From sequence record NC_049825.1: a stretch of 49,530 bases of DNA; one strand, given 5' to 3'. Origin of the DNA: Escherichia phage grams. The notes below the pieces were generated by a model that saw only the letters and a program-made list of their open reading frames with translations, was not told where the DNA came from and searched no databases. Shown here piece after piece: positions 1 through 49,530 of the stretch. The position numbers were made by a program, and so were the translations under genes. Positions within the stretch are counted from its first letter, which is position 1. Every line of letters begins with the position of its first letter.

Positions 1-325
1 ATAGCGTCCAGCGGTCGCCAGCTTCATCAAAAACATAACCAGCAACAGCACCAAGCGCTCTTCCTTGCTCAATCTGGTAACGCTTTCCTTCTTTGAAATG
101 CTTTTTGCACGGGATTTTGTGATCTACAAATGTGCATTTAATTGTTTTTGTCTTGATATGACGATAGTCAGACTCAACAGCGTTTTGCCACTTACTACCC
201 TTTGCAATGCTCTTTACCTGGAATTGTTCCAACTCGATCACATCATAGCTACCAGCAATTTTTTCGTATACAGCTTTATAACGACCGTTCATCAAAACGT
301 TGGTTTTATTGCAGATAACTTTCAT
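1..325 (-). CDS. hypothetical protein, N-terminal part; gene runs off the left edge
   Basis: ATG at 325..323 preceded by RBS AGGAGAAATAAACG (minus strand); open frame to position 1 (108 codons, MKVICNKTNVLMNGRYKAVYEK...); frame is continuous with the C-terminal fragment at 49470..49530. Confidence 0.5.
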   Translation of the reverse strand, partial: MKVICNKTNVLMNGRYKAVYEKIAGSYDVIELEQFQVKSIAKGSKWQNAVESDYRHIKTKTIKCTFVDHKIPCKKHFKEGKRYQIEQGRALGAVAGYVFDEAGDRWTL

Positions 326-356
326 CGTTTATTTCTCCTTTCGTTTCGGTGAAGTG

Positions 357-402
357 ATTATGCCAGGCTTTTACACCTGGCTTTTAACAAAAAGTGCTAT
401 TT
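357..402 (-). promoter_or_regulatory. conserved 22-bp element plus -10 (CATAAT), leftward
   Basis: AAATAGCACTTTTTGTTAAAAG-N18-CATAAT on minus strand; spacer CCAGGTGTAAAAGCCTGG is a hairpin-forming dyad; stop codon of methyltransferase gene lies inside element. Confidence 0.55.
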
Positions 403-1107
403 TGCGTTAGATTCAAAGACTGCGCGAGCAAAACCGCGCGGGGTGAGGGAGCGGATCATCTTTGTGCGCGATGATTTTCCGCCAGTTTTGGCCCAGCCTG
501 GATTATCTTTGTCGTCCTCTTTCGGCAGTATTAAAGCGCGCGGAGGAATAACAAAGCCGTTGCCAGTCCAAAGACATGTTTTCTTAAAGTAGCGATCCCG
601 CGCCGGAATGATATCAGGGAAGTCGGGATGTTTATCATCTTCCGGTAAATATCCGGCGTAATCGCACGGATGGAACGTGTAATCAGGCTTACGCCATAAC
701 GTTGACAGCTTGCCTACAGGATTCTCTATCATGTAAGGAACACCGAAATAATCAGCGATATGCGCGGCTATTTTGCAAGTGTCGGCGGCCTCATTTTGGA
801 AGTTAGGATTTTCCATGCGCTTTTTAGCCCAATGGCGAGATCCGCTGTTTGCTAATTGTGTGCAAGGTGGGAAGGCCATAATGAAATCAGGTTTACCCCA
901 ATTTTCAAGTTTTGCGTTATATTTGAATAGATCATCAATCCACACATTAACGTAAAAAATATTATCATGGATTATGCGCACTGAGTGGTAATCTCCGTGA
1001 TCGGCATCATCGTAATTAAAGCAAATGCATTTATAACCAGCATCAGCCCAATCTTTAACAGCCTTACCAGATCCATCAAACAAAGAGAAAATTAAACCTT
1101 TATACAT
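397..1107 (-). CDS. DNA (cytosine-5)-methyltransferase
   Basis: 236 aa; motif I FSLFDGSGK, catalytic PC motif FPPCTQ, ENV motif MIENPVG in canonical order; RBS GAGGTGA upstream. Confidence 0.75.
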   Translation of the reverse strand: MYKGLIFSLFDGSGKAVKDWADAGYKCICFNYDDADHGDYHSVRIIHDNIFYVNVWIDDLFKYNAKLENWGKPDFIMAFPPCTQLANSGSRHWAKKRMENPNFQNEAADTCKIAAHIADYFGVPYMIENPVGKLSTLWRKPDYTFHPCDYAGYLPEDDKHPDFPDIIPARDRYFKKTCLWTGNGFVIPPRALILPKEDDKDNPGWAKTGGKSSRTKMIRSLTPRGFARAVFESNAK

Positions 1108-1116
1108 TTCATCACC

Positions 1117-1341
1117 TCAAAACGGAAAGCATCGCGCACAGTTAGGATCAAAATTGCAGCCGCAATCATTGACAATCATCGTTGGATCTGCAAATGCAGC
1201 GCCGCATTCATGATCCATATCCATATCACCCAGCGCATCATCAAGCGTCCTGATCTTATATGCAACTTCAAGCGCTGCCTCTTTATTTAATCCTGCATCT
1301 TCAGCCATTTGCAGGCGCTCAAAAAATCCGTCCTGACTCAT
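1117..1341 (-). CDS. hypothetical small Cys-rich protein (74 aa)
   Basis: ORF with C-terminal Cys cluster (HECG...NDCGCNFDPNCARC); start ATG overlaps stop of upstream small ORF (ATGA coupling). Confidence 0.5.
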   Translation of the reverse strand: MSQDGFFERLQMAEDAGLNKEAALEVAYKIRTLDDALGDMDMDHECGAAFADPTMIVNDCGCNFDPNCARCFPF

Positions 1342-1451
1342 TTCATAAGCTCCTTGATAACAACCAGAATAATAGCAAGACCAGCAGTGACAACCAAAAG
1401 ACCAATAAGGCCAATCATCACTCCAAATAAAATATCAAGAAATTTCATCAT
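1338..1451 (-). CDS. small hydrophobic membrane peptide (37 aa)
   Basis: MMKFLDILFGVMIGLIGLLVVTAGLAIILVVIKELMK; RBS AAAGGTGA 6 nt upstream; stop overlaps next start; below size cut-off of the ORF track. Confidence 0.4.
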   Translation of the reverse strand: MMKFLDILFGVMIGLIGLLVVTAGLAIILVVIKELMK

Positions 1452-1498
1452 TATTATCACCTTTATTTAAAGGGAGGCGAAAACCTCCCATTGATTAA

Positions 1499-1726
1499 TC
1501 AGACAGCCTTCCAGCTTTCAATAAACATGCTGTTTTCTTCCAGTAGTTTAATCAATTCTTCGCGTGTATATTTGCGGATTTTACTACCAGGATGCGAGCC
1601 AACAACAAACACACCTTTACCGCTTGTGATTGTTAACTGGTTGATTCCGCAAGATTTATCCATTTTCACGGCGACGCGGTGATGTGCATCAACAGTGTGC
1701 ATGATGTTAGTGATTTTAGCTTTCAT
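1499..1726 (-). CDS. hypothetical protein (75 aa)
   Basis: ORF with RBS GAGGA upstream on minus strand. Confidence 0.5.
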   Translation of the reverse strand: MKAKITNIMHTVDAHHRVAVKMDKSCGINQLTITSGKGVFVVGSHPGSKIRKYTREELIKLLEENSMFIESWKAV

Positions 1727-1900
1727 TATTCAATCCTCATTATATTTAGTGTGGTAACTATGCCAATTTTGCGAAATATTGTTTAACAATTCGTGATATC
1801 AGTTGAAATAGCTATGGCGCTTTGCTCGCTTGTCGTCTCCGCCATAATGATCATTAGAAACTGCAATCATCCAGGCATTATGGAATATTATTAGCTTCAT

Positions 1901-2194
1901 CTAATTAATGCCCACCACGTTAAAACTTACAGCTTTTGTTGCGCCAAATACATACGCCTCAACAGCGCCGCCAAATACGCGAATTTTTCCCTGTCCGTAC
2001 TGCGTATTCATATTGCGCCAAACGGTTCTATTAGAACAGAACGCGTTACCAGTCTTAATGAGATTATCCATCTCTTTTCTTAGATCATGATAATCAAGCC
2101 AGAATCTATAAGCGCGTTGTTTAATTCGCGCGCTTCCGGATGGCTGTTTTCGTGTTCCCAGGTAATCAGAGTAACCATTTTCAAATCCTCGCAT
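1901..2194 (-). CDS. hypothetical protein (97 aa)
   Basis: ORF immediately downstream of a motif promoter; short leader without clear SD, start uncertain. Confidence 0.4.
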   Translation of the reverse strand: MRGFENGYSDYLGTRKQPSGSARIKQRAYRFWLDYHDLRKEMDNLIKTGNAFCSNRTVWRNMNTQYGQGKIRVFGGAVEAYVFGATKAVSFNVVGIN

Positions 2195-2211
2195 TCGTTA
2201 TCGATGTGTGT

Positions 2212-2257
2212 AATATATCGGATCGCGAGGATTGAGTTTTAACAAAAAGTGCTATTT
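2212..2257 (-). promoter_or_regulatory. conserved 22-bp element plus -10 (TATATT), leftward
   Basis: AAATAGCACTTTTTGTTAAAAC-N18-TATATT on minus strand; 9-bp inverted repeat AATCCTCGC/GCGAGGATT flanks the -10. Confidence 0.55.
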
Positions 2258-2522
2258 AGTCCAGGAATTCGATTTCACGATCGCCAGTTAACGGATCTAC
2301 AAGCCAGAATCCGAGCGGTTCGCCGTAAACACCGCCATAGAATCCAAGCGCCGCCAGATCTTCACCTTTAACGAATGCCAGGTTTCCGCTACGGCTTACG
2401 TGCGACACGTTAACGATAACCGGAAAGGTGCGATCCTTAAACGCAGGCCGCAGGGCGTAACATCCGTTGTTGAGCAAACGGGCTTTGCGCTTAACTGGAA
2501 TAGGTGCATTGATTCGCGCCAT
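2256..2522 (-). CDS. hypothetical protein (89 aa)
   Basis: Internal ATG of track ORF 2256..2615 chosen because of RBS AAAGGGGAAATAAAG and to avoid overlap with upstream gene; stop TAA abuts conserved element. Confidence 0.5.
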   Translation of the reverse strand: MARINAPIPVKRKARLLNNGCYALRPAFKDRTFPVIVNVSHVSRSGNLAFVKGEDLAALGFYGGVYGEPLGFWLVDPLTGDREIEFLD

Positions 2523-2541
2523 CTTTATTTCCCCTTTGTTG

Positions 2542-2781
2542 TTAACCATGTTTAACAGCATCCAGAACATCACAGGATTCGTTAATAAACTTTGCCATGC
2601 GCTTATCATCACCAAAAGGAATTAGCGCGTTAAACTCGCGTTTGCTACTGAATACCGTCACTTTATGAAACGATGCGAACGGCATCGACGGGAACTCTAC
2701 TGTTTGCGTCAGGATCCGCAATCCCATCTTTTTGGCCCTTACCTGGGCCTCAGCGAGTTCAAAATCCACTTCATTAATCAT
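2542..2781 (-). CDS. hypothetical protein (79 aa)
   Basis: ORF; RBS GAGGAG; start overlaps stop of upstream gene (ATGA). Confidence 0.5.
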   Translation of the reverse strand: MINEVDFELAEAQVRAKKMGLRILTQTVEFPSMPFASFHKVTVFSSKREFNALIPFGDDKRMAKFINESCDVLDAVKHG

Positions 2782-3050
2782 TTCTTGATCTCCTCAGCAA
2801 TAAACTTCAGGACTTTGCGCAAAAACACTTCATTATTGATGGTCGCTGGCAATTCCTCTTTCACTTCTTGCGGCAGATAGATATTGCCGTGCCATGTCAA
2901 ACAATCGTAGTTGATACGATAAGAGCAAAGCCATTCGCAATCGTTATCCGCTTCCCAAATGCAGAGTTGCAGAACATCACCGAAATCCTCAACAGTCAGA
3001 TCCAGACCGTGACGCTTTGCAAAGTTGAAAGTGGTTTTGCTGATGTTCAT
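2778..3050 (-). CDS. hypothetical protein (90 aa), first gene of leftward operon
   Basis: ORF with RBS CAGGAGAAAGCAA; preceded by motif promoter at 3089..3134. Confidence 0.55.
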   Translation of the reverse strand: MNISKTTFNFAKRHGLDLTVEDFGDVLQLCIWEADNDCEWLCSYRINYDCLTWHGNIYLPQEVKEELPATINNEVFLRKVLKFIAEEIKK

Positions 3051-3088
3051 TTGCTTTCTCCTGATGGGTATCTCGTTTCGATGTGTGC

Positions 3089-3134
3089 ATTATGCCGAAT
3101 CCAGTCAGGCACGTTTTAACAAAAAGTGCTATTT
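3089..3134 (-). promoter_or_regulatory. conserved 22-bp element plus -10 (CATAAT), leftward
   Basis: Minus-strand reading AAATAGCACTTTTTGTTAAAAC-N18-CATAAT. Confidence 0.55.
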
Positions 3135-3786
3135 GCCTACTGGTCATTATTCCATCTATTCCATTAATCAGGAATAACAGGAATAACTCATTCGCGATCA
3201 CCTGGATTGTGAGACTTTGAGTTTGGTCAATTTTAATCAGTTGATTAACTTTTTGTGTGGAGGGGATAGAGAAACGCGGCCCTCTTGCGTCCTTTCCAGC
3301 AATCCTGGCGCGCGCATCTGTTATTTCTGTTCCCCGCGTTATCTCAATCAAGCCTCCGCACTTTGAGATAACGCAATCAGCGTTCATAAACAAAAAGAAC
3401 AAAATAAAATTTATATATATACACATAAAATCAATAAGTTAGTTATATATGTATTTATATTTGTTATTTACTGTTATGCTTGTTCTGTGGGTATATGGTA
3501 GTGTGGTATTGTTTTTGGTGATATGTATGTGTGGTTGTATACTTTTTAATCAATGGTAATGCGTGGTGATTTTTGTATGTATATATATGGGGTGGCGGCA
3601 ATCCTCCGTCAACCAGGTTAACAAGGTCATTTTTATCTGTTAAACCAATAACTTAACTTGTGCATTTTGTTATCTTTAAACGCGCCACACGCCAAAAGTC
3701 GTTATTAAAACACAAAATATATTGACATGTAGGAAAGGCAAGGCAATAATGCATCCAGTTTAAACGCAACAAAAGGAGTAGATGCC
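3135..3786. repeat. AT-rich non-coding region A (diverged paralogue of 32268..32692)
   Basis: No convincing ORF; shares AATCAATAAGTTAGT, GGTGATTTTT and TTTTGTTATCT blocks with region B. Confidence 0.6.
3722..3750 (+). promoter_or_regulatory. canonical sigma70 promoter (candidate early promoter)
   Basis: TTGACA-N17-AATAAT, about 36 bp upstream of ATG 3787. Confidence 0.6.
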
Positions 3787-4275
3787 ATGAGCGAAGAAAA
3801 TATTAGCACCATGTCGCGCAGTGAGTTCTGCGATATGCTTCGCACCCTGGGCGCGGCAATTGGTAGCGGTGAACGTAATAATGTATTCATGCCAGCACTT
3901 TTCTTGTGCGCTAACGTGGAGAACGGCGACGCAATTACAGCATCGTACATGCGCCAGGTTGTAAACCGCGTACCAGAAGTGAAGCAAAAAGGCGTGATCA
4001 GCATTAAGCGAAAGGTGACTGATGAGGGTGATGGCTTTGTGTTTACGCTCACAGAAGCCAAAAGCAAGCCACGCGTTCTGACTGGTGAAGAAATCGACGA
4101 GATCGCAGAAAAGCGCGCAGAGAAGGCGGTAAGCAAAATCCTTAATCACCTTGTAAGCGTAATGCCAAATATCACAGACCTGGAAGGCGATAAACTTGCT
4201 GGAGCGTGTGAGGCTATCGGGCGCTACCAGGATATGATTCGTAAACTCGCTGGAGGAAAAGAGGTAAAATTCTAA
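3787..4275 (+). CDS. hypothetical early protein (162 aa)
   Basis: ORF with RBS AAAGGAG; first gene downstream of sigma70 promoter. Confidence 0.6.
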   Translation: MSEENISTMSRSEFCDMLRTLGAAIGSGERNNVFMPALFLCANVENGDAITASYMRQVVNRVPEVKQKGVISIKRKVTDEGDGFVFTLTEAKSKPRVLTGEEIDEIAEKRAEKAVSKILNHLVSVMPNITDLEGDKLAGACEAIGRYQDMIRKLAGGKEVKF

Positions 4276-4319
4276 ATAGCACTTTTTGTCAAAAGTCAAA
4301 AACGATAACCAGGCATAAT
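4274..4319 (+). promoter_or_regulatory. conserved 22-bp element plus -10 (CATAAT)
   Basis: AAATAGCACTTTTTGTCAAAAG-N18-CATAAT; overlaps stop codon TAA of upstream gene. Confidence 0.55.
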
Positions 4320-4374
4320 AAATCACATAGGGCGGCACGGCGTCGCCCACTAAAACCAATCAGGAGAAAGCACC

Positions 4375-5265
4375 ATGTTAAAACTTACTGACATTAAATT
4401 CCCGATCACCTTCGAATCTCGCGGCGTTGGTCATTTCATGTTTACCGACGAGAAGACATGCACTAAGTTTAACGAATACGGAAGTCCAAACGCTTCAACA
4501 ATGGAGATTGAACACTTCATTGAAGCGCACAATAAACACTACAACTCACTCAGAGACTACGGCTATGCAATGCCAGGATATACCAGCTTACACTACAAGC
4601 CATATAAAGGCCAGGTGCTGCCAGTGCGCTCACCGGAACGCGCAGATATTCCGATGGTAGAAATGAAAACGTGCGACTATAAAAAATTGTGGTGCTTAAG
4701 TGTGGACAATATCAAGTATCCGATCGTATTCCGAACGACTGGTAAATCGACGATTCGCTACACATCTCGCGACAATGGCGTTTATAGCTATGGTACGAAA
4801 TCAGAGTTGAAAGTTGATTTCTTTGTCAACGGTCACAACAAATTCAATCCGCACAACGAAGAGGATAAAGTGTATTACGTGGAAGACATTACAAAACACT
4901 TGTTTGGAGAAACTCCATTCGGCGGCGGAAAGACGTCAATTCAAAAAATCATTGGCGAGGAGATCCACAAAGCGGCTGCCGAAATGAAAGCGCCTGGAGG
5001 CTGGCGTATTGACAAGAGCGCCTTTGCCTATCAAGAAATCGTAACGCAGGGCGCGATTGAAGATATGCCAGTTGCAGCCACGCTAAAAGGAGTCCAGCTT
5101 GATGACGGCACTTGGTATGAATTAACGGCCACACCAAAGACGATCGAAATTCATGATGATGTTGTTATCCTTCTGCTTCACTACGGCGGCACTAAAAACC
5201 GGACTGTTGCAGGTGAGATCAGCATCAAGCGCGGAGCGATGGTTAAGTGGAAGGTCAAAGTGTAA
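4375..5265 (+). CDS. hypothetical protein (296 aa)
   Basis: ORF with RBS CAGGAGAAAG. Confidence 0.65.
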   Translation: MLKLTDIKFPITFESRGVGHFMFTDEKTCTKFNEYGSPNASTMEIEHFIEAHNKHYNSLRDYGYAMPGYTSLHYKPYKGQVLPVRSPERADIPMVEMKTCDYKKLWCLSVDNIKYPIVFRTTGKSTIRYTSRDNGVYSYGTKSELKVDFFVNGHNKFNPHNEEDKVYYVEDITKHLFGETPFGGGKTSIQKIIGEEIHKAAAEMKAPGGWRIDKSAFAYQEIVTQGAIEDMPVAATLKGVQLDDGTWYELTATPKTIEIHDDVVILLLHYGGTKNRTVAGEISIKRGAMVKWKVKV

Positions 5266-5308
5266 ATAGCACGAATTGTTAAAACTCAAATGTGGGGCCA
5301 GGTATAAT
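5264..5308 (+). promoter_or_regulatory. conserved 22-bp element (GAATTG variant) plus -10 (TATAAT)
   Basis: AAATAGCACGAATTGTTAAAAC-N17-TATAAT; -10 flanked by near-dyad GTGGGGCC/GGCCTCAC. Confidence 0.55.
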
Positions 5309-5338
5309 GGCCTCACTTTCAACGAAGGGGATAAAACG

Positions 5339-5569
5339 ATGTACATTAACAAGAAGATGAAATGCGTTTCCGTTAACTATGGTTGTGCTGGAATGTTCAA
5401 GCCTGGCGAAATCTATATGGCGCAAAAGTTGAAATCGTCAACCGGATCTTTTTACGTCAGAAACAGCAAAGGGCATCGCATGTTCCTGAACGGTGGCGAA
5501 GGCACTAAGGTTATGGCGCACGCTATGGTGATTGCTGAATTTGAGGAGGTGAAGGATGGAGACAAATAA
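5339..5569 (+). CDS. hypothetical protein (76 aa)
   Basis: Internal ATG of track ORF chosen for RBS AAGGGGATAAAACG and position downstream of promoter. Confidence 0.5.
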   Translation: MYINKKMKCVSVNYGCAGMFKPGEIYMAQKLKSSTGSFYVRNSKGHRMFLNGGEGTKVMAHAMVIAEFEEVKDGDK

Positions 5570-5777
5570 GCGCGTTAAACACAAGTTTATTGATAATCAT
5601 GGCGATGCACTTGAGGTATATAAGTTTGGCGATCGCGTGTTTATTGATGGCACGTTTGAAGGTGGGCGCAGGCCGGATTTTAGGTCTATACTCACCATTG
5701 ACAAGGTGCGCAAGCTGGCGGATAAGTTAAATGATCTGGCAGATGAAATCGAATACAAGCAAATCCATTTTAATTGA
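5556..5777 (+). CDS. hypothetical protein (73 aa)
   Basis: ORF with RBS GAGGAGGTGAAGG. Confidence 0.5.
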   Translation: METNKRVKHKFIDNHGDALEVYKFGDRVFIDGTFEGGRRPDFRSILTIDKVRKLADKLNDLADEIEYKQIHFN

Positions 5778-5788
5778 TAGGTTTGATA

Positions 5789-6331
5789 ATGAAAAAATAC
5801 GAATTTGAACTTTGGGGAAGCAAATACCATTTTTCCACGAGCAAGCCGATTGTTATCGTTGACCTGGACGGAACGTTATCAGACGGAACGCATCGATTGC
5901 ACCTGCTTCCGACAGAAGATTTGCACCTTACAGAAAGCTGGTCTGAGTTCAATAAGGCGGCTGTTGGCGATTCGCCGATTAAGAGCACGGTTGCAGTGGT
6001 TAACGGTTTGTGGATGTCAGGATTTGCCATCGTTATCATGACCGGACGTAGCGATGAAGTGATGGAGGACACCTGCAAATGGATTAACGAAAACGGCATC
6101 AAGTACGATGCGTTAATCATGCGCCGCAGGGAAGACAACCGCAAAGACACAATCATCAAAGAAGAAGTCTTGCGCGCTATCGGCCTAGAAAACATCGTGT
6201 GCGCTTTTGATGATTCGCCGAACGTGGTTAAGCACTTCCGCAGCCTGGGAATCACAACCTATCAGGTCACGGAATACGACAAGCCACATAATCATATCCA
6301 ATCGCATGGCGTGGAGGAGTTGCGCAAATGA
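5789..6331 (+). CDS. HAD-superfamily phosphatase (polynucleotide 3'-phosphatase / nucleotidase-like)
   Basis: DxDGT motif IVIVDLDGTL, IVIMTGRSDE, KDTIIKEEVL, CAFDDSPNVV blocks recalled as resembling the phosphatase domain of T4 polynucleotide kinase; ATG at 5789 in frame with track ORF 5774. Confidence 0.55.
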   Translation: MKKYEFELWGSKYHFSTSKPIVIVDLDGTLSDGTHRLHLLPTEDLHLTESWSEFNKAAVGDSPIKSTVAVVNGLWMSGFAIVIMTGRSDEVMEDTCKWINENGIKYDALIMRRREDNRKDTIIKEEVLRAIGLENIVCAFDDSPNVVKHFRSLGITTYQVTEYDKPHNHIQSHGVEELRK

Positions 6332-6543
6332 TTGTGACGCACGATGTAGAGCCAGGCGCGAGCACTGCGCAGGACATGGTTTCCGGAATGACGCCAAAAT
6401 CGCACAGAATGGTACGCGTGCGCGGTTATAGCTTCAATGTCTCCCAAACACTCAAGGAGATCTTGGCCTTGCCAGAAGTAGATACAGCTCTTGTGGGTGT
6501 GCATACAAACGAATATGTTTCTTTCCACATTGTGACGAAATAG
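6328..6543 (+). CDS. hypothetical protein (71 aa)
   Basis: ORF; ATGA overlap with upstream gene. Confidence 0.5.
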   Translation: MIVTHDVEPGASTAQDMVSGMTPKSHRMVRVRGYSFNVSQTLKEILALPEVDTALVGVHTNEYVSFHIVTK

Positions 6544-6583
6544 CACTTTTTGTTAAAATAGCTTAACGGGCTTGCTGTATAGT
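6538..6583 (+). promoter_or_regulatory. conserved 22-bp element plus -10 (TATAGT)
   Basis: AAATAGCACTTTTTGTTAAAAT-N18-TATAGT; stop TAG of upstream gene inside element. Confidence 0.55.
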
Positions 6584-6614
6584 AAGCCCATCTACAACAA
6601 ACGAGGATTAAATC

Positions 6615-6878
6615 ATGGCTAATAAAGTTGAGTTTTTCAAAGCGGTGGACGTTATTGATGGTGCGCCTAGCTTCTTTGCTATCCATTCTATTGACGGCGA
6701 GGATATTGGGTACAATGTTATCCGTCGAGATGGAATCTCAAAACTTAGCGATCTTGTGAGTGTTATTGTGGCAAACGGAAAATGTGTGTTGCAAGATTCG
6801 CCACGAGAGCCGCGCCGCCGCGACATGGTAGAGCCTGTTCTGCTTTACACTCTGGTAATTGAAGGAGTAAACAAATGA
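6615..6878 (+). CDS. hypothetical protein (87 aa)
   Basis: ORF with RBS GAGGA. Confidence 0.5.
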   Translation: MANKVEFFKAVDVIDGAPSFFAIHSIDGEDIGYNVIRRDGISKLSDLVSVIVANGKCVLQDSPREPRRRDMVEPVLLYTLVIEGVNK

Positions 6879-7060
6879 TTTGGTTACTTGTATTTTTAGT
6901 GGTTTTCTTTTATATTTCAGGCTTATTCATCTTTCGCGCGCTGGTGAAAACATGCGATTGCACGGATAAAGATCAGCCTCTTGTTCTGATGTTCTGGTTT
7001 GTGTGGTTTTGGGTGGCGCTTTACCAGATTGTACGGGATGAAAACGGCTTTAAGTGGTGA
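6875..7060 (+). CDS. small membrane protein (61 aa)
   Basis: Hydrophobic N-terminal and C-terminal segments (IWLLVFLVVFFYISGLFIF, LVLMFWFVWFWVAL); ATGA overlap. Confidence 0.5.
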   Translation: MIWLLVFLVVFFYISGLFIFRALVKTCDCTDKDQPLVLMFWFVWFWVALYQIVRDENGFKW

Positions 7061-7115
7061 TTCTTGCTATAGCGCATTCATGCAGTGCGCTATGTTGAGA
7101 TAACAACAGGAGATC

Positions 7116-7244
7116 ATGAAGATGCGAAACTTCGAAAAAATCGTAACCAAGAAGAAGCGCTACAGCTATGATGAGCACCGCGAGATGAATCAACGCTATC
7201 GCAAGAAGCTACAGCGCCCAGGTAAACATTCAAGCCGATATTGA
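7116..7244 (+). CDS. small basic protein (42 aa)
   Basis: MKMRNFEKIVTKKKRYSYDEHREMNQRYRKKLQRPGKHSSRY; RBS AGGAG; below ORF-track cut-off. Confidence 0.35.
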   Translation: MKMRNFEKIVTKKKRYSYDEHREMNQRYRKKLQRPGKHSSRY

Positions 7245-7254
7245 GACAACTAAT

Positions 7255-7845
7255 ATGAAACGCGACATTATCATCCTTAACGGACCGCCAGGAGTTGGCA
7301 AGGATACGCTTGCGGCATACTTAACGGGCCATCGTTACGCAGCCGTTAAAGCGTCGTTTAAACAGCCTATGTTTGATATTGCGTTTTCCATGCTTGGCGT
7401 TTACCGATATGACGAGTTCATTGATCTGTATAACGACCGCGAGCAGAAAGAAAAGCCTCAAGCAATCTTGCAAGGCAAGTCGCCTCGCCAGTTCATGATC
7501 TGGATTAGCGAAGAAGTTATGAAGCCAGCTTTTGGTGAGCAATATTTCGGAAATCGCATGGTTGAGCAAGTACACGAGATGTACAGAGATTTAGCTGTTG
7601 TAATTAGTGATGGCGGATTCCCTGAAGAAATCAAGTCGCTAGTTAAGGCAGGCCATGAAGTGCATATTTGCCGACTGCATCGCGAAGGCTTCACGTTTGA
7701 TGGCGATTCACGAAACTATATTGACCTGAGCGGATACCATCACCGAGTAAAACATTACGACTTCACGATGATTGATGGCGATCCAGAAAAGACTGTTGAC
7801 GAGATCATCAAAACTGTCCAGTGGCAACACATCAAGATCAAATAG
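7255..7845 (+). CDS. deoxynucleoside monophosphate kinase-like P-loop kinase
   Basis: Walker A LNGPPGVGKDT; blocks YAAVKASFKQPMFDIAFSMLGV and VISDGGFPEEIKSLVKAGHEVHICRL recalled as similar to T4 gp1 dNMP kinase. Confidence 0.55.
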   Translation: MKRDIIILNGPPGVGKDTLAAYLTGHRYAAVKASFKQPMFDIAFSMLGVYRYDEFIDLYNDREQKEKPQAILQGKSPRQFMIWISEEVMKPAFGEQYFGNRMVEQVHEMYRDLAVVISDGGFPEEIKSLVKAGHEVHICRLHREGFTFDGDSRNYIDLSGYHHRVKHYDFTMIDGDPEKTVDEIIKTVQWQHIKIK

Positions 7846-7885
7846 CACGAATTGCTAAAAGCGGGGCGCAATGCCTCGCTATAAT
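7840..7885 (+). promoter_or_regulatory. conserved 22-bp element (GAATTG variant) plus -10 (TATAAT)
   Basis: AAATAGCACGAATTGCTAAAAG-N18-TATAAT; stop TAG inside element. Confidence 0.55.
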
Positions 7886-7915
7886 GCAAACACCAATCAA
7901 CGAGAGGAAATCATC

Positions 7916-8317
7916 ATGGTAGAGTTAAACGACATTCGCGTTGGAACAAAATTTCGCGTAACCTGGGCAGATAAATATTGCGGAGTTAGCAAGGGCCAGG
8001 TTGTTACTGTGGATAGTATTTATCGCGGATGCAGCAAAGACTTTCGCCGACCACGCATCAAGAATGGCTATATCATTACTCGACAACTTGGCTTTGATCA
8101 TTATTGCGTAGTGGCAACTCAAGGCGTTTTGATTGAGCTTAAGCGAATCAGCGATCATCGCGGCTGCCATGTTAAGACAATGAAAATTCCATTTCTGCGA
8201 GCGCGATACGATGCGCGACGTATGCGCCGACTTGCTCGCAATGCGATCAAGTTCAAAAAGCCTGATAATGTTCTTTACGGCATGTACAAGGGGATTGCGC
8301 GAAATGCTGGGAAATAA
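7916..8317 (+). CDS. hypothetical protein (133 aa), basic C-terminus
   Basis: Internal ATG of track ORF with RBS GAGAGGAAA. Confidence 0.5.
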   Translation: MVELNDIRVGTKFRVTWADKYCGVSKGQVVTVDSIYRGCSKDFRRPRIKNGYIITRQLGFDHYCVVATQGVLIELKRISDHRGCHVKTMKIPFLRARYDARRMRRLARNAIKFKKPDNVLYGMYKGIARNAGK

Positions 8318-8435
8318 CAACAACGCAACCAATCCTAAGCCACCGTTTGATTTTCATGAAATCATGATTGTGTTATTCTTGATTCTCTTAGTTATTTATT
8401 CAGTGAGGGCCGCACTATGGTTTTTAACGCACTAA
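8304..8435 (+). CDS. small membrane protein (43 aa)
   Basis: MLGNNNNATNPKPPFDFHEIMIVLFLILLVIYSVRAALWFLTH; weak RBS; overlaps end of upstream gene. Confidence 0.3.
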   Translation: MLGNNNNATNPKPPFDFHEIMIVLFLILLVIYSVRAALWFLTH

Positions 8436-8680
8436 AACGAATCTTTAAACCTGAATACCGGATCGTTGCTTGCACAGAATGCAAGATTTATTACCTGCAA
8501 CGCCGCCGCGTTATTAGTGGCGATTGGGAATATCTGACGGATGATGCTTTCGGCTTTTGGGCTATGGAGTTCAATAGCTACAGTGAAGCGCGTGAGTACG
8601 CTAAAAAGTTGCACAAGTTCCGACCTTACAAACTGCGTTTGCTGGTTGTCAAAAAGTGCGACGTATGGGATCACGAATGA
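8417..8680 (+). CDS. hypothetical protein (87 aa)
   Basis: ORF with RBS GAGGG. Confidence 0.5.
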   Translation: MVFNALKRIFKPEYRIVACTECKIYYLQRRRVISGDWEYLTDDAFGFWAMEFNSYSEAREYAKKLHKFRPYKLRLLVVKKCDVWDHE

Positions 8681-8856
8681 AAAGAGTAATTATCATTTTT
8701 ATTGCCGTTATCGCTGGTTGTTACCTGGCTTATAATTATAGCGGCATTGTTGAGTCAATCGGCGGGTTGATTATCTTCATGGCTGGCGGGTATGCTGGCT
8801 ATTGTGATGGATTCGAAAACGGAAAGCGATACATGCTGACCGAAAAAAAGAAGTAA
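8677..8856 (+). CDS. small membrane protein (59 aa)
   Basis: MKRVIIIFIAVIAGCYLAYNYSGIVESIGGLIIFMAGGYAG...; ATGA overlap with upstream stop. Confidence 0.45.
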   Translation: MKRVIIIFIAVIAGCYLAYNYSGIVESIGGLIIFMAGGYAGYCDGFENGKRYMLTEKKK

Positions 8857-8899
8857 TGTTAACCGCGCCGCTTCGGTGGCGCTAAAAGGAGGAAACAAA

Positions 8900-9208
8900 A
8901 TGGCTAAAAGCAATCGTAAAATGTTGATTAACGCATTCGAAAAGGCAGCACTTGAGCGTGGTTGGAATGACTCATTTCACACAGCAAACTGTATCCGCCG
9001 TTACGGATTCAAGAATTGCCGCTCATGGGCGCGTGAAATGGCTTCATGGTATGATTTTGATGCTCATTATCTTGATATGGATTGCGCCATGGTTGAAATG
9101 GATTGCGCCATGGTTGAAATGATTGAGCAGGCCGCACTAGAGGATCGACCATTAACGCAATCTGATTTTGACGATTTTGTGCGCGATGAAATCTATTACA
9201 TGAGCTAA
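8900..9208 (+). CDS. hypothetical protein (102 aa) containing an in-frame 21-bp tandem duplication
   Basis: ATG at 8900 with RBS AAAGGAGGAAACAAA; duplicated peptide MDCAMVE. Confidence 0.5.
   Translation: MAKSNRKMLINAFEKAALERGWNDSFHTANCIRRYGFKNCRSWAREMASWYDFDAHYLDMDCAMVEMDCAMVEMIEQAALEDRPLTQSDFDDFVRDEIYYMS
9079..9120 (+). repeat. perfect 2 x 21-bp tandem direct repeat inside CDS
   Basis: GGATTGCGCCATGGTTGAAAT repeated twice. Confidence 0.9.
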
Positions 9209-9251
9209 TAGCACTTTTTGTTAAAACTTCCGCGAGGGCATTTGTTAAAGT
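9206..9251 (+). promoter_or_regulatory. conserved 22-bp element plus -10-like TAAAGT
   Basis: TAATAGCACTTTTTGTTAAAAC-N18-TAAAGT (preceded by TG); stop TAA inside element. Confidence 0.5.
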
Positions 9252-9283
9252 GTCCTCATTGAAGCGAAACAGAGGAAATCAAA

Positions 9284-9496
9284 ATGAAAATTCGAATCAC
9301 CAGGGTTGACATTGACCGTAACGACGGAAGCATTACCCTTGAGCAATGCGGATTCAAAGTTGGTGACATTGTAGAGGTTGACGGATTCTTTCGCGATGGT
9401 TCTTACTGCGTGTTAGCAATCCGCAACACGGAAGAAATTCGAATCGGTGATAACATCGGCGTAAACCATGACGAATGCGAGGTAGTAGAAGAATGA
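9284..9496 (+). CDS. hypothetical protein (70 aa)
   Basis: ORF with RBS AGAGGAAA. Confidence 0.5.
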   Translation: MKIRITRVDIDRNDGSITLEQCGFKVGDIVEVDGFFRDGSYCVLAIRNTEEIRIGDNIGVNHDECEVVEE

Positions 9497-9726
9497 TCAC
9501 GATTAACCTTTCAGAGAAGCAAGCATATCAAGTGATGCGCTACATTTCTGGCTTTGGTATGGAAGGCGCTATGGGTGAGGTTGCGGATCAGATTTGCCGT
9601 CAACTTACACCAGCACCAACGCGAGCGGCAGAAACTGCAGCATGGCGCAACGAGGCTGGATACATCCAGAAAGCTATTGAAGACTGGAAGCGCAAAAACG
9701 AGACTGCGGAGGATGCAGGATTATGA
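9493..9726 (+). CDS. hypothetical protein (77 aa)
   Basis: ATG overlapping upstream stop (ATGA). Confidence 0.5.
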   Translation: MITINLSEKQAYQVMRYISGFGMEGAMGEVADQICRQLTPAPTRAAETAAWRNEAGYIQKAIEDWKRKNETAEDAGL

Positions 9727-10037
9727 TTTACATTCACTACTACCAGATCGGGACAAACGAAAACAAGCAGGAGCGCAGAGCAATTTGTGACACGCTCGAC
9801 GATGCGAAAGCACAGCAACGCGTTTTGGGTGGCGTAATTCAGGCTTTTGAGTCAGTGGAAGACATAGAGCGCCGAGAGCATTTGAAAGAGATTGTTGTTG
9901 ATGAAATTTCATCACTAATCGACGACATGACAAATCACGGGCCTGGTTCTCCGTGGGAAGAAGCCGGATCGACGGAGTGGGATTGCGCTAAAGTTGCAAC
10001 GCTTAACAACTTTCGTGAGTTGCTAGACGATTTTTAA
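9723..10037 (+). CDS. hypothetical acidic protein (104 aa)
   Basis: ATG overlapping upstream stop. Confidence 0.5.
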   Translation: MIYIHYYQIGTNENKQERRAICDTLDDAKAQQRVLGGVIQAFESVEDIERREHLKEIVVDEISSLIDDMTNHGPGSPWEEAGSTEWDCAKVATLNNFRELLDDF

Positions 10038-10107
10038 TTAAAATTGAATGCCTCATACAGCGAACAGGACGCATTTTGACGAGGTATTTTTTATGTAAGG
10101 TGATTCA

Positions 10108-10236
10108 ATGGGTAGCTATATAAAACCGTCGCAATGGTGCTCACAGAAGCAAGAGGAAGCATTGGAGCGCGACGATACTGAAACAGCAATGCACTATTTC
10201 GAAATGTACAACTTGTGGAAGGGTAGAGGTCTGTAA
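10108..10236 (+). CDS. small protein (42 aa)
   Basis: RBS AAGGTGA; stop overlaps next start (TAATG); below track cut-off. Confidence 0.35.
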   Translation: MGSYIKPSQWCSQKQEEALERDDTETAMHYFEMYNLWKGRGL

Positions 10237-10466
10237 TGTTTGGAATGAACGAGGCACAATTCAACGCTGCAAAACGCCAGGCTAAGAAGTGCGGCGAGGC
10301 AATGAAGGCGGATGTTGAAAAGCGCGGGAAGTATGTTGATGAAGTCATGAAGGGCATTATTGCCGAACATTATCAGCCAGTTGCGCCAATGCTGACAATT
10401 ACACAATTCATCTGGTTGTGTGGTTATCTTCGTGGGAGATGGGGAAACGCATTTGACCGCGAATGA
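10236..10466 (+). CDS. hypothetical protein (76 aa)
   Basis: ORF in operon context. Confidence 0.5.
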   Translation: MFGMNEAQFNAAKRQAKKCGEAMKADVEKRGKYVDEVMKGIIAEHYQPVAPMLTITQFIWLCGYLRGRWGNAFDRE

Positions 10467-10495
10467 TTGACAACGATTTCCTGATTGGTTAGCAT
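10467..10495 (+). promoter_or_regulatory. canonical sigma70 promoter
   Basis: TTGACA-N17-TAGCAT directly after stop codon of upstream gene. Confidence 0.5.
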
Positions 10496-10555
10496 ATTCA
10501 GCGTTTACATAAGAGCGGCATTAGTGCCGAACGGGTGGCGCGGTTGCCACGCAAC

Positions 10556-10620
10556 AATGGCGATGTGCTGGAGGTTATTGCGATGCAATATAATCCGTAA
10601 GACGTATCGCCTTTTTTTTT
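10556..10620 (+). terminator. candidate intrinsic terminator with long structured loop
   Basis: GGCGAT ... ATCGCC stem closing a structured region, followed by T9. Confidence 0.4.
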
Positions 10621-10632
10621 ATAGGTGAATAT

Positions 10633-10866
10633 ATGGAAAAGTACAAATTAACTTTCATGTTTAATAGCATGGTGATGAATCCCTTAAATGGTTACGCTTG
10701 CAATAGCTTTTCTGTTACCGTTAATGAGGATGAAATTGATGATGATGGAAAATTCATTCGAATTGGTGAATACTTGTACCCAGTGCACAATATCAATTGC
10801 ATCAAACGCGAGATCGTAAAAGATGAAGTACAAGGTAAGGTTGACGATCAGGCGAATGGGGCGTAA
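10633..10866 (+). CDS. hypothetical protein (77 aa)
   Basis: ORF with RBS AGGTGA. Confidence 0.5.
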   Translation: MEKYKLTFMFNSMVMNPLNGYACNSFSVTVNEDEIDDDGKFIRIGEYLYPVHNINCIKREIVKDEVQGKVDDQANGA

Positions 10867-11008
10867 TTGCTCGTCATGTAGACAAAGTTTTGAATGTGAG
10901 GTTGAAGCGCGCGGAGAGCTTGAGGCAGCAGCAAGAGCAAAAGAGTTGTCCGGCGCTAATCAAGACACTCACCAGTTTTCAATAGATCTTGTAAGGAAAA
11001 TGTCATGA
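10823..11008 (+). CDS. hypothetical small protein; start uncertain (10823 or 10856)
   Basis: ORF overlapping end of upstream gene; weak RBS. Confidence 0.25.
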   Translation: MKYKVRLTIRRMGRNCSSCRQSFECEVEARGELEAAARAKELSGANQDTHQFSIDLVRKMS

Positions 11009-11244
11009 GTTCTGTAATTATTGGTTTGGTTGCTTTAATCATTGGTGTTCTAATCGGCTTTGTTGCTGTATCTTTCGTGGTGGCTGTTGGTGTTCGCTAT
11101 AAGTCAAAAAAAGGTGAATTTGCTTTAGCGTTTTGGGATGAAGATCAGAAAGTTTGGCAGGTTCGCGGTCACTACTTATCAATCGGTGGCAGGATTCACA
11201 GCACTATGAAGACAAATCCAGAAAAAGTAAAATACAAGTATTGA
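11005..11244 (+). CDS. membrane-anchored protein (79 aa)
   Basis: N-terminal TM helix VIIGLVALIIGVLIGFVAVSFVVAV. Confidence 0.5.
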   Translation: MSSVIIGLVALIIGVLIGFVAVSFVVAVGVRYKSKKGEFALAFWDEDQKVWQVRGHYLSIGGRIHSTMKTNPEKVKYKY

Positions 11245-11251
11245 ACAACTA

Positions 11252-11275
11252 CCCGCCAAATGGCGGGTTTTTTAT
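11252..11275 (+). terminator. intrinsic terminator
   Basis: CCCGCCAAATGGCGGG followed by T-run. Confidence 0.7.
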
Positions 11276-11324
11276 TGCCTGCAATTTGTCTATAATGATG
11301 CTTTGTTATAAAGGAGGGCGCATT

Positions 11325-11846
11325 ATGGCTAAAAACGTTGAGCCAGCAGTAAAGGCTTGCAATTTTAAAAAACTATATAATAAGCAATATGGCGATATAG
11401 CAAAAATGACAAAGGCGCACAAGTACACGCCGGAGCAGGTATTTGATCTGGCTGTTCGTTACTTTACGTGGGCTGAGGAAAACCATATACAGGCTGCGGA
11501 AACGGCATCCTTTCAGGGTGACGTATACGAAAGTAAGATTCACAAGCCGCGCGTGTTCACCTTAAATGGATTCCGCTTATTCGCTGGCCTTTCTGCTTCC
11601 GTGCTTGAAAAATGGCGACGCGAGCCAGGATTCAGCGATGTTATGGACTTTATCGACGGCGTTGTTTACGAGCAAAAATTCCAGCTTGCTGCAAACAATA
11701 TTGTTAACGCCGGATTCATTGGTAAAGAGATCGGCATTGAAAAGCCAGCTACCGTTACCATTGAGAATAACACAAGCGCAAGCGTTGACGCTGTAACGGC
11801 GGAGGAAGTCAAAGAGGCGGTAATTGACATTCTGGAGAAGATATAA
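11325..11846 (+). CDS. terminase small subunit (putative)
   Basis: 173 aa ORF immediately upstream of and overlapping terminase large subunit; RBS AAAGGAGGG; assignment by position and size. Confidence 0.5.
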   Translation: MAKNVEPAVKACNFKKLYNKQYGDIAKMTKAHKYTPEQVFDLAVRYFTWAEENHIQAAETASFQGDVYESKIHKPRVFTLNGFRLFAGLSASVLEKWRREPGFSDVMDFIDGVVYEQKFQLAANNIVNAGFIGKEIGIEKPATVTIENNTSASVDAVTAEEVKEAVIDILEKI

Positions 11847-13414
11847 TGCTGATTTGGGAAGACTTAACAGCGGCGCAGAAACGCGCCGTTAAGGAAATGA
11901 GCGAATATTCATTCGAAAAGATGATCCGCATTTGGTTTCAATTATTGCAAGGTCAGAAATTCTTAGGAAACTGGCATTTCAGCTACCTATGTAGCGAAGT
12001 TGAAAAAATCATCAAAGGCGAGTCACAGAACGTAATTTTCAACATAACGCCAGGCAGCGGTAAAACAGAGATATTCTCGATCCATATGTCACCTTATGCG
12101 TCATTGAAAAGTAAGAAGGTGCGAAATCTTAATCTTTCGTTTAGTGATGGCCTTGTCCAGCAGAATAGTAACCGAATTAAGGAGATTATTGGTTCTCCAG
12201 AATGGCAGGAGCTATGGCCAGGAAAGCTGGCAAAGGCGAGCGCAAAGGATTTGATTGTAACCGATGGCGGCAAGGTTAAGTTACAAGTTAACTCGCGTTC
12301 TATCGGTGGTCAGGTTACTGGTCTGCGTGGCGGCTACATGGACGATGGATTTACTGGTATGCTGGTTCTTGATGATCCAGACAAGCCGGATGACATGCTT
12401 TCTAAGGTGAAGCGCGAAGCCGGACACATGCGCCTAAAGAACACGGTGCGATCGCGTCGAATGAAGGACACAACGCCCATCGTAATGGTCCAGCAACGGC
12501 TACACGTCAATGATTCAACATGGTTCATGACAAACGGCGGCATGGGCGGCATACAGTTTAAGGTGGTTAGTATTCCGGCGCTCGTTACTAAGGAATATCG
12601 CGAAACGCTTCCTGATTGGTTAAAGCCTGAGTTTGATCGCGATGTTTTGTCCAGTAAGCCAGTGATGATTGATGGAGTTGCTCATTATTCATTCTGGCCT
12701 GCTAAGGAAAGCGCGGAGGAATTGCTTGCGCTTCGAAATGCTGATCCGTACACGTTCGCTAGTCAGTATCAGCAACAGCCTGTTGCGCTTGGCGGTAACG
12801 TGTTTAAAACAGAGTGGTTTCAGTATTACGGCAGCAGCGAGAAATGCACGCTACCAAAACCGGATCGCTTTGAATATACATTTATCACGGTTGATACCGC
12901 ACAGAAAACAGGGGATCTTAACGACTACTCCGTGATCTGTTATTGGGGGATGTATAAAGATCGCGTTTACTTCATTGATGGTGTTCGCGGAAAATGGGAA
13001 GCACCAGACCTTGAGACTAATTTTGTTGCGTTCGTTAATCAGTGCTGGAAGCGCAATAAAGAATGCGGAACGTTGCGAAGGATTCATGTTGAAGATAAAT
13101 CGTCTGGCACTGGTTTGATTCAGAGTGCAGCGAAAAAAATAATGATCAAGATCAATCCCGTTCAGCGCGATAAAGACAAGGTTACTCGTGCAATGGACGC
13201 AGCGCCAGTAATGCGCGCCGGACGCGTAGCACTTCCAGAATCGCATCCTATGCTGGCTGAGATACTCGCTGAAGTTGCGGCGTTTACATTCGATGATTCG
13301 CATCCTCATGATGATATTGTTGATAACATCATTGATGCGGTTAACATTGAAATGAACATGGCAGATGATCCGGTAGGAAGAATGAAAAAATTGGCAGGTT
13401 TGCGGAACAAATAG
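11846..13414 (+). CDS. terminase large subunit
   Basis: 522 aa; P-loop ITPGSGKTE; N-terminal ATPase and C-terminal nuclease-sized domains; position before portal. Confidence 0.8.
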   Translation: MLIWEDLTAAQKRAVKEMSEYSFEKMIRIWFQLLQGQKFLGNWHFSYLCSEVEKIIKGESQNVIFNITPGSGKTEIFSIHMSPYASLKSKKVRNLNLSFSDGLVQQNSNRIKEIIGSPEWQELWPGKLAKASAKDLIVTDGGKVKLQVNSRSIGGQVTGLRGGYMDDGFTGMLVLDDPDKPDDMLSKVKREAGHMRLKNTVRSRRMKDTTPIVMVQQRLHVNDSTWFMTNGGMGGIQFKVVSIPALVTKEYRETLPDWLKPEFDRDVLSSKPVMIDGVAHYSFWPAKESAEELLALRNADPYTFASQYQQQPVALGGNVFKTEWFQYYGSSEKCTLPKPDRFEYTFITVDTAQKTGDLNDYSVICYWGMYKDRVYFIDGVRGKWEAPDLETNFVAFVNQCWKRNKECGTLRRIHVEDKSSGTGLIQSAAKKIMIKINPVQRDKDKVTRAMDAAPVMRAGRVALPESHPMLAEILAEVAAFTFDDSHPHDDIVDNIIDAVNIEMNMADDPVGRMKKLAGLRNK

Positions 13415-13440
13415 CACGAATCGACAAACCAATATATAAT
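13409..13440 (+). promoter_or_regulatory. degenerate copy of conserved element
   Basis: AAATAGCACGAATCGACAAACC followed directly by TATAAT and then a terminator hairpin; architecture differs from other copies. Confidence 0.3.
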
Positions 13441-13444
13441 CAAA

Positions 13445-13468
13445 GGCTGGTAAATCCAGCCTTTTTTA
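13445..13468 (+). terminator. intrinsic terminator
   Basis: GGCTGGTAAATCCAGCC plus T6. Confidence 0.65.
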
Positions 13469-13482
13469 TTGGAGGAAAGATA

Positions 13483-14763
13483 ATGAGTAAATCACGAATC
13501 GTTAAGGCTGACGGCTACAACGAGATCTTTAAAGGCGAGAATTGCAAATCGCGAGTAGAGCAACCATTCTACATGCAGTCAATGCCATACAAGACGCTTG
13601 CTGACTTTTACGAAAAAGATGGCCTGGCAAAAAGGATTATTGACGTAGTGCCAGAGGAAATGGTTTCCCCTGGCTTTACTGTTGACGGCGTGGCAGACGA
13701 GGCAGCATTCCGTTCTTTGTGGGATGAGAAGCGATTGAATGCAAAAATTATTGATGCGCTTTGCTGGTCGCGTTTGTTTGGCGGATCTGCAATCATTGCT
13801 CTTGTTCAGGATGGGCGAGCGCTCAAATCACCTGTAAAGCCTGGTGCCATGTTGGAGGATGTGCGAGTTTACGATCGCTATCAGATTCGCGTTGAAGCGC
13901 GCGAAACTAATCCCCGCAAGGTTCGCTATGGTGAGCCAGTGCTTTACACTGTAACGCCAGGCGGAGACTTGCCGGAATACCAGGTACACTACACGCGCGT
14001 TTGCATTATCGACGGTGAGCGGATACCTAACGCAAAGCGACGCAGCAATGATGGCTGGGGTGAGTCAGTTCTTAACAAGCGACTTGTTGAGGCTATTGTT
14101 GATTATAACTATTGTGAAACATTGGCAACGCAATTATTGCGGCGTAAGCAACAGGCGGTATGGAAGGCTAAAGGACTCGCTGACTTGTGCGATGATGAGG
14201 AAGGTGTTAGCGCGGCACGCCTGAGACTTGCGCAGGTTGACGATGAGGGCGGCGTAGGCAAGGCCATTGGTATTGATGCTGAGGATGAGGAATATGATGT
14301 TCTTAACTCTGACATTAGCGGAGTTGATTCTTTTCTGGAAAAGAAAATGGATCGCATAGTTTCCCTTTCAGGTATTCATGAAATCATCCTGAAAAATAAA
14401 AACGTTGGCGGCGTTAGCGCAAGCCAAAACACGGCGCTTGAAACATTCTATAAACTTATTGAGCGAAAACGCGTTGAGGATTACAAGCCTATCCTTGAAT
14501 TTCTATTGCCGTTCATCATTAGTGAGCAGGAGTGGAGCATTGAGTTTTCACCTTTGAGCGTGCCTAGCGATAAAGATCAGGCTGAAATTCTGAATAAGAA
14601 TATCGACTCAATCAGCAAGGCTATTGATGGTCAGTTCCTTGATGTTGAAGAAGCGCGAGACACGTTGCGAGCAATCGCCCCAAGCGTTAAACTAAAGGAC
14701 ACTAATAAAATCAAGCTGCCGGATCCAACGGAGCCGGAGCCAGGCACACAGGGGAATGAGTAA
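13483..14763 (+). CDS. portal protein
   Basis: 426 aa ORF between terminase and head morphogenesis genes; RBS GGAGGAAAG. Confidence 0.75.
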   Translation: MSKSRIVKADGYNEIFKGENCKSRVEQPFYMQSMPYKTLADFYEKDGLAKRIIDVVPEEMVSPGFTVDGVADEAAFRSLWDEKRLNAKIIDALCWSRLFGGSAIIALVQDGRALKSPVKPGAMLEDVRVYDRYQIRVEARETNPRKVRYGEPVLYTVTPGGDLPEYQVHYTRVCIIDGERIPNAKRRSNDGWGESVLNKRLVEAIVDYNYCETLATQLLRRKQQAVWKAKGLADLCDDEEGVSAARLRLAQVDDEGGVGKAIGIDAEDEEYDVLNSDISGVDSFLEKKMDRIVSLSGIHEIILKNKNVGGVSASQNTALETFYKLIERKRVEDYKPILEFLLPFIISEQEWSIEFSPLSVPSDKDQAEILNKNIDSISKAIDGQFLDVEEARDTLRAIAPSVKLKDTNKIKLPDPTEPEPGTQGNE

Positions 14764-15527
14764 TGAAAGTGAAGGGCGTCGTTAAACAATGGCGCTTTCC
14801 TGAAGCAAGCGAGCGGCAATTTAGCCGCTCAATTCAGGAGGCAATTAGAGATCTTGTAGTTCTCATGCGCAAGCGAACAAAAGCGATGAAGTTTGACGCA
14901 ACAGATAATGAGATCAACAGCGCAGAAGATGAAATTAACAGCCTGGCAACTGACCTTATAGCTGGCATTGTTTCCACTCTTCCTGCAATCGCGTTGACCA
15001 TTTATAAATTCAATGCGAAGCAGTTTATCAATGTTGCCAAGTCAACTGGCGGAAAGGATAATACGGCGGTAATTGTTTTGATCGCTGTTGGCGCTAACGC
15101 TAACGAGGATTGGTATCAGACGCTTTACGGTCAATGGTACGGCCTTACAGAATCATCGCTAAGGAAGTTATTCACAAATATTGTGTCTGACTGGTCAACA
15201 AACATTCGCAATGCAAACTTTCGCGGAAGCAATGATAAACAGGTTAATGATCTTGCAGAAAAGAGATTTGCTGTTTATAGCTCCTGGGGTAAAACTAGAT
15301 CAGAAAACATTATCGGCGCGTGGAATAGTCGCCTGATGCGCCAGCGCCTTTATGATGCTAAGGTGACTCATTATTTCTGGCATGGAATGTTAGATGATAG
15401 AGAGCGCTTGCAGCATGTGTTATGGGAAGGTAAAAGAATAGCGCTTGATGCAATTCATGATTTCCCTGGTGAGCCGTGGGGTTGCCGTTGCTGGGCGATT
15501 CCAGATTGGAATAATAAAGGAGAGTAA
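14763..15527 (+). CDS. head morphogenesis protein (Mu F / SPP1 gp7-like)
   Basis: 254 aa; C-terminal WGCRCW block typical of this family; position after portal. Confidence 0.6.
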   Translation: MKVKGVVKQWRFPEASERQFSRSIQEAIRDLVVLMRKRTKAMKFDATDNEINSAEDEINSLATDLIAGIVSTLPAIALTIYKFNAKQFINVAKSTGGKDNTAVIVLIAVGANANEDWYQTLYGQWYGLTESSLRKLFTNIVSDWSTNIRNANFRGSNDKQVNDLAEKRFAVYSSWGKTRSENIIGAWNSRLMRQRLYDAKVTHYFWHGMLDDRERLQHVLWEGKRIALDAIHDFPGEPWGCRCWAIPDWNNKGE

Positions 15528-15530
15528 TTA

Positions 15531-16643
15531 ATGAAGGCAAAACAAAGATTTGATAGCGTCCAGGTTAAGGCGCATTTTGATGATAATGGCTTTTTAGTGG
15601 ATCGCCCAATTGTGGCGCGAATTGGTTTGCAGGAGTACCGCACACCGTATGGAATCAGACGAGAGTTCCGACCAGCGTCAGAGGTGTTTAAGGCTGATTC
15701 GCTTGCTACGTTCGCAGGCAAGCCGATCACTATCGGTCACGTCACGGTAACGCCAGACAATGCGGATCAGGTTGTTGTTGGTTCATGCGCTGGCGCTGGT
15801 GTTCCAAATGGGATTGGCGTTGAAGTTCCGTTAAGCATTTACTCAAAGCGAGCAATTGAGAGTGCAAAAAAGAAAGACACGGCGGAAATTTCAGTTGGTT
15901 ACACATCGGTTGATATTGACAAGCCAGGCTGGGGTAATAATAAAACTGGTGATTACTTGTTTGAGGAAGACCTCAAGGAAGACTGGAAGCCTGATTCTTC
16001 TGATTGGGTTAAATTTGACGCCATTCAGACGAATATCCGTGTTAATCACATTGCACTTGTCTTTCGTGGTCGTGCTGGCATTGCCAAATTAAATCTTGAT
16101 AGTGAACAGGATTTTCCGTATAGTGACGAGGTTCTAAATGACAAAGGAGATGAGGAAATGACAGTAAAAATTAAACTTGATGGCGCGGTAGAATTTGATG
16201 TTCCAAAGGCCGTTGCTGATCATATTGAGGCGTTAAAGGCAGATGCAAAAGCTGCAACCGAAAAAGCTGATGGCCTTGAGGCAGAGCGCGACGCCCTGAA
16301 AACTAAAGTCGATGGCATTCCGGCGCAGATTGCAGAAGCTGTTAAGAAGGCAAAGACTGACGCAGAAGAACACGCCAAGCTGGTTGCAGATGCAACTGAA
16401 ATTGGCATCAAGTGTGACGGATTGGACGCTAAAGCGATCAAGGTTGCTTACGTCAAAGAAGTCACTGGCGCTGATATTTCAGAAAAAGCCGATGCATATA
16501 TTGAAACAGCTTTTGACCTTGCGAAGCAGTCTGATAAAATGGCGGCGCAGCGTAAATCTGTTAAGGGCGATTCTTTCGAATCTGGCAAGAGTGAAAAAAC
16601 CGACTCCCTTGATCCGACTGCGCGTTTGAAAAAACTTAAATAA
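15531..16643 (+). CDS. scaffolding / prohead core protein (putative)
   Basis: 370 aa with long C-terminal coiled-coil-like Ala/Lys/Glu-rich region; position between portal-associated gene and capsid genes. Confidence 0.5.
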   Translation: MKAKQRFDSVQVKAHFDDNGFLVDRPIVARIGLQEYRTPYGIRREFRPASEVFKADSLATFAGKPITIGHVTVTPDNADQVVVGSCAGAGVPNGIGVEVPLSIYSKRAIESAKKKDTAEISVGYTSVDIDKPGWGNNKTGDYLFEEDLKEDWKPDSSDWVKFDAIQTNIRVNHIALVFRGRAGIAKLNLDSEQDFPYSDEVLNDKGDEEMTVKIKLDGAVEFDVPKAVADHIEALKADAKAATEKADGLEAERDALKTKVDGIPAQIAEAVKKAKTDAEEHAKLVADATEIGIKCDGLDAKAIKVAYVKEVTGADISEKADAYIETAFDLAKQSDKMAAQRKSVKGDSFESGKSEKTDSLDPTARLKKLK

Positions 16644-16655
16644 GGAGAAATAAAC

Positions 16656-17168
16656 ATGGCTACAATTGGAGCAAGTTATTTTGCTGTAATGTCTCGTGCG
16701 TTACCTGGTCAGGTTTCTGACACTTCAGCTTATAATATTGATGGCGCTTGTGTTCTTGAGAATGCGGCAGGCAATCAGAATCAGTCTGTTTTTGTTGGTG
16801 TGGCGGTCCAGCATGGCGGCGTTGATGCTATGGGCAATAAGCTAATTAAGCCGATGGCGGCAAGCGGCAAGGCTTACGGCGTTGCAATTCGATCTCACTT
16901 TCAGACAACTTCGTCTGACGGTCGAATGATTTATGAATCTGGCGGCGGAATCAACGTAATGACTGAGGGGCGTGTTTGGATGTTGGCTAAAGACGCTTCC
17001 GCTCCAGCGTTCGGCGCTACAATCAAACTTTCTGATGATGGTCAGGTTGATACCGCGTCTGGCACTATCGAAACAAACTGGATCGCGACTGGTGATTTCA
17101 CCGAGTTTCAAGGCTTGAAGCTGGTAGAGGTTCAGGTGCAAAAAGTTCCGGCAGTTTCAGCAGGTTAA
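16656..17168 (+). CDS. capsid-associated protein, paralogue 1 (decoration-like)
   Basis: 170 aa; shares GVAV...RG-VW...G-I-TG pattern with next gene. Confidence 0.4.
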   Translation: MATIGASYFAVMSRALPGQVSDTSAYNIDGACVLENAAGNQNQSVFVGVAVQHGGVDAMGNKLIKPMAASGKAYGVAIRSHFQTTSSDGRMIYESGGGINVMTEGRVWMLAKDASAPAFGATIKLSDDGQVDTASGTIETNWIATGDFTEFQGLKLVEVQVQKVPAVSAG

Positions 17169-17175
17169 TAAATAT

Positions 17176-17199
17176 GGCGCTCACTGAGCGCCTTTTTTA
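17176..17199 (+). terminator. intrinsic terminator
   Basis: GGCGCTCACTGAGCGCC plus T6. Confidence 0.7.
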
Positions 17200-17213
17200 T
17201 ATTTGGGGTTATC

Positions 17214-17648
17214 ATGAGTGATTATTCAGTCATTGTTGGCGCTGAGTCGCCAGGGTGCATGGTCGATTCTTCAATAATGGTGATTAACGGATCTTTCGTG
17301 TGCGGAGATGAATTTATTGCGCCAGGTAAGATTGTGCGACTATCACATATAATAAATGGATACAAAATAGCAAGTGTTAATGGGGATCTTGTTATTGGCG
17401 TGGCAGTAAGGCCGCCGGACTCGTGCATATATGAGGAGGGTGATCCCGTTAATGTGGTTAGTAGAGGTAGTGTGTGGTGCTTAACTTCTGAGAGCGAAGC
17501 GCCAGAATATGGAGATAAAGTATTTGTAACGCAAGATGGAGATGCGGCATACAGTGAAGGCGACTTGCTGAGCGGTTGGATCTTTACTGGCGAACATGTA
17601 AAGGTTGATCATGATTCATATATTGTCGGGGTAAGCATTAGCGCATAA
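17214..17648 (+). CDS. capsid-associated protein, paralogue 2
   Basis: 144 aa; paralogous to 16656..17168. Confidence 0.4.
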   Translation: MSDYSVIVGAESPGCMVDSSIMVINGSFVCGDEFIAPGKIVRLSHIINGYKIASVNGDLVIGVAVRPPDSCIYEEGDPVNVVSRGSVWCLTSESEAPEYGDKVFVTQDGDAAYSEGDLLSGWIFTGEHVKVDHDSYIVGVSISA

Positions 17649-17665
17649 CACAAAATTATGTTGCA

Positions 17666-17687
17666 CGTTTAACAAAAAATGCTATCA
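17666..17687 (-). promoter_or_regulatory. conserved element in orientation opposite to flanking late genes
   Basis: Plus strand reads GTTTAACAAAAAATGCTATCA; no well-spaced -10 on minus strand. Confidence 0.35.
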
Positions 17688-17731
17688 TTGTGGCGTTACA
17701 TACTAACAGCCTTTATATATGGAGGGAGAAA

Positions 17732-18706
17732 ATGGAAAAAGAAAAATTTGATCAGCTAGATGCGGATATTGTTTCTAGCTATCTGGCTACTCGCGGCGTT
17801 AAGGGTGATGCTTCTGATATGGGTATCTGGACGGCGCAAGAGCTTCACAAGATCCGCTCAACTGCTTACGAGAAAGAATATCCGGCAGGTTCAGCGCTTC
17901 GTGTATTCCCTGTAACTAATGAGCTTTCTGATACTGATAAGACTTTTGAATATCAGATGTTTGACAAGGTTGGTTACGCAAAAATTATCGCTGATTACAC
18001 CGACGATCTGCCGACCGTTGACGCGCTGATGTCCAGCGAATTTGGTAAAGTGTTCCGCTTGGGTAACGCGTTCTTGATCTCCATTGACGAAATCAAGGCT
18101 GGTCAGCGCACTGGTAAGAGCCTTTCCACTCGCAAGGCAAACGCAGCGCAAAACGCTCATGATCAGGAAGTTAACCGCCTGGTGTTTAAGGGTTCAAAGC
18201 CGCATAAGATTCTTTCGGTGTTTGAGCACCCTAACCTGACAAAGATCGTGTCAACTGGCTGGTTAAGTGCTGATGAAAACACTAAGTTCCCGCAGGCAGC
18301 ATCTGATGAACTGGAAAAGGCTATTGAAACCATTCAGACCATCACCAATGGTCAGCACCGCGCAACCAATATCCTGATTCCGCCGTCTATGCGCAAGGTT
18401 CTTTCCGTTCGAATGGAAAACACCACTGAAAGTTATCTGGAATACTTCCAGAAACAAAACAGCGGAATCACCATTGACTCAATCGCAGAGCTTGAGGATA
18501 TTGACGGCACAGGAACGAAAGGTTGTCTGGTATATGAGAAAGACCCGATGAACATGTCGATCGAAATTCCAGAAGCATTTAACATGCTTCCTGCGCAACC
18601 AAAAGATCTGCATTTCAAAGTTCCGTGTACTTCAAAATGTACTGGCCTGACGATTTACCGTCCGTTTACGCTAGTGCTTATTACTGGCTTGAAAAAATCA
18701 GGTTAA
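17732..18706 (+). CDS. major capsid protein (putative)
   Basis: 324 aa; strong RBS GGAGGGAG; position after scaffold and before head-tail genes. Confidence 0.6.
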   Translation: MEKEKFDQLDADIVSSYLATRGVKGDASDMGIWTAQELHKIRSTAYEKEYPAGSALRVFPVTNELSDTDKTFEYQMFDKVGYAKIIADYTDDLPTVDALMSSEFGKVFRLGNAFLISIDEIKAGQRTGKSLSTRKANAAQNAHDQEVNRLVFKGSKPHKILSVFEHPNLTKIVSTGWLSADENTKFPQAASDELEKAIETIQTITNGQHRATNILIPPSMRKVLSVRMENTTESYLEYFQKQNSGITIDSIAELEDIDGTGTKGCLVYEKDPMNMSIEIPEAFNMLPAQPKDLHFKVPCTSKCTGLTIYRPFTLVLITGLKKSG

Positions 18707-18719
18707 TCGTATAACATTG

Positions 18720-18748
18720 GGGAATCCTTAACTTGATTCCCTTTTTTA
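18720..18748 (+). terminator. intrinsic terminator
   Basis: GGGAATC...GATTCCC plus T6. Confidence 0.7.
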
Positions 18749-18762
18749 TTGGAGGTTATGAA

Positions 18763-19035
18763 ATGGCTAAAGAAAAAACTGTAACGCTAAAGGTTTCCGG
18801 CGTGTGCCTTATCATTGTTGATGGTGAGCATTATCATCCAGGCAAAGAGTTTGACGTAGAAGAATCAAAATTGAAAACAAGCGCGTTTGAATATCTAATT
18901 GCAAAAGGCGATCTGGAGGTTAAAGACAACTCCGCATTGAACGAAGAAATCAAACAGAGCGCAGCAAGCAAACGTAAAAAAGACCCGCGAGAGGGCAAGA
19001 GCAAAGCCGAACTTGAAGACGGCGGCATCTATTAA
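18763..19035 (+). CDS. hypothetical structural protein (90 aa)
   Basis: ATG with RBS GGAGG. Confidence 0.45.
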
Positions 19036-19082
19036 TAAAGAGGGCGCTTATAGCGCCCTTTGTCATATCTGGAGGAAACAAA

Positions 19083-19499
19083 ATGGTTGATGAATTTTTC
19101 ACTGACGCAGAAATCACGCAGCAAATCGTAAAATTAGCGCCACCGATGAAGCAGATTGATCCAGATTTAATGGTGGCATGGATTGAGCTTGCAAAGGAAT
19201 TTGTTTGCAAGAAGCGGTTTAAAGAGTCATATCCTAAAGCGGTTGCTCTTTATACGTTGCACCTTATGACGCTTGATGGAGCCATGAAGCAAGAAGGGGA
19301 AAGCGTAGAAAGTTACTCGCGGCGAGTTGCGTCATTTTCCCTGACTGGTGAATTTAGCCAGACTTTTGATCGAGTGTCAGGCGACTCTGGCGGAAAAGAG
19401 ATTAGACAAACTCCCTGGGGGAAAATGTACGAAACGCTAAATCGTAAGAAAGGCGGTGGATTTGGCCTTGTGACTGGATTCCGGAGGCGCTGCAAATGA
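19083..19499 (+). CDS. head-tail connector protein (putative)
   Basis: 138 aa, position in head-tail joining cluster. Confidence 0.4.
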
Positions 19500-19867
19500 A
19501 CTATAACGAGATCGCAAGAATGGCAACCGAAGGAATTAACTTCTTTAGTGATAGCAACGGTGAGTTTAAGTGCATAACGCAGCGTGGAAGAGTTGAAATC
19601 ATCGGAGGCGAAGAAGTAGAAAAGCCAGAGATTAGTGTAATGATTAAGGGTTTAATTCGATCCCCAAAAGTCAGAGAGGTTGACGGCGAGACAATACGAG
19701 TAACCGATAAGTTGGGAATTTTTAACAATAAAGTTGAAATTAAGAACGGGTATCATATTGATGTTGATGGTGAATTATATGTTGTAGTTGAAGCAAGACC
19801 AATCAGGCAAACCAATGTCACTGTTGCTTATCGGCCTATTTTGAGAAGGATTTCTGTACATGGCTAA
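19496..19867 (+). CDS. head-tail joining protein (putative)
   Basis: 123 aa, overlapping start/stop with neighbours. Confidence 0.4.
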
Positions 19868-20303
19868 AAACTACACGATAAGGGAATTTCACGGCAACAT
19901 TGATGCGTGGATAAACGCCGTTGATAGTGGACTAAAAGATTGTGTTGAGTTATTCGCCGAAAAAGTACACGCAGATTTGGTTAAGCGTTCTCCGGTAGAT
20001 ACTGGTCGTTACCGTGGAAACTGGCAGGTAACAGCAAATAAGCCGCCATTGTATGCGCTTAACCAGTACGATAAGCACGGCGACAAAACGATCGCGGAAG
20101 GTAAGAGAGCTATATACGCAATATTGAGAGGTGGCGGAGCGGTAAGGGCCATTTATTTTTCAAACATGCTTATTTACGCTAACGCGCTTGAATACGGTCA
20201 TTCAAAACAAGCGCCAGCTGGTGTGCTTGGGATTGTAGCGGTTAAGTTGAGATCTTATATGGCTGAGGCAATAAAAGAATCGAGGGCAAAAAATGCACTA
20301 TGA
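19860..20303 (+). CDS. HK97 gp10-like neck/tail component
   Basis: 147 aa; VDTGRYRGNWQV block characteristic of the family. Confidence 0.5.
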   Translation: MAKNYTIREFHGNIDAWINAVDSGLKDCVELFAEKVHADLVKRSPVDTGRYRGNWQVTANKPPLYALNQYDKHGDKTIAEGKRAIYAILRGGGAVRAIYFSNMLIYANALEYGHSKQAPAGVLGIVAVKLRSYMAEAIKESRAKNAL

Positions 20304-20691
20304 ATTAATGCTATCGGCGCGTAAGGCGCTGGCGACTGAATACGAGAGCAGATTCACGATCGCTTATGAAAACGTAGAGTTTACGCCACCTGGTGACGGT
20401 TCGCCGTGGTTGAAATTTGACTATACCGAAGTTGACACAGAATACTTGTCATTGGATCGCAAATGTGTTTCATATATCGGAATGATTCAGGTTGGCATTG
20501 TGTTTCCGCCAGGTTACGGAACTGACAGACCGCGTGTGCTCGCTAAAGAGATTGCGCAATTCTTTTACGATGGTAAAATGTTGGAGCATGGTTATATATA
20601 TGAGGGTGCAAGAGTTCACAAGCCGCTCAAGAGTGAAAGCGGCTGGATTCTCCCAATAAGATTTTATGTTCGAATTGAAACAAAGGAGTAA
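20293..20691 (+). CDS. tail completion / terminator protein (putative)
   Basis: 132 aa, position before major tail protein. Confidence 0.4.
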   Translation: MHYELMLSARKALATEYESRFTIAYENVEFTPPGDGSPWLKFDYTEVDTEYLSLDRKCVSYIGMIQVGIVFPPGYGTDRPRVLAKEIAQFFYDGKMLEHGYIYEGARVHKPLKSESGWILPIRFYVRIETKE

Positions 20692-20696
20692 AAATT

Positions 20697-21359
20697 ATGC
20701 ATTTACCAAATGGATCGCAAATTTTCGTTGAGAGCAATCGCGGCAGCGAAATCCAAGCAACCGCAGTGTCAAACGCTAAAGATCCCGTTTTCACTGTTGC
20801 ATCTGGTGGCACTGCGTACAAGAAAGGCGATTATGTAATCATCACTGCATCCTCCTGGGGCAAGCTGATTGATCGTGTTATGCGTGTAAAGGCTAACGGT
20901 GAAGAAACAAGCGTAACTCTTGAGGGTGTTGATACTACCGATCAGAACGTGTTCCCGACTGGCGGCACTGCATCTTTTGCCAAGATTGATGCATGGACTG
21001 AGATCCCTTGCGTTCAGGATTTGTCGCAGGGCGGCGGAGAACAGCAATATTACACTTATCAGTGTTTGGCTGACGACCAGGAGCAGCAGTTACCTACCTA
21101 TAAGAGCGCGGTTTCTCTTACCTACACTTTTGCGCACGAATACGATAACGCGATCTATCCGTTACTTCGTGCAGCAGACGAATCCGGTGAAGTAACGGCG
21201 CTTCGCATGTATGTACCAAAAGCAAAAGAGATGCGTTGCTGGGCTGGTGTACTTTCGTTTAACGAGATCCCGCAAACGACCGTTAACGAAATGGAAACTG
21301 TTTCCCTGTCTGTATCCCTGAAAGGTCGATTCACCTTTCTACCTTCTCAAGTAGCATAA
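20697..21359 (+). CDS. major tail protein
   Basis: 220 aa; position before chaperone-frameshift-tape measure triad; followed by strong terminator. Confidence 0.6.
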   Translation: MHLPNGSQIFVESNRGSEIQATAVSNAKDPVFTVASGGTAYKKGDYVIITASSWGKLIDRVMRVKANGEETSVTLEGVDTTDQNVFPTGGTASFAKIDAWTEIPCVQDLSQGGGEQQYYTYQCLADDQEQQLPTYKSAVSLTYTFAHEYDNAIYPLLRAADESGEVTALRMYVPKAKEMRCWAGVLSFNEIPQTTVNEMETVSLSVSLKGRFTFLPSQVA

Positions 21360-21365
21360 TCACAA

Positions 21366-21388
21366 GGGGCGTTGCGCCCCTTTTTTTG
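21366..21388 (+). terminator. intrinsic terminator
   Basis: GGGGCGTTGCGCCCC plus T7. Confidence 0.8.
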
Positions 21389-21401
21389 TTACTGTACAAT
21401 C

Positions 21402-21447
21402 ATGCTACACGATTCATAATCAATTCTTTTAACAAAAAGTGCTATCA
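21402..21447 (-). promoter_or_regulatory. conserved element plus -10 (TAGCAT) pointing leftward, antisense to late genes
   Basis: Minus-strand reading TGATAGCACTTTTTGTTAAAAG-N18-TAGCAT. Confidence 0.4.
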
Positions 21448-21458
21448 AGGAGAAAGAA

Positions 21459-21776
21459 ATGTCAAAAATGAAATTGACGATTGGGCCGCTTCCTGACTTT
21501 AAATTACCAGTGAAATTTGCAATGCCTAACGGAGAAGATCAAACAATTATCTTCACAGTTCGCCACCGCAAAACAAGTGAGATTCACGAGCGCTACACGT
21601 CAGATACTCCAATGAGCGATGTTGAAATGATTACCTTCCTTGCTTCCGGTTGGAATCTTGATGATGAATTTAACGAAGAAAATATTAAACAGCTTCTTGA
21701 TTACTACCCAGCAACAGCAATCGGATTAACTAGCGCATACATGAAAGCGCTTGCGGGGCAGCGAGTAAAAAACTAA
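21459..21776 (+). CDS. tail assembly chaperone (G-like)
   Basis: 105 aa; ends ...QRVKN stop with slippery AAAAAAC at 21767..21773. Confidence 0.7.
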   Translation: MSKMKLTIGPLPDFKLPVKFAMPNGEDQTIIFTVRHRKTSEIHERYTSDTPMSDVEMITFLASGWNLDDEFNEENIKQLLDYYPATAIGLTSAYMKALAGQRVKN

Positions 21777-22087
21777 AAAGGGCGGTTTACCTGTTTTATC
21801 AGAAACCGCCGACAGATGCAGAGCTTGAGGCCGTTGGGCTTACAAGGGCAGACTATGAAGGAGAAGATCCGCCAGAGGTTATATTTGATAAAAGCATGAT
21901 GCAATCATGGGATATATTTTGCGCAATGCAAACGCAGTGGAGATGTTCTGGCGGTGGCGCTTACGGATTTGATTATAATGTCTTGCCTATGCTTTTTGAG
22001 ATTTACAAGGTTGAGGATCGCGAGATGGCGCTAAACGACTTGCGAATCATGGAGCAAAAAGCACTTGAAATGATGCATTCAAAATAA
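21459..22087 (+). CDS. tail assembly chaperone frameshift product (G-T-like), -1 frameshift at 21767..21773
   Basis: -1 frame is open for about 107 codons from the slippery heptamer A AAA AAC to stop at 22087, ending just before tape measure gene. Confidence 0.6.
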
Positions 22088-22108
22088 GCGCCTACGGGCG
22101 CTTTTTTA
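22088..22108 (+). terminator. intrinsic terminator / attenuator
   Basis: GCGCCTACGGGCGC plus T6. Confidence 0.6.
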
Positions 22109-22126
22109 TTATCTGGAGGATTAATA

Positions 22127-24799
22127 ATGTCAGAACAATACGCAGGATTGACGCTTGGGGTTGACGTTTCTCAACTCAACAATGCTGTAAAGTCTTTGCA
22201 GCAATTCAAGAAGGCAAACGACGACGCAAAGGGAAGCGTTGAAAGTTTTGTTGATTCAGAGGTTGTTGCAAGACAAAGAGCCAAACAACTGGCTGAGGAA
22301 TTGGCAAAGCAGAAGCAAGAATTTAAAGCAATTCAGTCGGCAATAGATCCGACAGCAAGCAAAATGGATAAGTTGCGCCAGGCTGCGACACAGCTTGATG
22401 CGCTTTGGAAAAAAGGAATTGTGCCGGATGATACATTCTTTGAGTTAGGATCGATTCTTGAGACGCAGCAAAATAAACTGATCGCAACTAAAAAGGCACT
22501 AACTGAAGAAGGCCGCGCAGCGCTTGAGGAAGCAAAAAATAAGGCAAGAGCAGAGGCTGAGGCAAGAAAGTTTATTGCGGCATTGCAGGCGCAAGCTGAC
22601 GCAGCGGAAAAAACAAAGTCAGAGCTTGTAGAAATGAGAGCCGCACAACTTGGAGTTAGTGCAGAGGCCGCGCAATTTATTGCAAAAATGAAGGAGCAGG
22701 AAAAACAAGCCTCAAAACTTGGCGTTTCTATGGGGCAGTACAAGCAAGCAATGGCGCAATTGCCAATGCAGATCACTGACGTTGTTACTTCTCTTGCTTC
22801 AGGTATGCCAGTATGGATGATCGCAATCCAGCAGGGTGGTCAAATCAAGGACTCATTCGGCGGTGTTGCTAATACGTTTAAAGCGCTAATGACATTTGTC
22901 ACGCCTTTAAGTGTAGGAATGACGGCGCTGACTGGTGCTCTTGGTTATGCTGCATATAATGCATACAAAACAAATGCACAGCTGAAGGAGATCACAAAAA
23001 CCGTTCAGGAGGCAACAGGTCTTTCAGGTGAGTTTGCAGAGCGGATCGCAACTGGAATTCAGGCGCTATCTGACAAGACAGGAGAGAGCGCAGACAATAT
23101 CGCAAAGGCTTATATAAGCACTAAGGATGGAGCAAGCGAGGCTATACAAAAACTCGTCGATGTTGGATTTACCTATGACGAAGCAAAGGCAAAAGTAAAC
23201 GAATACAAAAACGCATCAAGTTTTGTAAGTCTTAACAATGAAATTGCTGATCACAAAAACAAAGTTCTTGAGCTTGGCGATTCATGGTATGCGGTCTTAA
23301 AAGCAAAACGTGATTATGCTTCACCGTCCGGCGGGCTGTTGGGGAAAGAGCTTGGTTATGTAAATCCTATGTTGCAATTTGCGAAGAACACCTATGAGGA
23401 TATAGGAAAGATCGTAAAAGATGCGAATAGGGATATGGCGGAACGAGCAGCACGCATCGACAGAGAAAACCTTTCATTAAACAGAGTTCGATCGGCGCAA
23501 GAGGCTTTAAACAAAGCCATAGAGGATCAGAAGAACGTAGCAAGGACAGCAGACGAAGAGTTGAAAAAACGAGCGGCTGAGAACGTTGAGTTCAGGCGAA
23601 AAGAGCTTGAAGAGGCGAAGAAGGCGCAGCAGCAAAAGGAAAAAGTTGGTGGAGTTGTAAAAGCACCAACAGAGCAGCTTGATAAGGAGCTATATGTTCT
23701 CAAAGCGCAACTTGAAACACTAAAAGAGCACAGGACTGTAAATGATGTTATTTCACGCCAGAGGCAATCTTTGTGGAGTATTGAAAAGCAGATCCAGATC
23801 CTGGAGGAAGCGCAAAGCAAACGCAAGCTGACAAGAGCGGAACAGGCGTTACTAAACGAGCAAAAAACAGTTCTTGCTATGGCAAAAGAAAAGGCAGATA
23901 TAGGCGATCAGATTGTTTTGCAACAGAGAAAGAATAAGCAATACCAGGAAGGGCTTAAATTCATTCAGCAAACATCAGATGCTATTGACGCTATGAACTT
24001 GCGACAGTCTGGAGCTACAGATCTGCAAATCCAGCGAGAGCTTGAGTTGAAGAAGTTGCGAACTGATTATGTTGCTGGCGGCGGTAGTATCGACGATGAA
24101 ATTTATCAGCAGATGGAAGCAAAGCTGAAGGAGTATTACGCCACTGAGGATCAGCTTAGAAATAACTGGATTGCAGGAGCAAAGAACGCATGGGAGGTTT
24201 ACGGACAAGATGCAATGGATATGTACGGCAACGTGCAAGATATTGCAAGCGAGGCGCTCAACGGTCTAACCAACCAAATGGCTACATTCCTTGCAACAGG
24301 TAAGGCAAATTTTAAGAGCTTCGCAACGTCAATCATCCAAATGATTATCCAGATGATCACAAAGATGGTTATCTTTAATGCCATATCTGGTGCGATTGGC
24401 GGTGACACTTGGACGATTGGGAGCCTTCTTAAAAATGTTGGATTTGCAACTGGTGGATACACTGGCGACGGCGGGAAGTATGAGCCAGCAGGTGTTGTTC
24501 ATAAAGGCGAGTTTGTCATGACTAAGGAGGCCACGAGGCGGATCGGAGTTGGAAATCTTTACAAAATGATGCGCGGTTATGCAAATGGCGGCGTTGTTGG
24601 TGGATCTTCATACACTGGCGGCGGCGTTTCATCTGGAGCCACAAATCTTAATATTGGCGGGATCAGCGTTGATATTAACAACGGAAGCGATCCGAAAGGG
24701 TTGGAGACTGGCGTAAAAATGATTTTCACTGATATGATTAAGCGATCCTGTACGCAAGGTGGAGAAGTTTACGAATTTGTTATGTCTAAGCGGGGGTGA
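22127..24799 (+). CDS. tail tape measure protein
   Basis: 890 aa, Ala/Lys/Glu/Gln-rich coiled-coil-like sequence, Gly-rich C-terminal region; RBS GGAGG. Confidence 0.85.
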
Positions 24800-25152
24800 T
24801 AGTGAAACTTGAGCAATTCAAATGGTGTACGCAAACGCAAGGAGGCGGCGGCACTATGACCACATCAAATAACGACAGGGAAATCTCATTTGGTAATGGT
24901 TACACGCAGGTTGCGTCAGGAGGGTTTAACACTGTACGCAGGGAATTTTCCATTGTCTATGTGGGTAATGATTACCGAGATGTTGTTGACTTCCTGAATG
25001 GTCACAGGTTGAAGCCGTTTTTATGGTTTATGCCTGACGGTCAACCTGGTCTATTCAGGGTGAAATCTGGTAGCGTTGGATTGACTCCAATATCAGCAAC
25101 CGTTCAGGAAGTGAAAGCAACATTTACTGAGCAATTTACATCAATGCAATAA
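24796..25152 (+). CDS. minor tail protein (lambda M-like)
   Basis: 118 aa directly after tape measure. Confidence 0.55.
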
Positions 25153-25157
25153 TTCAA

Positions 25158-25180
25158 GCCGCCTTTGTGCGGCTTTTTTA
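25158..25180 (+). terminator. intrinsic terminator
   Basis: GCCGCCTTTGTGCGGC plus T6. Confidence 0.65.
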
Positions 25181-25213
25181 TTGATGATACAATGCACGAA
25201 AGGAGGTGCAATT

Positions 25214-25975
25214 ATGGCTAATGAAACAACAGGTCGCGCGGATCTTGAAAATTGTCTGCAAAGCCTTTACCCTGGCGAGATTATCACGCTAATTGAAATT
25301 GACGGCACAAAGTTTGGCGCAAACATTTACCGCATACACAATGAGAACATCTCATACACTGCGGAAGAATTATTGCAGGCGCGAGAAACTGGAGTTCTTC
25401 CGCCGAAAGAGATTACATTCCGTGGTGAGGTTTACGGCGCGCGCCCGTTCGGAATATCTGGAATCAACTTCACAAGCAACGGAAAGGCTGATAAGCCACA
25501 ATTGATACTATCAAACCTTGATAGCCAGGTGAGTGCGATGATTCGTAACTTTAACGGCATGATGCAAGCTAAGGTTACAATCTGGATCACGCCAGCGGAA
25601 TTAATGGGGAAAGATGGCAGCATTAAAGATGGCGCTTCAAGAAAGCTGGTTTATTACATTGAGCGCCCAAGCCATTACAATAGGATGATGGCAAAATTTG
25701 ATCTGACATCGCCTTATGATATGGATGGAATAATGATTCCTCCGCGAATAACTCAAAGCGTTTGTTATTGGGCGCAGCGTGGATGGTATCGAAGCGGAAA
25801 AGGTTGCGGATACAATGGATCGCGAATGTTTGACAAAGACAACAATCCTGTAACCGATCCATCTCAAGACTTTTGCGCAGGAACTGTAACAGCGTGCAAA
25901 CTTCGTTTTGGTGCAGATCAGCAGCTTGATTTTGGCGGCGCACCAGTAGCAAGCCTGTTAAGGAGAAACCAGTAA
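25214..25975 (+). CDS. minor tail protein (lambda L-like)
   Basis: ATG at 25214 with RBS AAAGGAGG; C-terminal four-Cys cluster as in gpL. Confidence 0.6.
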   Translation: MANETTGRADLENCLQSLYPGEIITLIEIDGTKFGANIYRIHNENISYTAEELLQARETGVLPPKEITFRGEVYGARPFGISGINFTSNGKADKPQLILSNLDSQVSAMIRNFNGMMQAKVTIWITPAELMGKDGSIKDGASRKLVYYIERPSHYNRMMAKFDLTSPYDMDGIMIPPRITQSVCYWAQRGWYRSGKGCGYNGSRMFDKDNNPVTDPSQDFCAGTVTACKLRFGADQQLDFGGAPVASLLRRNQ

Positions 25976-26706
25976 TGATTAGTGCAAAGATAAAACTTGA
26001 AATAATGCAGCACGTAAAAGATGAATACCCGCGCGAGGCGTGCGGGGTTATCACTCAAAAGTCGCGGGTACAGAAATATCACCGAATAACAAACGTGCAT
26101 GATGATCCTGAAAATCATTTTGAGATGGACGCAATTGAATACGTTGAGGCTTGTGAAAGTGGTGAGCTTATTGCTGTTGTGCATAGCCACACAGGAGACG
26201 GGGCAAGCACAATTCCAAGCGCCCATGATACATGCATGTGTGATGAAATGGGTGTTTCATGGGTTATTGTGTCATGGCCCGAAGGTGACATGAGAATCAT
26301 AGAGCCTGAATCTCGTCCCCTGATTGGTCGCCCGTGGTCGCTTGGTTCTTATGATTGCTGGGGTCTTATTATGGCATGGCACAAACAACATGGCGTTATC
26401 CTGAATGATTTCAGGAAACCATATGAATGGTGGAAGCCTGAGCACGGCGAAAATCTTTACCAGGAAAATTATCTGAAAGAGGGTTTTGTTGAAACAGGAG
26501 AGACGCCAAAACCTGGTGATATGGTTATCTTTCAGCTTTCCGCTCCAGTGTGGAATCATGCAGGTATTTATCTTGGCAACAATCAGTTGCTTCATCATGC
26601 CTTTGGTAAGTTGTCGAGGGTTGATTTGTATTCTGGATGGTATCAGGAACATGCAAAAACGGTTTGTAGACATAAGGATCTGAAATATGACTTTGAAGGT
26701 AATTAA
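25975..26706 (+). CDS. tail assembly protein (lambda K-like; MPN/JAB plus NlpC/P60)
   Basis: HSH...D metal-binding block and NlpC/P60 Cys (SYDCWGL) and His (WNHAGIYLG) motifs. Confidence 0.7.
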   Translation: MISAKIKLEIMQHVKDEYPREACGVITQKSRVQKYHRITNVHDDPENHFEMDAIEYVEACESGELIAVVHSHTGDGASTIPSAHDTCMCDEMGVSWVIVSWPEGDMRIIEPESRPLIGRPWSLGSYDCWGLIMAWHKQHGVILNDFRKPYEWWKPEHGENLYQENYLKEGFVETGETPKPGDMVIFQLSAPVWNHAGIYLGNNQLLHHAFGKLSRVDLYSGWYQEHAKTVCRHKDLKYDFEGN

Positions 26707-27283
26707 ATTATCTGGATCTTTAGGACGAAGATTTGGTGTATTTCATAAGCTGGCTGTTGATTCATACCCCGAAGCAATACGCGCACTATCTTCGCAGGTG
26801 GAAGGATTCAAGGACTACATGCAAAGCGAAGTAGGATCGCGAATGCGTTACGCTGTATTTGTTGACGGTAAGAATGTAGGACAGCACGATGAAAAATCGT
26901 GGCAATGCGCAAAGGAAGTGAGGATTATTCCAATCCCAACAGGTTCAAAGTCTGGCGGGTTGTTTCAGGTTGTTCTTGGTGCGGTTATTATGGCGACTGC
27001 ATTTTTCACTGGCGGCGCTTCACTTGCTCTGATGGGTGCTTTTGCATCGTCTGCTTTCATGATGGGTGGAGCAATGGTACTTGGCGGAGTAATGCAAATG
27101 ATTTCACCGCAGCAAGGAGGATCAAGATTGTCCTCACAGTCAGCAGAAAACAAGCCGTCTTATGCTTTCGGTGGCGCTGTTAACACAACGGCAGCAGGAT
27201 ACCCAATACCATTGCCATATGGTCAAAGGACAGTCGGCGGAGCTATCTGGTCGGCTGGCAGTTATGCAGAGGATAAGGCTTAA
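26687..27283 (+). CDS. tail assembly protein (lambda I-like)
   Basis: 198 aa with hydrophobic Gly/Ala-rich C-terminal half; position before J. Confidence 0.55.
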   Translation: MTLKVIKLSGSLGRRFGVFHKLAVDSYPEAIRALSSQVEGFKDYMQSEVGSRMRYAVFVDGKNVGQHDEKSWQCAKEVRIIPIPTGSKSGGLFQVVLGAVIMATAFFTGGASLALMGAFASSAFMMGGAMVLGGVMQMISPQQGGSRLSSQSAENKPSYAFGGAVNTTAAGYPIPLPYGQRTVGGAIWSAGSYAEDKA

Positions 27284-27291
27284 TATAAAAG

Positions 27292-27319
27292 AGTCGCGCG
27301 TTGCGCGGCTTTTTTTTTG
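27292..27319 (+). terminator. intrinsic terminator
   Basis: CGCGCG-TT-GCGCGG stem plus T9. Confidence 0.65.
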
Positions 27320-27329
27320 CCCGTATAAT
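27301..27329 (+). promoter_or_regulatory. sigma70-like promoter overlapping terminator, upstream of J
   Basis: TTGCGC-N17-TATAAT; partial conserved element AAATAGCAC at 27340..27348 in leader. Confidence 0.4.
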
Positions 27330-27363
27330 TCAACAAATTAAATAGCACAAAAGGTGAAAAAGC

Positions 27364-30300
27364 ATGGCTGAAAATATGATAACTGGCAGTAAGGGTGGAT
27401 CATCAAAACCTTATGTTCCAAAAGAGATGGAAGATAACCTGATCTCAATCAATAAAATCAAAATCCTTCTTGCAGTTTCCGATGGCGAGTGCGATCCAGA
27501 TTTTACACTTCGCGATCTGTATCTTGATGATGTTCCGGTAATTGCAGACGACGGAACTGTTAACTACCAGGGTGTGAGCGCAGAGTTTCGCCCAGGCACA
27601 CAGACTCAAGATTACATCCAGGGATTTACTGACACATCAAGCGAAGTGACGCTGGCGCGTGATATTACTACGTCAAATCCTTATGTGATTTCCGTAACCA
27701 ACAAAACATTATCTGCTATCAGAATCAAAATGCTAATGCCAACAGGCATTAAGCAAGAGGATAACGGCGATCTTGTCGGCGTTAAGGTTACTTATGCTGT
27801 TGATATGGCTGTTGACGGAGACTCCTACAAAGAAGTATTGCGAGACACTATCGAAGGTAAAACTCGTTCCGGTTACGACAGAAGCAGAAGGATTGACCTT
27901 CCGTCATTCAATGATCGCGTATTACTTAGGGTTAGAAGGATTACGGCAGACAGCGCATCTTCTCGTGTTACTGATCTGATTAAGCTACAAAGTTACGCTG
28001 AGGTTATTGATGCAAAATTCCGTTATCCTCTGACTGGTCTTGTATACGTTGAATTTGACAGTGAGTTGTTTCCTAACCAGATCCCAAATATTTCAATCAA
28101 GAAAAAGTGGAAACTGATTAATGTACCAAGCAACTATGATCCTGTATCTCGAGAGTATAGAGGTTCATGGGATGGAACATTCAAAAAAGCCTGGTCAAAT
28201 AATCCAGCATGGGTGCTTTACGACATCATTACAAATCAGCGTTATGGATTAGATCAGAGAGAGCTTGGTGTACAGGTTGATAAGTGGAGTCTTTACGAAG
28301 CTGCGCAATACTGCGATCAGAAAGTTCCAGACGGAAAAGGAGGCACAGAGCCACGCTATCTATGTGATGTTGTTATCCAGAGTCAGATTGAGGCTTATCA
28401 GCTTATTCGTGACATTTGCTCTATCTTCCGTGGAATGAGCTTTTGGAATGGCGAGAGTTTGTCAATCGTTATTGATAAACCACGCGATCCATCTTACATC
28501 TTCACAAATGATAACGTTGTTGATGGTGATTTCCAGTATACGACGGCAAGCGAAAAGAGCATGTACACGCAGTGCAACGTGACGTTCGACGACGAACAAA
28601 ACATGTATCAACAGGACGTAGAGGGCGTATTCGACACCGAGGCAGCATTGCGCTTTGGATACAATCCTACAAGCATAACCGCGATCGGATGTACACGCAG
28701 GAGTGAGGCTAATCGGCGCGGTCGATGGATACTAAAAACCAACTTGCGCAGCACTACGGTAAACTTTGCTACTGGACTGGAAGGCATGATCCCATCAATA
28801 GGTGATGTGATTGCTATTGCTGACAATTTTCACAGCAGCAACCTTAAATTAAACCTATCAGGGCGCGTGATGGAAGTTTCCGGCTTGCAGGTGTTCGTTC
28901 CGTTTAAGATTGACGCGCGACCAGGTGATTTCATTATCATCAACAAGCCGGACGGAAAGCCAGTTAAGCGCACAATCTCAAAAGTAAGCGATGACGGAAA
29001 AACCATTGAGCTAAACATTGGGTTTGGGTTTGAAGTTAAGCCGGATACAGTTTTTGCAATCGACCGCACTGACATTGCGTTGCAGCAATATGTTGTAACG
29101 AGTATCGGAAAAGGTGATGATGATGATGAATTTACATACTCCATCACGGCTGTTGAATATGACCCTAACAAATACGACGAGATTGATTACGGAGTAAACA
29201 TTGACGACAGGCCAACTTCAATTGTCCAGCCTGACACGATGGCAGCACCGGAAAACGTGCAAATATCCTCATACTCGCGAATTGTCCAGGGTGCAAGCGT
29301 TGAAACAATGGTTGTGTCGTGGGATAAAGTACCTTACGCATCACTGTATGAAATGCAATGGCGAAAAGGTGATGGCAACTGGCTGAATACACCACAGACC
29401 GCAAACAAAGAAATTGAGGTTGAAGGTATTTATTCAGGAAACTACCAGGTAAGGGTTAGATCTGTTTCTGCTTCAGGTTCTACGTCTCCGTGGTCCAGAA
29501 TTGTGACAGCTTCACTGACTGGTAAGGTAGGAGAGCCAGGCGCGCCAGTTAACTTAACCGCATCCGACAATGAAGTTTTTGGCATTCGTGTTAAGTGGGG
29601 GATGCCAGAAGGGAGCGGAGACACGGCATACATTGAGCTTCATCAGTCGCCAGATGGAACGGCTGAAAACTCAAGCCTGCTAACGCTGATCCCGTATCCA
29701 CAATATGAATACTGGCATGGAACTCTTCCGGCTGGTCATGTTGTATGGTATCGGATCAGGAGCGTAGACAGGATCGGCAACGTTTCCGGTTGGACTGATT
29801 TTGTTAGAGGTATGGCTTCAGATGATGTGGAGGCTGTTTTAGGAGATATTCTTGATAAGATTTTTGATACTGAAGCAGGTCAGGATCTGAAAGAGAACGC
29901 CATTGACAGTGCAAACAAGATAAAGGACCAGGCGCAAGCAATCATCCAGAATGCTCTTGCTAATGATGCTGATATTAAGTGGACGCGAGTACAAAACGGA
30001 AAGAGAAAGGCTGAATATGGTCACGCTCTTGAGCTTATAGCCACAGAGACTGAGGCACGAGTTACGCAGATTGAAGAATTGAGGGCGTCAATCGACGAGG
30101 ATATTGTTTCAAGCATAAAGACAGTGCAGGAGGCTATTGCCACAGAATCTGAAACGCGAGCAACTCAAATAAACGCTTTGGATTCAAAATTTACAACTGA
30201 AATTGACGGTGTAAAACGCGATACAGCAGCAAGCATTAATCAGGTGAATCAAACAATTGCCAACGAATCTGAAGCGAGAGCGCAGGCCGTTAACGCTCTT

Positions 30301-30942
30301 GATGCGAAGTTCACAAAGGAGATCGAAGATTTAAACGGAGTTATTAAGACTGAGGTTGAGGCTAACATCTCTGAAGTGAAACAGGCTATCGCTAACGAGA
30401 CAGAGGCAAGGGTGCAGGCTGACCAGGCGTTAACAGCTAAGTTTGGAGACGTTGAATCTGCATTAGCTCAAAAACTTGATTCATGGGCTGGCGTGTCGTC
30501 TGTTGGTGCTAAATACTCAATGAAACTTGGGTTAACTTACAACGGACAGCAGTACAGCGCAGGCATGATCATGCAGCTTTCGCAGAGTTCATCCGGCCTT
30601 ATCTCGCAGATTTTGTTTGATGCGAACAGGTTCGCCATCATGACAAGTTCGACTGGCGGGGTGTATACGCTGCCTTTCGTGGTGGAAAATAACCAGGTAT
30701 TCATTAACAGCCTGTTAGTGAAAAACGGTTCAATCACCAATGCGATGATCGGTAATTATATTCAGTCGAATAACTTTGTTGCTAATCAGCAGGGGTGGAG
30801 GCTGGATAAAAACGGCAGATTTGAGAACTACGGTTCTACATCTGGAGAAGGGGCCATGAAGTTGACCAACGAAACAATAAGTGTACGAGACGCAAACGGG
30901 CGCTTGCGTGTTCAGATTGGTAGGCTTACTGGTACATGGTAA
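27364..30942 (+). CDS. host specificity / central tail fibre protein (lambda J-like)
   Basis: 1192 aa; size, position after K and I homologues, Ala-rich coiled-coil segment and variable C-terminus. Confidence 0.85.
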   Translation: MAENMITGSKGGSSKPYVPKEMEDNLISINKIKILLAVSDGECDPDFTLRDLYLDDVPVIADDGTVNYQGVSAEFRPGTQTQDYIQGFTDTSSEVTLARDITTSNPYVISVTNKTLSAIRIKMLMPTGIKQEDNGDLVGVKVTYAVDMAVDGDSYKEVLRDTIEGKTRSGYDRSRRIDLPSFNDRVLLRVRRITADSASSRVTDLIKLQSYAEVIDAKFRYPLTGLVYVEFDSELFPNQIPNISIKKKWKLINVPSNYDPVSREYRGSWDGTFKKAWSNNPAWVLYDIITNQRYGLDQRELGVQVDKWSLYEAAQYCDQKVPDGKGGTEPRYLCDVVIQSQIEAYQLIRDICSIFRGMSFWNGESLSIVIDKPRDPSYIFTNDNVVDGDFQYTTASEKSMYTQCNVTFDDEQNMYQQDVEGVFDTEAALRFGYNPTSITAIGCTRRSEANRRGRWILKTNLRSTTVNFATGLEGMIPSIGDVIAIADNFHSSNLKLNLSGRVMEVSGLQVFVPFKIDARPGDFIIINKPDGKPVKRTISKVSDDGKTIELNIGFGFEVKPDTVFAIDRTDIALQQYVVTSIGKGDDDDEFTYSITAVEYDPNKYDEIDYGVNIDDRPTSIVQPDTMAAPENVQISSYSRIVQGASVETMVVSWDKVPYASLYEMQWRKGDGNWLNTPQTANKEIEVEGIYSGNYQVRVRSVSASGSTSPWSRIVTASLTGKVGEPGAPVNLTASDNEVFGIRVKWGMPEGSGDTAYIELHQSPDGTAENSSLLTLIPYPQYEYWHGTLPAGHVVWYRIRSVDRIGNVSGWTDFVRGMASDDVEAVLGDILDKIFDTEAGQDLKENAIDSANKIKDQAQAIIQNALANDADIKWTRVQNGKRKAEYGHALELIATETEARVTQIEELRASIDEDIVSSIKTVQEAIATESETRATQINALDSKFTTEIDGVKRDTAASINQVNQTIANESEARAQAVNALDAKFTKEIEDLNGVIKTEVEANISEVKQAIANETEARVQADQALTAKFGDVESALAQKLDSWAGVSSVGAKYSMKLGLTYNGQQYSAGMIMQLSQSSSGLISQILFDANRFAIMTSSTGGVYTLPFVVENNQVFINSLLVKNGSITNAMIGNYIQSNNFVANQQGWRLDKNGRFENYGSTSGEGAMKLTNETISVRDANGRLRVQIGRLTGTW

Positions 30943-30985
30943 AATCAAAGCGGGGCGATTGCCCCGCATCTATGGAGGTTTAATA

Positions 30986-31291
30986 ATGGCTGAATATGGT
31001 GTTTCAACGTGGGATGCTAACGGGAAGTATAACAACTACGGAATCAAGCCAGTTTCCGTTGTTGGTGTCATCAGCCTTGCCGCTGGTCAGACAAGCGGAT
31101 CGTGGAGCTTTAGCATTCCAAGTGGTTTTAAGGTTGGGTATGTTGTTTCACTTGATGAAGGTGCTAGAGGAGTTGGAAGGGAAATAGTAGCATCTGGAAA
31201 TACAATAAGAATTAGTCCTACATCGTCAATCGGTGCAAATAGATATTCTTCTTCAAAGTGCGAGTTAGTTGTTTTTCTTGAGAGGGTTTAA
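30986..31291 (+). CDS. hypothetical protein (101 aa), paralogue a
   Basis: ATG with RBS GGAGG; N-terminus MAEYGVSTWDANGKY similar to next gene. Confidence 0.5.
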   Translation: MAEYGVSTWDANGKYNNYGIKPVSVVGVISLAAGQTSGSWSFSIPSGFKVGYVVSLDEGARGVGREIVASGNTIRISPTSSIGANRYSSSKCELVVFLERV

Positions 31292-31292
31292 A

Positions 31293-31931
31293 ATGGCTGA
31301 GTATGGAGCGATGTTATCATTATCAAATGGGAATCCATTTGTTACACCAAAATCAACGCCATTTTGCTTATATGGCAAGTACACTTATTCATCTTCAGGC
31401 ACTTCTGCCTACCATAGCGCAAGCGCAAATATACCAGTAAATCAATCTTATCCATGCATGGCATTTATAAAAACAACAAACACACAACAGCCAACTGCAT
31501 TAATAGCTTACAGGAACGGTGGTAACATTTATGTAAACGGAGGCAATCCATACGGGCAATCATTTACAATGACTGTTTATATATTTGCTATATTCCCTCA
31601 AACTCTACCAAAATATGGTATGGCTATATGGGATGCAAGCGGAAAGTTGGTTTTAACTAATGAAAGCAGGGTGCTAACAGACCTTGTGACAATTGGCACT
31701 CCTGGATCTTCAGGTGGGACGAATATAGATCAGACATTATCTGGTTCTTATGCCGTTTGCCCATCAAGGCTTGGTGCGGTTATAGGTATGGGTGCGTCTG
31801 ACATATATACATCATGCAGGTATAATGGTTCAGTCACAAGGATAGGTGCAGCAAGGACAACTCCAGGGACGGGTTCTATAACAAATAACGGAAATTCAAT
31901 AATTGCAATAAAGACTGATATTTACGACTAA
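31293..31931 (+). CDS. hypothetical protein (212 aa), paralogue b
   Basis: N-terminus MAEYG and WDASGK block shared with preceding gene. Confidence 0.5.
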   Translation: MAEYGAMLSLSNGNPFVTPKSTPFCLYGKYTYSSSGTSAYHSASANIPVNQSYPCMAFIKTTNTQQPTALIAYRNGGNIYVNGGNPYGQSFTMTVYIFAIFPQTLPKYGMAIWDASGKLVLTNESRVLTDLVTIGTPGSSGGTNIDQTLSGSYAVCPSRLGAVIGMGASDIYTSCRYNGSVTRIGAARTTPGTGSITNNGNSIIAIKTDIYD

Positions 31932-31936
31932 TGAAA

Positions 31937-31962
31937 AAGGGGCTTTCGCCCCTTTGTTTTTA
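31937..31962. terminator. bidirectional intrinsic terminator
   Basis: AAAAAGGGGCTTTCGCCCCTTTGTTTTT: hairpin flanked by A-run and T-run, between convergent genes. Confidence 0.75.
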
Positions 31963-31963
31963 T

Positions 31964-32191
31964 TTACAGACTGCAATCAGCGTTTTTAAAGTTGTCAATG
32001 CTTACCCACTGAAAATTAAACGGATAGCCAGCCTTAACAAGAGTGCGGTCGCCAACTCGTTTTACTTCAAAAATAGCAACTGAATACTGCATACCGCTAT
32101 TTTCATAAATAGCCGTGCATTCACGTTTAGGCATATTTGCGCAACCAGTCAGGGTTACGGCTGCAATCAAAACGGCGATTAACTTTTTCAT
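31964..32191 (-). CDS. outer-membrane lipoprotein, Cor-like superinfection exclusion candidate
   Basis: 75 aa; signal peptide plus lipobox LTGC; small size, location just after the J gene and opposite orientation. Confidence 0.5.
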   Translation of the reverse strand: MKKLIAVLIAAVTLTGCANMPKRECTAIYENSGMQYSVAIFEVKRVGDRTLVKAGYPFNFQWVSIDNFKNADCSL

Positions 32192-32222
32192 GTTGGTGTC
32201 TCCTTCGTTGTTGTTGGTTGCA

Positions 32223-32267
32223 ACTATACACGATCTTACAGCAGGCGTTTAGCAAAAAGTGCTATTC
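32223..32267 (-). promoter_or_regulatory. conserved 22-bp element plus -10 (TATAGT), leftward
   Basis: GAATAGCACTTTTTGCTAAACG-N17-TATAGT on minus strand, upstream of lipoprotein gene. Confidence 0.5.
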
Positions 32268-32692
32268 TGTTCTTTTTGTTCTCCTGCGTTCTCAAATCTG
32301 CGGAGGCGTAAATTTAGAGCAAAAAGTGAGCAATAACAGAGCGCGATATATACAGATAAATATATATACATACATATAAATCAATAAGTTAGTAGTATAT
32401 ATATTAATGTTTGTTCTTTATTGTTATCTGTGTTTTGTGTGATTTTGTGTGCCTGGTGATTTTTCTGTGATTATGCATGTGTCAGTGGTTATGTGTGTCT
32501 ATATATCTATATCCGGCGCAAATTGAGGAACAAGAGAACAAAAAGACAACAAAGATATTTATCAATCACTTACATGTAAGTTTTGTTATCTAAGTTGGCG
32601 AGAACGTTGTTAAAACAGAAAAAACAAAATAACTATTGACTAAACGCATCAAATAGCTACAATGCAGGCATACCAACCAATGAGGGTAAATC
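32268..32692. repeat. AT-rich non-coding region B (diverged paralogue of 3135..3786)
   Basis: Shares AATCAATAAGTTAGT, GGTGATTTTT, TTTTGTTATCT and GTTGTTAAAAC blocks with region A. Confidence 0.6.
32636..32663 (+). promoter_or_regulatory. canonical sigma70 promoter (candidate early promoter)
   Basis: TTGACT-N16-TACAAT about 30 bp upstream of ATG 32693. Confidence 0.6.
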
Positions 32693-33754
32693 ATGAATAA
32701 GTTTATGGCGTACACCAGCGAAGAAATGAGTAATGAGCTTTATCACGATCCAGAAGCGTGGACGGCTGATTATGTTAGTGGATCAAGCCTGGCCGAGATT
32801 TACAGCACATGCCCGGCGGCGTGGAAGTTCAAGCCTCGTGACGATAAGAGCAAGGCGCTAGTTTTTGGTACACAGTCGCATACCAACTTTGAAAGCAATG
32901 AGCTTTTCGAAAAAACCTATCGACGCGCGCCAGCGCCAGAAGACTTTAAGGATCTGATAACTAGCCAAACTGCGCTTGCCGCAAAACTGAAATCATTTGG
33001 CCTGAAAGGTACAACCGGAAAGACTTATCCAGACCTTATCAAAATGATGGTCGATTGCGGAGAAGACCTTAACGTCATGTGGTTAATCGACATGATCGCA
33101 GAAAGCCAGGCCAGGGCCGACGGAGTGCAGTTAATCGACGCTAAAGACTACGACGCTTGCGTTGCAATGCGCCAGGTTCTGGAATCAATACCTGAACATA
33201 ACGCATGTATGAATAGCAAGACAGCACAACGTGAATTATCGTTGTTCGGTGAAATCAACGGCGTAAAAGTCAAAGTGCGATGCGATCACGTTGACGTAAC
33301 AAAGAACGTAACAGCAACTTTGATTGATGGTTACGATGAAAAAGGTCAACCGATTTGCCGCGATATTATTTATCCAGAGGCGATTGTGATCACTGACTAC
33401 AAAACAACAATGAGCGCTAATCCGGTTGAGTTTATGCGCCTGGCTTACAATCACGGCTATTATTTGAAAATGGCGTTGCAATGTGATTTATTCAGGAAAG
33501 CGTATCCAGAAGAAAAGCGACCTATAGTTGTGCGCCTGTTAGCGCAAGAGAAGAAAGAGCCTTATTTGCCGTTGGCTTTCCGCATGAACAGCGAGCAGTT
33601 GAAGATCGGGCGCATTCAGTACATGAGCGTAATTAACCAGTTTGCCATGTGCCAGCAGCATGACGTTTGGCCTTCGTATTCAAACGGTGAGCCGGAGGTT
33701 TGTCTTGATACTCCTGATTGGGTGCGCCGCCAGTTTAAGCAATATCTTATTTAA
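32693..33754 (+). CDS. PD-(D/E)XK exonuclease (recombination exonuclease candidate)
   Basis: 353 aa; RCDHVD and ITDYKT blocks fit a D...(D/E)xK nuclease core; heads an Erf/SSB module. Confidence 0.55.
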   Translation: MNKFMAYTSEEMSNELYHDPEAWTADYVSGSSLAEIYSTCPAAWKFKPRDDKSKALVFGTQSHTNFESNELFEKTYRRAPAPEDFKDLITSQTALAAKLKSFGLKGTTGKTYPDLIKMMVDCGEDLNVMWLIDMIAESQARADGVQLIDAKDYDACVAMRQVLESIPEHNACMNSKTAQRELSLFGEINGVKVKVRCDHVDVTKNVTATLIDGYDEKGQPICRDIIYPEAIVITDYKTTMSANPVEFMRLAYNHGYYLKMALQCDLFRKAYPEEKRPIVVRLLAQEKKEPYLPLAFRMNSEQLKIGRIQYMSVINQFAMCQQHDVWPSYSNGEPEVCLDTPDWVRRQFKQYLI

Positions 33755-33835
33755 ACAGCACAAATAGCTAAACAAATGAAAAATGCGGTGTTATAATTCA
33801 CCGCATAAGTTAACAACAAGCGTGAGGAAATAAAC

Positions 33836-34114
33836 ATGGAAAACAAACAAGTTTCAGATGTGGCAGTTCATATCAACAATTTTGCAACTGGCATGGCTAT
33901 GTTGCTTCGTGACTTTGTGGCGCCGCTTGATCCAACGGCAGGCGCAGAAGAAATGGAGTACATCAGAAAAGTAATGGATGCAGTCGATAACGTCGTACTT
34001 GTTGCAACAATGAGCGAAGACAACGATGAAGCAGTAAAGGCGGTTAAAGAAAGTACTGATCGCATGATGGAAAATCTGATTAAATTACACACCAAAGAAG
34101 AAACAAAGCATTAA
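33836..34114 (+). CDS. hypothetical protein (92 aa)
   Basis: ORF with RBS GAGGAAA. Confidence 0.5.
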   Translation: MENKQVSDVAVHINNFATGMAMLLRDFVAPLDPTAGAEEMEYIRKVMDAVDNVVLVATMSEDNDEAVKAVKESTDRMMENLIKLHTKEETKH

Positions 34115-34159
34115 CAGCAATAAGGCGGCGAAAGCCGCCATTAATTACGGGAATTAATC

Positions 34160-34816
34160 ATGAAACTATCAGAGCAATTCGACAAGGTTTTACCAGCACT
34201 GCATAAAGCGCGTAGTTTGTTTGTAAAGGTGAAGAAGGATAAGCAAAACACGCACCTCAAAAACCGTTACGCGACACTTGATGCCGTACTTGATGCAATT
34301 ACTCCAGCATTGAATGATAACGAGCTAATGTTGATGCAGGATATGATTGAAAGCGAACAACCTAACCGAATAAAGGTTGAAACTACAGTCCTGCATGTTT
34401 CCGGTCAGTGGGTTAAATTCTATGCTGAATTACCAATAGTTAAAAACGATCCTCAAGGTGTAGGATCTGCATTCACATACGCGCGCCGTTATGCAGCCGC
34501 CGCAGCATTTGGCTTAAGCCAGGCAGACGATGACGCACAGATTGCCGTTAAATCTGCAAACGACTGGAAACGTGACATTGAGAAATGCGAAAGCGTAAAT
34601 GAATTACAAGAAGTGCTTAAATCAGCATGGAAGGCAAGCGATCCGGCAAGCAAGCAGGTAATTAAAGAGCATTACGAAAAACGCAAGGCAGAGCTTGAGA
34701 TAGGCAAAGCACGAGGATTTAATCCAGCGCAACCAAAGCAAAATCTTGCCTCGCCAGAAGTTGACACAAAAAACGACGAGCAAGTAAAATCACAAAGTAT
34801 CACTGATTTTGAATAA
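34160..34816 (+). CDS. Erf-like single-strand annealing protein
   Basis: 218 aa; [14 protein letters not shown] block; location between exonuclease and SSB. Confidence 0.65.
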
Positions 34817-34860
34817 TTGACATGGGGCGATTGCGCCCCTTTTTTACAGGAGAATAAATA

Positions 34861-35313
34861 ATGCATATCATTACTGGTGAGATCCGAAAAGAGCCGCGAG
34901 TAAAGCAAATGCCTAACGGCAGCACACTTTATGTGGTTGAACTTTCAGAGCGATACAAAGATAAAGATGGAAACTGGCAATATACAAACTACAGTTTCTT
35001 TTTTAATGCGAAAACTGACGGACTTAATGGTTGGTATGCTGAGGCGTTCCAGGTTGGCAAGGTTATTTCTGTTTCTTGTGACACTCTGCGCATTGAAACG
35101 CGAGAATACAACGGAAAGATGTATTCAAGTTTAATGCCTGGTGGATTTGCAAATCTTATCTTCAGTCAGCGAGGGGAAAGCCAGCAACAATATCAGCAGC
35201 GAACGCAAGGAGGATGGGGCCAACCACAACAACAGAATCAACCGCAACAACCGCAACAGCCAAGACAAAGCAATCAACCTCCTATGGACTTTGACGACGA
35301 CATTCCTTTCTGA
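34861..35313 (+). CDS. ssb: single-stranded DNA-binding protein
   Basis: 150 aa; Gln/Pro-rich linker and acidic C-terminal tail DFDDDIPF. Confidence 0.8.
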   Translation: MHIITGEIRKEPRVKQMPNGSTLYVVELSERYKDKDGNWQYTNYSFFFNAKTDGLNGWYAEAFQVGKVISVSCDTLRIETREYNGKMYSSLMPGGFANLIFSQRGESQQQYQQRTQGGWGQPQQQNQPQQPQQPRQSNQPPMDFDDDIPF

Positions 35314-35317
35314 TCAA

Positions 35318-35345
35318 CAAAGGGGCATTACGCCCCTTTTTCACT
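35318..35345. terminator. bidirectional intrinsic terminator
   Basis: AAAGGGGCATTACGCCCCTTTTT between convergent genes. Confidence 0.7.
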
Positions 35346-35585
35346 TTCAGCCATCCCAAGCACGGCAATCACCTTAACAGCAATTCTCTTTGCAAGTTCA
35401 GTTTGATGAGCGTTAAGTTTTCCAGTGGTCATTATTGACAACATTCCGCTCATACTTCCAAGCCCGTTAAAATCTGACATTGCTGATTTCATTATTGATA
35501 TTGGTGAGTGACCTTCATCAGCTATTGTGTGCGCTCTCTCTGAAAGGTCTTTAACTACCTGATCAATTCCTTCACTTTTCGTCAT
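35328..35585 (-). CDS. hypothetical protein (85 aa)
   Basis: ORF, last gene of leftward operon. Confidence 0.45.
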   Translation of the reverse strand: MTKSEGIDQVVKDLSERAHTIADEGHSPISIMKSAMSDFNGLGSMSGMLSIMTTGKLNAHQTELAKRIAVKVIAVLGMAESEKGA

Positions 35586-36063
35586 TTGCTTTTCCTTCAG
35601 GAGTTGATTGCTGTTCTGGCATTACAGGCCACGGGCTAATTGATTCCCTTTCTGCTACTGGCTTTTCAGGTTCAATTCCTAAAAACTTTCCTACAAACTC
35701 ACCAACAAAATTTGAGCTATCGCTTACATAAACATGCATCCTGTCTAGATCTGCAACAGTAACGCTATTTGGTGCGATCATGATCCTCTGTTGGTGGAAA
35801 CCGATATACATCACATTAGCCGGACGCTCAAGAGTCCCCATATTTGGCGCAATTACGCCCATTATCCAACAATAATGAATGTTGCCATCAAGCGGCTCAC
35901 ATCCAGCGTTAAGCCAGTTTACTTTCTGGTGAGGAAACGCCATTGATGAATCAGTAGCATCACGCCGTAACGACCATTTAACGCCGCCAATCTCAATGAT
36001 TTGTTTCGGCCTCATCCCGTTGAATTGAGTCACGCCAGCGCCATTTTGATTAATGTTTTGCAT
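35572..36063 (-). CDS. hypothetical protein (163 aa)
   Basis: ORF in operon. Confidence 0.5.
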   Translation of the reverse strand: MQNINQNGAGVTQFNGMRPKQIIEIGGVKWSLRRDATDSSMAFPHQKVNWLNAGCEPLDGNIHYCWIMGVIAPNMGTLERPANVMYIGFHQQRIMIAPNSVTVADLDRMHVYVSDSSNFVGEFVGKFLGIEPEKPVAERESISPWPVMPEQQSTPEGKANDEK

Positions 36064-36077
36064 ATCGGTTAACCTTT

Positions 36078-36401
36078 TTACATTGATTTCATTTTACGCA
36101 ATGCGCAGATACAAGCGGCAGCAAGATCGGTTAATTCTTTCTCAATGCCATGATGCGAGCCGTCTGCCTTTTCGGTCATTAGCTCTTTGTATTCCATTTC
36201 TACAATCGACATTAAGCCGCCTGGCTTGTCAATGTGCGCGTCCCAGGTTTTAGGATAGTGCTTAGTTCTTTCCATAACACTTCCCATAACTGAATCATGT
36301 TTGCTATCTCGCTCATAATCATCATCATGATCATCACTCCCGATTGAAACTCGCGGCAAATGAATGCGCGGTATTTTATAGCCAGCATAACGGATCTTCA
36401 T
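36078..36401 (-). CDS. possible MazG-like nucleotide pyrophosphohydrolase
   Basis: 107 aa; paired EEx-EL-like blocks (VEMEYKELMTEK, EKELTDLAAACICALRK); weak. Confidence 0.3.
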   Translation of the reverse strand: MKIRYAGYKIPRIHLPRVSIGSDDHDDDYERDSKHDSVMGSVMERTKHYPKTWDAHIDKPGGLMSIVEMEYKELMTEKADGSHHGIEKELTDLAAACICALRKMKSM

Positions 36402-36450
36402 TATCTCGCCCTCTTGATGAAAAGCGCCCCGAAAGGCGCTTGATTTATTA

Positions 36451-37152
36451 TCAGCCGCAACAGCCAGTAGGCGGAGTCTGAGGAGTAGGCAACTTGAAGT
36501 TTACCAATTGCTCTACCTGGTTGATTTTGCAATTCAGTGCGGCGGTCTGGTTTGCCTGAGAAAGAGCAAAACGAGCCTCCTGCAACTGAGCTTTCATATC
36601 GCAAATCAGAACAGCCTGAGAATCAGCGAACTGTTGACGAATCAGATCTCGCGTTGCGTTACCTTGTCGCTCAATGTTCAGGTTAGTCTCGCAGCAACAT
36701 CTCTCAGCTGCAATCTGTGCCTGATAGGAACGCTCAAGAGCATTAACATCAGCAGCATTAATCGCAGCAACTGTCTGGTTAGTACCGCTAACAATCGCGG
36801 TATTCAGTCCGGCGAAACCTTGCACCGATGCAAGCAGGCTTTGCGTATTCTGGCTGGTAATGCCGTTAAATGTTGATGCGGCGGAGCGCTCAACGGCAAG
36901 GTTTGTGGAGTTTTGGCCTTGCAGAGTTTGCAGTCCTAGGTTGTTTACGCCTGTCTGGATGTTATTAATACCATCAAGAACAGCGTTAGCACCGACAGCA
37001 ACAGCCGCACCATCACCACCATAACCACCACGACCATTAAATCCGTTACCAAACCATGACCCAATCAGGCCGCCAACAGCACCGCCAAGACCAGCCGCGC
37101 CAGCTTCGCCACCAAAACCACCACCAGTAGGGAGTAAAGTCATATCTGACAT
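36451..37152 (-). CDS. glycine-rich, Cys-clustered protein (233 aa)
   Basis: ATG at 37152 with RBS AGAGGA; about 60-residue Gly-rich N-terminus, Gln/Asn/Thr/Ser-rich middle, CCC and CCG clusters near C-terminus. Confidence 0.55.
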   Translation of the reverse strand: MSDMTLLPTGGGFGGEAGAAGLGGAVGGLIGSWFGNGFNGRGGYGGDGAAVAVGANAVLDGINNIQTGVNNLGLQTLQGQNSTNLAVERSAASTFNGITSQNTQSLLASVQGFAGLNTAIVSGTNQTVAAINAADVNALERSYQAQIAAERCCCETNLNIERQGNATRDLIRQQFADSQAVLICDMKAQLQEARFALSQANQTAALNCKINQVEQLVNFKLPTPQTPPTGCCG

Positions 37153-37330
37153 AGTAAATTCCTCTTTGACGTTAAAAAAATTAAAAAAAGTTTGCAACAT
37201 TTATGTTACGACAAAGAGTATGCGCCAAATTACCAGGAATAGATATAAAACATTTGTAAGCGATATGTCAGCAAATGGCATAAAGACGAAAAAAGGCGCA
37301 GCCGTAGCAGCGCCTTGTGATTATTTTTTG

Positions 37331-38698
37331 TTAACTCTCAAGAGTTGTCTGTTTGTTGATTAATGCAGAAACAGCCGCTTTCAGTTCTTCAACCTCCTTT
37401 TCAAGTTTTGCTATTTTTTCTTTGTTATCAACATCACGAGAACGTAGAGCCTTTATTGCAGCCAATCCATCAAGAAGCATTGGTGTTTGATCTAAATGAA
37501 GAATGCCGCCAATTTCTTTTGTGTATTCTCTATCTATCTTTCTGATTTGTTGAGATATAACGCCCCTTCTATAACTTCTTTCTGGGCCATCAGATAAATA
37601 TGAAAATATTTTAAAATCCATCCTGTTTATATTGTCTAAAGCGCCTTCAATATTAAGATTTCCCTTAATATTTTTCATTGTTTCATCTGATATTGCGTAA
37701 GTGGTTAGGCCAGCCCACGCACTCCATGCTCCAGATTCCATTGTTCTTGCATAAAATGACGAATTACGTGCTGACAACTGAAAAACATAATTATCTGGCG
37801 AACCAACATGAGGGATATTTATACCAAATGTAACTAGGCTAGACGCTCCATTTGTTGAGCCAGTAAAGAATCTATAATATTTTGTGGAGTTTAAATCGCT
37901 CCAGTCTGAATCACCATACTCAGCCCATGCCAATTTTTGATTTTTTGCATATTCCTCAGTGCTTTGATATCCAGTTCCTCCTTGATCAATTCCCAATGGT
38001 ATCCATCCAGGAGTATTATTTTTTGTAACTCCCCATTCACCATTGTTTGCAAGACTGAATTTATAATCACCAACAGTCATTACTGTTGACGTTGTTTCTT
38101 GTACAAATCTGTCTACGCTTAGGTTTTTTCTTGCTTCACCTTTATCTGCAACATCGCTAAGGTTGTTGTTTTTGTTAAGCATATTTGCCGGATTTATGCT
38201 ATCTGCATATTCTTTCGCCTTATCTTCAGAAGCCTTAGCGGCATTTTTTGAAGTCAGAGCATCAGAAGCAGATCTCGCTGCGGCATCCTTGCTTTGATTC
38301 GCAGACGCTGCGTTTTCTTCCACCTGTTTAGCCAAATCTTGATAATGCTTCCAATCAAACGTCTTAAAGAATTCCAGCGCTTCCCCGATCTCTGATTCTT
38401 TACTCTGATAGTAGCGCAATGTTTCCGCTACATCTTGAGCAAGCCCATCAACAGTTATTGAGTCATGAAGCAAGATCGCGTAATTTGAGCGAGCAACTAC
38501 CGCACCTCCAGTTGTAATTGCACGAATGCTTGTATCGTTGATAACTTCAGTTATTACAGCAATCTGCAACGGCTGAGTTAAAAATACAATGGTCGCACCA
38601 GGGCGAATGAGTGTTAGTTGCTCTCGCCATTTTGTGTCGTATCCAGTGATATAACCTTGTGCGTCCATTGACGCTTGTCCGGTTCTGTAAATTGCCAT
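37331..38698 (-). CDS. tail fibre protein with C-terminal intramolecular chaperone domain
   Basis: ATG at 38698 with RBS GGGAGA; Ala/Ser/Lys-rich repeats like fibre shafts; C-terminal region recalled as resembling autoproteolytic chaperone domains of T5 L-shaped fibre. Confidence 0.65.
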
Positions 38699-38761
38699 GC
38701 GTTTTCTCCCATGTTGCATGTTAATGTCAATGCAGATAATAGCATTTGCTAAGGCCAAAAA

Positions 38762-38780
38762 AAACCCCGCAATGCGGGGT
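38762..38780. terminator. hairpin terminator
   Basis: A-run then CCCCGCAATGCGGGG. Confidence 0.5.
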
Positions 38781-38796
38781 AAAGTAGCAGTGACAT

Positions 38797-39729
38797 TTAG
38801 AGAAGTGATTCAGGCTTGAAAACCTTCCTCTCTATCCCTTGCCTGTAATTATCATTAATCGGCATCATAATTTCAAGTCCTCTTTCCTCGGCAGCAATGA
38901 TCGCGTCACGATCTGTGCTCTTACAGACAACTCGCATTCTTCTGTTGCCTTTATACCTGTAAGCTACAATCTCAATGTTAGTTGCATCAAAGCAGGCCCA
39001 AACCTCCTGACCAGTTGCAAGGTGAATATGTTGCGCATCAATCCAGTCAACGCAAAGATAGATAGTCTTATCTGTACTTCCGGTTCTAACAATCGACCCT
39101 CGCGTGTAGTCCTTTGCTAGAAAAGACTGATTACCTTCTTCATCAATGAAAAGCACATTGCACATTTCATCATCAATTTCATCTGAATGTACCAGGTAAC
39201 ATGGTAACGCGTGAATGTATCGACCATCTTTAACGCCGCATTCATAATAACCATCTTCAGGAGGATATATCCCTTCATAGGTGCTTAGCGGCGTGCGATC
39301 AAATTTTAGTGTTTTTGACATAACGCGCTCGCAGCATTCATGGCTTGCCTGTTTCCCGAACGAATAACCAGAATCACGAGATACTCGCTTATTTGCCTTG
39401 ATCCTATAGTCCTGCGGAACTTTTCCAAGAAATCGGCCCAAAATATTGATCACTTCGCTGTAAGGTTCTCCGGTTAGCTTCATGATCCAACCAATTCCGG
39501 TATCATTACCGCACACGTTGCAGATCGCACCGCCATCGCCTTTTTTATCGCCAAGTTTATCCGTCCATCTGAAGCGATCCTTTCCGCCGCAGTTGGGGCA
39601 AGATTGATGCTTGCCGTTAAAAACTTCATTTGGAAGACCGCAAATACTTTGTAGCGCCTCACGCCACAATCCTTGCATATATGGGAGAACATCTTCCTTT
39701 TGATAAACCATAAAGTTTTCGTTATTCAT
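38797..39729 (-). CDS. DNA primase (zinc-finger type)
   Basis: ATG at 39729 with RBS GAGGTG; [12 protein letters not shown]...CNVCG zinc-binding motif. Confidence 0.6.
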
Positions 39730-39783
39730 ATACACCTCAAACAAAAAGCCTGACAGATGATAACATCATGCCAGGCATTGTTT

Positions 39784-40257
39784 TTAGCAATTAGTGCTTT
39801 CAGGTTTATACAGGAATCCGCCAGGTTCATAATCTGACATTCTTACCACTCGCAACATTTCACGCTTATCACATCTCTTTGTGAGCGGTTTACCATTGGA
39901 ATCAAATCGCAGATCTGGACGGCAGAATGACGCGCGATAGCCTTGGCAGCCATATTTTTTGTAATCGTTATGCACCTTTTGAGCGCCAGCGGCTGAAATC
40001 ATACCGCGAACACGCCACTGATTTACAGTTTGCTGGCTAACGTTAAGACGTTTTGCCATTGCTGACACACTTCCGTAATACTCAATAAGGATATCAAGTC
40101 GCGCTTTTAGCCCGGCACGCACCTCATCTTTTAAAACATAGTATCCTGTAGGGCGCTTGCGCTTTTTCTTATCTTTACCCCGTCGAGTTCCGTTATTGCC
40201 ATTAATTGTGCGCTTGTCAATCTTTCCTGTTGATACTGCGATTCGCTGTTCTTTCAT
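39784..40257 (-). CDS. HTH DNA-binding regulator
   Basis: 157 aa; helix-turn-helix AKRLNVSQQTVNQWRVRG; basic N-terminal region; RBS GGAGAA. Confidence 0.6.
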   Translation of the reverse strand: MKEQRIAVSTGKIDKRTINGNNGTRRGKDKKKRKRPTGYYVLKDEVRAGLKARLDILIEYYGSVSAMAKRLNVSQQTVNQWRVRGMISAAGAQKVHNDYKKYGCQGYRASFCRPDLRFDSNGKPLTKRCDKREMLRVVRMSDYEPGGFLYKPESTNC

Positions 40258-40268
40258 TATTCATTCTC

Positions 40269-40314
40269 CAATAGCATTTTTTGTTAAACGATGATTTAAT
40301 GATTGTGTATTATA
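40269..40314 (+). promoter_or_regulatory. conserved element (variant) plus -10 (TATTAT) for helicase operon
   Basis: CAATAGCATTTTTTGTTAAACG-N17-TATTAT. Confidence 0.5.
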
Positions 40315-40336
40315 CACGCCAAATGGCATTACTCAA
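40309..40336 (-). promoter_or_regulatory. sigma70 promoter for regulator/primase operon
   Basis: Minus strand TTGAGT-N16-TATAAT with TG extension; -10 lies in near-palindrome GTGTATTATACAC. Confidence 0.5.
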
Positions 40337-40346
40337 AGGTTTTAGA

Positions 40347-42392
40347 ATGATTCCAAACATTGAAAAGCAAATATCAGCACTTGGTGAAGCGGTAATTAAA
40401 TCCATTCAGGAGCGATTCACTGTTGGCGAGATTGTGCCTTACCCTTACCAGTGCGTTGCATACGCTGAGATCGCAAAGCGCATGAAAAATTATGAGCATC
40501 CATTCTTTGTTAAAGCGTCCGTATCGGCTGGAAAAACATTGATGTTTGCAATGGTTGCTCACCAGTGCCGGAAAATGGGCTTGAAAATGATGGTCCTTGC
40601 TCGCCAGGCTGAGATTGTGGATCAGGATTCTGAAGAGATAACAAATCTTGGCGTGCCGAACTCCATCTATTGTGCAGGACTGAAGACAAAAAGCGCATAC
40701 TTTCCGATCGTTGTTGGTTCTGAGGGAACTGTAGTTAATGGACTGTTTAAAGCGCTTGGCGACTATGTTCCGCACGTTATCGGGATTGACGAGTGTCACC
40801 AGGTGGATTGGGAAGACCTTGCCGACGCCATAGAGAAAGACGAGTCATTTTTACAAATGACGACGAAGAAAGGCGAAAAAGTACCAAATCCAGATTATGA
40901 CATAACAAAGGGAAGCAGGAACAGAAATACAGAGTTCCTGATTGGTGAGGATGGCTTGCCAATGGAGGGAACAGGCCGCACGCAATACACTGTCATTATC
41001 ATGGAAATGATGCGACGTTGCAGGAAAGCATACGGTCATGAACTGCGCATCTTTGGTATGACTGGATCGGAGTTTCGCGGCGTAGTTCCAATACTGGTAG
41101 AAGATAAAAAGCAGAAAGGATTTTGGCGTGAACAGGTTACTAATATTGACACCAACTACCTAATCAAGTTCGGTTCTGTTGTTCCGACTAATTTTGGCGA
41201 CGTTGGCGATCTCGGGTATGACCTTTCAGAGTTTGAGGCATCCAGTGAGGATGGCGTTGCAGACTTTGACGCTAAAACGCTTCGTAGGATGGAACAAAAA
41301 ATTCATGAAGAAGCGACCATGACAAAGCGCATCATGGCGAAAGTGCACGAGATCTGTAAAAACCGTAACGGTGTACTTGTGACATGTGCAGGCGAAAGGC
41401 ACTGTAAAGAGGCAGCGGCAGCATTGCCGCCTGGAACGACTTACAGGATCATTACTGGTAAGACTGGCGATAACCAGCGCAAGGAGTGGTTGAAAGAAGC
41501 ATACGAGGGAAAGGTTAAATACATCTTCCAGGTGCAGGCGCTAACTACTGGCGTTAACGTGCCGTTTTGGGATACGTCTGTTATTCTGCGTAAGATTGGA
41601 TCTCTTACGTTGCTGATTCAGCTTTTAGGTCGCGGAATGCGACTACTTAAGAAGTGGCATAAGGAGCAAGGATTCCAGAAGGATGATCATCTAGTCATGG
41701 ATTTTTCAGGAACGATGGACGAGCTAGGGGAGCTTTATTTTGATCCGATACTGGAACAGGCGCAGCACCAGAAGCGATTTAGGAACGGTAAAGATCCGAA
41801 GCCTTGTCCTGTTTGCGGAACTCTTAACAGCTATTATGCTCGTCGTTGTATGAACGTAGATGAAAACGGCAACAGATGCGAGTGGTTCTTTAAATTCAGG
41901 ACATGTGATGATCAGATTGACCCGCGCACTAAAAAGATTATTCATCGCGGTTGCGGAACGAAGAATGATATTGCGGCCAGGGTATGCAGACATTGCGACA
42001 TGTCATTGATTGACCCTAACGAGAAGTTAAGCGGAAAGCACTACACAAAAAACGACTGGTTCCAAGTGCAATCTTTCGCGGTTGACATGACGAAAAACCA
42101 GAAAGGGATAATATTTAATTATGAGCTTTCCGATGGCATAGATACTTTCAAGGCGAGAGAGATATTTTTCCCTGAATCTGAAAGCCAAATTTGTCGCGCA
42201 AAATGGCGAAGCGTTGCTCTTAAGCACATACCAGATCGCCGTGTCGCTGGCATGGTCGCGAGCTATCGTAATGCACGTAAAATCATGCAATATGTGAATC
42301 ACATTATGCCACCATCGCGTGTGACTCACCGCAAGACGAGCAAGGGCGAAGATAATTTGTACAAGAAGGAATTTAATTATGGCAATGACTGA
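40347..42392 (+). CDS. superfamily 2 DNA helicase with C-terminal zinc ribbon
   Basis: Walker A SVSAGKTL, DECH box IGIDECHQV, motif VI QLLGRGMR; CxxC pairs near C-terminus; start at 40347 chosen for SD. Confidence 0.75.
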   Translation: MIPNIEKQISALGEAVIKSIQERFTVGEIVPYPYQCVAYAEIAKRMKNYEHPFFVKASVSAGKTLMFAMVAHQCRKMGLKMMVLARQAEIVDQDSEEITNLGVPNSIYCAGLKTKSAYFPIVVGSEGTVVNGLFKALGDYVPHVIGIDECHQVDWEDLADAIEKDESFLQMTTKKGEKVPNPDYDITKGSRNRNTEFLIGEDGLPMEGTGRTQYTVIIMEMMRRCRKAYGHELRIFGMTGSEFRGVVPILVEDKKQKGFWREQVTNIDTNYLIKFGSVVPTNFGDVGDLGYDLSEFEASSEDGVADFDAKTLRRMEQKIHEEATMTKRIMAKVHEICKNRNGVLVTCAGERHCKEAAAALPPGTTYRIITGKTGDNQRKEWLKEAYEGKVKYIFQVQALTTGVNVPFWDTSVILRKIGSLTLLIQLLGRGMRLLKKWHKEQGFQKDDHLVMDFSGTMDELGELYFDPILEQAQHQKRFRNGKDPKPCPVCGTLNSYYARRCMNVDENGNRCEWFFKFRTCDDQIDPRTKKIIHRGCGTKNDIAARVCRHCDMSLIDPNEKLSGKHYTKNDWFQVQSFAVDMTKNQKGIIFNYELSDGIDTFKAREIFFPESESQICRAKWRSVALKHIPDRRVAGMVASYRNARKIMQYVNHIMPPSRVTHRKTSKGEDNLYKKEFNYGND

Positions 42393-42798
42393 TAAAGGCG
42401 ATTATCTGGAGTTTTACGAAAGAGATCCGACAGATACGCTAAAAGAGGAATCTCACCAGATCGGGGCGTTTCAATGGTTAACTTATGCTCATCCTGAATT
42501 ACTGGCATGGCATACGAAAAACGAGGGCGACAAGGGGATCGCCACCGCAATGATGGATCAGCAAGCTGGGCTTGTTAAGGGCGTAAGTGATTTTATCATC
42601 CTGATTGGATTAAAAGGTCGTTACCCGTTCGCGGCAATTGAGATGAAGCGCGTCAATAAGTCCGGCAAGGGTAAGGCTTCACCAGTCAGCAAGGACCAAA
42701 AAGCCTTCTTGCGTCGTGTGCGTGAGCTTGGCGGATTCGCTGCCGTAACATACGGATATAAGCAATTCATGATCGCGGTAGAATACATGATGAAATAG
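42379..42798 (+). CDS. VRR-NUC domain nuclease
   Basis: 139 aa; SDFIILIG...AIEMK block fits PD-(D/E)XK of VRR-NUC; overlaps helicase stop. Confidence 0.55.
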   Translation: MAMTDKGDYLEFYERDPTDTLKEESHQIGAFQWLTYAHPELLAWHTKNEGDKGIATAMMDQQAGLVKGVSDFIILIGLKGRYPFAAIEMKRVNKSGKGKASPVSKDQKAFLRRVRELGGFAAVTYGYKQFMIAVEYMMK

Positions 42799-42838
42799 CA
42801 CTTTTTGTTAAAACAGGCGCGAAGGATTGCGCCATAAT
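42793..42838 (+). promoter_or_regulatory. conserved 22-bp element plus -10 (CATAAT)
   Basis: AAATAGCACTTTTTGTTAAAAC-N18-CATAAT; spacer contains GGCGC...GCGCC dyad; stop TAG inside element. Confidence 0.55.
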
Positions 42839-42872
42839 AACGCCAGTTCAACAAGCAACAGGTAATTAAGAA

Positions 42873-43574
42873 ATGAGTAAAGAAACTGAAGTGACATTTG
42901 AACAAATAGAACGCGAAACATTCATTGGCAATGCTCTTGCTACTGGTGGTCATTACCAGGCTGTTAAACCAAATCAATATTTCAAAGTGACTGGCAACCG
43001 CTATAACGGCAGCAATACGCCGGACATTGTGCGCGATTTGTGGTCTACTCCGTATGAGCTTGTCGCATGGATGGAAAGTGAATACGGTGATTATGACATC
43101 GACGCGGCTGCAAGCAAAGAAAATGCTGTATGTGAAAAATTCTACAGCAAGGAAACAAATTGCTTAAAGCGTTGGTGGGGTAGTAACAAGCATATATGGC
43201 TTAATCCACCGTACAGCAATATTACGCCATTTGTTAAGAAGGCGATTGAGCAAATGGAGCACAACAACCAGATCGACATGCTGTTACCTTGCGACACATC
43301 AACAGGATGGTTTTATGAAGCGCAACAGCGCGCAGCGGAAATCATCTGGATCACTGGCGAAGTTTACCAGGAAGACGGAACAGAATATTCCCGCACAGGA
43401 CGCCTTGCGTTTACCTCTGCTCTTACAGGTAAACCAGTGCAGGGCAACAACAAAGGCAGCGTTATTTTCATCATGCGCGAACTAAAAGAAGGTGAGCAGC
43501 AGAAAACGCGATACGTTAAAATCAGCGACATTTGCCCTTCGGTGGCAGACCGTCGCGCACGGAAACGGAGCTAA
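42873..43574 (+). CDS. DNA N6-adenine methyltransferase (Dam-like)
   Basis: 233 aa; NPPY catalytic motif (WLNPPYSN); RBS AAGAAATG context. Confidence 0.7.
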   Translation: MSKETEVTFEQIERETFIGNALATGGHYQAVKPNQYFKVTGNRYNGSNTPDIVRDLWSTPYELVAWMESEYGDYDIDAAASKENAVCEKFYSKETNCLKRWWGSNKHIWLNPPYSNITPFVKKAIEQMEHNNQIDMLLPCDTSTGWFYEAQQRAAEIIWITGEVYQEDGTEYSRTGRLAFTSALTGKPVQGNNKGSVIFIMRELKEGEQQKTRYVKISDICPSVADRRARKRS

Positions 43575-43578
43575 AACC

Positions 43579-43836
43579 ATGCAGAAAGAAAGAAGAGTTT
43601 TACTTAATGAAGATGGCGAATTTCTTTTGTATCGCGCTATGGTATGCGATGCACTTGATAAAAACCCTAACGTGAAAAAGATGATTGATTGCGATCCGTG
43701 GGAATTTTCAAGCGCATTAGATATGAGCTTTGAGGAGACAAAAAAACTCCCGCTTGAAAAATGGCACGAACAAATCAGAAATGACATGCAAGAATTTGTC
43801 GATTCTTGGAATTTTAAGAACGGAATGATCCACTAA
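43579..43836 (+). CDS. hypothetical protein (85 aa)
   Basis: Internal ATG of track ORF with RBS GGAGC. Confidence 0.45.
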   Translation: MQKERRVLLNEDGEFLLYRAMVCDALDKNPNVKKMIDCDPWEFSSALDMSFEETKKLPLEKWHEQIRNDMQEFVDSWNFKNGMIH

Positions 43837-43879
43837 TAGCACTTTTTGTTAAAACGCCCGGCCTTGTGTCGGGCATAAT
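43834..43879 (+). promoter_or_regulatory. conserved 22-bp element plus -10 (CATAAT)
   Basis: TAATAGCACTTTTTGTTAAAAC-N18-CATAAT; spacer GCCCG...CGGGC dyad; stop TAA inside element. Confidence 0.55.
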
Positions 43880-43911
43880 TATTTCATCAAAACGAACAAG
43901 AGGAAAACAAA

Positions 43912-44091
43912 ATGGTTGTTTACGATCCACGCGCTTTTAAAATTGCTCAAGAAGTTTCACGCGAATCTGTTGCTGGCGGTTCGGTTAACGGCTATCAGTT
44001 TGATTGGTCGGCAGCAATGACCTTGCTTAAGGTTGCATATGGTCACGCGCCAATTGAAACAGCGGAGGAATATTATAAGCATGAAGGTTGA
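43912..44091 (+). CDS. hypothetical small protein (59 aa)
   Basis: Strong RBS AAGAGGAAAACAAA; below track cut-off. Confidence 0.4.
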   Translation: MVVYDPRAFKIAQEVSRESVAGGSVNGYQFDWSAAMTLLKVAYGHAPIETAEEYYKHEG

Positions 44092-44323
44092 ACAAGGTAG
44101 GCAGGCTGTATGGGATCACGCAAAGGAATGCGGGATCGCAGAAGACATATCCAGGATAGCGAAATATTTTGATATTGCTGACATAAGCATTATCAGCGGC
44201 GACAAAATGACATTTCTCAATGAACGCCCGCGCAAGATGCATCGTGTCCCAGCAATACCAACAAAGATTGATTTCAAAGAGGCTATGGCGAAAATTCGCG
44301 AGCCGCGCAAATACTACAAATGA
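44081..44323 (+). CDS. hypothetical protein (80 aa); start uncertain (44039 or 44081)
   Basis: In frame with track ORF 44033..44323. Confidence 0.4.
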   Translation: MKVEQGRQAVWDHAKECGIAEDISRIAKYFDIADISIISGDKMTFLNERPRKMHRVPAIPTKIDFKEAMAKIREPRKYYK

Positions 44324-44421
44324 GGATTATTATCATGTGGCGTTTGTTACTTTTGCCCTTACCTGTTATGATGTCGATCTCTATTGTATATGTTGTCATA
44401 ATGAGATAAGGAGAATTTTTG

Positions 44422-45537
44422 ATGAAGCAAATCAAAATCACAGATGAACAATTTATCAATGAGCGCAAGCAGGGAAAGACATATAAGCAGATCGCTAATG
44501 AGTATGGCATGAACGTTCGCAGCATTGAGCGCCGCGCAGCACGACTTGCAAAGAAGGGAGAGATTGACACAAAAGGTGCGCCAGGATTTGGGATTGCTCG
44601 TGAATCTGTTTTACGACGCGCCAACGGTGAAGAAGTAATGAGATGGACAATCACCACTCGCGACAAAGAACAGTTAGAAGCATTAATGCAGGCCGCTATT
44701 GATGCATTTAGCGAAGAAGTCCCTCGACTTGATCCGCAGCAAGAATCACAAAAGGATTATAGCGAGACGTTATCACTGTATCCGATCTTTGATATGCACC
44801 TGGGCGCAATGGCGCATAAGCATGAATGCGGCGAGAATTGGGATACAGCAACAGCAGAGCGCGTAATGAATAATTTCATTGACTATTCCATCCAGTGCGC
44901 GCCGGATAGTGAAAAAGCTGTTTTGCTGATTGGTGGTGATATGCTTCACAGCGACGGACTGGAAGCGGTAACACCTGCAAGCGGTCACGTATTGGATCAA
45001 GATAGTCGATACGCAAAACTGGTTTACGTTGCCATCCGGTCAGTGCGTCGAGCAATCACAAAGCTGTTATCAAAACACAAAAACGTAGAGATTCAGATCA
45101 TTGAAGGCAACCACGACCAAAGCGGCATGATCTGGTTGCGCGCAGCAATGGCGGCAGCATATGAGAATGAGCCGCGAGTGCATGTTGATGTGTCTCCGCG
45201 AGTAGTTCATCACACACAATATGGCAAAACGTTCCTGGCATACCATCACGGGCATACTATCCGCAAACCTGAAACATTGCTCATGATGTGCGCGGCAGAC
45301 TGGCGCGAAGATTTCGGCAATTCAAAAATGATGTATGCTCACGTAGGGCACTGGCATCATCAGACAGTAACTGAAACAAGCCTTGGCATTGTTGAAGTGC
45401 ATAGCACTATGGCGGCAAAAGATGCATATGCTGCGCGCGGTGGATGGCGTTCTCGTCGCCGTGCGGCTGTTATTGTTTATGATAAAGAATACGGAGAAGT
45501 AGGGCGATTTATGCATTATCCAGAAATGGCTGGTTGA
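44422..45537 (+). CDS. metallophosphoesterase with N-terminal HTH-like domain
   Basis: Calcineurin-like motifs DMHLG, GGDMLH, GNHD, GHWHH; N-terminal YKQIANEYGMNVRSIERRAARL; RBS AAGGAG. Confidence 0.6.
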   Translation: MKQIKITDEQFINERKQGKTYKQIANEYGMNVRSIERRAARLAKKGEIDTKGAPGFGIARESVLRRANGEEVMRWTITTRDKEQLEALMQAAIDAFSEEVPRLDPQQESQKDYSETLSLYPIFDMHLGAMAHKHECGENWDTATAERVMNNFIDYSIQCAPDSEKAVLLIGGDMLHSDGLEAVTPASGHVLDQDSRYAKLVYVAIRSVRRAITKLLSKHKNVEIQIIEGNHDQSGMIWLRAAMAAAYENEPRVHVDVSPRVVHHTQYGKTFLAYHHGHTIRKPETLLMMCAADWREDFGNSKMMYAHVGHWHHQTVTETSLGIVEVHSTMAAKDAYAARGGWRSRRRAAVIVYDKEYGEVGRFMHYPEMAG

Positions 45538-45579
45538 ACTTTTAATCATTAAAATATAAATATAAATCATCAATTTAAT

Positions 45580-45612
45580 TGGGCGTGGCATTTTGCTTCG
45601 CCCTTTTTTTAT
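45580..45612 (+). terminator. intrinsic terminator
   Basis: GGGCG...CGCCC stem plus T-run. Confidence 0.6.
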
Positions 45613-45683
45613 TCCTTTTTGTGCGTTCAATGGTTAGGATACAATCAATTAATTGTTGACTTTTATCTACAGGAGATCTAATT

Positions 45684-45899
45684 ATGAAAGATTTTTTAAA
45701 CGCTGCAACTTCCGGCACTGGCGGCGCGTCAATCACTGGCGCGGTAACTGGTCAAACAACTATTGCAATAGCCAGCTTCGTTTTGATGGCTGCATTTGGT
45801 ATGTGGGGCGCTTATCTTCGTTGGCGTGATAGTAAGGCGCTACGTGACGCGCTTGAATGCGGTGATATTAAGAAGGCTATTGAAATCAGGGGTAAATAA
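45684..45899 (+). CDS. holin (pinholin-like)
   Basis: 71 aa; Gly/Ala/Thr-rich hydrophobic segments; directly upstream of endolysin; RBS CAGGAG. Confidence 0.6.
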
Positions 45900-46387
45900 T
45901 GAGCATAAAACAAAGAGTGACCGCTGCGGCTTTTGGCGTTGCTCTTGCTCTTACTTCTCCATTACTGGAGGAAATAGAAGGAGTAAAATATAAGCCGTAC
46001 AAAGATATTGCTGGAATATGGACGGTTTGCGCCGGAATAACTGGACCTGACGTAATACTAGGTAAGACGTACACACAGAGAGAGTGCGATGCGCTACTGG
46101 CAAAGCATATCAAGATCGCAAAGGATGAAGTTGATAAGCGCGTGAAGGTTGATATTCCTGATACAATGCGCGCGGCAATGTATTCATTCACGTATAATGC
46201 TGGCACTGGTGCTTTTAGAAATTCAACCATGCTTAAGCTGATTAATAAAGGCCGTTACATGGAAGCGTGCGATCAGTTATGGCGATGGACCAAATACACC
46301 AATCCAAAAACAGGAAAGAAAGAAACGTCTAAAGGACTGCGCAACCGCCGCGCCGTGGAATTTAAATATTGCATTAAGGAACTGTAA
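45899..46387 (+). CDS. SAR endolysin (lysozyme)
   Basis: 162 aa; weakly hydrophobic N-terminal segment [17 protein letters not shown]; E-x8-D-x5-T catalytic spacing; sequence recalled as closely resembling phage 21 R. Confidence 0.8.
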
Positions 46388-46389
46388 TT

Positions 46390-46776
46390 ATGAGAAAGTT
46401 ATCAGTAATCGCGATCGCTGTTATCTTGTCTGGATGTTCAAGCGTTATGCCACTGACCGGATTGATAGGAAGCAAGCCTGAAATAACAGCACAGGCTGGC
46501 GCGGAGAACGTTAAGCAGACAGTTGGCGTTACCGCAAAGCAGGACGCCAGCACAAAACAGGAAACCACAATAAAGGAATCTGCGGTTGATAAGGTGGACA
46601 CGTCCAGCAAGAAGGATTTCACAACATCAACCATTCAGGCCAATACCATCAAGGCTGATAAAATCCAGGTCGTGCAGGGTAATAACGGCAGATGGTACGA
46701 CCCCGTAATCATATGCGTGGTTGTGTTCCTTGTGCTGATTTGTCTTTACTGGAGGGAAAAGAAAAAGGAGGCTTAA
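46390..46776 (+). CDS. unimolecular spanin
   Basis: 128 aa; N-terminal lipobox ILSGC and C-terminal TM helix VIICVVVFLVLICLYW, the arrangement described for T1 gp11. Confidence 0.7.
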   Translation: MRKLSVIAIAVILSGCSSVMPLTGLIGSKPEITAQAGAENVKQTVGVTAKQDASTKQETTIKESAVDKVDTSSKKDFTTSTIQANTIKADKIQVVQGNNGRWYDPVIICVVVFLVLICLYWREKKKEA

Positions 46777-46800
46777 CGCCTCCTTTATTTTTATGCGTCG
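46770..46800. terminator. bidirectional intrinsic terminator
   Basis: GGAGGCTTAACGCCTCC flanked by A-run and T-run. Confidence 0.7.
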
Positions 46801-47006
46801 GGCCACATATGGCTTTCGTTTGTGAGTTTTTCATATTCGCGAACTTCAAATTCGCACTTATCACCGTACATCTCCGCGACTTTCTTCTCGTTCTCTACCG
46901 CTGATTCCTCGGTCCATCCATCAGCTTTGCTGTAAAGAGTTGGAATCTCACTGCTAGTACCGTTGGAGTGATTATAAACGCGAACTACTAAAAATTTGTT
47001 AGCCAT
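46791..47006 (-). CDS. hypothetical protein (71 aa)
   Basis: ORF downstream of motif promoter 47044..47089. Confidence 0.5.
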   Translation of the reverse strand: MANKFLVVRVYNHSNGTSSEIPTLYSKADGWTEESAVENEKKVAEMYGDKCEFEVREYEKLTNESHMWPDA

Positions 47007-47043
47007 GATGTTTTCCTTCTGGTCGTTTCGTTTCGATGAAACA

Positions 47044-47089
47044 AATATACCCGATACGAGATCGGGTGTTTTAACAAAAAGTGCTATTC
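47044..47089 (-). promoter_or_regulatory. conserved 22-bp element plus -10 (TATATT), leftward
   Basis: GAATAGCACTTTTTGTTAAAAC-N18-TATATT; spacer CCCGAT...ATCGGG dyad. Confidence 0.55.
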
Positions 47090-47204
47090 AATACGCTTTA
47101 CAGTAACCAACAAAACGCCGTCATCATCACACAAATTATGCTCTGATATATCAAACGCTCGCATGTCAGAATGAATGAGCGTTAACATTGCGTGCATGAA
47201 GTCG

Positions 47205-47597
47205 TCATGTGAGATTGAACTTACGGCGCAGAACTTCAATATTTTGTCTATTAGCATTTGACGTAAACAATTCTTCATCGCTCATTTCTCCGATCCGTAA
47301 AACATCCCTTACCCATTCGTTTTGCATACCTTCCAGGCTGTAAAGTTCAAACGAGAAAGGGCGATTTGCTGATCCTTTCTTACACCAGAACTTTCCACCA
47401 ACTCCATCAAGATAACCAGCGGTCATCATTCTTGCGCAAAATTCTTTTGAAACGGCAGTTGCAAACGTCCTCGGAGTAAATCCTGCGGCCCTTGCGAGCC
47501 GCTCACATTCTCTGTGCTGAAAGATAAATTTTGCTATATGTTGACGTGTAAACCACTCGAATGACTCACACCAGCGATACAGATCCAGAAGAAACAT
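47205..47597 (-). CDS. hypothetical protein (130 aa)
   Basis: ORF; start overlaps stop of upstream gene. Confidence 0.5.
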   Translation of the reverse strand: MFLLDLYRWCESFEWFTRQHIAKFIFQHRECERLARAAGFTPRTFATAVSKEFCARMMTAGYLDGVGGKFWCKKGSANRPFSFELYSLEGMQNEWVRDVLRIGEMSDEELFTSNANRQNIEVLRRKFNLT

Positions 47598-47599
47598 AA

Positions 47600-49183
47600 T
47601 TACCCTAGCAATGTTGGATTTACGAAAACAACACCATTAATTACACAAATATAATTTCTTTCCTCAAGCATCGGAAGCAGTTGCGTTTCCATGCGCTTCA
47701 TTACTCCAGCCTGGCCAACAAAAGGCTTAACTTTTCGTGCAGCCTCGTATATTGCGCGCACATTCAAGATCCCCTTGTTAGCCTTACCGTGTCGAGTGAT
47801 GATCTCGATTAGTTTACCCATTTCAGCATCATCACCAGCATAGCCAGAAGCGTTGGCGGCGCTAATGTATGTTTTGCTCAACTCGCTAAACATCAGCAGT
47901 GCTTCCTGAACGGTTTCAACCTCAATCTCTTTCGACTTCTGAGGGTATCCACCAGGATTAAACCAATTGCGGATAGTGTGCAAAACCGAAGCAATCCTTA
48001 TCACCTGCTTATCCATTTTGCCAAGCGCGCCGCGCAGCATTGTATGCGAATACTTTCCTCCATCGGCAAGGTGCGGCTCCATCTCCTGACGAGCCATGTT
48101 AAGCACTCGCATTGCTGATTTGCTGATCTTAAGCTGGATGTTTGATTCGCTCATTATGTTATGGATCAGCTTAAAATATTGGCTTTTCAGTTCTCCATCA
48201 ACAGGTTCATAAGTCGAATCACCGTTATCATCAACAAATTTTCGACGACCTAAAAATGATTCTTCACGCACAAGCAAATAACGTTCACTCACACCGATAC
48301 CGCGCGATCCTGCATCCATGATGGCATTAATTGTTTCATCCTGAGCAATTACTGCCATACAGCCAAGAGCTTTAAAACTCATGTTATTGTCTGCGTTTGC
48401 GCGAGCTATAGAAACATGACCGTGATCCCATGCTTTTAGCACAAGTTCGCTGTTTGTTTTGCGTTCGCTATTGGCATATGTCAGACCTAAAAGGCTGTTA
48501 ATACTCGTTGCCTCGTCTGAAATTACAGCAAAGTTACCCTGGCGATTGTTGATTCTTGCAAGTCCTTCAGGCGTGGTGTCTGAAACAGGGAAAACAATGT
48601 CACACATCTTTTCCAGCTTTTCTTCAAGATCTTCTTTCTCCTGGTATAGCGATTCCATATCAGCACCAGATCGCTCGCTCTTCATCTCTTTTGCAAGACC
48701 TGCCAACTTTGCCTGAATCTTTTTCCGCTCCTTCTTTCGCTGATCATTAATCCTTTCCACTTCAGCAACCATAGGAGCAAGAGCCAGGCTGTTAACGGCA
48801 GATTTACCAGTTGAAGGAGGCTGGCTTGTGACAACATAAAGAGCGGTTGGCTGATCCGTTCCGTGATACTCAACCGTGAATCGCCCAAGCATTGCAGCAG
48901 ACACACAGCCGATAAAATGCATATATGCCGATGATTCAGGGAATTGAACAGATCGAGCAATGTTTCGCGCCAACTTTCCAACAACATCAACATCATTGCC
49001 AAGAGAAATTACAGGGTAGCGATCGTTTCCGTTATTAACATCATTAACCTCACCCCAAAAGCTGGACGATTGACGGTATCCGTTAGCCTGAATGGACACG
49101 CGCACCGGAGACAATCCTTGTGCATCAGCTAATTCGATAATTTGTTTTGGTGTTAGTTTATTGGTTTCAAACGAAAAATTCAT
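47600..49183 (-). CDS. P-loop ATPase, replication-associated candidate
   Basis: ATG at 49183 with RBS AAAAGGAG; Walker A-like SQPPSTGKS and Walker B-like VISDE. Confidence 0.55.
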   Translation of the reverse strand: MNFSFETNKLTPKQIIELADAQGLSPVRVSIQANGYRQSSSFWGEVNDVNNGNDRYPVISLGNDVDVVGKLARNIARSVQFPESSAYMHFIGCVSAAMLGRFTVEYHGTDQPTALYVVTSQPPSTGKSAVNSLALAPMVAEVERINDQRKKERKKIQAKLAGLAKEMKSERSGADMESLYQEKEDLEEKLEKMCDIVFPVSDTTPEGLARINNRQGNFAVISDEATSINSLLGLTYANSERKTNSELVLKAWDHGHVSIARANADNNMSFKALGCMAVIAQDETINAIMDAGSRGIGVSERYLLVREESFLGRRKFVDDNGDSTYEPVDGELKSQYFKLIHNIMSESNIQLKISKSAMRVLNMARQEMEPHLADGGKYSHTMLRGALGKMDKQVIRIASVLHTIRNWFNPGGYPQKSKEIEVETVQEALLMFSELSKTYISAANASGYAGDDAEMGKLIEIITRHGKANKGILNVRAIYEAARKVKPFVGQAGVMKRMETQLLPMLEERNYICVINGVVFVNPTLLG

Positions 49184-49210
49184 TGATGATAACTCCTTTT
49201 TGATGCGGCA

Positions 49211-49256
49211 ATAATACCGCACCAATGCTACCCGCATTTAACAAAAAATGCTATTT
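49211..49256 (-). promoter_or_regulatory. conserved element (variant) plus -10 (TATTAT), leftward
   Basis: AAATAGCATTTTTTGTTAAATG-N18-TATTAT; ATGCGG/CCGCAT dyad flanks spacer and -10. Confidence 0.5.
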
Positions 49257-49472
49257 TATCCGCTCTATGCTAACTAAGATTTTTTCTGGTTCCTTTGCAC
49301 TATGGCAATGCGCGGTTACAGAATCAACAAAATCAAAGTAAAGTGATTTGTGATATGAGAATCCAATCAGCCATCCAACCATTGTTTTCTTTATTGGCCT
49401 GACTATATCGCCAGGCTTAAAGGTTTTTGTTGCTGAATAAGTCACCTTATAGCGATATTCAGTCTTGATCAC
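49251..49472 (-). CDS. hypothetical protein (73 aa), GTG start
   Basis: GTG start overlapping stop of upstream fragment (GTGA); stop TAG inside conserved element. Confidence 0.4.
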   Translation of the reverse strand: MIKTEYRYKVTYSATKTFKPGDIVRPIKKTMVGWLIGFSYHKSLYFDFVDSVTAHCHSAKEPEKILVSIERIK

Positions 49473-49530
49473 TTATACATAGCCTCAAACAAATGGCAGC
49501 CACCAGCGGAAAATCCTACTTCTTCGCGGT
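49470..49530 (-). CDS. C-terminal fragment of gene entering from right edge (likely same gene as 1..325)
   Basis: Open frame ...REEVGFSAGGCHLFEAMYK stop; frame continuous with 1..325 if ends are joined. Confidence 0.4.

What the first reader, a model, noticed from the sequence alone, without database searches (positions are those of the whole stretch)
21366..21447. Conserved element pointing antisense to the late genes, between major tail protein and chaperone genes
At 21426..21447 the element is in the orientation used by minus-strand genes, although all surrounding genes are on the plus strand. Read on the minus strand it has the standard architecture (element-N18-TAGCAT, -10 at 21402..21407) and would direct transcription leftward into the hairpin at 21366..21380 and then antisense to the major tail protein gene. 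That would give either a short antisense RNA or transcriptional interference with late expression.
Basis: inference. Interest (0 to 1): 0.5.

Follow-up and report, generated by a model that had tools for sequence, protein, structure and literature searches.

The report
Backward promoter cassette in T1-like tail genes
Between the tail-tube gene and the tail-chaperone gene of this T1-like phage sits a complete, evolutionarily conserved copy of the phage family's repeated promoter cassette pointing the wrong way, with no gene to drive, which most likely throttles or times the downstream tail genes; no transcript has been measured.

Summary
The window is a T1-like phage (Drexlerviridae, Hanrivervirus). 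Positions 21427-21447, read on the minus strand, are an exact copy of the family's known 21-nt repeat (aaATAGCACnnnTTGnTAAAA; function listed as an open question in 2024). About 16 other copies point with their genes and are followed 19 nt later by a -10 hexamer. This copy is reversed and has TAGCAT at that spacing.

Comparison supports a selected antisense promoter. In 27 distinct orthologous spacers (Tunavirus T1, Hanrivervirus, Warwickvirus) the T-12, A-11 and T-7 positions are invariant. TGn precedes the hexamer in 24 of 27, though not in this window's clade. The spacing never changes while the spacer sequence drifts. Lineages without the repeat lack the hexamer. No conserved ORF lies downstream, and the hairpin is not a conserved antisense terminator.

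Three points are new:
- The repeat core is an inverted repeat (TAGCA-N5-TGyTA) centred at about -42.
- The antisense -10 lies 1 nt from a family-wide rightward -10 (TACAAT, 21395-21400), so RNA polymerase cannot occupy both.
- The other reversed copy (17668) instead forms the spacer of the major capsid promoter.

The most likely role is polymerase competition or antisense interference with the chaperone and tape-measure genes. Transcription itself is untested.

The parts
21366..21387 (+). Intrinsic terminator of the major tail (tube) protein gene: stem GGGGCG/CGCCCC, loop TTG, then seven T.
   Evidence: called on the plus strand only. The hairpin is conserved in all 60 related loci. T1 annotates the equivalent site at 18770-18796.
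21372..21377 (+). Weak candidate -35 (TTGCGC, only TTG matches) of a rightward promoter, lying in the terminator loop and 3' arm, 17 nt upstream of TACAAT.
   Evidence: The loop TTG is kept in every lineage although the stems differ. It matches only 3 of 6 positions, so the scan tool does not call it. Inference.
21395..21400 (+). Rightward -10 hexamer TACAAT (family pattern TAnAAT or CATAAT). The predicted plus-strand start is near 21407.
   Evidence: T, A, A, A and T are invariant in 27 of 27 repeat-bearing sequences. The hexamer is also present at the same place in lineages without the repeat (TAATAT, CATAAT, TATCAT). Activity is not tested.
21402..21407 (-). Leftward -10 hexamer TAGCAT of the reversed module. 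The predicted minus-strand start is A at 21395.
   Evidence: It lies 19 nt from the 21-mer, as in forward modules. T-12, A-11 and T-7 are kept in 27 of 27 sequences while the middle bases vary across nine hexamer variants. TGn lies upstream in 24 of 27; the window has GTG. The hexamer is absent where the repeat is absent.
21408..21426 (.). 19-nt spacer between the -10 and the repeat. Its length is invariant and its sequence is free.
   Evidence: The alignment is gap-free, with information content mostly below 0.8 bit per column. In the window's clade only, the spacer carries CATAAT (21415-21420), which the scan tool pairs with TGTACA (21393-21398) as a second rightward promoter-like site.
21427..21447 (-). 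21-nt Drexlerviridae repeat, minus strand tgATAGCACTTTTTGTTAAAA. Its core is the inverted repeat TAGCA-N5-TGTTA (21430-21444, centre 21437), which is -42 from the predicted leftward start and about +31 from the predicted rightward start.
   Evidence: The consensus aaATAGCACnnnTTGnTAAAA comes from PMC11447400. It is invariant or nearly so in 27 orthologues.
21447..21461 (+). Shine-Dalgarno AAGGAG (21447-21452) and the ATG (21459-21461) of the tail assembly chaperone gene (21459-21776).
   Evidence: Pfam Phage_TAC_4, E = 1.8e-31. The distance from the repeat to the Shine-Dalgarno varies between lineages, from about 1 to 9 nt.

Best explanation
This is a full, selectively maintained copy of the portable promoter cassette of T1-like phages, placed backwards in the late operon with no gene behind it.

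The cassette has three parts: an operator-like inverted repeat (TAGCA-N5-TGyTA inside the 21-nt repeat), a 19-nt spacer, and a sigma-70 -10 hexamer. There is no -35. That geometry puts the repeat centre at about -42, the position used by class II activators. Polymerase is therefore probably recruited by a dimeric DNA-binding protein. The phage's Cro-like regulator (39784-40257, minus strand) is the obvious but untested candidate.

At this locus the cassette would start transcription leftward at about 21395. Its -10 (21402-21407) lies 1 nt from the -10 (21395-21400) of a rightward promoter that restarts transcription after the tail-tube terminator. The two predicted starts are about 12 bp apart, so polymerase can occupy only one orientation at a time.

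The likely effect is negative control of the chaperone, tape-measure and downstream tail genes, relative to the very abundant tail-tube protein. Three routes are possible: competition with the rightward promoter, blocking of terminator read-through, and head-on antisense transcription into the end of the tail-tube gene.

Shown here: the anatomy, the conservation pattern, and the absence of a coding target. Inferred: that either promoter fires, that a protein binds the repeat, and the direction of the regulatory effect.
For: - The copy matches the repeat exactly and is reversed.
- In the window and in T1, about 30 forward copies carry a -10-like hexamer at N19 (plus or minus 1), scoring in the top 1-5% of genome background. 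They lie just upstream of co-directional genes. Rtp shows the same.
- In 27 distinct orthologous spacers, T-12, A-11 and T-7 are 100% conserved with variable middle bases. TGn is present in 24 of 27. There are no indels from terminator to repeat, and the spacer sequence is variable.
- The module is present in Tunavirus, Hanrivervirus and Warwickvirus. Tlsvirus, Webervirus, Vilniusvirus and P-K7R lack both the repeat and the hexamer.
- The rightward TAnAAT is conserved in every lineage, with or without the repeat.
- The core is an inverted repeat, perfect (TGCTA) in 15 of 42 copies, and its centre falls at -42.
- The same pairing occurs where both directions have genes. A canonical minus promoter, TTGAGT-16-TATAAT (10 of 12), for the regulator gene shares its -10 region with a forward cassette that drives the helicase gene.
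- Experiments in E. coli show that activating one direction of such overlapping divergent promoters represses the other by steric competition between polymerases (PMC12825309).
- No conserved antisense ORF exists downstream.
Against: - No 5'-end or strand-specific RNA data exist for any T1-like phage, so neither promoter is demonstrated.
- In this window's clade the extended -10 is missing (GTG) and TAGCAT is among the weaker hexamers.
- The rightward promoter has only TTG as a -35 (3 of 6) and is not called by the scan tool.
- The invariant T and A at 21406-21407 could instead mark the rightward start site.
- Close relatives and whole genera do without the module, so it is not essential.
- In Rtp the same kind of cassette, pointing forwards, drives genes inside the late region. 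The cassette is therefore not simply an 'early' signal, which weakens any timing argument.
- The binding protein is unknown.
Confidence: 0.45

Rival explanations
1. The repeat acts here only as an operator. A repeat-binding protein sits at about +31 of the rightward transcript, just before the chaperone Shine-Dalgarno, and blocks or modulates elongation or initiation ('stoperator'-like). The leftward -10 is not used.
For: - The core is nearly palindromic, so binding would not depend on orientation.
- Other late-region copies lie next to start codons without any -10: 27342-27359 before the J-like tail gene, T1 8362 before the small terminase gene, and 13411 at the portal junction.
- The reversed copy at 17668 lies inside the major capsid promoter with no conserved minus-strand hexamer.
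- A stoperator idea was raised for these repeats in PMC11447400.
Against: - It does not explain why T-12, A-11, T-7 and TGn are kept exactly 19 nt away in 27 sequences.
- It does not explain why they vanish with the repeat, or why the spacing to the left is fixed while the spacing to the Shine-Dalgarno varies.
- In E. coli, a DNA-bound activator downstream did not hinder polymerase transit (PMC12825309).
Confidence: 0.2
2. The module is an evolutionary remnant of a small gene cassette (promoter plus accessory gene) once inserted backwards at this junction. It has no present function.
For: - Cassettes of this type accompany inserted genes in late regions. In Rtp they precede rtp34 at this very junction, plus two HNH genes.
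- The module is dispensable in several genera.
- There is no coding target.
Against: A decaying remnant should lose its -10 and its repeat in some lineages. Instead the functional positions are invariant across lineages whose tail-tube proteins are only 66-70% identical, while neighbouring spacer bases are scrambled.
Confidence: 0.12
3. The reversed repeat is part of a rightward promoter, read as an extended -10 (TGcTATCAA), like the reversed copy in front of the major capsid gene.
For: At 17668 the reversed repeat forms the 16-nt spacer, the TG and the start of the -10 (TATCAT) of a plus-strand promoter. That promoter has a -35 of TTGCAC in the window and TTGACC or TTGACG in distant lineages, in every lineage examined.
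Against: - At the tail junction there is no -35 at the right place (CAATTC, ATTAAC, ATCCAC, ACCGCG).
- The hexamer lacks T-7 (TATCAA, TATTTA, TATCGG, TATAAG).
- The start would fall inside or after the Shine-Dalgarno.
Confidence: 0.05
4. The leftward promoter primes DNA replication, like the T4 origins ori(uvsY) and ori(34) (recalled from memory, not looked up), where a middle-type promoter with no coding role makes an R-loop primer.
For: It is a promoter without a gene inside a late region, and the origin of T1-like phages is unmapped (PMC11447400 found no iterons).
Against: - There is no long AT-rich unwinding element downstream; the transcript runs at once into a GC hairpin.
- GC skew simply follows gene direction, with no change near 21.4 kb.
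- The module is absent from whole genera.
Confidence: 0.04

Closest known systems
21-nt intergenic direct repeats of T1-like phages (TLS DR1-DR18; PMC11447400, 2024)
   Same: It is the same sequence family (aaATAGCACnnnTTGnTAAAA), also reported in T1, Rtp and Rogue1, with function unknown.
   Different: - The repeats are described there as lying in the direction of transcription, about 76 nt upstream of start codons. This copy is reversed and has no downstream gene.
- TLS itself lacks a copy at this junction.
- That paper suggests stoperator, enhancer or UP-like roles. It does not mention the fixed N19 -10, the inverted-repeat core or the -42 geometry.
Lambda PaQ (cII-dependent antisense promoter inside the late regulator gene Q); from my own knowledge
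   Same: An activator-type promoter of the same class as the phage's other regulated promoters is placed antisense in the late pathway, with no coding product, and acts negatively on late expression.
   Different: PaQ belongs to a lysogeny decision and targets a regulator. Here the phage is virulent, the target is a structural gene junction, and the activator is unidentified.
Bidirectional (overlapping divergent) promoters of E. coli (PMC12825309 and the earlier work it cites)
   Same: Two -10 elements lie on opposite strands with starts about 10-23 bp apart and mutually exclusive polymerase binding. Activating one direction represses the other.
   Different: Here the two hexamers are adjacent (1-nt gap, predicted starts about 12 bp apart) rather than sharing one pseudo-symmetric -10. 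One direction has no gene. The regulator/helicase pair at 40302-40320 is the textbook 18-bp type.
Class II activator-dependent promoters (CRP at -41.5; lambda cI at OR2 for PRM, centre -42); from my own knowledge
   Same: A dyad-symmetric site is centred at about -42, overlapping the place of a missing or poor -35, and is combined with a normal -10.
   Different: No activator has been identified, no contact with polymerase has been shown, and the repeat has asymmetric A-rich flanks.
Mycobacteriophage L5 stoperators (cited in PMC11447400)
   Same: Many copies of a short asymmetric site lie in intergenic spaces, mostly in one orientation relative to transcription.
   Different: Stoperators block elongation through a prophage repressor and are not coupled to a -10 at a fixed distance. 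T1-like phages are virulent.

Membership tests
Drexlerviridae 21-nt direct repeat (PMC11447400) | Matches the consensus aaATAGCACnnnTTGnTAAAA | tested here: met
   The minus strand of 21427-21447 reads tgATAGCACTTTTTGTTAAAA, so all upper-case consensus positions match.
Drexlerviridae 21-nt direct repeat (PMC11447400) | Intergenic location | tested here: met
   It lies between the tail-tube gene (stop at 21359) and the chaperone gene (start at 21459).
Drexlerviridae 21-nt direct repeat (PMC11447400) | Oriented with transcription, about 76 nt upstream of a start codon | tested here: not met
   It is reversed relative to all surrounding genes, and no conserved minus-strand ORF lies downstream.
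Sigma-70 promoter | -10 hexamer with A at -11 and T at -7 | tested here: met
   The hexamer is TAGCAT at 21402-21407 (minus strand). T-12, A-11 and T-7 are kept in 27 of 27 orthologues.
Sigma-70 promoter | -35 hexamer 16-18 nt upstream | tested here: not met
   The -35 position falls on the AAAA end of the repeat. The same holds in all forward cassettes.
Sigma-70 promoter | Extended -10 (TGn), which can replace a -35 | tested here: inconclusive
   The window and its clade have GTG (3 of 27), whereas 24 of 27 relatives have TGA or TGG.
Sigma-70 promoter | A transcript starts there | not testable with these tools
   No transcriptome of a T1-like phage was found.
Class II activator-dependent promoter | Dyad-symmetric site centred near -41.5 | tested here: met
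   The centre of TAGCA-N5-TGTTA is at 21437, which is -42 from the predicted start at 21395. This depends on a predicted start, not a measured one.
Class II activator-dependent promoter | A known activator binds the site and contacts polymerase | not testable with these tools
   The only candidate is the 157-aa Cro/YdaS-like HTH protein. Its Pfam hits fall just below the cut-off, and it matches PHROG 2856 'transcriptional regulator'.
Bidirectional promoter (PMC12825309) | Opposed -10 elements with divergent starts about 10, 18 or 23 bp apart | tested here: inconclusive
   The predicted starts are 21407 (plus) and 21395 (minus), 12 bp apart. The hexamers are adjacent rather than shared, and both starts are predicted only.
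Bidirectional intrinsic terminator | Hairpin followed by a U-tract on both strands | tested here: not met
   The terminator is called on the plus strand only. The minus-strand tail is UUGUGAUUAU in the window and U-poor in most lineages.
Known RNA family (Rfam 15) | Score reaches the family's gathering threshold | tested here: not met
   There are only two sub-threshold hits on the terminator hairpin: 24 bits against 50, and 21 against 60.

The most novel reading that the evidence does not exclude
The 21-nt repeat is the operator of the phage's Cro-like regulator, and together they form a genome-wide programme that runs on unmodified host polymerase.

The regulator gene has one of the few canonical sigma-70 promoters in the genome. 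The regulator would do the following:
- Switch on about 15 -35-less cassette promoters from position -42.
- Shut off its own promoter by polymerase competition at the shared -10 (40302-40320).
- Sit in the spacer of the major capsid promoter (17668).
- Fire a gene-less decoy promoter against the tail-gene restart promoter (this finding).

One protein would therefore both drive the cassette genes and hold back two key structural gene promoters until it is diluted or titrated by replicating genomes. That would answer the published open question about these repeats.
Probability: 0.25. Interest if true: 0.7.

Novelty: new variant of a known kind. Interest (0 to 1): 0.5.

Why it matters
T1 is one of the classic coliphages and a notorious laboratory contaminant, yet how it times gene expression with host polymerase alone is unknown. 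The 2024 TLS reannotation lists the function of the 21-nt repeats as an open question.

This copy is informative because it is an exception: the same cassette, reversed, gene-less, and still under selection. Together with its fixed-distance -10, its palindromic core at -42 and its collision with a rightward promoter, it turns a vague 'repeat of unknown function' into a specific hypothesis. That hypothesis is cheap to test with 5'-end mapping, one footprint and two point mutants. It would also give a natural example of a promoter kept only to compete with another.

If it is wrong, the result is still a corrected annotation: not all repeats follow transcription, and the two reversed ones are different devices.

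Tried and rejected
- **Literature for the literal sequence.** Searching either strand gave 0 papers. The repeat was found instead through the TLS paper.
- **Genome papers.** The Rtp 2006 genome paper is not held. I did not try to retrieve the T1 2004 genome paper. So I cannot exclude that a reversed copy was mentioned in either.
- **Transcriptome data for T1-like phages.** None was found.
- **Hidden antisense gene.** The window has a 59-aa GTG ORF (21155-21334, minus strand) with a Shine-Dalgarno-like AGAAGG. It is not conserved: three repeat-bearing lineages have no ORF of 35 aa or more, and the others differ in frame and position. Rejected.
- **Short RNA ending at the hairpin.** The hairpin folds well on the minus strand (80-nt fold -26.5 kcal/mol, z = -3.4). 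However, no conserved U-tract follows it.
- **RNA structure in the chaperone 5' leader.** Not significant (z = -0.15).
- **Rfam.** Nothing reached threshold.
- **Plus-strand extended -10 reading (TGcTATCAA).** Rejected for this copy but true for the copy at 17668.
- **Sigma-54 resemblance** (TGGCAC-N5-TTGC against TAGCAC-N3-TTGy). The spacing is 2 bp too short and GG is replaced by AG. Rejected by inspection.
- **Matches to E. coli factor sites recalled from memory** (IHF, Fis, CRP, FNR, ArcA, Lrp). None was convincing, and they were not pursued.
- **GC skew as a sign of an origin.** Uninformative, because it follows gene direction.
- **My first reading of TTGCGC and TTGCAC as 4 of 6 matches to -35.** This was wrong; both match 3 of 6.

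Full report
**What the window is**

The 1.4 kb around the finding is 96-98% identical to Hanrivervirus phages of the Drexlerviridae, such as haarsle, SFP17 and pSf-1. The finding lies in the 99-nt gap between two genes:
- the major tail (tube) protein gene, 20697-21359 (Pfam Phage_tail_3, E = 8.6e-64);
- the tail assembly chaperone gene, 21459-21776 (Phage_TAC_4, E = 1.8e-31).

**Check of the observation**

Every stated feature is present:
- The hairpin GGGGCG-TTG-CGCCCC is at 21366-21380, followed by seven T.
- ATGCTA at 21402-21407 reads TAGCAT on the minus strand.
- The element at 21426-21447 is an exact match to the window's consensus.

The 22-mer with up to 3 mismatches occurs 12 times against 0.00 expected. 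A looser pattern gives 20 copies. Against the ORF map, 18 of the 20 point with the local genes. The two exceptions, 17668-17685 and 21428-21445, both lie in the plus-strand late operon.

**The element is already known**

A 2024 reannotation of phage TLS (PMC11447400) describes a 21-nt direct repeat, aaATAGCACnnnTTGnTAAAA.
- The repeat is also seen in T1, Rtp and Rogue1.
- The authors offer stoperator, enhancer or UP-like roles, and list its function among the open questions for T1-like phages.
- Their Table S1 shows one negative-strand copy (DR7) inside the positive-strand late region, without comment. It is the counterpart of window copy 17668.
- TLS has no copy at the tail-tube/chaperone junction.

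**Anatomy of the normal (forward) copies**

In the window, in T1 (NC_005833) and in Rtp (NC_007603), the repeat is the first part of a fixed cassette:
- the repeat, ATAGCAC-N4-TG-N-TAAAA;
- 19 nt (plus or minus 1) of spacer;
- a -10-like hexamer (TATAAT, TATAGT, CATAAT, TATTAT, and others);
- 5 nt;
- a CATCGAAACGA-like motif;
- a Shine-Dalgarno and then the ATG.

With an approximate -10 matrix (frequencies from my own memory), about 30 forward copies in the window plus T1 score in the top 1-5% of genome background at that offset. No -35 is present: the only TTG lies 22 nt from the hexamer. Weak hexamers tend to carry an extended -10 (TGn).

The conserved core is an inverted repeat, TAGCA-N5-TG(C/T)TA, and it is perfect in 15 of 42 copies. 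Counting from the hexamer, its centre falls at -42. From established knowledge of class II promoters (CRP at -41.5, lambda cI at OR2 for PRM), this is the geometry of an activator-dependent promoter. That is an inference, because no protein has been tested.

**The reversed copy has the same anatomy**

Read on the minus strand, this copy is ATAGCACTTTTTGTTAAAA, then 19 nt, then TAGCAT, then gattg, then TACAG. The predicted start is A at 21395. TAGCAT is a weak member of the set (4.1 bits, background tail 0.036). The same hexamer serves a forward T1 cassette at 40308.

**Comparative evidence**

I fetched 62 loci around tail-tube protein homologues, plus named genomes.
- The reversed copy is present, in the same orientation, in 32 of the viral-contig loci. 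With the window and T1 these give 27 distinct sequences. Their tail-tube proteins range from 99% down to 66% identity with the window's.
- It occurs in Tunavirus (T1, 18833-18850), Hanrivervirus and Warwickvirus.
- From terminator to repeat the alignment is free of gaps.
- On the minus strand, T-12, A-11 and T-7 are invariant (27 of 27), while the two middle bases vary. There are nine hexamer variants.
- TGn precedes the hexamer in 24 of 27. The three exceptions are the window's own clade, which has GTG.
- The 14 or so spacer columns between hexamer and repeat carry little information.
- The distance from the repeat to the chaperone Shine-Dalgarno varies.
- Lineages without the repeat (Tlsvirus U136B and YSP2, Webervirus, Vilniusvirus, P-K7R) also lack the hexamer.

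This pattern is what selection on a -10 element looks like. It is hard to reconcile with a relic or with a bare protein-binding site.

**What lies downstream of the leftward start**
- No conserved ORF follows. The window's 59-aa antisense ORF is absent or shifted in relatives.
- The hairpin folds on the minus-strand RNA. However, the following tail is U-poor in most lineages, and the scan tool calls no minus-strand terminator.
- A discrete short RNA is therefore not a conserved product.

**A second, rightward promoter overlaps it**

In every lineage, with or without the repeat, the terminator's T-run is followed by cTG-TAnAAT. The window has TACAAT at 21395-21400, and other lineages have TAAAAT, TAGAAT, TAATAT or CATAAT. 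The hairpin loop always contains TTG 16-17 nt upstream. I read this as a restart promoter for the chaperone and tape-measure genes, with a predicted start near 21407.

The evidence is conservation only. The -35 matches 3 of 6 positions, and the scan tool does not call it. In the window's clade the tool does call a different rightward site, TGTACA-16-CATAAT (21393-21420).

The leftward -10 (21402-21407) lies 1 nt from the rightward -10. The predicted starts are about 12 bp apart and divergent, so the two polymerase footprints overlap almost completely.

**A parallel elsewhere in the window**

The Cro/YdaS-like regulator gene (39784-40257, minus strand) is preceded by a canonical minus-strand promoter, TTGAGT-16-TATAAT (10 of 12). 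Its -10 (40309-40314) overlaps the plus-strand -10 TATTAT (40308-40313) of a forward cassette that drives the helicase gene. This is the 18-bp bidirectional geometry. T1 has the same arrangement by inspection.

Work in E. coli (PMC12825309) reports the following:
- Divergent starts 18, 10 or 23 bp apart are common.
- Basal activity causes little interference between the two directions.
- Activating one direction represses the other through steric competition between polymerases.

**The other reversed copy is a different device**

Across 76 loci around major capsid homologues, the reversed repeat at 17668 is part of a plus-strand promoter for the capsid gene:
- an A-tract;
- a -35 of TTGCAC or TTGAAC (TTGACC or TTGACG in distant lineages);
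- a 16-nt spacer made of the repeat;
- TG, then TATCAT, TATATT or TATTCT.

The minus-strand hexamer at N19 is not conserved there (TATGCG, TATTGG, TATATC, TTAGGC, TTAGCA, GTAGGG). 'Reversed' therefore does not mean the same thing at the two sites.

**The cassette is portable**

In Rtp, a forward cassette sits at this same junction and drives an inserted gene, rtp34. Others precede inserted HNH genes in the late region. This weakens any simple equation of the cassette with 'early', and it makes a remnant origin plausible. The conservation above still argues for a present function.

**Most likely mechanism**

The copy is a gene-less antisense cassette promoter, probably dependent on a repeat-binding dimer. 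It competes with the rightward restart promoter, stands in the path of terminator read-through, and may send polymerase head-on into the end of the tail-tube gene. The net effect would be to lower or delay expression of the chaperone and tape-measure genes relative to the tail-tube protein.

I put about 0.75 on 'selected promoter-like module', about 0.35-0.4 on the specific regulatory effect, and 0.45 overall. The rivals are operator only, relic, plus-strand promoter and origin primer; the evidence for each is given in the rival-explanations section.

**Novelty**

The repeat family is known. The following appear undescribed in the literature I could search:
- a reversed, gene-less copy that is conserved;
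- the N19 -10 architecture;
- the inverted-repeat core at -42;
- the overlap with a rightward promoter.

The Rtp 2006 paper was not available to me, and I did not try to retrieve the T1 2004 genome paper. The kind of device has precedents: a phage antisense promoter (lambda PaQ) and bidirectional promoter competition. I therefore rate it a new variant of a known kind, of moderate interest.

Noticed in passing
window 17640-17760 (repeat at 17665-17686, minus orientation): The other reversed repeat forms the spacer and extended -10 of a plus-strand promoter for the major capsid gene: ACACAAAA, then TTGCAC, 16 nt, TGc and TATCAT. This holds in all 76 related loci (TTGACC or TTGACG in distant ones). 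If a protein binds the repeat, it would sit on the core of this promoter.
   Followed up: yes
window 40257-40345: A canonical minus-strand promoter for the Cro-like regulator gene (TTGAGT-16-TATAAT, 10 of 12) and the forward cassette promoter for the helicase gene share one -10 region (40308-40314). The predicted starts are 18 bp apart. The reversed repeat then lies in the regulator's 5' leader, just before its Shine-Dalgarno.
   Followed up: partly
window 27340-27364, window 13409-13429, and L064 (T1) 8362-8396: Forward repeat copies in the late operon have no -10 at N19. They lie next to, or contain, the Shine-Dalgarno of the J-like tail gene (window 27340), sit at the large terminase/portal junction (window 13409), or precede the small terminase gene (T1). 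They look like bare binding sites rather than promoters.
   Followed up: partly
forward cassettes, e.g. window 357-402, 42793-42838, 43835-43896, 47027-47088; T1 38953-39001, 39976-40024, 41956-42007: The 19-nt spacer between repeat and -10 often holds a GC-rich hairpin, and the -10 plus downstream T's serve as its U-tail. T1's annotated terminators fall exactly there. One 60-nt unit therefore ends the upstream transcript and starts the next.
   Followed up: partly
many copies, e.g. window 397-399, 6541-6543, 7843-7845, 13412-13414, 42796-42798: The TAG inside ATAGCAC, or a TAA just before it, is the stop codon of the preceding gene. Coding sequence therefore runs right into the repeat.
   Followed up: no
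about +1 to +12 of forward cassettes (window, T1, Rtp): A conserved CATCGAAACGA-like motif follows the -10 by 5 nt, at the predicted transcript start. Its role is unknown; it could be a start-site context, a leader or a processing signal.
   Followed up: no
L146/L149 (Rtp) 16270-16380: Rtp carries a forward cassette (ATAGCACTTTTTGCTAAAG, then N19, TATATT and TATCGAAACGAA) at the same tail-tube junction. It drives an extra gene, rtp34, inserted before the chaperone gene.
   Followed up: partly
window 3428-3532 and 32378-32482: A 105-nt direct repeat (72% identity) lies in the two AT-rich regions where gene direction switches. These may hold the first promoters used after infection.
   Followed up: no
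window 21393-21420: A rightward promoter-like site specific to the window's clade, TGTACA-16-CATAAT (9 of 12), has its -10 inside the spacer of the antisense cassette. The same clade has lost the TGn of the antisense -10.
   Followed up: partly

What the first reader, a model, noticed from the sequence alone, without database searches (positions are those of the whole stretch)
21459..22087. Programmed -1 ribosomal frameshift in the tail assembly chaperone
The chaperone gene ends ...GTA AAA AAC TAA, so the slippery heptamer A AAA AAC (21767..21773) sits immediately before the stop. The -1 frame is open from this point for about 107 codons to 22087, just before the tape measure gene. This matches the conserved G-T frameshift of long-tailed phages and supports the tail module assignment.
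Basis: partly seen in the sequence, partly recalled or inferred. Interest (0 to 1): 0.4.

Follow-up and report, generated by a model that had tools for sequence, protein, structure and literature searches.

The report
Tail chaperone G-T frameshift site
This T1-like coliphage has the usual "G/GT" arrangement of long-tailed phages, in which a small share of ribosomes slip back one base at the end of the tail chaperone gene and make a longer fusion protein; it is real and well conserved, but already annotated in close relatives, so it is ordinary.

Summary
The 105-codon gene at 21459..21776 (Pfam Phage_TAC_4) ends GTA AAA AAC TAA. The in-frame heptamer A_AAA_AAC lies at 21767..21773. The -1 frame runs on to a stop at 22085..22087, giving a predicted 209-aa (24.1 kDa) fusion. 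The cassette sits between the tail tube gene and the tape measure gene.

The extension (Pfam DUF1799) has no ATG/GTG/TTG for its first 41 codons. Those codons still evolve as coding sequence, with substitutions of 51:25:111 at -1-frame codon positions 1:2:3. Both halves lie adjacent, as two BLAST pieces, in 1,075 phage records.

The AAA at 21767-21769 and the stop position are invariant in 38 distinct junction sequences, although the amino acid of the first codon varies. A hairpin 7 nt downstream (21781..21810, -15.1 kcal/mol) is far more stable than synonymous re-codings (z = -3.3), but some lineages lack it.

This is not new. Phages TLS, Sazh and Skenny carry joined "frameshift product" CDSs at the homologous site, and a genome announcement describes it. 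The Hanrivervirus records checked, and T1 itself, annotate a separate short ORF instead. No experiment on this phage exists.

The parts
21447..21452 (+). Shine-Dalgarno sequence AAGGAG of the chaperone gene, 6 nt before the ATG; it serves both G and GT
   Evidence: Read directly from the sequence. Sazh and Skenny annotate one shared RBS for both products at the homologous place.
21459..21776 (+). G: tail assembly (tape measure) chaperone, product of standard translation, 105 aa, 12.0 kDa
   Evidence: ORF. Pfam PF08748 Phage_TAC_4 E=1.8e-31, 109 bits against a cutoff of 21.1. phrog_569 and phrog_17368. Mass.
21767..21773 (+). Slippery heptamer A_AAA_AAC (X_XXY_YYZ in the G frame): Lys-104 codon AAA in the P site, Asn-105 codon AAC in the A site
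   Evidence: A_AAA_AAC plus a stop is found in 32 of 80 IMG/VR loci and in most annotated relatives. AAA at 21767-21769 is invariant in 38 distinct sequences, although the codon holding 21767 encodes V, A, E or Q. IS1 uses the same heptamer in E. coli (PMC4066793).
21774..21776 (+). G stop codon TAA directly abutting the heptamer; a possible contributor to the shift through slow A-site decoding. In the -1 frame, C+TA encodes the invariant Leu-106
   Evidence: The stop position is invariant (T10 and A12 in alignment A2). Leu-106 is invariant in A1. A stimulatory role is inference only.
21781..21810 (+). Candidate 3' stimulatory hairpin: GGCGGUUU (21781-21788) pairs with AAACCGCC (21803-21810), with an inner CUG/CAG (21791-21793 / 21800-21802); it starts 7 nt after the heptamer
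   Evidence: MFE -15.1 kcal/mol, z=-1.68 against dinucleotide shuffles. z=-3.26 against 300 synonymous re-codings of the T-frame peptide, 0.7% of them as stable. 67.9% of cells paired across 38 sequences against 32-49% when slid, with covariation at 20:43, 22:41 and 24:39. Absent in Rogunavirinae and ACG-M12.
21773..22087 (+). T: -1 frame extension, 104 sense codons plus the stop at 22085-22087, reached only by frameshifting. The first ATG/GTG/TTG is at 21896, codon 42 of the extension
   Evidence: Pfam PF08809 DUF1799 at fusion residues 127-206, 46-48 bits against a cutoff of 26. phrog_680 at residues 114-208. Codon-position substitutions of 51:25:111 before the ATG and 74:31:172 after it. 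The ATG is not conserved in Webervirus, BF9, pAEv1818 or K70PH128C1.
21459..22087 (+). GT fusion, join(21459..21773, 21773..22087), 209 aa, 24.1 kDa
   Evidence: phrog_17368 matches residues 1-208 to profile positions 1-210 of 213, E=2.4e-101. tblastn finds both halves adjacent as two pieces in 1,075 records. The same construction rule reproduces the annotated end of TLS tfmS.
20697..21359 (+). Tail tube (major tail) protein gene, upstream neighbour
   Evidence: Pfam Phage_tail_3 8.6e-64.
21364..21382 (+). Terminator-like hairpin plus T-run between the tube gene and G
   Evidence: Annotated as a terminator at the homologous place in T1, Sazh and Skenny.
22086..22103 (+). Terminator-like hairpin plus T-run just after the T stop and before the tape measure gene
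   Evidence: Annotated as a terminator at the homologous place in T1, Sazh and Skenny.
22127..24799 (+). Tape measure protein gene, downstream neighbour
   Evidence: Pfam TMP_2 3e-35 and Tape_meas_lam_C 6.5e-22.

Best explanation
This is a programmed -1 ribosomal frameshift in the tail assembly chaperone gene of a T1-like (Drexlerviridae, Hanrivervirus) coliphage.

**Proposed mechanism**
- Most ribosomes translate 21459..21776 and terminate at TAA, giving G (105 aa).
- A minority slip back one base on A_AAA_AAC (21767..21773). With tRNA-Lys on AAA and tRNA-Asn on AAC, both re-pair to AAA AAA.
- Those ribosomes then read CUA AAA AGG GCG ... in the -1 frame to 22087, giving GT (209 aa, junction ...RVKN-LKRAVYL...).
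- The slip is probably helped by the hairpin 7 nt downstream, and possibly by the stop codon that follows the heptamer.

**Proposed function, by analogy with lambda**
- The shared G part coats the tape measure protein.
- The rare T part recruits the tail tube protein.
- One mRNA thereby fixes a high G:GT ratio.
- Neither protein ends up in the virion.

**Shown here:** the anatomy, the coding status of the extension, the conservation of the slip site, and selection for the hairpin in this lineage.

**Inferred:** that the fusion is made, its level, the tandem (rather than single-tRNA) slip, and the binding partners.
For: - **Anatomy:**
- **G identity:** Pfam Phage_TAC_4, 1.8e-31.
- **Extension identity:** DUF1799 and phrog_680. 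The whole fusion matches the 213-position phrog_17368 end to end at 2.4e-101.
- **Synteny:** lambda-like order of tail terminator, tube, G, T, TMP, then M-, L-, K- and I-like genes.
- **No start codon:** there is none in the first 41 codons of the extension.
- **Coding signature:** those 41 codons show substitutions of 51:25:111 at -1-frame positions 1:2:3 against relatives at 60-80% identity.
- **Breadth:** 1,141 phage records match, and 1,075 have both halves adjacent in two frames.
- **Slip-site conservation:** A_AAA_AAC plus a stop is conserved in Tempevirinae, Tunavirinae, Braunvirinae, Dhillonvirus and an Aeromonas phage.
- **Selection on the nucleotide:** AAA at 21767-21769 is invariant in 38 distinct sequences while the amino acid of the codon holding 21767 varies among V, A, E and Q. 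This points to selection on the base rather than the residue.
- **Hairpin:** z=-3.26 against synonymous re-coding, with partial covariation.
- **Curated precedents:** joined CDSs in TLS tfmS, Sazh and Skenny, and the statement in PMC6763657.
- **Mechanistic precedents:** IS1 uses A_AAA_AAC in E. coli. E. coli has a single tRNA-Lys (UUU), which makes A_AA.R shift-prone (PMC4066793). Lambda G:GT is 30:1 and the shift is widely conserved in long-tailed phages (PMC5009743).
Against: - No protein-level or ribosome-profiling data exist for this phage or, as far as I found, for any T1-like phage. The joined CDSs in relatives are annotators' inferences.
- A_AAA_AAC is much less shift-prone than A_AAA_AAG in E. 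coli (PMC5009743). This suits a low-level shift but says nothing about the actual rate.
- The hairpin is not universal. Rogunavirinae and ACG-M12 lack it, and Webervirus has a weaker one with a shifted 3' arm.
- Webervirus, Rogunavirus and K70PH128C1 have only an A_AAA or A_AAG tetramer. The heptamer is therefore not strictly required, and the tandem-slip detail is uncertain.
- The window's proteins show no sequence homology to lambda G/T, so the functional roles rest on position and analogy.
Confidence: 0.9

Rival explanations
1. There is no frameshift. The downstream part is made on its own as the 63-aa protein starting at ATG 21896, as most public records of this genus annotate it. G and this small protein act as two separate polypeptides.
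For: KarlJaspers, JLBYU09, Henu8, PMBT35, Shfl1 and T1 annotate a separate short ORF. The ORF listing finds an ATG ORF at 21896..22087.
Against: - The 41 codons upstream of that ATG are conserved as protein (LKRAVYL...PPTD...GL.R.DYE) with a third-position substitution bias.
- They are covered by DUF1799 from fusion residue 127 and by phrog_680 from residue 114, whereas the ATG is at residue 147.
- The Met is absent in Webervirus, BF9, pAEv1818 and K70PH128C1.
- Annotators place the start of the 'second ORF' at many different positions, as expected when no real start exists.
- The only SD-like GAGG (21876-21879) lies 16 nt before the ATG.
Confidence: 0.04
2. The frame change happens in the mRNA rather than on the ribosome. 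RNA polymerase slips on the A6 run (21767-21772) and adds one A (or drops two) in a fraction of transcripts, and normal translation of those transcripts gives GT.
For: - A homopolymer run sits exactly at the junction.
- Natural variants with one A more or one A fewer exist in related contigs, so the run is length-unstable at some level.
- The protein outcome would be the same as for ribosomal slippage.
Against: - From established knowledge, productive transcriptional slippage in bacteria generally needs runs of about 8-9 or more A or T. Six is short.
- Webervirus (GCA AAA GTT TAA), Rogunavirus (GCA AAG GTC TAA) and K70PH128C1 (CAA AAG CCT TAA) keep the same two-frame architecture with runs of only 3-5 A. 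Polymerase slippage is implausible there, whereas tRNA-Lys slippage on A_AAR is well documented (PMC4066793).
- Selection for an RNA hairpin 7 nt downstream fits a ribosomal mechanism.
Confidence: 0.04
3. The shift is ribosomal and -1, but it is carried out by the single tRNA-Lys on the A_AAA tetramer (21767-21770), with the following codons merely slow to decode. It is not a tandem slip of two tRNAs on the heptamer. The junction would then read ...RVKK-LKR... instead of ...RVKN-LKR....
For: - The only element invariant across all 38 junction sequences is A_AAR at this Lys codon. Three lineages have no heptamer at all.
- A_AA.G and A_AA.A tetramers are used by IS elements (PMC4066793).
- The fusions of tetramer and heptamer lineages are colinear if the slip is at the Lys codon.
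Against: - 32 of 80 loci, and most subfamilies, keep the full heptamer with AAC. This suggests that the second codon matters where it is present.
- From established knowledge, heptamers are generally more efficient than tetramers.
Confidence: 0.25
4. The overlap is a chance arrangement or an assembly error, and G-T is really a single ORF or two unrelated ORFs.
For: Rare contigs do have one A more or one A fewer at this run.
Against: The same two-frame arrangement is seen in 1,075 independent phage records and in 75 of 80 IMG/VR loci. The window-wide census shows the configuration is unique to this gene.
Confidence: 0.01

Closest known systems
Phage TLS tfmA / tfmS (NC_009540) and Citrobacter phage Sazh CPT_Sazh_046/047 (Tlsvirus, same subfamily Tempevirinae)
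   Same: - Homologous genes: 70% (TLS) and 73% (Sazh) identity over the fusion.
- The junction is identical, GTA AAA AAC TAA, and the hairpin is the same.
- The position between the tube and tape measure genes is the same.
- Both are already annotated as two-piece joined CDSs, labelled 'frameshift product' in Sazh.
   Different: Only sequence divergence. The Hanrivervirus records I checked lack the join and call a 63-aa ORF instead.
Klebsiella phage Skenny tail assembly chaperone frameshift (Webervirus; PMC6763657)
   Same: A T1-like phage with homologous G and T (about 46% identity for Webervirus). It carries a joined CDS, and the paper states that the frameshift is analogous to lambda G/GT.
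   Different: Webervirus has GCA AAA GTY TAA. That is an A_AAA tetramer only, with no X_XXY_YYZ heptamer, and a weaker hairpin whose 3' arm is shifted.
Phage lambda G / GT
   Same: - Same gene position (V, G, T, H) and a -1 shift near the end of G.
- The fusion shares the whole G part.
- The downstream tail genes (M, L, K, I) are homologous to the window's.
- A low-level shift sets a 30:1 ratio (PMC5009743).
   Different: - There is no detectable sequence homology: hhalign probability 0.3%, and the Pfam families differ (PF06894 + PF06223 against PF08748 + PF08809).
- Lambda's slip site is G_GGA_AAG, 15 nt before the G stop. Here it is A_AAA_AAC, directly abutting the stop.
- Lambda GT is 279 aa, against 209 aa here.
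IS1 InsAB' frameshift (A_AAA_AAC) in E. coli
   Same: It uses the same heptamer in the same host. It is a proven low-efficiency -1 frameshift that produces a fusion of two overlapping ORFs (PMC4066793).
   Different: It is a transposase, not a virion assembly factor, and it has no established stimulator. Here there is a hairpin 7 nt downstream.

Membership tests
Lambda-type G/GT tail assembly chaperone frameshift (functional class of Xu, Hendrix and Duda 2004) | Two overlapping ORFs lying between the major tail (tube) protein gene and the tape measure gene | tested here: met
   Tube gene 20697-21359 (Phage_tail_3), G 21459-21776, T frame to 22087, TMP 22127-24799 (TMP_2, Tape_meas_lam_C).
Lambda-type G/GT tail assembly chaperone frameshift (functional class of Xu, Hendrix and Duda 2004) | The second ORF is in another frame (-1), has no start or RBS of its own, and is conserved as coding sequence right up to the overlap | tested here: met
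   No ATG/GTG/TTG for 41 codons. Substitutions of 51:25:111 by codon position in that stretch. Family profiles reach fusion residues 114-127.
Lambda-type G/GT tail assembly chaperone frameshift (functional class of Xu, Hendrix and Duda 2004) | A slippery sequence in the overlap, conserved among diverged relatives | tested here: met
   A_AAA_AAC at 21767-21773. It is identical in relatives down to about 36% identity, and A_AAR is invariant in 38 distinct sequences.
Lambda-type G/GT tail assembly chaperone frameshift (functional class of Xu, Hendrix and Duda 2004) | The fusion protein is actually produced, at a low fixed ratio to G (about 1:30 in lambda) | not testable with these tools
   Needs a western blot, mass spectrometry or ribosome profiling. 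No such data were found for T1-like phages.
Lambda-type G/GT tail assembly chaperone frameshift (functional class of Xu, Hendrix and Duda 2004) | G and GT are both required for tail assembly and absent from virions; G binds the tape measure protein and T binds the tube protein | not testable with these tools
   Genetic and biochemical property. It is known for lambda only (PMC5009743).
Pfam PF08748 Phage_TAC_4 (for G) | Score above the curated gathering threshold over the full-length model | tested here: met
   109.3 bits against 21.1, residues 1-105 on model positions 1-124 of 124.
Pfam PF08809 DUF1799 (for T) | Score above the curated gathering threshold | tested here: met
   46.0-48.2 bits against 26, fusion residues 127-206 on model positions 2-80 of 80.
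PHROG 17368 (fused chaperone proteins of T1-like phages) | An end-to-end match of the conceptual fusion to the family profile | tested here: met
   Residues 1-208 on profile positions 1-210 of 213, E=2.4e-101.
Lambda gpG / gpT sequence families (PF06894 Phage_TAC_2, PF06223 Phage_tail_T) | Detectable sequence homology to lambda G and T | tested here: not met
   The window's proteins do not hit these Pfam models. hhalign of A1 against lambda GT gives probability 0.3%. Lambda GT itself hits both models.
Canonical bacterial -1 PRF signal (heptamer plus 3' structure) | An X_XXY_YYZ heptamer in the zero-frame register | tested here: met
   A_AAA_AAC in register.
Canonical bacterial -1 PRF signal (heptamer plus 3' structure) | A stable RNA structure starting about 5-9 nt after the heptamer, maintained by selection | tested here: inconclusive
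   Present in the window: a 7-nt spacer, -15.1 kcal/mol, z=-3.26 against synonymous re-coding. There is some covariation. It is absent or weak in Rogunavirinae, ACG-M12 and Webervirus, and no Rfam family matches.

The most novel reading that the evidence does not exclude
In this chaperone family the functional core of the recoding signal may not be the textbook heptamer plus hairpin. It may instead be the single A_AAR lysine codon held at a fixed distance (one codon) from the G stop.

- Both features are invariant across lineages that have lost the heptamer, the hairpin or both.
- If so, slow decoding near the terminator, rather than RNA structure, sets the G:GT ratio, and the heptamer and hairpin are lineage-specific tuning elements.
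- A side issue is whether the A8 variants (L053, L092) are real genomes that encode GT as the default product.
Probability: 0.25. Interest if true: 0.3.

Novelty: already known. Interest (0 to 1): 0.12.

Why it matters
Its main value is for annotation. It confirms the tail module assignment. It also shows that this phage's genome, like the Hanrivervirus records checked here and T1 itself, should carry a joined CDS, join(21459..21773, 21773..22087), for a 209-aa chaperone fusion. The free-standing 63-aa 'hypothetical protein' or 'tape measure protein' ORF should go.

It adds nothing new in biology. The G/GT frameshift is a textbook feature of long-tailed phages and is already annotated in T1-like relatives.

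The comparative data give a small bonus. The family offers natural variants (heptamer or tetramer, with or without hairpin) that could be used to study how a low, fixed frameshift ratio is tuned.

Tried and rejected
**Searches and predictions that led nowhere**
- **Structure:** AlphaFold2 on the fusion as a single sequence gave mean pLDDT 41.6 and pTM 0.28. The model was unusable, so I ran no fold search.
- **Homologue search:** The search for homologous proteins with the fusion returned only three T-part proteins of 123-136 aa, called from upstream in-frame positions. That was not enough for a deep alignment, and I did not spend a second search because the Pfam and PHROG hits were already decisive.
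- **PDB by sequence:** the A1 profile found nothing better than E=0.7.
- **Rfam:** no match at 21650-21950 at E<=1.
- **Literature:** the searches 'Drexlerviridae + frameshift + tape measure chaperone' and 'Citrobacter + Sazh + frameshift' found nothing.

**Ideas considered and dropped**
- **5' SD-like stimulator, as in dnaX:** GGGG at 21755-21758 lies 8 nt before the heptamer. However, it is a Gly codon whose third base varies among relatives (GGG, GGC, GGA, GGT), so it is not conserved.
- **+1 or -2 shift:** the +1 frame is open for only about 20 codons around the stop.
- **Minus-strand ORF 21773..21904** (43 aa, TTG start): a shadow of the coding region, with no support.
- **The hairpin as a transcription terminator:** no T-run follows it. 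The terminator scan reports only 21364-21382 and 22086-22103 in this cassette.
Full report
**What the window is.** The region 20600-22400 is 97.8% identical to Shigella phage SFP17 and Escherichia phage haarsle. It is 96-97% identical to many other members of Drexlerviridae, Tempevirinae, Hanrivervirus. This is a T1-like siphovirus of E. coli and Shigella.

Around the finding the gene order is lambda-like:
- tail terminator (20293-20691, Phage_tail_terminator_5)
- tail tube protein (20697-21359, Phage_tail_3, 8.6e-64)
- the two ORFs of the finding
- tape measure protein (22127-24799, TMP_2 and Tape_meas_lam_C)
- homologues of lambda M (Phage_min_tail), L (Phage_tail_L), K (Prok-JAB + NlpC/P60) and I (Lambda_tail_I)

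**Checking the observation.** The sequence reads ...CAG CGA GTA AAA AAC TAA AAA GGG CGG....
- The ORF 21459..21776 encodes 105 aa and is preceded by AAGGAG at 21447-21452.
- The heptamer A_AAA_AAC occupies 21767-21773 in the X_XXY_YYZ register of that ORF, and TAA follows at 21774-21776.
- The -1 frame is open from 21734 to the stop at 22085-22087.
- The fusion made by a -1 slip on the heptamer is 209 aa and 24.1 kDa, against 12.0 kDa for G.
- The +1 frame closes after about 20 codons.

**Is it more than chance?**
- In the window's long ORFs, in-frame X_XXY_YYZ heptamers occur at 0.0021 per codon, so about 0.03 would be expected in the 13-codon overlap.
- Among 106 ORFs of at least 80 aa on both strands, only two have a -1 extension of at least 60 codons and a heptamer in the overlap.
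- The other one (12669..12935) is a shadow ORF inside the gene at 11846..13414.
- G is thus the only real gene with this combination. It is also the one whose -1 ORF has no start codon for 41 codons.

**What the two parts are.**
- G hits Pfam PF08748 Phage_TAC_4 (tail assembly chaperone) over its whole length: 1.8e-31, 109 bits against a cutoff of 21.
- The extension hits PF08809 DUF1799 at fusion residues 127-206 and phrog_680 at residues 114-208.
- Both matches begin well before residue 147, the Met encoded by ATG 21896, which is where public records start a 63-aa ORF.
- The conceptual fusion matches the 213-position profile phrog_17368 end to end (1-208 on 1-210, E=2.4e-101). Fused proteins of exactly this kind are therefore already present in phage annotations.

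**Is the stretch with no start codon translated?** I built the fusion in 17 related loci and aligned the extensions.
- Against relatives at 60-80% protein identity, the 41 extension codons before ATG 21896 differ at -1-frame codon positions 1:2:3 in the ratio 51:25:111.
- That is the same pattern as the 63 codons after the ATG (74:31:172).
- The peptide LKRAVYL, which follows the slip site directly, is among the best conserved parts.
- The Met at 21896 is not conserved. Webervirus, Dhillonvirus BF9, Aeromonas phage pAEv1818 and K70PH128C1 lack it.
- Annotators of different relatives start the 'second ORF' at many different places, as expected when no real start exists.
- The only SD-like motif before ATG 21896 (GAGG, 21876-21879) is 16 nt away.

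The extension is therefore coding from the slip site onward and can be reached only from the G frame.

**Conservation of the signal.**
- tblastn with the fusion finds 1,141 phage records. In 1,075 of them, one place covers at least 80% of the query, and every row of the 60-record spread with at least 80% coverage is a two-piece match. The hosts include Escherichia, Klebsiella, Salmonella, Citrobacter, Ralstonia, Pseudomonas and Stenotrophomonas.
- The junction NNA AAA AAC TAA/TGA is identical in kind in these groups, the last two at only about 36% protein identity:
  - Hanrivervirus, Warwickvirus, Tlsvirus and Tunavirus (Shfl1)
  - BrunoManser (Sertoctavirus) and ACG-M12 (Braunvirinae)
  - Cronobacter phage SG01, Dhillonvirus BF9 and Aeromonas phage pAEv1818
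- L034, whose contig length of 48,836 bp equals that of phage T1, also has the heptamer.
- In 80 IMG/VR loci, the junction types were:

| Junction | Loci |
|---|---|
| A_AAA_AAC + stop | 32 |
| GCA AAA GTY/GCC TAA (Webervirus type) | 38 |
| GCA AAG GTC TAA (Rogunavirus type) | 5 |
| Irregular | 5 |

- In an ungapped alignment of 38 distinct 60-nt junctions (A2), the AAA at 21767-21769 and the stop position are invariant.
- The codon that ends at 21767 is GTA, GCA, GAA or CAA. Its amino acid changes (V, A, E, Q) but its third base never does. That is selection on the nucleotide, which is what a slip site predicts.
- The heptamer-less lineages keep A_AAA or A_AAG at the same Lys codon. Their fusions are colinear with the others if the slip is placed there.

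**The downstream hairpin.**
- GGCGGUUU (21781-21788) pairs with AAACCGCC (21803-21810), with an inner CUG/CAG. The stem starts 7 nt after the heptamer and the MFE is -15.1 kcal/mol.
- Against dinucleotide shuffles this is unremarkable: z=-1.68, with 14 of 200 shuffles as stable.
- Against 300 synonymous re-codings that keep the T-frame peptide, it is exceptional: controls average -5.7 +/- 2.9, z=-3.26, and 0.7% are as stable.
- The same test gives:

| Lineage | z |
|---|---|
| BrunoManser | -5.3 |
| Shfl1 (Tunavirus) | -4.0 |
| Warwickvirus | -3.2 |
| L093 clade | -3.2 |
| pAEv1818 | -2.8 |
| BF9 | -2.1 |
| Webervirus | -1.4 |
| Rogunavirinae and ACG-M12 | about 0 or positive |

- The controls use this window's codon usage, so z is probably inflated for the GC-rich distant lineages.
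- Counting the window's pairs across the 38 sequences gives 67.9% paired cells, against 60.2% in shuffles and 32-49% when the 3' arm is slid.
- Both-sided changes occur at several pairs: 20:43 is GC 14, UA 11, CG 6; 22:41 is UA 14, CG 7; 24:39 is UA 19, GC 7. BF9 keeps the stem in exact register, with U:A replaced by C:G and G:C.
- Because the structure was derived from the window, these controls lean in its favour.
- My reading is that the hairpin is a real, selected stimulator in this lineage, but it is not a universal part of the signal.
- No Rfam family matches.

**Mechanism.**
- E. coli decodes AAA and AAG with a single tRNA-Lys (anticodon UUU), which makes A_AA.R and V_VV.A_AA.R motifs shift-prone.
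- A_AAA_AAC is the proven IS1 shift site, and low-efficiency motifs are used where little fusion product is wanted (PMC4066793).
- Lambda needs only about one GT per 30 G. In lambda the G part binds the tape measure protein, the T part binds the tube protein, and neither is in the virion (PMC5009743).
- The best explanation is therefore a low-level -1 ribosomal slip on 21767-21773, helped by the hairpin and perhaps by the adjacent stop codon. It would give G and GT in a fixed ratio from one mRNA.
- The tandem-slip detail, the rate and the binding partners are inferred.
- Transcriptional slippage on A6 is unlikely, because sister lineages keep the architecture with runs of only 3-5 A.

**Comparison with what is known.**
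- Phage TLS (NC_009540, same subfamily) annotates tfmS as a two-piece joined CDS, next to tfmA (G) and tfmB (the short ORF).
- The TLS junction is GTA AAA AAC TAA with the same hairpin. My construction rule reproduces the annotated end of tfmS, and the fusion is 70% identical to the window's.
- Citrobacter phage Sazh (73% identity) has a joined 'Tape measure chaperone frameshift product'.
- Klebsiella phage Skenny has a joined 'tail assembly chaperone frameshift product'. [quoted passage not shown]
- By contrast, KarlJaspers, JLBYU09, Henu8, PMBT35, Shfl1 and T1 itself annotate two separate ORFs.
- Compared with lambda, position and logic are the same. There is no detectable sequence homology (hhalign probability 0.3%), and lambda falls in PF06894 + PF06223.
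- Lambda's site is G_GGA_AAG, 15 nt before the G stop, not a heptamer abutting the stop.

The feature therefore belongs to the functional class of G/GT frameshifts and to the PF08748/PF08809 families. It does not belong to lambda's own sequence families.

**Verdict.** The feature is already known for this phage family. The only practical consequence is an annotation correction for this genus. Interest is low.

Noticed in passing
L024 (IMGVR_UViG_2974632794_000001, 98% identical to the window) and L019 (IMGVR_UViG_2974728900_000001), around locus position 905-915: Both contigs have GTAAAAACTAA, with five A instead of six at the slip site. G then reads on for 17 more codons and T falls in the +1 frame. 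This is either a homopolymer sequencing error or a real length variant of the slippery run.
   Followed up: partly
L053 (IMGVR_UViG_3300014001_000014) and L092 (IMGVR_UViG_2619619144_000009), A-run at locus position 922: - In this distant clade (34-36% identity), two contigs have GAAAAAAAAC (A8) where their relatives L093-L098 have A7 (GAA AAA AAC TGA).
- With A8, G and T form one continuous ORF in L053 (about 210 codons), so GT would be the default product.
- L092 has A8 and also a second 1-nt frame break later in T.
- The two contigs are only 87% identical and are not clear sisters.
- The cause could be sequencing error, decaying prophages or a real inverted arrangement. This is undecided.
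   Followed up: partly
L004, L005, L054-L091 (Webervirus); L013, L048-L052 (Rogunavirus); L017: These lineages keep the two-frame G/T architecture but have no X_XXY_YYZ heptamer (GCA AAA GTY TAA, GCA AAG GTC TAA, CAA AAG CCT TAA). Only an A_AAA or A_AAG tetramer remains at the same Lys codon. Rogunavirus also lacks a downstream hairpin. They are natural material for comparing heptamer-driven and tetramer-driven shifts.
   Followed up: partly
window 21364-21382 and 22086-22103: The G-T cassette is bracketed by two terminator-like hairpins with T-runs. One follows the tube gene and the other lies just before the tape measure gene. Both are annotated as terminators at the homologous places in T1, Sazh and Skenny. 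This suggests transcriptional attenuation steps that set the tube: chaperone: tape measure stoichiometry.
   Followed up: no
Public records matching window 21459-22087: RefSeq versions of many T1-like genomes name G, the short T fragment and the true tape measure gene all 'tail length tape measure protein'. PHROGs 569, 680 and 17368 carry the same label. This is a propagated misnomer for the chaperone.
   Followed up: no
Hit lists: Records labelled 'Streptococcus phage MBBL140' (OR786094.1, host S. agalactiae) and about 20 'Campylobacter' phages (host C. jejuni) carry this enterobacterial T1-like chaperone locus (72% protein identity for MBBL140). This looks like host mis-assignment or contamination.
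   Followed up: no
Fusion residues 169-181 (window about 21963-22001) against lambda T residues 190-202: The only hhalign match between the T1-like fusion profile and lambda GT is YGFDYNVLPMLFE against SGLTYTVLSLFFS, inside both T domains. It is not significant (E=0.24, probability 0.3%). It is noted only as a possible trace of common ancestry of the T domains.
   Followed up: no

What the first reader, a model, noticed from the sequence alone, without database searches (positions are those of the whole stretch)
30986..32191. Post-J accessory block: two paralogous genes and a divergently transcribed Cor-like lipoprotein
After the J gene come two genes with similar N-termini (MAEYG..., WDA-GK block), a bidirectional terminator, and on the opposite strand a 75-aa lipoprotein (lipobox LTGC) with its own element-type promoter. 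Small lipoproteins in this position in T1-like and lambdoid phages inactivate the phage receptor to give superinfection exclusion. The paralogous pair has no obvious function and may be receptor-binding accessories or further exclusion factors.
Basis: partly seen in the sequence, partly recalled or inferred. Interest (0 to 1): 0.5.

Follow-up and report, generated by a model that had tools for sequence, protein, structure and literature searches.

The report
Phage FhuA-recognition and exclusion gene cassette
This is the already-described three-gene block that T1-like and lambda-like phages carry after their tail-tip gene: two small proteins that most likely form the part of the tail tip that grips the bacterial FhuA receptor, plus the Cor lipoprotein that shuts that receptor in infected cells. 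It is ordinary, apart from a new structural clue about what the two small proteins do.

Summary
The window is a Hanrivervirus-type T1-like phage, 98-100% identical here to deposited genomes.

The parts, in order after J:
- ORF A: 30986-31291, 101 aa, phrog_557 (T1 Orf32, phi80 gp22).
- ORF B: 31293-31931, 212 aa, phrog_425 (T1 Orf31, phi80 gp23).
- A two-way terminator: 31936-31955.
- cor: 31964-32191 on the minus strand. It passes the NCBIfam Cor equivalog and is 55% identical to T1 Cor. It has its own copy of a promoter-like box found 10 times in the genome.

The cassette is known in the literature as the "Cor cassette" or FhuA allele of the post-J receptor-binding locus.

The A/B similarity is only a short hairpin motif plus weak domain-level similarity.

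New here:
- A and B have no signal peptide or membrane segment.
- They sit in the late tail operon.
- They co-occur in about 345 phage genomes, including 111 Klebsiella phages without Cor.
- They travel with a conserved 60-residue J tail.

Best reading: A and B are the tail-tip FhuA binder, and Cor blocks FhuA from the periplasm.

The parts
30760..30942 (+). 3' end of gene J (J is 27364-30942, 1192 aa), encoding the last ~60 residues (...GWRLDKNGRFENYGSTSGEGAMKLTNETISVRDANGRLRVQIGRLTGTW). This is the proposed docking tail for the downstream proteins and the left boundary of the mobile module.
   Evidence: J matches PF09327, PF24801, PF13550 and phrog_31. The last 60 aa are 68-82% identical in all A/B-carrying phages tested. 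That includes lambdoid phi80 and an HK75-like phage at 70-72%, although the preceding 240 aa of J are only 30% identical there. In LptD-type phage Rtp the last 60 aa are 40% identical and the final ~40 residues are unrelated.
30950..30967 (.). GC-rich hairpin GCGGGGCGATTGCCCCGC between J and ORF A.
   Evidence: -16.5 kcal/mol on both strands. No U-run follows on the plus strand, but one does on the minus strand. The equivalent site in T1 is annotated as a rho-independent terminator. The hairpin is absent from lambdoid versions, where J and A abut.
30986..31291 (+). ORF A, 101 aa: a small all-beta protein (phrog_557; T1 Orf32, phi80/N15 gp22). Proposed adaptor or first module of the tail-tip receptor binder.
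31293..31931 (+). ORF B, 212 aa: a protein of two beta-sandwich domains (phrog_425; T1 Orf31, phi80/N15 gp23). Proposed FhuA-binding receptor-binding protein.
31936..31955 (.). Bidirectional intrinsic terminator shared by the convergent A-B and cor transcripts.
   Evidence: 8-bp stem, -14 kcal/mol on each strand, U-tract on each side. It lies 4 nt after the stop of B and 8 nt after the stop of cor.
31964..32191 (-). cor, 75 aa: outer-membrane lipoprotein for superinfection exclusion. Signal peptide with lipobox LTG|C17, Ala at +2, Cys25 and Cys73.
   Evidence: NF047972 68.4 bits, cut-off 31. phrog_1119 E 8.6e-29. 55% identical to T1 Cor and 36% to phi80 Cor. Full-length alignment to Llp 8a60_B, E 0.027, with the cysteines aligned.
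32223..32265 (-). Promoter-like element for cor: box ATAGCACTTTTTGCTAAA (32265-32248), a 19-nt spacer, then a -10-like TATAGT (32228-32223). The ribosome-binding site AAGGAG lies at 32205-32200.
   Evidence: It belongs to a roughly 10-copy family in the window: 12 matches against 2.2 expected, 0 of 100 shuffles. It is conserved upstream of cor in PGN590, BabyEgg and SRT8. The generic sigma-70 scan did not call it, because the spacing between TTGCTA and the -10 is about 21 nt.

Best explanation
The block is a portable module for recognising and then closing the receptor FhuA.

Shown:
- Its left edge lies inside the 3' end of J.
- ORF A and ORF B follow J on the same strand as a translationally coupled pair.
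- cor is a separate transcription unit that converges on a shared terminator.

Inferred:
- A and B are cytoplasmic, soluble, all-beta proteins made late together with the tail proteins.
- They attach to the conserved C-terminal tail of the J trimer at the end of the central fibre.
- ORF B is the receptor-binding protein that contacts the extracellular face of FhuA. It plays the role that the Oekolampad/Rtp44 protein plays for LptD and pb5 plays for T5.
- ORF A is an adaptor, or first module, between J and B.
- Each module begins with the same hairpin motif (YG-h-x-h-W/F-D/N-x-x-G). The motif probably docks onto the preceding module, giving the chain J tail -> A -> B N-domain -> B C-domain.

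Cor is made from its own promoter, of the same class that precedes many small genes that are probably early. It is exported and lipidated at Cys17, then sorted to the inner leaflet of the outer membrane because residue +2 is Ala rather than Asp. By homology with T1/phi80 Cor and with T5 Llp, it binds the periplasmic face and plug of FhuA. That closes the extracellular loops, so that further FhuA-dependent phages, and progeny meeting cell debris, cannot adsorb.
For: Identity and synteny:
- the block is 98.8% identical to Hanrivervirus genomes.
- the gene order matches T1 Orf32-Orf31-cor and phi80 gp22-gp23-cor.
- J, A and B are contiguous in 84 of 84 fetched loci, and Cor is present in 82 of 84.

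Link to FhuA:
- The block is 94.8% identical to that of JLBYU41, which is experimentally FhuA-dependent (PMC10373560).
- T1, phi80 and the mEp phages carry the cassette.
- Literature: a locus allele matched to FhuA (PMC8594841); a Cor cassette present in all BASEL phages that use FhuA (PMC13164509); AlphaFold3 support for a locus-encoded FhuA binder (bioRxiv 10.64898/2026.04.02.716166).

Role in receptor binding:
- the non-significant hhalign alignments to Rtp44 are collinear with that match, including the motif IFPQTLPKYGMAIWD / IFQQVAPTPGPGINIFN.

Not membrane or exclusion proteins:
- maximum 19-residue hydropathy is 1.05 for A and 0.93 for B, and the N-termini are acidic.
- A is in 343 phage records, B in 348 and Cor in 233. 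For Klebsiella phages the counts are 111, 111 and 2.

Docking on J:
- the J tail is conserved only among phages that carry A and B, across otherwise diverged J proteins.
- the N-terminal 20 residues of A and B have low pLDDT, whereas the internal copy of the motif in B is confidently packed.
- distant relatives keep the MAxYG start, the internal YG-x-x-x-F/W-D/N-x-x-G motif and the J-A-B coupling.
- the weakest family members match only profile positions 1-128, so the C-domain is the variable part.

Cor:
-.
- The mechanism is taken from PMC9586334 (Llp-FhuA crystal structure; the Cor family shares the disulphide) and PMC13164509 (AlphaFold3 Cor-FhuA model, ipTM 0.84, periplasmic face).

Separate expression:
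-.
Against: - No experiment in the literature I could reach shows A or B in virions or bound to FhuA. The T1 proteome paper is not held.
- The T1 tail-tip cryo-EM structure did not resolve J beyond residue 820 (PMC11945409).
- No solved structure has detectable sequence similarity to A or B.
- Sequence homology between ORF B and the DUF6453 (Rtp44) family is not significant: hhalign probability 3.8% and no Pfam hit. The link rests on one fold comparison of a predicted model.
- The authors of PMC13164509 found no Foldseek or HHpred hits and proposed an exclusion-related role instead.
- PMC10373560 treats J itself as the receptor-binding protein.
- Which of A and B contacts FhuA, their copy number and the hairpin-docking idea are all inference. 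The hairpin pattern was defined after seeing the sequences.
- The timing class of the cor promoter is inferred only from the small genes that follow the other copies.
Confidence: 0.7

Rival explanations
1. A and B are envelope-associated partners of Cor. They would help inactivate FhuA or exclude other phages, and would not be virion parts. [quoted passage not shown]
For: Tight linkage with cor in Escherichia phages: 176 records for each of A, B and Cor, and Cor present in 82 of 84 fetched loci. The PHROG names point the same way.
Against: - There is no signal peptide, lipobox or hydrophobic segment.
- The genes are transcribed with the late tail genes and are coupled to J in lambdoid phages, whereas cor has its own promoter on the other strand.
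- 111 Klebsiella phage records have A and B but only 2 have Cor. In phage Sushi there is no room for cor.
- ORF B has the fold of a receptor-binding protein.
- The PHROG labels probably come from the position of lambda lom. There is no Ail/Lom Pfam hit.
Confidence: 0.07
2. A and/or B are assembly chaperones for the end of the J fibre, as Tfa or gp38-type proteins are for side fibres. The conserved C-terminal tail of J would be the real FhuA-binding surface.
For: Small genes directly after fibre genes are often chaperones. The J tail co-varies with the locus. PMC10373560 analyses J as the receptor-binding protein. In TolC- and LamB-type relatives J itself carries the specificity (PMC8594841).
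Against: - The best structural neighbour of ORF B is a protein solved in direct contact with its receptor, not a chaperone.
- The J tail that co-varies with the locus is only about 45-60 residues long.
- The B family keeps its N-terminal half and varies its C-terminal domain, as receptor-binding proteins do.
For ORF A alone this rival stays open.
Confidence: 0.13
3. A and B are non-essential decorations or lectin-like adhesins of the tail tip. They would bind a glycan such as the LPS core for reversible adsorption, while another component binds FhuA.
Against: - The cassette tracks the protein receptor FhuA across unrelated phage lineages (PMC8594841, PMC13164509).
Confidence: 0.05

Closest known systems
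T1 Orf32-Orf31-Cor, phi80/N15 gp22-gp23-Cor: the 'Cor cassette', i.e. the FhuA allele of the receptor-binding locus downstream of gpJ (Wietzorrek 2006 as cited in PMC13164509; PMC8594841)
   Same: The gene order after J, the protein families (phrog_557, phrog_425, phrog_1119), the protein sizes and the shared terminator are the same. In T1-like phages cor is also on the opposite strand. The block is 95-100% identical to deposited Hanrivervirus genomes.
   Different: Nothing essential differs. ORF B here is a short variant, 212 aa against about 224, lacking a roughly 12-residue loop near residue 165. In lambdoid phages cor is co-directional and J, A and B abut without the GC hairpin.
Rtp44 / Oekolampad RBP (Pfam DUF6453, PF20051) with the exclusion lipoprotein Rtp45: the LptD allele of the same locus (bioRxiv 10.1101/2025.07.07.663478; PDB 9rpt)
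   Same: - The genomic slot directly after J is the same.
- A receptor binder is paired with a small periplasmic lipoprotein that blocks the same receptor.
- Rtp44 also starts MAxGIYIDLNDG, and it has the internal motif copies.
- A plus B total 313 aa, against 311 aa for Rtp44.
   Different: - The receptor is different (LptD).
- It is one 311-aa gene rather than two genes.
- It is transcribed on the strand opposite to J, in an operon with its lipoprotein.
- There is no significant sequence similarity: hhalign probability 0.7-3.8% and no PF20051 hit.
- The J tail is different.
T5 pb5 with Llp (PDB 8a8c / 8a60; PMC9586334)
   Same: It has the same logic and the same receptor. A dedicated FhuA-binding protein sits non-covalently on the central fibre, and an adjacent small lipoprotein binds FhuA from the periplasm. 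Cor aligns with Llp over its full length, including the Cys pair.
   Different: pb5 is a single protein of about 640 aa that was not recovered in any sequence or fold search with A or B. Cor and Llp are only about 20% identical (E 0.027). The T5 locus lies next to the terminase genes, not after J.
Lambda J C-terminal domain with lom
   Same: The genes occupy the position immediately downstream of J. The J core is homologous.
   Different: In lambda, J itself binds LamB. lom is a secreted 8-stranded Ail/Lom barrel. A and B have no signal peptide and no Ail/Lom match.

Membership tests
Cor / Llp superinfection-exclusion lipoproteins | Sequence membership in the Cor family | tested here: met
   NCBIfam NF047972 (equivalog) 68.4 bits against a cut-off of 31. 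phrog_1119 E 8.6e-29. 55% identical to T1 Cor and 36% to phi80 Cor.
Cor / Llp superinfection-exclusion lipoproteins | Signal peptide with lipobox, and a small mature protein of about 60 aa sorted to the outer membrane | tested here: met
   MKKLIAVLIAAVTLTG|C17 and a PF08139 lipid-attachment-site match. The mature protein is 59 aa. Residue +2 is Ala, so there is no Asp inner-membrane retention signal (established Lol sorting rule).
Cor / Llp superinfection-exclusion lipoproteins | Conserved intramolecular disulphide pair (Cys11-Cys58 in Llp) | tested here: met
   Cys25 and Cys73 (mature positions 9 and 57) are conserved in all Cor sequences aligned. Cys25 aligns with the first of the corresponding Llp cysteines in 8a60_B; the alignment stops at query residue 70, short of Cys73. 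Formation of the bond itself was not tested.
Cor / Llp superinfection-exclusion lipoproteins | Blocks adsorption of FhuA-dependent phages and FhuA transport | not testable with these tools
   Requires expressing cor in trans and measuring plating, adsorption and ferrichrome uptake.
FhuA allele of the post-J receptor-binding locus (phrog_557 + phrog_425) | Two genes of these families immediately downstream of a J homologue, on the same strand | tested here: met
   phrog_557 E 5.4e-30 and phrog_425 E 6.3e-68. J, A and B are contiguous in 84 of 84 related loci.
FhuA allele of the post-J receptor-binding locus (phrog_557 + phrog_425) | The phage depends on FhuA | not testable with these tools
   Indirect only. 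The block is 94.8% identical to that of FhuA-dependent JLBYU41 (PMC10373560), and homologues occur in T1, phi80 and the mEp phages.
FhuA allele of the post-J receptor-binding locus (phrog_557 + phrog_425) | The products are virion tail-tip components that bind the receptor | not testable with these tools
   The only support is fold similarity to a solved receptor-binding protein. No proteomic or binding data were accessible.
DUF6453 (PF20051) LptD-binding RBPs (Rtp44 / RBP_Oeko) | Sequence match to PF20051 or to the family profile | tested here: not met
   No Pfam hit at E <= 0.1. hhalign of A1 against A3 gives probability 3.8%, E 0.011. A2 against A3 gives probability 0.8%.
DUF6453 (PF20051) LptD-binding RBPs (Rtp44 / RBP_Oeko) | Shared three-dimensional fold | tested here: met
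Ail/Lom-type outer-membrane proteins (the PHROG label 'outer membrane protein') | Signal peptide and a beta-barrel of the Ail/Lom family | tested here: not met
   No Pfam or NCBIfam hit. No signal peptide or hydrophobic stretch. The model is a soluble beta-sandwich.

The most novel reading that the evidence does not exclude
The receptor-binding proteins at the post-J locus have been described as unrelated families for FhuA, LptD and other receptors. They may instead be diverged versions of one ancestral chain of about 100-residue beta-sandwich modules. Each module would begin with a docking hairpin (YG-h-x-h-W/F-D/N-x-x-G).

On this reading the FhuA version is the same three-module protein as Rtp44/RBP_Oeko, split into two genes. 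ORF A would be module 1, the tail-proximal adaptor. ORF B would be modules 2 and 3, with module 3 as the exchangeable receptor-contacting domain. Specificity could then be re-engineered module by module across receptors.
Probability: 0.3. Interest if true: 0.5.

Novelty: already known. Interest (0 to 1): 0.27.

Why it matters
The cassette decides which outer-membrane protein this large group of phages uses, and it protects infected cells and debris from wasteful re-adsorption. The group spans T1-like, Dhillonvirus, Webervirus and lambdoid phages.

Nobody has yet shown experimentally what T1 Orf31/Orf32-type proteins do. T1 is a classic model phage and a notorious laboratory contaminant.

The structural link found here, to a receptor-binding protein solved on its receptor, gives a concrete and testable assignment: B binds FhuA, A is the adaptor, and the J tail is the socket. 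[quoted passage not shown] As a discovery in this particular window it is ordinary.

Tried and rejected
1. Pfam, NCBIfam and PDB sequence searches with A and B, as single sequences and as profiles, found nothing.

2. Lom/Ail-type or other membrane protein. Rejected: no signal peptide or transmembrane segment and no family hit.

3. Sequence-level homology of A or B to Rtp44/DUF6453. Not significant, with single sequence or with a 19-sequence profile. A profile search of 1.84 billion representatives with the B family recovered no protein of about 311 aa of DUF6453 type.

4. All-against-all hhalign of six putative modules. Only A~Bn, A~Bc and Bn~Rtp44 N-terminus rose above noise. The three-module 'split RBP' idea therefore stays a hypothesis. 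No natural A-B fusion was seen. The two long hits are J-A or J-B fusions in degraded prophages.

5. A resemblance between the J tail (GWRLDKNGRFENYG, SVRDANGRLRV) and the A/B hairpin motif. J does not fit the motif register, so I dropped it.

6. The generic sigma-70 scan found no promoter for cor. The promoter was found only through the phage-specific repeated box.

7. An Rfam scan of 30800-32750 found nothing meaningful.

8. The T1 proteome paper and the Rtp genome paper could not be read. A literature search for the promoter box string found nothing relevant.

9. BabyEgg at first looked like a case of 'B without A'. That is an annotation error: ORF A is present there.
Full report
**What the window is.**
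The 1.4 kb around the finding is 98.8% identical to Escherichia phage vB_Eco-B1.3 and 98.6% to phage aaroes (Drexlerviridae, Tempevirinae, Hanrivervirus). It is 94-96% identical to many other T1-like phages. In aaroes the four genes are annotated tail protein, 'outer membrane protein', 'membrane associated protein' and 'Cor superinfection exclusion protein'. The downstream genes are the exonuclease VIII / Erf / SSB recombination block, as in T1.

**Checking the observation.**
- J is 27364-30942 (1192 aa) and matches PF24801, PF13550, PF09327 and phrog_31.
- A GC hairpin lies at 30950-30967.
- ORF A is 30986-31291 (101 aa, MAEYGVSTWDANGKY...).
- ORF B is 31293-31931 (212 aa, MAEYGAMLSLSNGN...). 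It starts one base after the stop of A.
- The list of mechanical ORFs offers longer GTG/TTG starts. The conserved MA-x-YG N-termini of about 100 homologue clusters each fix the ATG starts.
- The terminator at 31936-31955 folds at -14 kcal/mol on both strands, with a U-run on both sides.
- cor is 31964-32191 on the minus strand, with lipobox LTGC.
- The generic sigma-70 scan finds no promoter for cor.
- Aligning the region upstream of cor from relatives shows two conserved blocks, GCACTTTTTGCYAA and TGTATAGT/TGTATAAT, kept even in the distant phage SRT8.
- The first block belongs to a box, aATAGCACTTTTTGTTAAAA, followed about 19 nt later by CATAAT/TATAGT. The box occurs 10 times in the window on both strands. 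CACTTTTTGCT with at most 1 mismatch gives 12 matches against 2.2 expected, and 0 of 100 shuffles reach that.
- Each copy precedes a small ORF.

**How alike A and B are.**
BLASTP finds only the 14-residue motif (E 6e-4), and whole-profile comparison aligns only 18 columns (probability 63%). I then split the families into domains:
- A aligns collinearly with the N-domain of B over 76 columns (E 6.5e-4, probability 28%).
- A aligns with the start of the C-domain of B over 13 columns (E 3.7e-5, probability 71%).

I conclude that they are probably distant relatives built from one kind of module. 'Paralogues' overstates what the sequences show.

**What Cor is.**
- It passes the NCBIfam equivalog for the phage exclusion lipoprotein Cor (68.4 bits against 31).
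- It matches phrog_1119 (E 8.6e-29).
- It is 55% identical to T1 Cor and 36% to phi80 Cor.
- phmmer aligns residues 1-70 of its 75 with T5 Llp in the FhuA-Llp crystal structure 8a60 (E 0.027), including the lipobox and the first disulphide cysteine. PMC9586334 states that Llp and the Cor family share about 20% identity 'including the intramolecular disulphide bond'.
- Llp binds the periplasmic face and plug of FhuA and folds loops EL7 and EL8 inward. PMC13164509 reports an AlphaFold3 Cor-FhuA model at the same site.

The function is therefore inferred by homology, with good support.

**What A and B are.**
The literature already treats this position as the receptor-specificity locus.
- Maffei et al. 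matched allelic variants of the locus downstream of gpJ to FhuA, BtuB, YncD and LptD. They proposed dedicated receptor-binding proteins attached non-covalently to J, together with cognate exclusion proteins (PMC8594841).
- A 2026 preprint confirms this with 1,050 genetic screens and AlphaFold3 models, and notes that the C-terminal tip of J co-varies with the locus (10.64898/2026.04.02.716166).
- For the LptD allele this is experimentally proven: cryo-EM of RBP_Oeko on LptDE and of Rtp45 on LptDE (10.1101/2025.07.07.663478).
- For the FhuA allele there is no experiment. PMC13164509 found no Foldseek or HHpred hit for the two proteins and guessed that they assist exclusion.

My results bear on this in five ways.

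   - The sequence comparisons to the Rtp44/DUF6453 family are not significant.
   - They are nevertheless collinear with the fold match. They pair the most conserved stretch of B (IFPQTLPKYGMAIWDASGK) with IFQQVAPTPGPGINIFNSNNQ of Rtp44.
2. *Localisation.* Neither protein has a signal peptide or a hydrophobic segment. The database labels 'outer membrane' and 'membrane associated' are unsupported.
3. *Expression.* A and B lie on the strand of the late tail operon.
   - In lambdoid phages the J stop, the A start, the A stop and the B start overlap or abut.
   - cor has its own promoter.
   - In the virulent phages (T1-like, Dhillonvirus) cor sits on the opposite strand.
4. *Distribution.* A occurs in 343 phage records, B in 348 and Cor in 233. 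The counts are equal for Escherichia (176 each). For Klebsiella phages they are 111, 111 and 2. In Klebsiella phage Sushi the gene after B is a convergent tail-fibre gene, leaving no room for cor.
   - A and B are therefore an obligate pair that does not need Cor.
   - That fits a structural role and argues against an exclusion role.
5. *Link to J.* The last 60 residues of J are 68-82% identical in every A/B carrier examined.
   - That includes phi80 and an HK75-like prophage, whose J is otherwise 30-40% identical.
   - In Rtp the last 40 residues are unrelated.
   - The mobile unit therefore starts inside J at about nucleotide 30760.

**Architecture and proposed mechanism.**
- In ORF A it is at the N-terminus, where G5, G13 and N16-G19 are invariant.
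- In ORF B it is at the N-terminus and again at the start of the C-domain, where G109 and W113 are invariant.
- Distant B-like proteins keep both copies, for example MAIYGAEITSPDGK ... SAYGVQLFDAAGN.
- Rtp44 starts MAQGIYIDLNDGR and has similar copies near residues 116 and 210. That pattern was written after seeing the sequences, so its enrichment is not a test.

The N-terminal copies have low model confidence in A and B, whereas the internal copy in B is packed confidently.

I therefore propose, as inference, that each hairpin docks on the preceding module: J tail -> A -> B N-domain -> B C-domain. The C-domain would contact FhuA.

The weakest members of the B family match only profile positions 1-128. 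The main indel hotspot is at residues 161-170. Both observations fit a variable receptor-contacting C-domain.

A plus B total 313 aa and Rtp44 is 311 aa. That suggests the FhuA binder may be a split version of a three-module protein, but I could not test this.

**Rivals.**
- An exclusion-accessory role is unlikely, for reasons 2-4 above.
- A chaperone role cannot be excluded for ORF A.
- A lectin-like glycan adhesin role rests on generic beta-sandwich scores only.

**Comparison with what is known, and novelty.**
This is the same cassette as T1 Orf32-Orf31-Cor and phi80/N15 gp22-gp23-Cor. It is nearly identical to deposited genomes, and it has been discussed in at least three papers as FhuA-associated, so it is already known.

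- the fold link to the solved LptD binder;
- the negative evidence against a membrane or exclusion role;
- the Cor-less Klebsiella distribution;
- the J-tail boundary;
- the identification of the cor promoter as a member of a phage-wide box.

**Verdict.**
Interest is low to moderate.

Noticed in passing
window 386(-), 2241(-), 3118(-), 6544(+), 9212(+), 21431(-), 32251(-), 42799(+), 43840(+), 47073(-): A roughly 10-copy promoter-like element: aATAGCACTTTTTGTTAAAA, then about 19 nt that often form an inverted repeat, then CATAAT/TATAGT. Most copies precede a small ORF. The TTGTTA-to--10 spacing of about 22 nt is not canonical sigma-70 geometry. That suggests an activator- or factor-dependent promoter class, or one with an UP-like upstream box. 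A search of the literature for the string found nothing.
   Followed up: partly
L090 5761-6051 (prophage in GCA_025527035.1, contig JAODIL010000081): A distant relative has the same coupled J / A-like (85 aa) / B-like (222 aa) arrangement. In place of cor it encodes a 96-aa secreted protein with a TonB C-terminal domain (PF03544, E 1.2e-12). This could be a different exclusion strategy, with a periplasmic TonB_C decoy acting on the TonB box of a TonB-dependent receptor.
   Followed up: partly
window 32192-32692: A 500-bp AT-rich non-coding region lies between cor and the exonuclease VIII gene. It contains a second, degenerate copy of the promoter box (32318-32328, minus strand). It also holds several direct and inverted repeats, for example 25-nt arms at 32355-32379 and 32489-32513, and a good sigma-70-like promoter for the rightward recombination genes (TTGACT-16-TACAAT, 32636-32663).
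   Followed up: partly
window 30950-30967: The GC hairpin between J and ORF A has no U-run on the coding strand but does have one on the minus strand. T1 annotates the equivalent site as a rho-independent terminator. It might attenuate read-through from J, stabilise the J message, or stop antisense transcription. It is absent in lambdoid versions, where J and A abut.
   Followed up: partly
phage collection: Klebsiella Webervirus records (e.g. L004, phage Sushi): 111 Klebsiella phage records carry the A+B pair, at about 32% and 42% identity, but only 2 have a detectable Cor. Their protein receptor and their means of exclusion, if any, are unclear.
   Followed up: partly
phage collection: MG065636 and related records ('Campylobacter phage A16a, A15b, A14a...'): Eighteen records labelled Campylobacter jejuni phages are 94-95% identical to this coliphage block. 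They are probably mislabelled or contaminating T1-like coliphages.
   Followed up: no
L088 1490-1798 (phage BabyEgg, PP925846): The deposited annotation calls a 66-aa ORF in another frame and misses the intact ORF A homologue (MAEYGISTWDANGKYNNYG...). The reports of 'B and Cor without the outer membrane protein' in some Tempevirinae may be annotation artefacts of this kind.
   Followed up: yes
L087 2498-3058 (Shigella phage Sd1): An extra 186-aa gene of unknown function sits between the B homologue and cor in this Rogunavirinae phage.
   Followed up: no
BFVD hits to the ORF B model: Two-domain proteins of 220-265 aa with the same predicted fold (Foldseek E 1e-7 to 1e-4, TM 0.55-0.61) occur in Acinetobacter, Xanthomonas (phiL7 p23), Pectobacterium, Proteus and Pseudomonas phages. 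All are uncharacterised. This small receptor-binding-protein fold may be widespread.
   Followed up: no
P0215 (139 aa) and P0296 (337 aa): In-frame fusions of a J C-terminus to ORF A, and of J to ORF B residues 52-224, occur in bacterial contigs. They are probably degraded prophages rather than natural fusion proteins.
   Followed up: partly

What the first reader, a model, noticed from the sequence alone, without database searches (positions are those of the whole stretch)
32268..32692. AT-rich non-coding region B, paralogue of region A, between the Cor-like gene and the recombination module
Carries the same ordered blocks as region A (IHF-like AATCAATAAGTTA near 32380, GGTGATTTTT, TTTTGTTATCT, GTTGTTAAAAC) and a canonical promoter TTGACT-N16-TACAAT (32636..32663) driving exonuclease, Erf and SSB. 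It is flanked on the left by an element-type promoter for the lipoprotein gene. Two copies of an early control region driving different operons would allow coordinated early expression and could also serve as recombination substrates.
Basis: seen in the sequence. Interest (0 to 1): 0.65.

Follow-up and report, generated by a model that had tools for sequence, protein, structure and literature searches.

The report
Duplicated early-promoter control element of T1-like phage
Region B is one of two related copies of a roughly 430-base non-coding element found in all T1-like phages examined: an easily melted AT-rich core joined to a conserved host-type promoter for the recombination genes, so it most likely controls early transcription and is also a candidate for the still-unmapped replication origin.

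Summary
32192-32692 is non-coding (GC 0.33 against 0.44 for the genome). It is collinear with region A (about 3318-3786). Its TTGACT-N16-TACAAT promoter sits 30 nt upstream of the exonuclease gene.

The window is a Hanrivervirus-like member of Drexlerviridae. The promoter corresponds to the predicted TLS promoter "P51". It is kept in 41 of 45 relatives, with fixed hexamers and a diverging spacer.

Several features are not described in any paper I could search.
- In five genomes from five genera, the cores of A and B are the two least stable 150-bp stretches of the whole genome.
- Both cores have the same block order: TGTT/AACA repeat blocks, GC clamps, (TA)n runs, two IHF-consensus sites and a G+T-rich strand.
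- The same layout occurs in a Klebsiella phage.

My best reading (0.45) is an upstream activating region, sensitive to IHF and supercoiling, joined to an immediate-early promoter. The main rival (0.3) is that the cores are unwinding elements of replication origins.

I found no support for a structured RNA, a pac site or an oriC-like origin. A role as a crossover substrate is unlikely, because the longest identical run shared by A and B is 16 nt. Function remains inferred. Interest is moderate.

The parts
32223..32265 (-). Leftward promoter of the Cor lipoprotein gene, of the family-wide 21-nt repeat type. It consists of box ATAGCAC (32259-32265), a weak -35-like CTAAAC (32247-32252), an 18-nt spacer and a -10 TATAGT (32223-32228).
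   Evidence: One search shows about 17 copies of the repeat, oriented with the genes, each at a fixed distance from a conserved YATAAT. The repeat was described in TLS with unknown function (PMC11447400).
32267..32293 (.). Left arm, CTGTTCTTTTTGTTCTCCTGCGTTCTC, made of three TGTT-type repeats. It marks the left edge of cross-genus conservation.
   Evidence: TTTTGTT and GTT are invariant in the alignments. Sequences to its left cannot be aligned between genera. The block pattern is shown.
32300..32341 (.). GC clamp (GCGGAGGCG, 32300-32308) followed by an inverted A-rich arm (CAAAAAGTGAGCAATAACAGAG, 32320-32341).
   Evidence: The same order is seen in A and B of the window, tonijn and TLS, and in the Klebsiella phage.
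32345..32510 (.). AT-rich core (GC 0.26) with (TA)n and alternating purine-pyrimidine runs. Its plus strand is rich in G and T and poor in C from 32395 to 32510. It contains internal TGTT repeats at about 32408-32440 and the block GGTGATTTTT.
   Evidence: It is the second least stable 150-bp stretch of the genome, 4.1 SD from the mean; region A is first at 4.7 SD. The same holds in T1, TLS, Rtp and tonijn. In 45 of 45 IMG/VR loci the least stable stretch starts 168-390 bp upstream of the exonuclease gene. (TA)n clusters are shown and base counts.
32379..32391 (+). IHF-consensus site 1 (AATCAATAAGTTA). It lies in the middle of the least stable stretch and is flanked by an 11-bp (TA)-rich inverted repeat.
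   Evidence: It falls within a 16-nt run identical in region A at 3428-3443. It is conserved in Hanrivervirus and Warwickvirus but not in Tlsvirus or T1-like genomes. The flanking inverted repeat is seen in the fold.
32513..32554 (.). Second GC clamp (CCGGCGC, 32513-32519) and right arm (GGAACAAGAGAACAAAAAGACAACAAAG, 32527-32554). The right arm is inverted relative to the left arm.
   Evidence: GAACA and AACA are invariant. The pattern is shown. AGAACAAA/TTTGTTCT occurs 4 times in A plus B and 0 times elsewhere in the genome.
32560..32572 (+). IHF-consensus site 2 (TATCAATCACTTA), 76 bp upstream of the -35 hexamer.
   Evidence: Its position is conserved in all Tempevirinae (block AATCAWNNNACTTA). 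T1-like genomes have a consensus match at about the same place on the other strand, with the N positions varying. Region A has a one-mismatch site 77 bp upstream of its own -35 (3645-3657).
32581..32633 (+). Promoter-proximal conserved blocks: TTTTGTTATCT (32581-32591) and an A-rich, UP-element-like arm GTTGTTAAAACAGAAAAAACAAAATAAC (32606-32633).
   Evidence: Conserved. The 200-bp window 32461-32660 ranks third in the genome for 10-11 bp phasing of A and T tracts (99.8th percentile).
32636..32663 (+). Sigma-70 promoter P_exo: -35 TTGACT, a 16-nt spacer and -10 TACAAT. The start of transcription is predicted near 32670 and the Shine-Dalgarno sequence lies at 32682-32686.
   Evidence: It is conserved in 41 of 45 relatives whose exonuclease is 62-99% identical, with variable spacers, and also. 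It corresponds to TLS P51.
32693..35313 (+). The operon driven by this promoter: exonuclease VIII-like gene (32693-33754), a small ORF (33836-34114), Erf (34160-34816) and SSB (34861-35313).
3318..3786 (+). Region A, the related copy with the same block order: left arm, clamp, core 3401-3590, IHF site 3429-3441, right arm, a one-mismatch IHF site at 3645-3657, and promoter 3722-3750. It drives the DUF7174 gene at 3787.

Best explanation
Region B is a composite control element that acts on its own DNA molecule. It is one of two related copies kept in every T1-like phage genome examined.

The promoter-proximal half (about 32513-32670) is a strong promoter of the host sigma-70 type. It carries an A-rich, UP-element-like tract, phased A and T tracts, and an IHF-type bend site about 76 bp upstream of the -35. 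Unmodified host RNA polymerase would use it immediately after infection to transcribe the exonuclease, Erf and SSB genes.

The distal half (about 32267-32510) is the easiest DNA in the genome to melt. It is bracketed by GC clamps and TGTT/AACA arms, and in this lineage an IHF site sits at its centre.

I propose that the distal half acts as an upstream activating region that responds to supercoiling and IHF, as in the E. coli ilvPG promoter. Negative superhelical stress, increased by the divergent Cor and exonuclease promoters, would concentrate in the core. Protein binding there would hold the core closed and shift the destabilisation towards the promoter's -10. The proximal bend would bring upstream A-rich DNA against the polymerase.

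Region A would do the same for the early small-gene operon, so the two operons would be switched on together.

Shown: the sequence anatomy, the relationship between A and B, the conservation and the duplex instability.
Inferred: early timing, IHF binding and the activating mechanism.
For: - The promoter hexamers are conserved at -56 to -62 from the exonuclease ATG in 41 of 45 relatives, while the spacer changes. Alignments confirm this, as does a Klebsiella phage.
- TLS was predicted to have only three intergenic sigma-70 promoters, which correspond to region A, region B and the regulator/primase promoter.
- The element always lies directly upstream of the exonuclease operon, although its left-hand neighbours vary: Cor, the tail protein J gene, or other membrane protein genes.
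- Spacing between the proximal IHF-like site and the -35 is the same in A and B (77 and 76 bp).
- The IHF consensus is enriched: 4 of the 10 genomic matches fall in A plus B, which is 2.5% of the genome (Poisson 1.3e-4).
- Phasing of A and T tracts in 32461-32660 lies at the 99.8th percentile of the genome.
- The core is the least stable stretch in five genomes and in 45 of 45 loci, and the IHF consensus sits inside it. This is the arrangement reported for ilvPG UAS1 (PMC10783518).
Against: - No data on transcription start sites or timing exist for this family in the searchable library.
- The hexamer score alone is not exceptional.
- The core lies 140-290 bp upstream of the -35, further than in ilvPG (about 90 bp). 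The core-to-promoter distance also differs by about 36 bp between A and B.
- IHF site 1 is absent from Tlsvirus and T1-like genomes, although the unstable core persists there.
- The third near-consensus promoter (40336-40309) has no such core.
- Newly injected linear DNA may not hold supercoils.
Confidence: 0.45

Rival explanations
1. The cores of A and B are DNA-unwinding elements of the phage's replication origins. They could be two origins, or an origin plus a second required site as in P4 ori/crr or SPP1 oriL/oriR. The TGTT/AACA arms would be binding sites for a lineage-specific initiator. A candidate is the Cro-like HTH protein encoded next to the primase. The flanking divergent promoters would provide transcriptional activation. 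The promoter role of the proximal half could coexist with this.
For: - The cores are the two least stable stretches in five genomes from five genera and in 45 of 45 loci.
- They are bracketed by GC clamps and by repeated short motifs in inverted blocks.
- The repeated motif differs by lineage. In T1, TGTAACA/TGTTACA occurs 6 times in A plus B and 0 times elsewhere. In TLS and tonijn it is TGTTCAC. Rtp uses TTACGC/GTTACA types.
- The recognition helix of the Cro-like protein also varies by lineage.
- IHF sites are common at origins that use repeated initiator-binding sites (iterons).
- Published papers state that the origin of T1-like phages has not been found.
- P4, whose alpha primase domain is related to this phage's primase (E = 6e-11), uses TGTTCACC repeats at two separate sites.
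Against: - The window has no regularly spaced iteron array.
- There are no DnaA boxes in B, and GATC is depleted.
- No relative of the P4 alpha origin-binding domain was found.
- The regulator is Cro/YdaS-like and could equally be a transcription factor.
- Neither element lies next to the primase or helicase genes.
- GC skew is confounded by the direction of transcription.
- No replication data are available.
Confidence: 0.3
2. The element is mainly a structural or nucleoid-protein feature. It could be a flexible or curved insulator, or a sink for proteins such as H-NS or Fis, placed between divergent transcription units, with no specific activating or origin role.
For: It has a high AT content, many TA and CA/TG steps and phased tracts. 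It always lies between divergent promoters.
Against: Specific short blocks are invariant between A and B and across genera, which goes beyond base composition. Only these 2 intergenic regions carry the element. The order of the blocks is conserved.
Confidence: 0.1
3. B is a second or pseudo packaging (pac) site. It would be related to the pac-containing region A, with IHF and flanking repeats arranged as in P1 pac.
For: The T1, TLS and Rtp records all start inside region A. TLS coordinate 1 is its assigned pac, AGATTT. The SU57 paper places pac in this untranslated region and reports several possible ends from PhageTerm.
Against: The assigned pac position lies about 200 bp to the left of the core, in a part of A that has no counterpart in B. 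The older T1 literature, recalled from memory, describes a single pac site.
Confidence: 0.05
4. A and B persist as substrates for homologous recombination, either for rearrangement or for recombination-dependent replication.
For: A and B are more alike within Rtp (score 141) and within T1 (66) than either is to its counterparts in other genomes (59 or less, and 58 or less). This suggests occasional gene conversion.
Against: The longest identical run in the window is 16 nt, and identity is about 75%. A crossover between these direct repeats would split the genome. In Tempevirinae, A is about as similar to the B of other genera as to its own B.
Confidence: 0.04
5. The core encodes a small structured RNA or a small protein.
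For: Some GenBank records annotate hypothetical proteins in this region.
Against: Rfam gave no match, even at E = 1. Folding z-scores are -0.39 and -0.71. Alignments show indels that break any reading frame and low conservation across the 38-codon ORF. RefSeq annotates nothing here. No terminator was found.
Confidence: 0.03

Closest known systems
Predicted sigma-70 promoters P51 and P01 of phage TLS (Kropinski, Misra and colleagues 2024, PMC11447400)
   Same: P51 occupies the corresponding position directly upstream of the exonuclease gene. P01 opens the rightward early small-gene block in region A. Both have TTGAC-type -35 hexamers.
   Different: That paper lists only the hexamers. It does not describe the upstream element, the relationship between A and B, the duplex instability or the IHF-like sites, and it states that no origin was found.
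E. coli ilvPG UAS1, where IHF and supercoiling-induced duplex destabilisation activate the promoter (reviewed in PMC10783518)
   Same: An IHF site lies exactly within the most easily melted DNA upstream of a sigma-70 promoter.
   Different: The distance is about 290 bp rather than about 90 bp. IHF binding and dependence on supercoiling are untested here. IHF site 1 is not conserved in every lineage.
Phage lambda early control regions OL/pL and OR/pR (from my own knowledge)
   Same: Lambda also has two related early control regions. One of them, pL, drives the recombination genes exo, bet and gam. IHF and a distant UP element stimulate pL. A Cro-like HTH protein is encoded in this phage.
   Different: The window has no palindromic operators overlapping the -35 or -10. 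Its large AT-rich core has no equivalent in lambda. This is a virulent phage with no CI-type repressor.
Satellite phage P4 ori and crr
   Same: P4 needs two separate sites that carry the same short repeat, TGTTCACC. This was verified in the P4 record. TLS and tonijn arms contain TGTTCAC(C). The primase is related to P4 alpha residues 26-262.
   Different: The window's arms read TGTTCT or TGTTAT. The alpha origin-binding domain is absent. In P4 the repeats are tightly clustered 8-mers.
Family-wide 21-nt direct repeats of T1-like phages (aaATAGCACnnnTTGnTAAAA)
   Same: One copy forms the left border of region B and drives cor. The A-rich arm upstream of P_exo resembles its T-tract/TTGTTA part.
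   Different: P_exo lacks the ATAGCAC box. It has a consensus -35 and a 16-nt spacer, so it belongs to a different promoter class.

Membership tests
sigma-70 (housekeeping) promoter | -35 and -10 hexamers close to TTGACA and TATAAT, with a 16-18 nt spacer | tested here: met
   TTGACT-16-TACAAT, 10 of 12 matches, at 32636-32663.
sigma-70 (housekeeping) promoter | The match is better than chance expectation | tested here: not met
   The scan found 2 sites against 3.6 +/- 2.3 in shuffles. There are 17 matches of at least 10 of 12 genome-wide, most of them inside genes.
sigma-70 (housekeeping) promoter | Hexamers and their position are conserved in relatives while the spacer diverges | tested here: met
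   Seen in 41 of 45 loci at -56 to -62 from the ATG, in the alignments, and in the Klebsiella phage.
sigma-70 (housekeeping) promoter | A mapped transcription start and activity with host RNA polymerase | not testable with these tools
   No paper on transcription start sites in Drexlerviridae is in the library.
IHF binding site | Consensus WATCAANNNNTTR | tested here: met
   Matches at 32379-32391 and 32560-32572. There are 10 genomic matches against 4.3 +/- 2.0 expected, and 4 of them lie in A plus B.
IHF binding site | Conservation of the consensus positions in relatives | tested here: inconclusive
   Site 1 is present only in Hanrivervirus and Warwickvirus. The block holding site 2 is conserved in Tempevirinae, often with one mismatch. 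T1-like genomes have a match at about the same place on the other strand.
IHF binding site | Protein binding and DNA bending | not testable with these tools
   This needs a gel-shift assay or a footprint.
Replication origin of the iteron type (repeated initiator-binding sites) | An easily melted AT-rich unwinding element | tested here: met
   The cores are the two least stable 150-bp stretches in five genomes and in 45 of 45 loci.
Replication origin of the iteron type (repeated initiator-binding sites) | An array of repeated initiator-binding motifs | tested here: inconclusive
   TGTT/AACA blocks are enriched and ordered, and T1 and Rtp have lineage-specific motifs. The window has no regular iteron array.
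Replication origin of the iteron type (repeated initiator-binding sites) | DnaA boxes or GATC clusters, as in oriC | tested here: not met
   There is no DnaA box in B, even allowing one mismatch. GATC occurs 2 times against 6.7 expected.
Replication origin of the iteron type (repeated initiator-binding sites) | Replication starts there | not testable with these tools
   This needs marker-frequency analysis, 2D gels or a plasmid amplification assay.
P4-type ori/crr | Type 1 repeats TGTTCACC | tested here: not met
   The window's arms read TGTTCT, TGTTAT or TGTTCC. TLS and tonijn have TGTTCAC(C). The P4 repeats were verified.
P4-type ori/crr | An alpha-type origin-binding domain encoded by the phage | tested here: not met
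   tblastn with P4 alpha matched only residues 26-262, the primase domain. The neighbouring regulator is Cro/YdaS-like.
pac site | Coincides with the mapped or assigned packaging end | tested here: not met
   Coordinate 1 of the T1 and TLS records lies in the A-specific left part of region A, which has no counterpart in B.
Structured non-coding RNA | A family match or unusually stable, conserved fold | tested here: not met
   Rfam gave no match. Folding z-scores are -0.39 and -0.71.
Lambda-type pair of early control regions (OL/OR) | Two related regions, each with an early promoter | tested here: met
   The early timing itself is inferred.
Lambda-type pair of early control regions (OL/OR) | Repressor or Cro operators overlapping the promoter | tested here: inconclusive
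   None is evident in the window. In T1 region A, GTGTAACAC overlaps the -10 area.

The most novel reading that the evidence does not exclude
The two related elements are the long-sought replication origins of T1-like phages, or an origin plus a second required site. In this reading each element is an unwinding core with an IHF site, flanked by lineage-specific binding sites for the Cro-like protein encoded next to the primase. Each would be fired by divergent early transcription, so one module would couple early gene expression to the start of replication.
Probability: 0.25. Interest if true: 0.7.

Novelty: new variant of a known kind. Interest (0 to 1): 0.5.

Why it matters
T1 is one of the classical coliphages, yet its replication origin and its early/late regulatory circuit remain undefined. 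The TLS and SU57 genome papers say explicitly that no origin was found, and the TLS paper lists open questions about the family's repeats.

This analysis narrows the search to two conserved elements of about 430 bp each. It gives exact coordinates for promoter fusions, IHF footprints, deletions and marker-frequency tests.

It also separates two promoter classes:
- 3 near-consensus promoters (regions A and B, and the regulator/primase promoter) that lack the ATAGCAC box
- about 17 promoters that carry the ATAGCAC box

That split suggests a simple early-to-late cascade that can be tested directly.

Tried and rejected
- **Structured RNA.** Rfam gave nothing at the gathering threshold or at E = 1, and folding was no better than shuffles.
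- **tRNA.** None was found.
- **Coding potential.** The small ORFs in the region are not conserved, and indels break their frames.
- **P4 alpha-type origin recognition.** The regulator next to the primase is Cro/YdaS-like, not the alpha winged-helix domain. The P4 alpha C-terminus has no relative in the window.
- **oriC-like features.** B has no DnaA boxes and no GATC cluster.
- **One long inverted repeat flanking the core.** Only weak, degenerate arms were found, scoring 18-35. The real pattern is alternating blocks of short repeats.
- **TTGTTA as the -35 of the 21-nt repeats.** I first read it this way. Base counting shows 21-22 nt to the -10, so I corrected this to a weak TTAAAA-type -35 with an 18-19 nt spacer.
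- **GC-skew origin predictions in the literature.** They are confounded by the direction of transcription.
- **Literature searches.** Searches for T1 start-site mapping, a T1 origin, and the bare string TGTTCACC returned nothing useful. The Rtp genome paper is not held in the library.
Full report
**Identity of the window.** The region and its flanks match Escherichia phage aaroes (Drexlerviridae, Tempevirinae, Hanrivervirus) at 98.9% identity, and about 60 other T1-like phages at 90-97%. Region B is the divergent intergenic space between two genes. One is the Cor superinfection-exclusion lipoprotein gene (31964-32191, minus strand). The other is an exonuclease VIII-like gene (32693-33754, plus strand). 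The exonuclease gene is followed by a small ORF, Erf and SSB.

**Check of the observation.** All named blocks are at the stated positions. The region has a GC content of 0.325 against 0.441 for the genome. RefSeq annotates no gene in it. The similarity to region A is far above chance. The local alignment of A 3407-3532 with B 32358-32482 scores 108, while 300 dinucleotide shuffles give 23 +/- 2.6. Exact shared blocks of 16, 11 and 11 nt occur in the same order. Both regions end in near-consensus sigma-70 promoters.

A five-sequence alignment shows collinearity from the left arm to the start codon. It includes A and B of the window, A and B of the Warwickvirus phage tonijn, and B of a Klebsiella phage. 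In tonijn the A-B alignment runs over about 370 nt.

**The promoter.** On hexamer score alone TTGACT-16-TACAAT is not remarkable. There are 17 equally good matches genome-wide, and the scan count does not exceed shuffles. Its support comes from conservation.
- I recovered 45 IMG/VR loci with the exonuclease protein as query (59-99% identity).
- A TTGACN-N15-18-TANAAT promoter lies 56-62 nt upstream of the ATG in 41 of them.
- The hexamers are fixed while the spacers differ.

The promoter corresponds to the predicted promoter P51 of phage TLS. [quoted passage not shown] P01 lies in the TLS counterpart of region A. The window's equivalent of P57 is TTGAGT-16-TATAAT at 40336-40309, on the minus strand. 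It lies upstream of a Cro/YdaS-like HTH gene and the primase gene.

**The left flank.** The 21-nt repeat at 32246-32267 is one of about 17 copies, all oriented with the genes. TLS has 18 such repeats, described as being of unknown function. In the window each copy lies at a fixed distance from a conserved YATAAT. The layout is box ATAGCAC, then a weak -35-like (T/C)TAAAA, then 18-19 nt, then the -10. I corrected my first reading of this layout.

**The new finding: the core.** I computed nearest-neighbour duplex stability in 150-bp windows along each genome. The cores of A and B are the two least stable stretches of the whole genome. They lie 4.7 and 4.1 SD from the mean in the window. The same holds in T1 (Tunavirus), TLS (Tlsvirus), Rtp (Rtpvirus) and tonijn (Warwickvirus).
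- In all 45 IMG/VR loci, the least stable stretch of the 6-kb locus begins 168-390 bp upstream of the exonuclease gene.
- (TA)n clusters mark the same two places in the window, T1 and Rtp.
- The plus strand of the core is strongly asymmetric. In B it has 62 T, 26 G, 19 A and 9 C. In A it has 74 T, 36 G, 30 A and 6 C.

**Architecture.** Marking TGTT and AACA along the sequences gives the same alternating pattern in A and B of the window, tonijn and TLS. The Klebsiella phage shows it too. From left to right the order is:
1. TGTT repeats
2. a GC clamp
3. AACA repeats
4. a (TA)n stretch with an IHF-like site
5. TGTT repeats
6. a G+T-rich stretch
7. (TA)n
8. a GC clamp
9. AACA repeats
10. a second IHF-like block
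11. TTTTGTT
12. an A-rich AACA arm
13. the -35 hexamer

Cross-genus alignments show which short blocks are invariant. They also show that homology begins exactly at the left arm. AGAACAAA/TTTGTTCT occurs 4 times in A plus B and nowhere else in the window. In T1, TGTAACA/TGTTACA occurs 6 times in A plus B and 0 times elsewhere. Rtp uses other motifs.

**IHF-like sites.** WATCAANNNNTTR matches 10 times in the window, against 4.3 +/- 2.0 in shuffles. Four of these matches lie in A plus B, which make up 2.5% of the genome (Poisson 1.3e-4).
- Site 1 (32379-32391) lies in the centre of the least stable stretch. It falls within a 16-nt run identical in A, but it is conserved only in Hanrivervirus and Warwickvirus.
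- Site 2 (32560-32572) lies 76 bp upstream of the -35.
  - Its block is conserved across Tempevirinae.
  - T1-like genomes have a consensus match at about the same place on the other strand, with the N positions varying.
  - Region A has a one-mismatch site 77 bp upstream of its own -35.

Phasing of A and T tracts at 10-11 bp in 32461-32660 ranks third in the genome.

**Relation to packaging.** The T1, TLS and Rtp records all begin inside their counterparts of region A. TLS coordinate 1 is its assigned pac sequence, AGATTT. It lies about 200 bp to the left of the core. The SU57 paper places pac in this untranslated region. That left part of A has no counterpart in B. The shared element is therefore not the pac site itself.

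**Evolution of the pair.** Within Rtp the A-B alignment scores 141. Either copy scores 59 or less against any counterpart in another genome. In T1 the figures are 66 and 58 or less. In Tempevirinae, A is about as similar to the B of other genera as to its own B. This indicates occasional homogenisation between the copies, or shared lineage-specific binding proteins. The window's copies share at most 16 identical bases in a row, which makes them poor substrates for crossing over.

**Candidate binding proteins.** The only annotated regulator is a Cro/YdaS-like HTH protein next to the primase gene. Its recognition helix differs between lineages:
- QQTVNQW in the window
- NQTVQGW in T1
- LKTVWGW in TLS
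- PQAVEEW in Rtp

The window and tonijn are nearly the same at this helix. This variation loosely parallels the motif differences between lineages. With only five genomes it is no more than a lead. The primase is related to the primase domain of P4 alpha. P4 uses TGTTCACC repeats at both ori and crr, and TLS and tonijn arms contain TGTTCAC(C). However, the alpha origin-binding domain is absent and the window's arms differ, so membership of that family is not supported.

**Interpretation.** The proximal half behaves like a conserved strong promoter with upstream bend and UP-like features, tightly linked to the exonuclease operon. The distal half is a conserved, exceptionally unstable and flexible stretch. 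Two mechanisms fit.
- **Upstream activating region (confidence 0.45).** It would respond to IHF and supercoiling, as at ilvPG, where the IHF site lies exactly in the destabilised DNA and binding shifts the opening to the -10 (PMC10783518).
- **Replication-origin unwinding element (0.30).** It would be flanked by initiator sites and activated by divergent transcription. This could coexist with the promoter role.

Other readings score low. They are a structural insulator, a pseudo-pac site, a recombination substrate, and a small RNA or protein.

**Novelty and interest.** The promoter itself was already predicted in TLS. Three things are not in any paper I could search: the paired architecture, its conservation across the family, and the fact that the two copies are the genome's two easiest melting sites. 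Two papers state that the origin is unknown. This is a new variant of known kinds of control or origin elements, and its interest is moderate.

Noticed in passing
window: about 17 copies, for example 400(-), 2255(-), 3132(-), 4276(+), 5266(+), 6540(+), 7842(+), 9208(+), 32265(-), 40271(+), 42795(+), 43836(+), 47087(-), 49254(-): The family-wide 21-nt repeats, whose function is called unknown in the TLS paper, lie at a fixed distance from a conserved -10. The layout is box ATAGCAC, N6, a weak -35-like (T/C)TAAAA, 18-19 nt, then (C/T)ATAAT. They look like activator-dependent promoters of a class distinct from the three near-consensus promoters.
   Followed up: partly
window 400(-), 42795(+), 43836(+), 47087(-): the spacers of those repeat-type promoters: The spacer between the repeat and the -10 often contains a GC-rich inverted repeat, for example gccagg...cctggc. 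Read on the opposite strand, this is followed by the T-rich part of the repeat, so it may act as a terminator for antisense transcription.
   Followed up: no
window 40257-40347: A near-consensus leftward promoter (TTGAGT-16-TATAAT, 40336-40309) serves the Cro-like regulator and primase genes. Its -10 overlaps, face to face, the -10 of the rightward repeat-type promoter (box at 40271) of the helicase gene.
   Followed up: partly
window 3135-3320 (left part of region A); L002 1-100; L003 1-60: This A-specific zone has GATTG/TGATT-type repeats and an extra IHF consensus match (3234-3246, minus strand). It corresponds to the place where the T1, TLS and Rtp records begin. TLS coordinate 1 is its assigned pac, AGATTT, so this zone probably holds the packaging start.
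   Followed up: partly
window 39784-40257 (-), and the counterparts in L002-L005: The Cro/YdaS-like regulator has an invariant N-terminal basic segment (DKRxINGNNG). Its HTH recognition helix varies between genera.
   Followed up: partly
window 33836-34114 (+): The small ORF between the exonuclease and Erf genes is labelled 'tail length tape measure protein' in RefSeq and PHROGs. Given its size and its position in the recombination operon, this looks like a propagated misannotation.
   Followed up: no
phage database hits: Eighteen records named 'Campylobacter phage' (MG0656xx) match this coliphage region at 92-93% identity. They are probably T1-like coliphage contaminants or mislabelled assemblies.
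   Followed up: no
window 33769-33797, 34843-34871, 34820-34847, 35317-35344: Two further intergenic promoter-like matches lie inside the exonuclease-Erf-SSB operon. Hairpin plus T-run terminator-like sites lie before and after the SSB gene.
   Followed up: no
L002 (T1) 575-600 of region A (about 400-430 in the T1 record): T1 region A carries three tandem copies of CGATTAACA just upstream of its -35, and a doubled AAATTACGCC to the left of its core. These resemble iterons and have no equivalent in the window.
   Followed up: no
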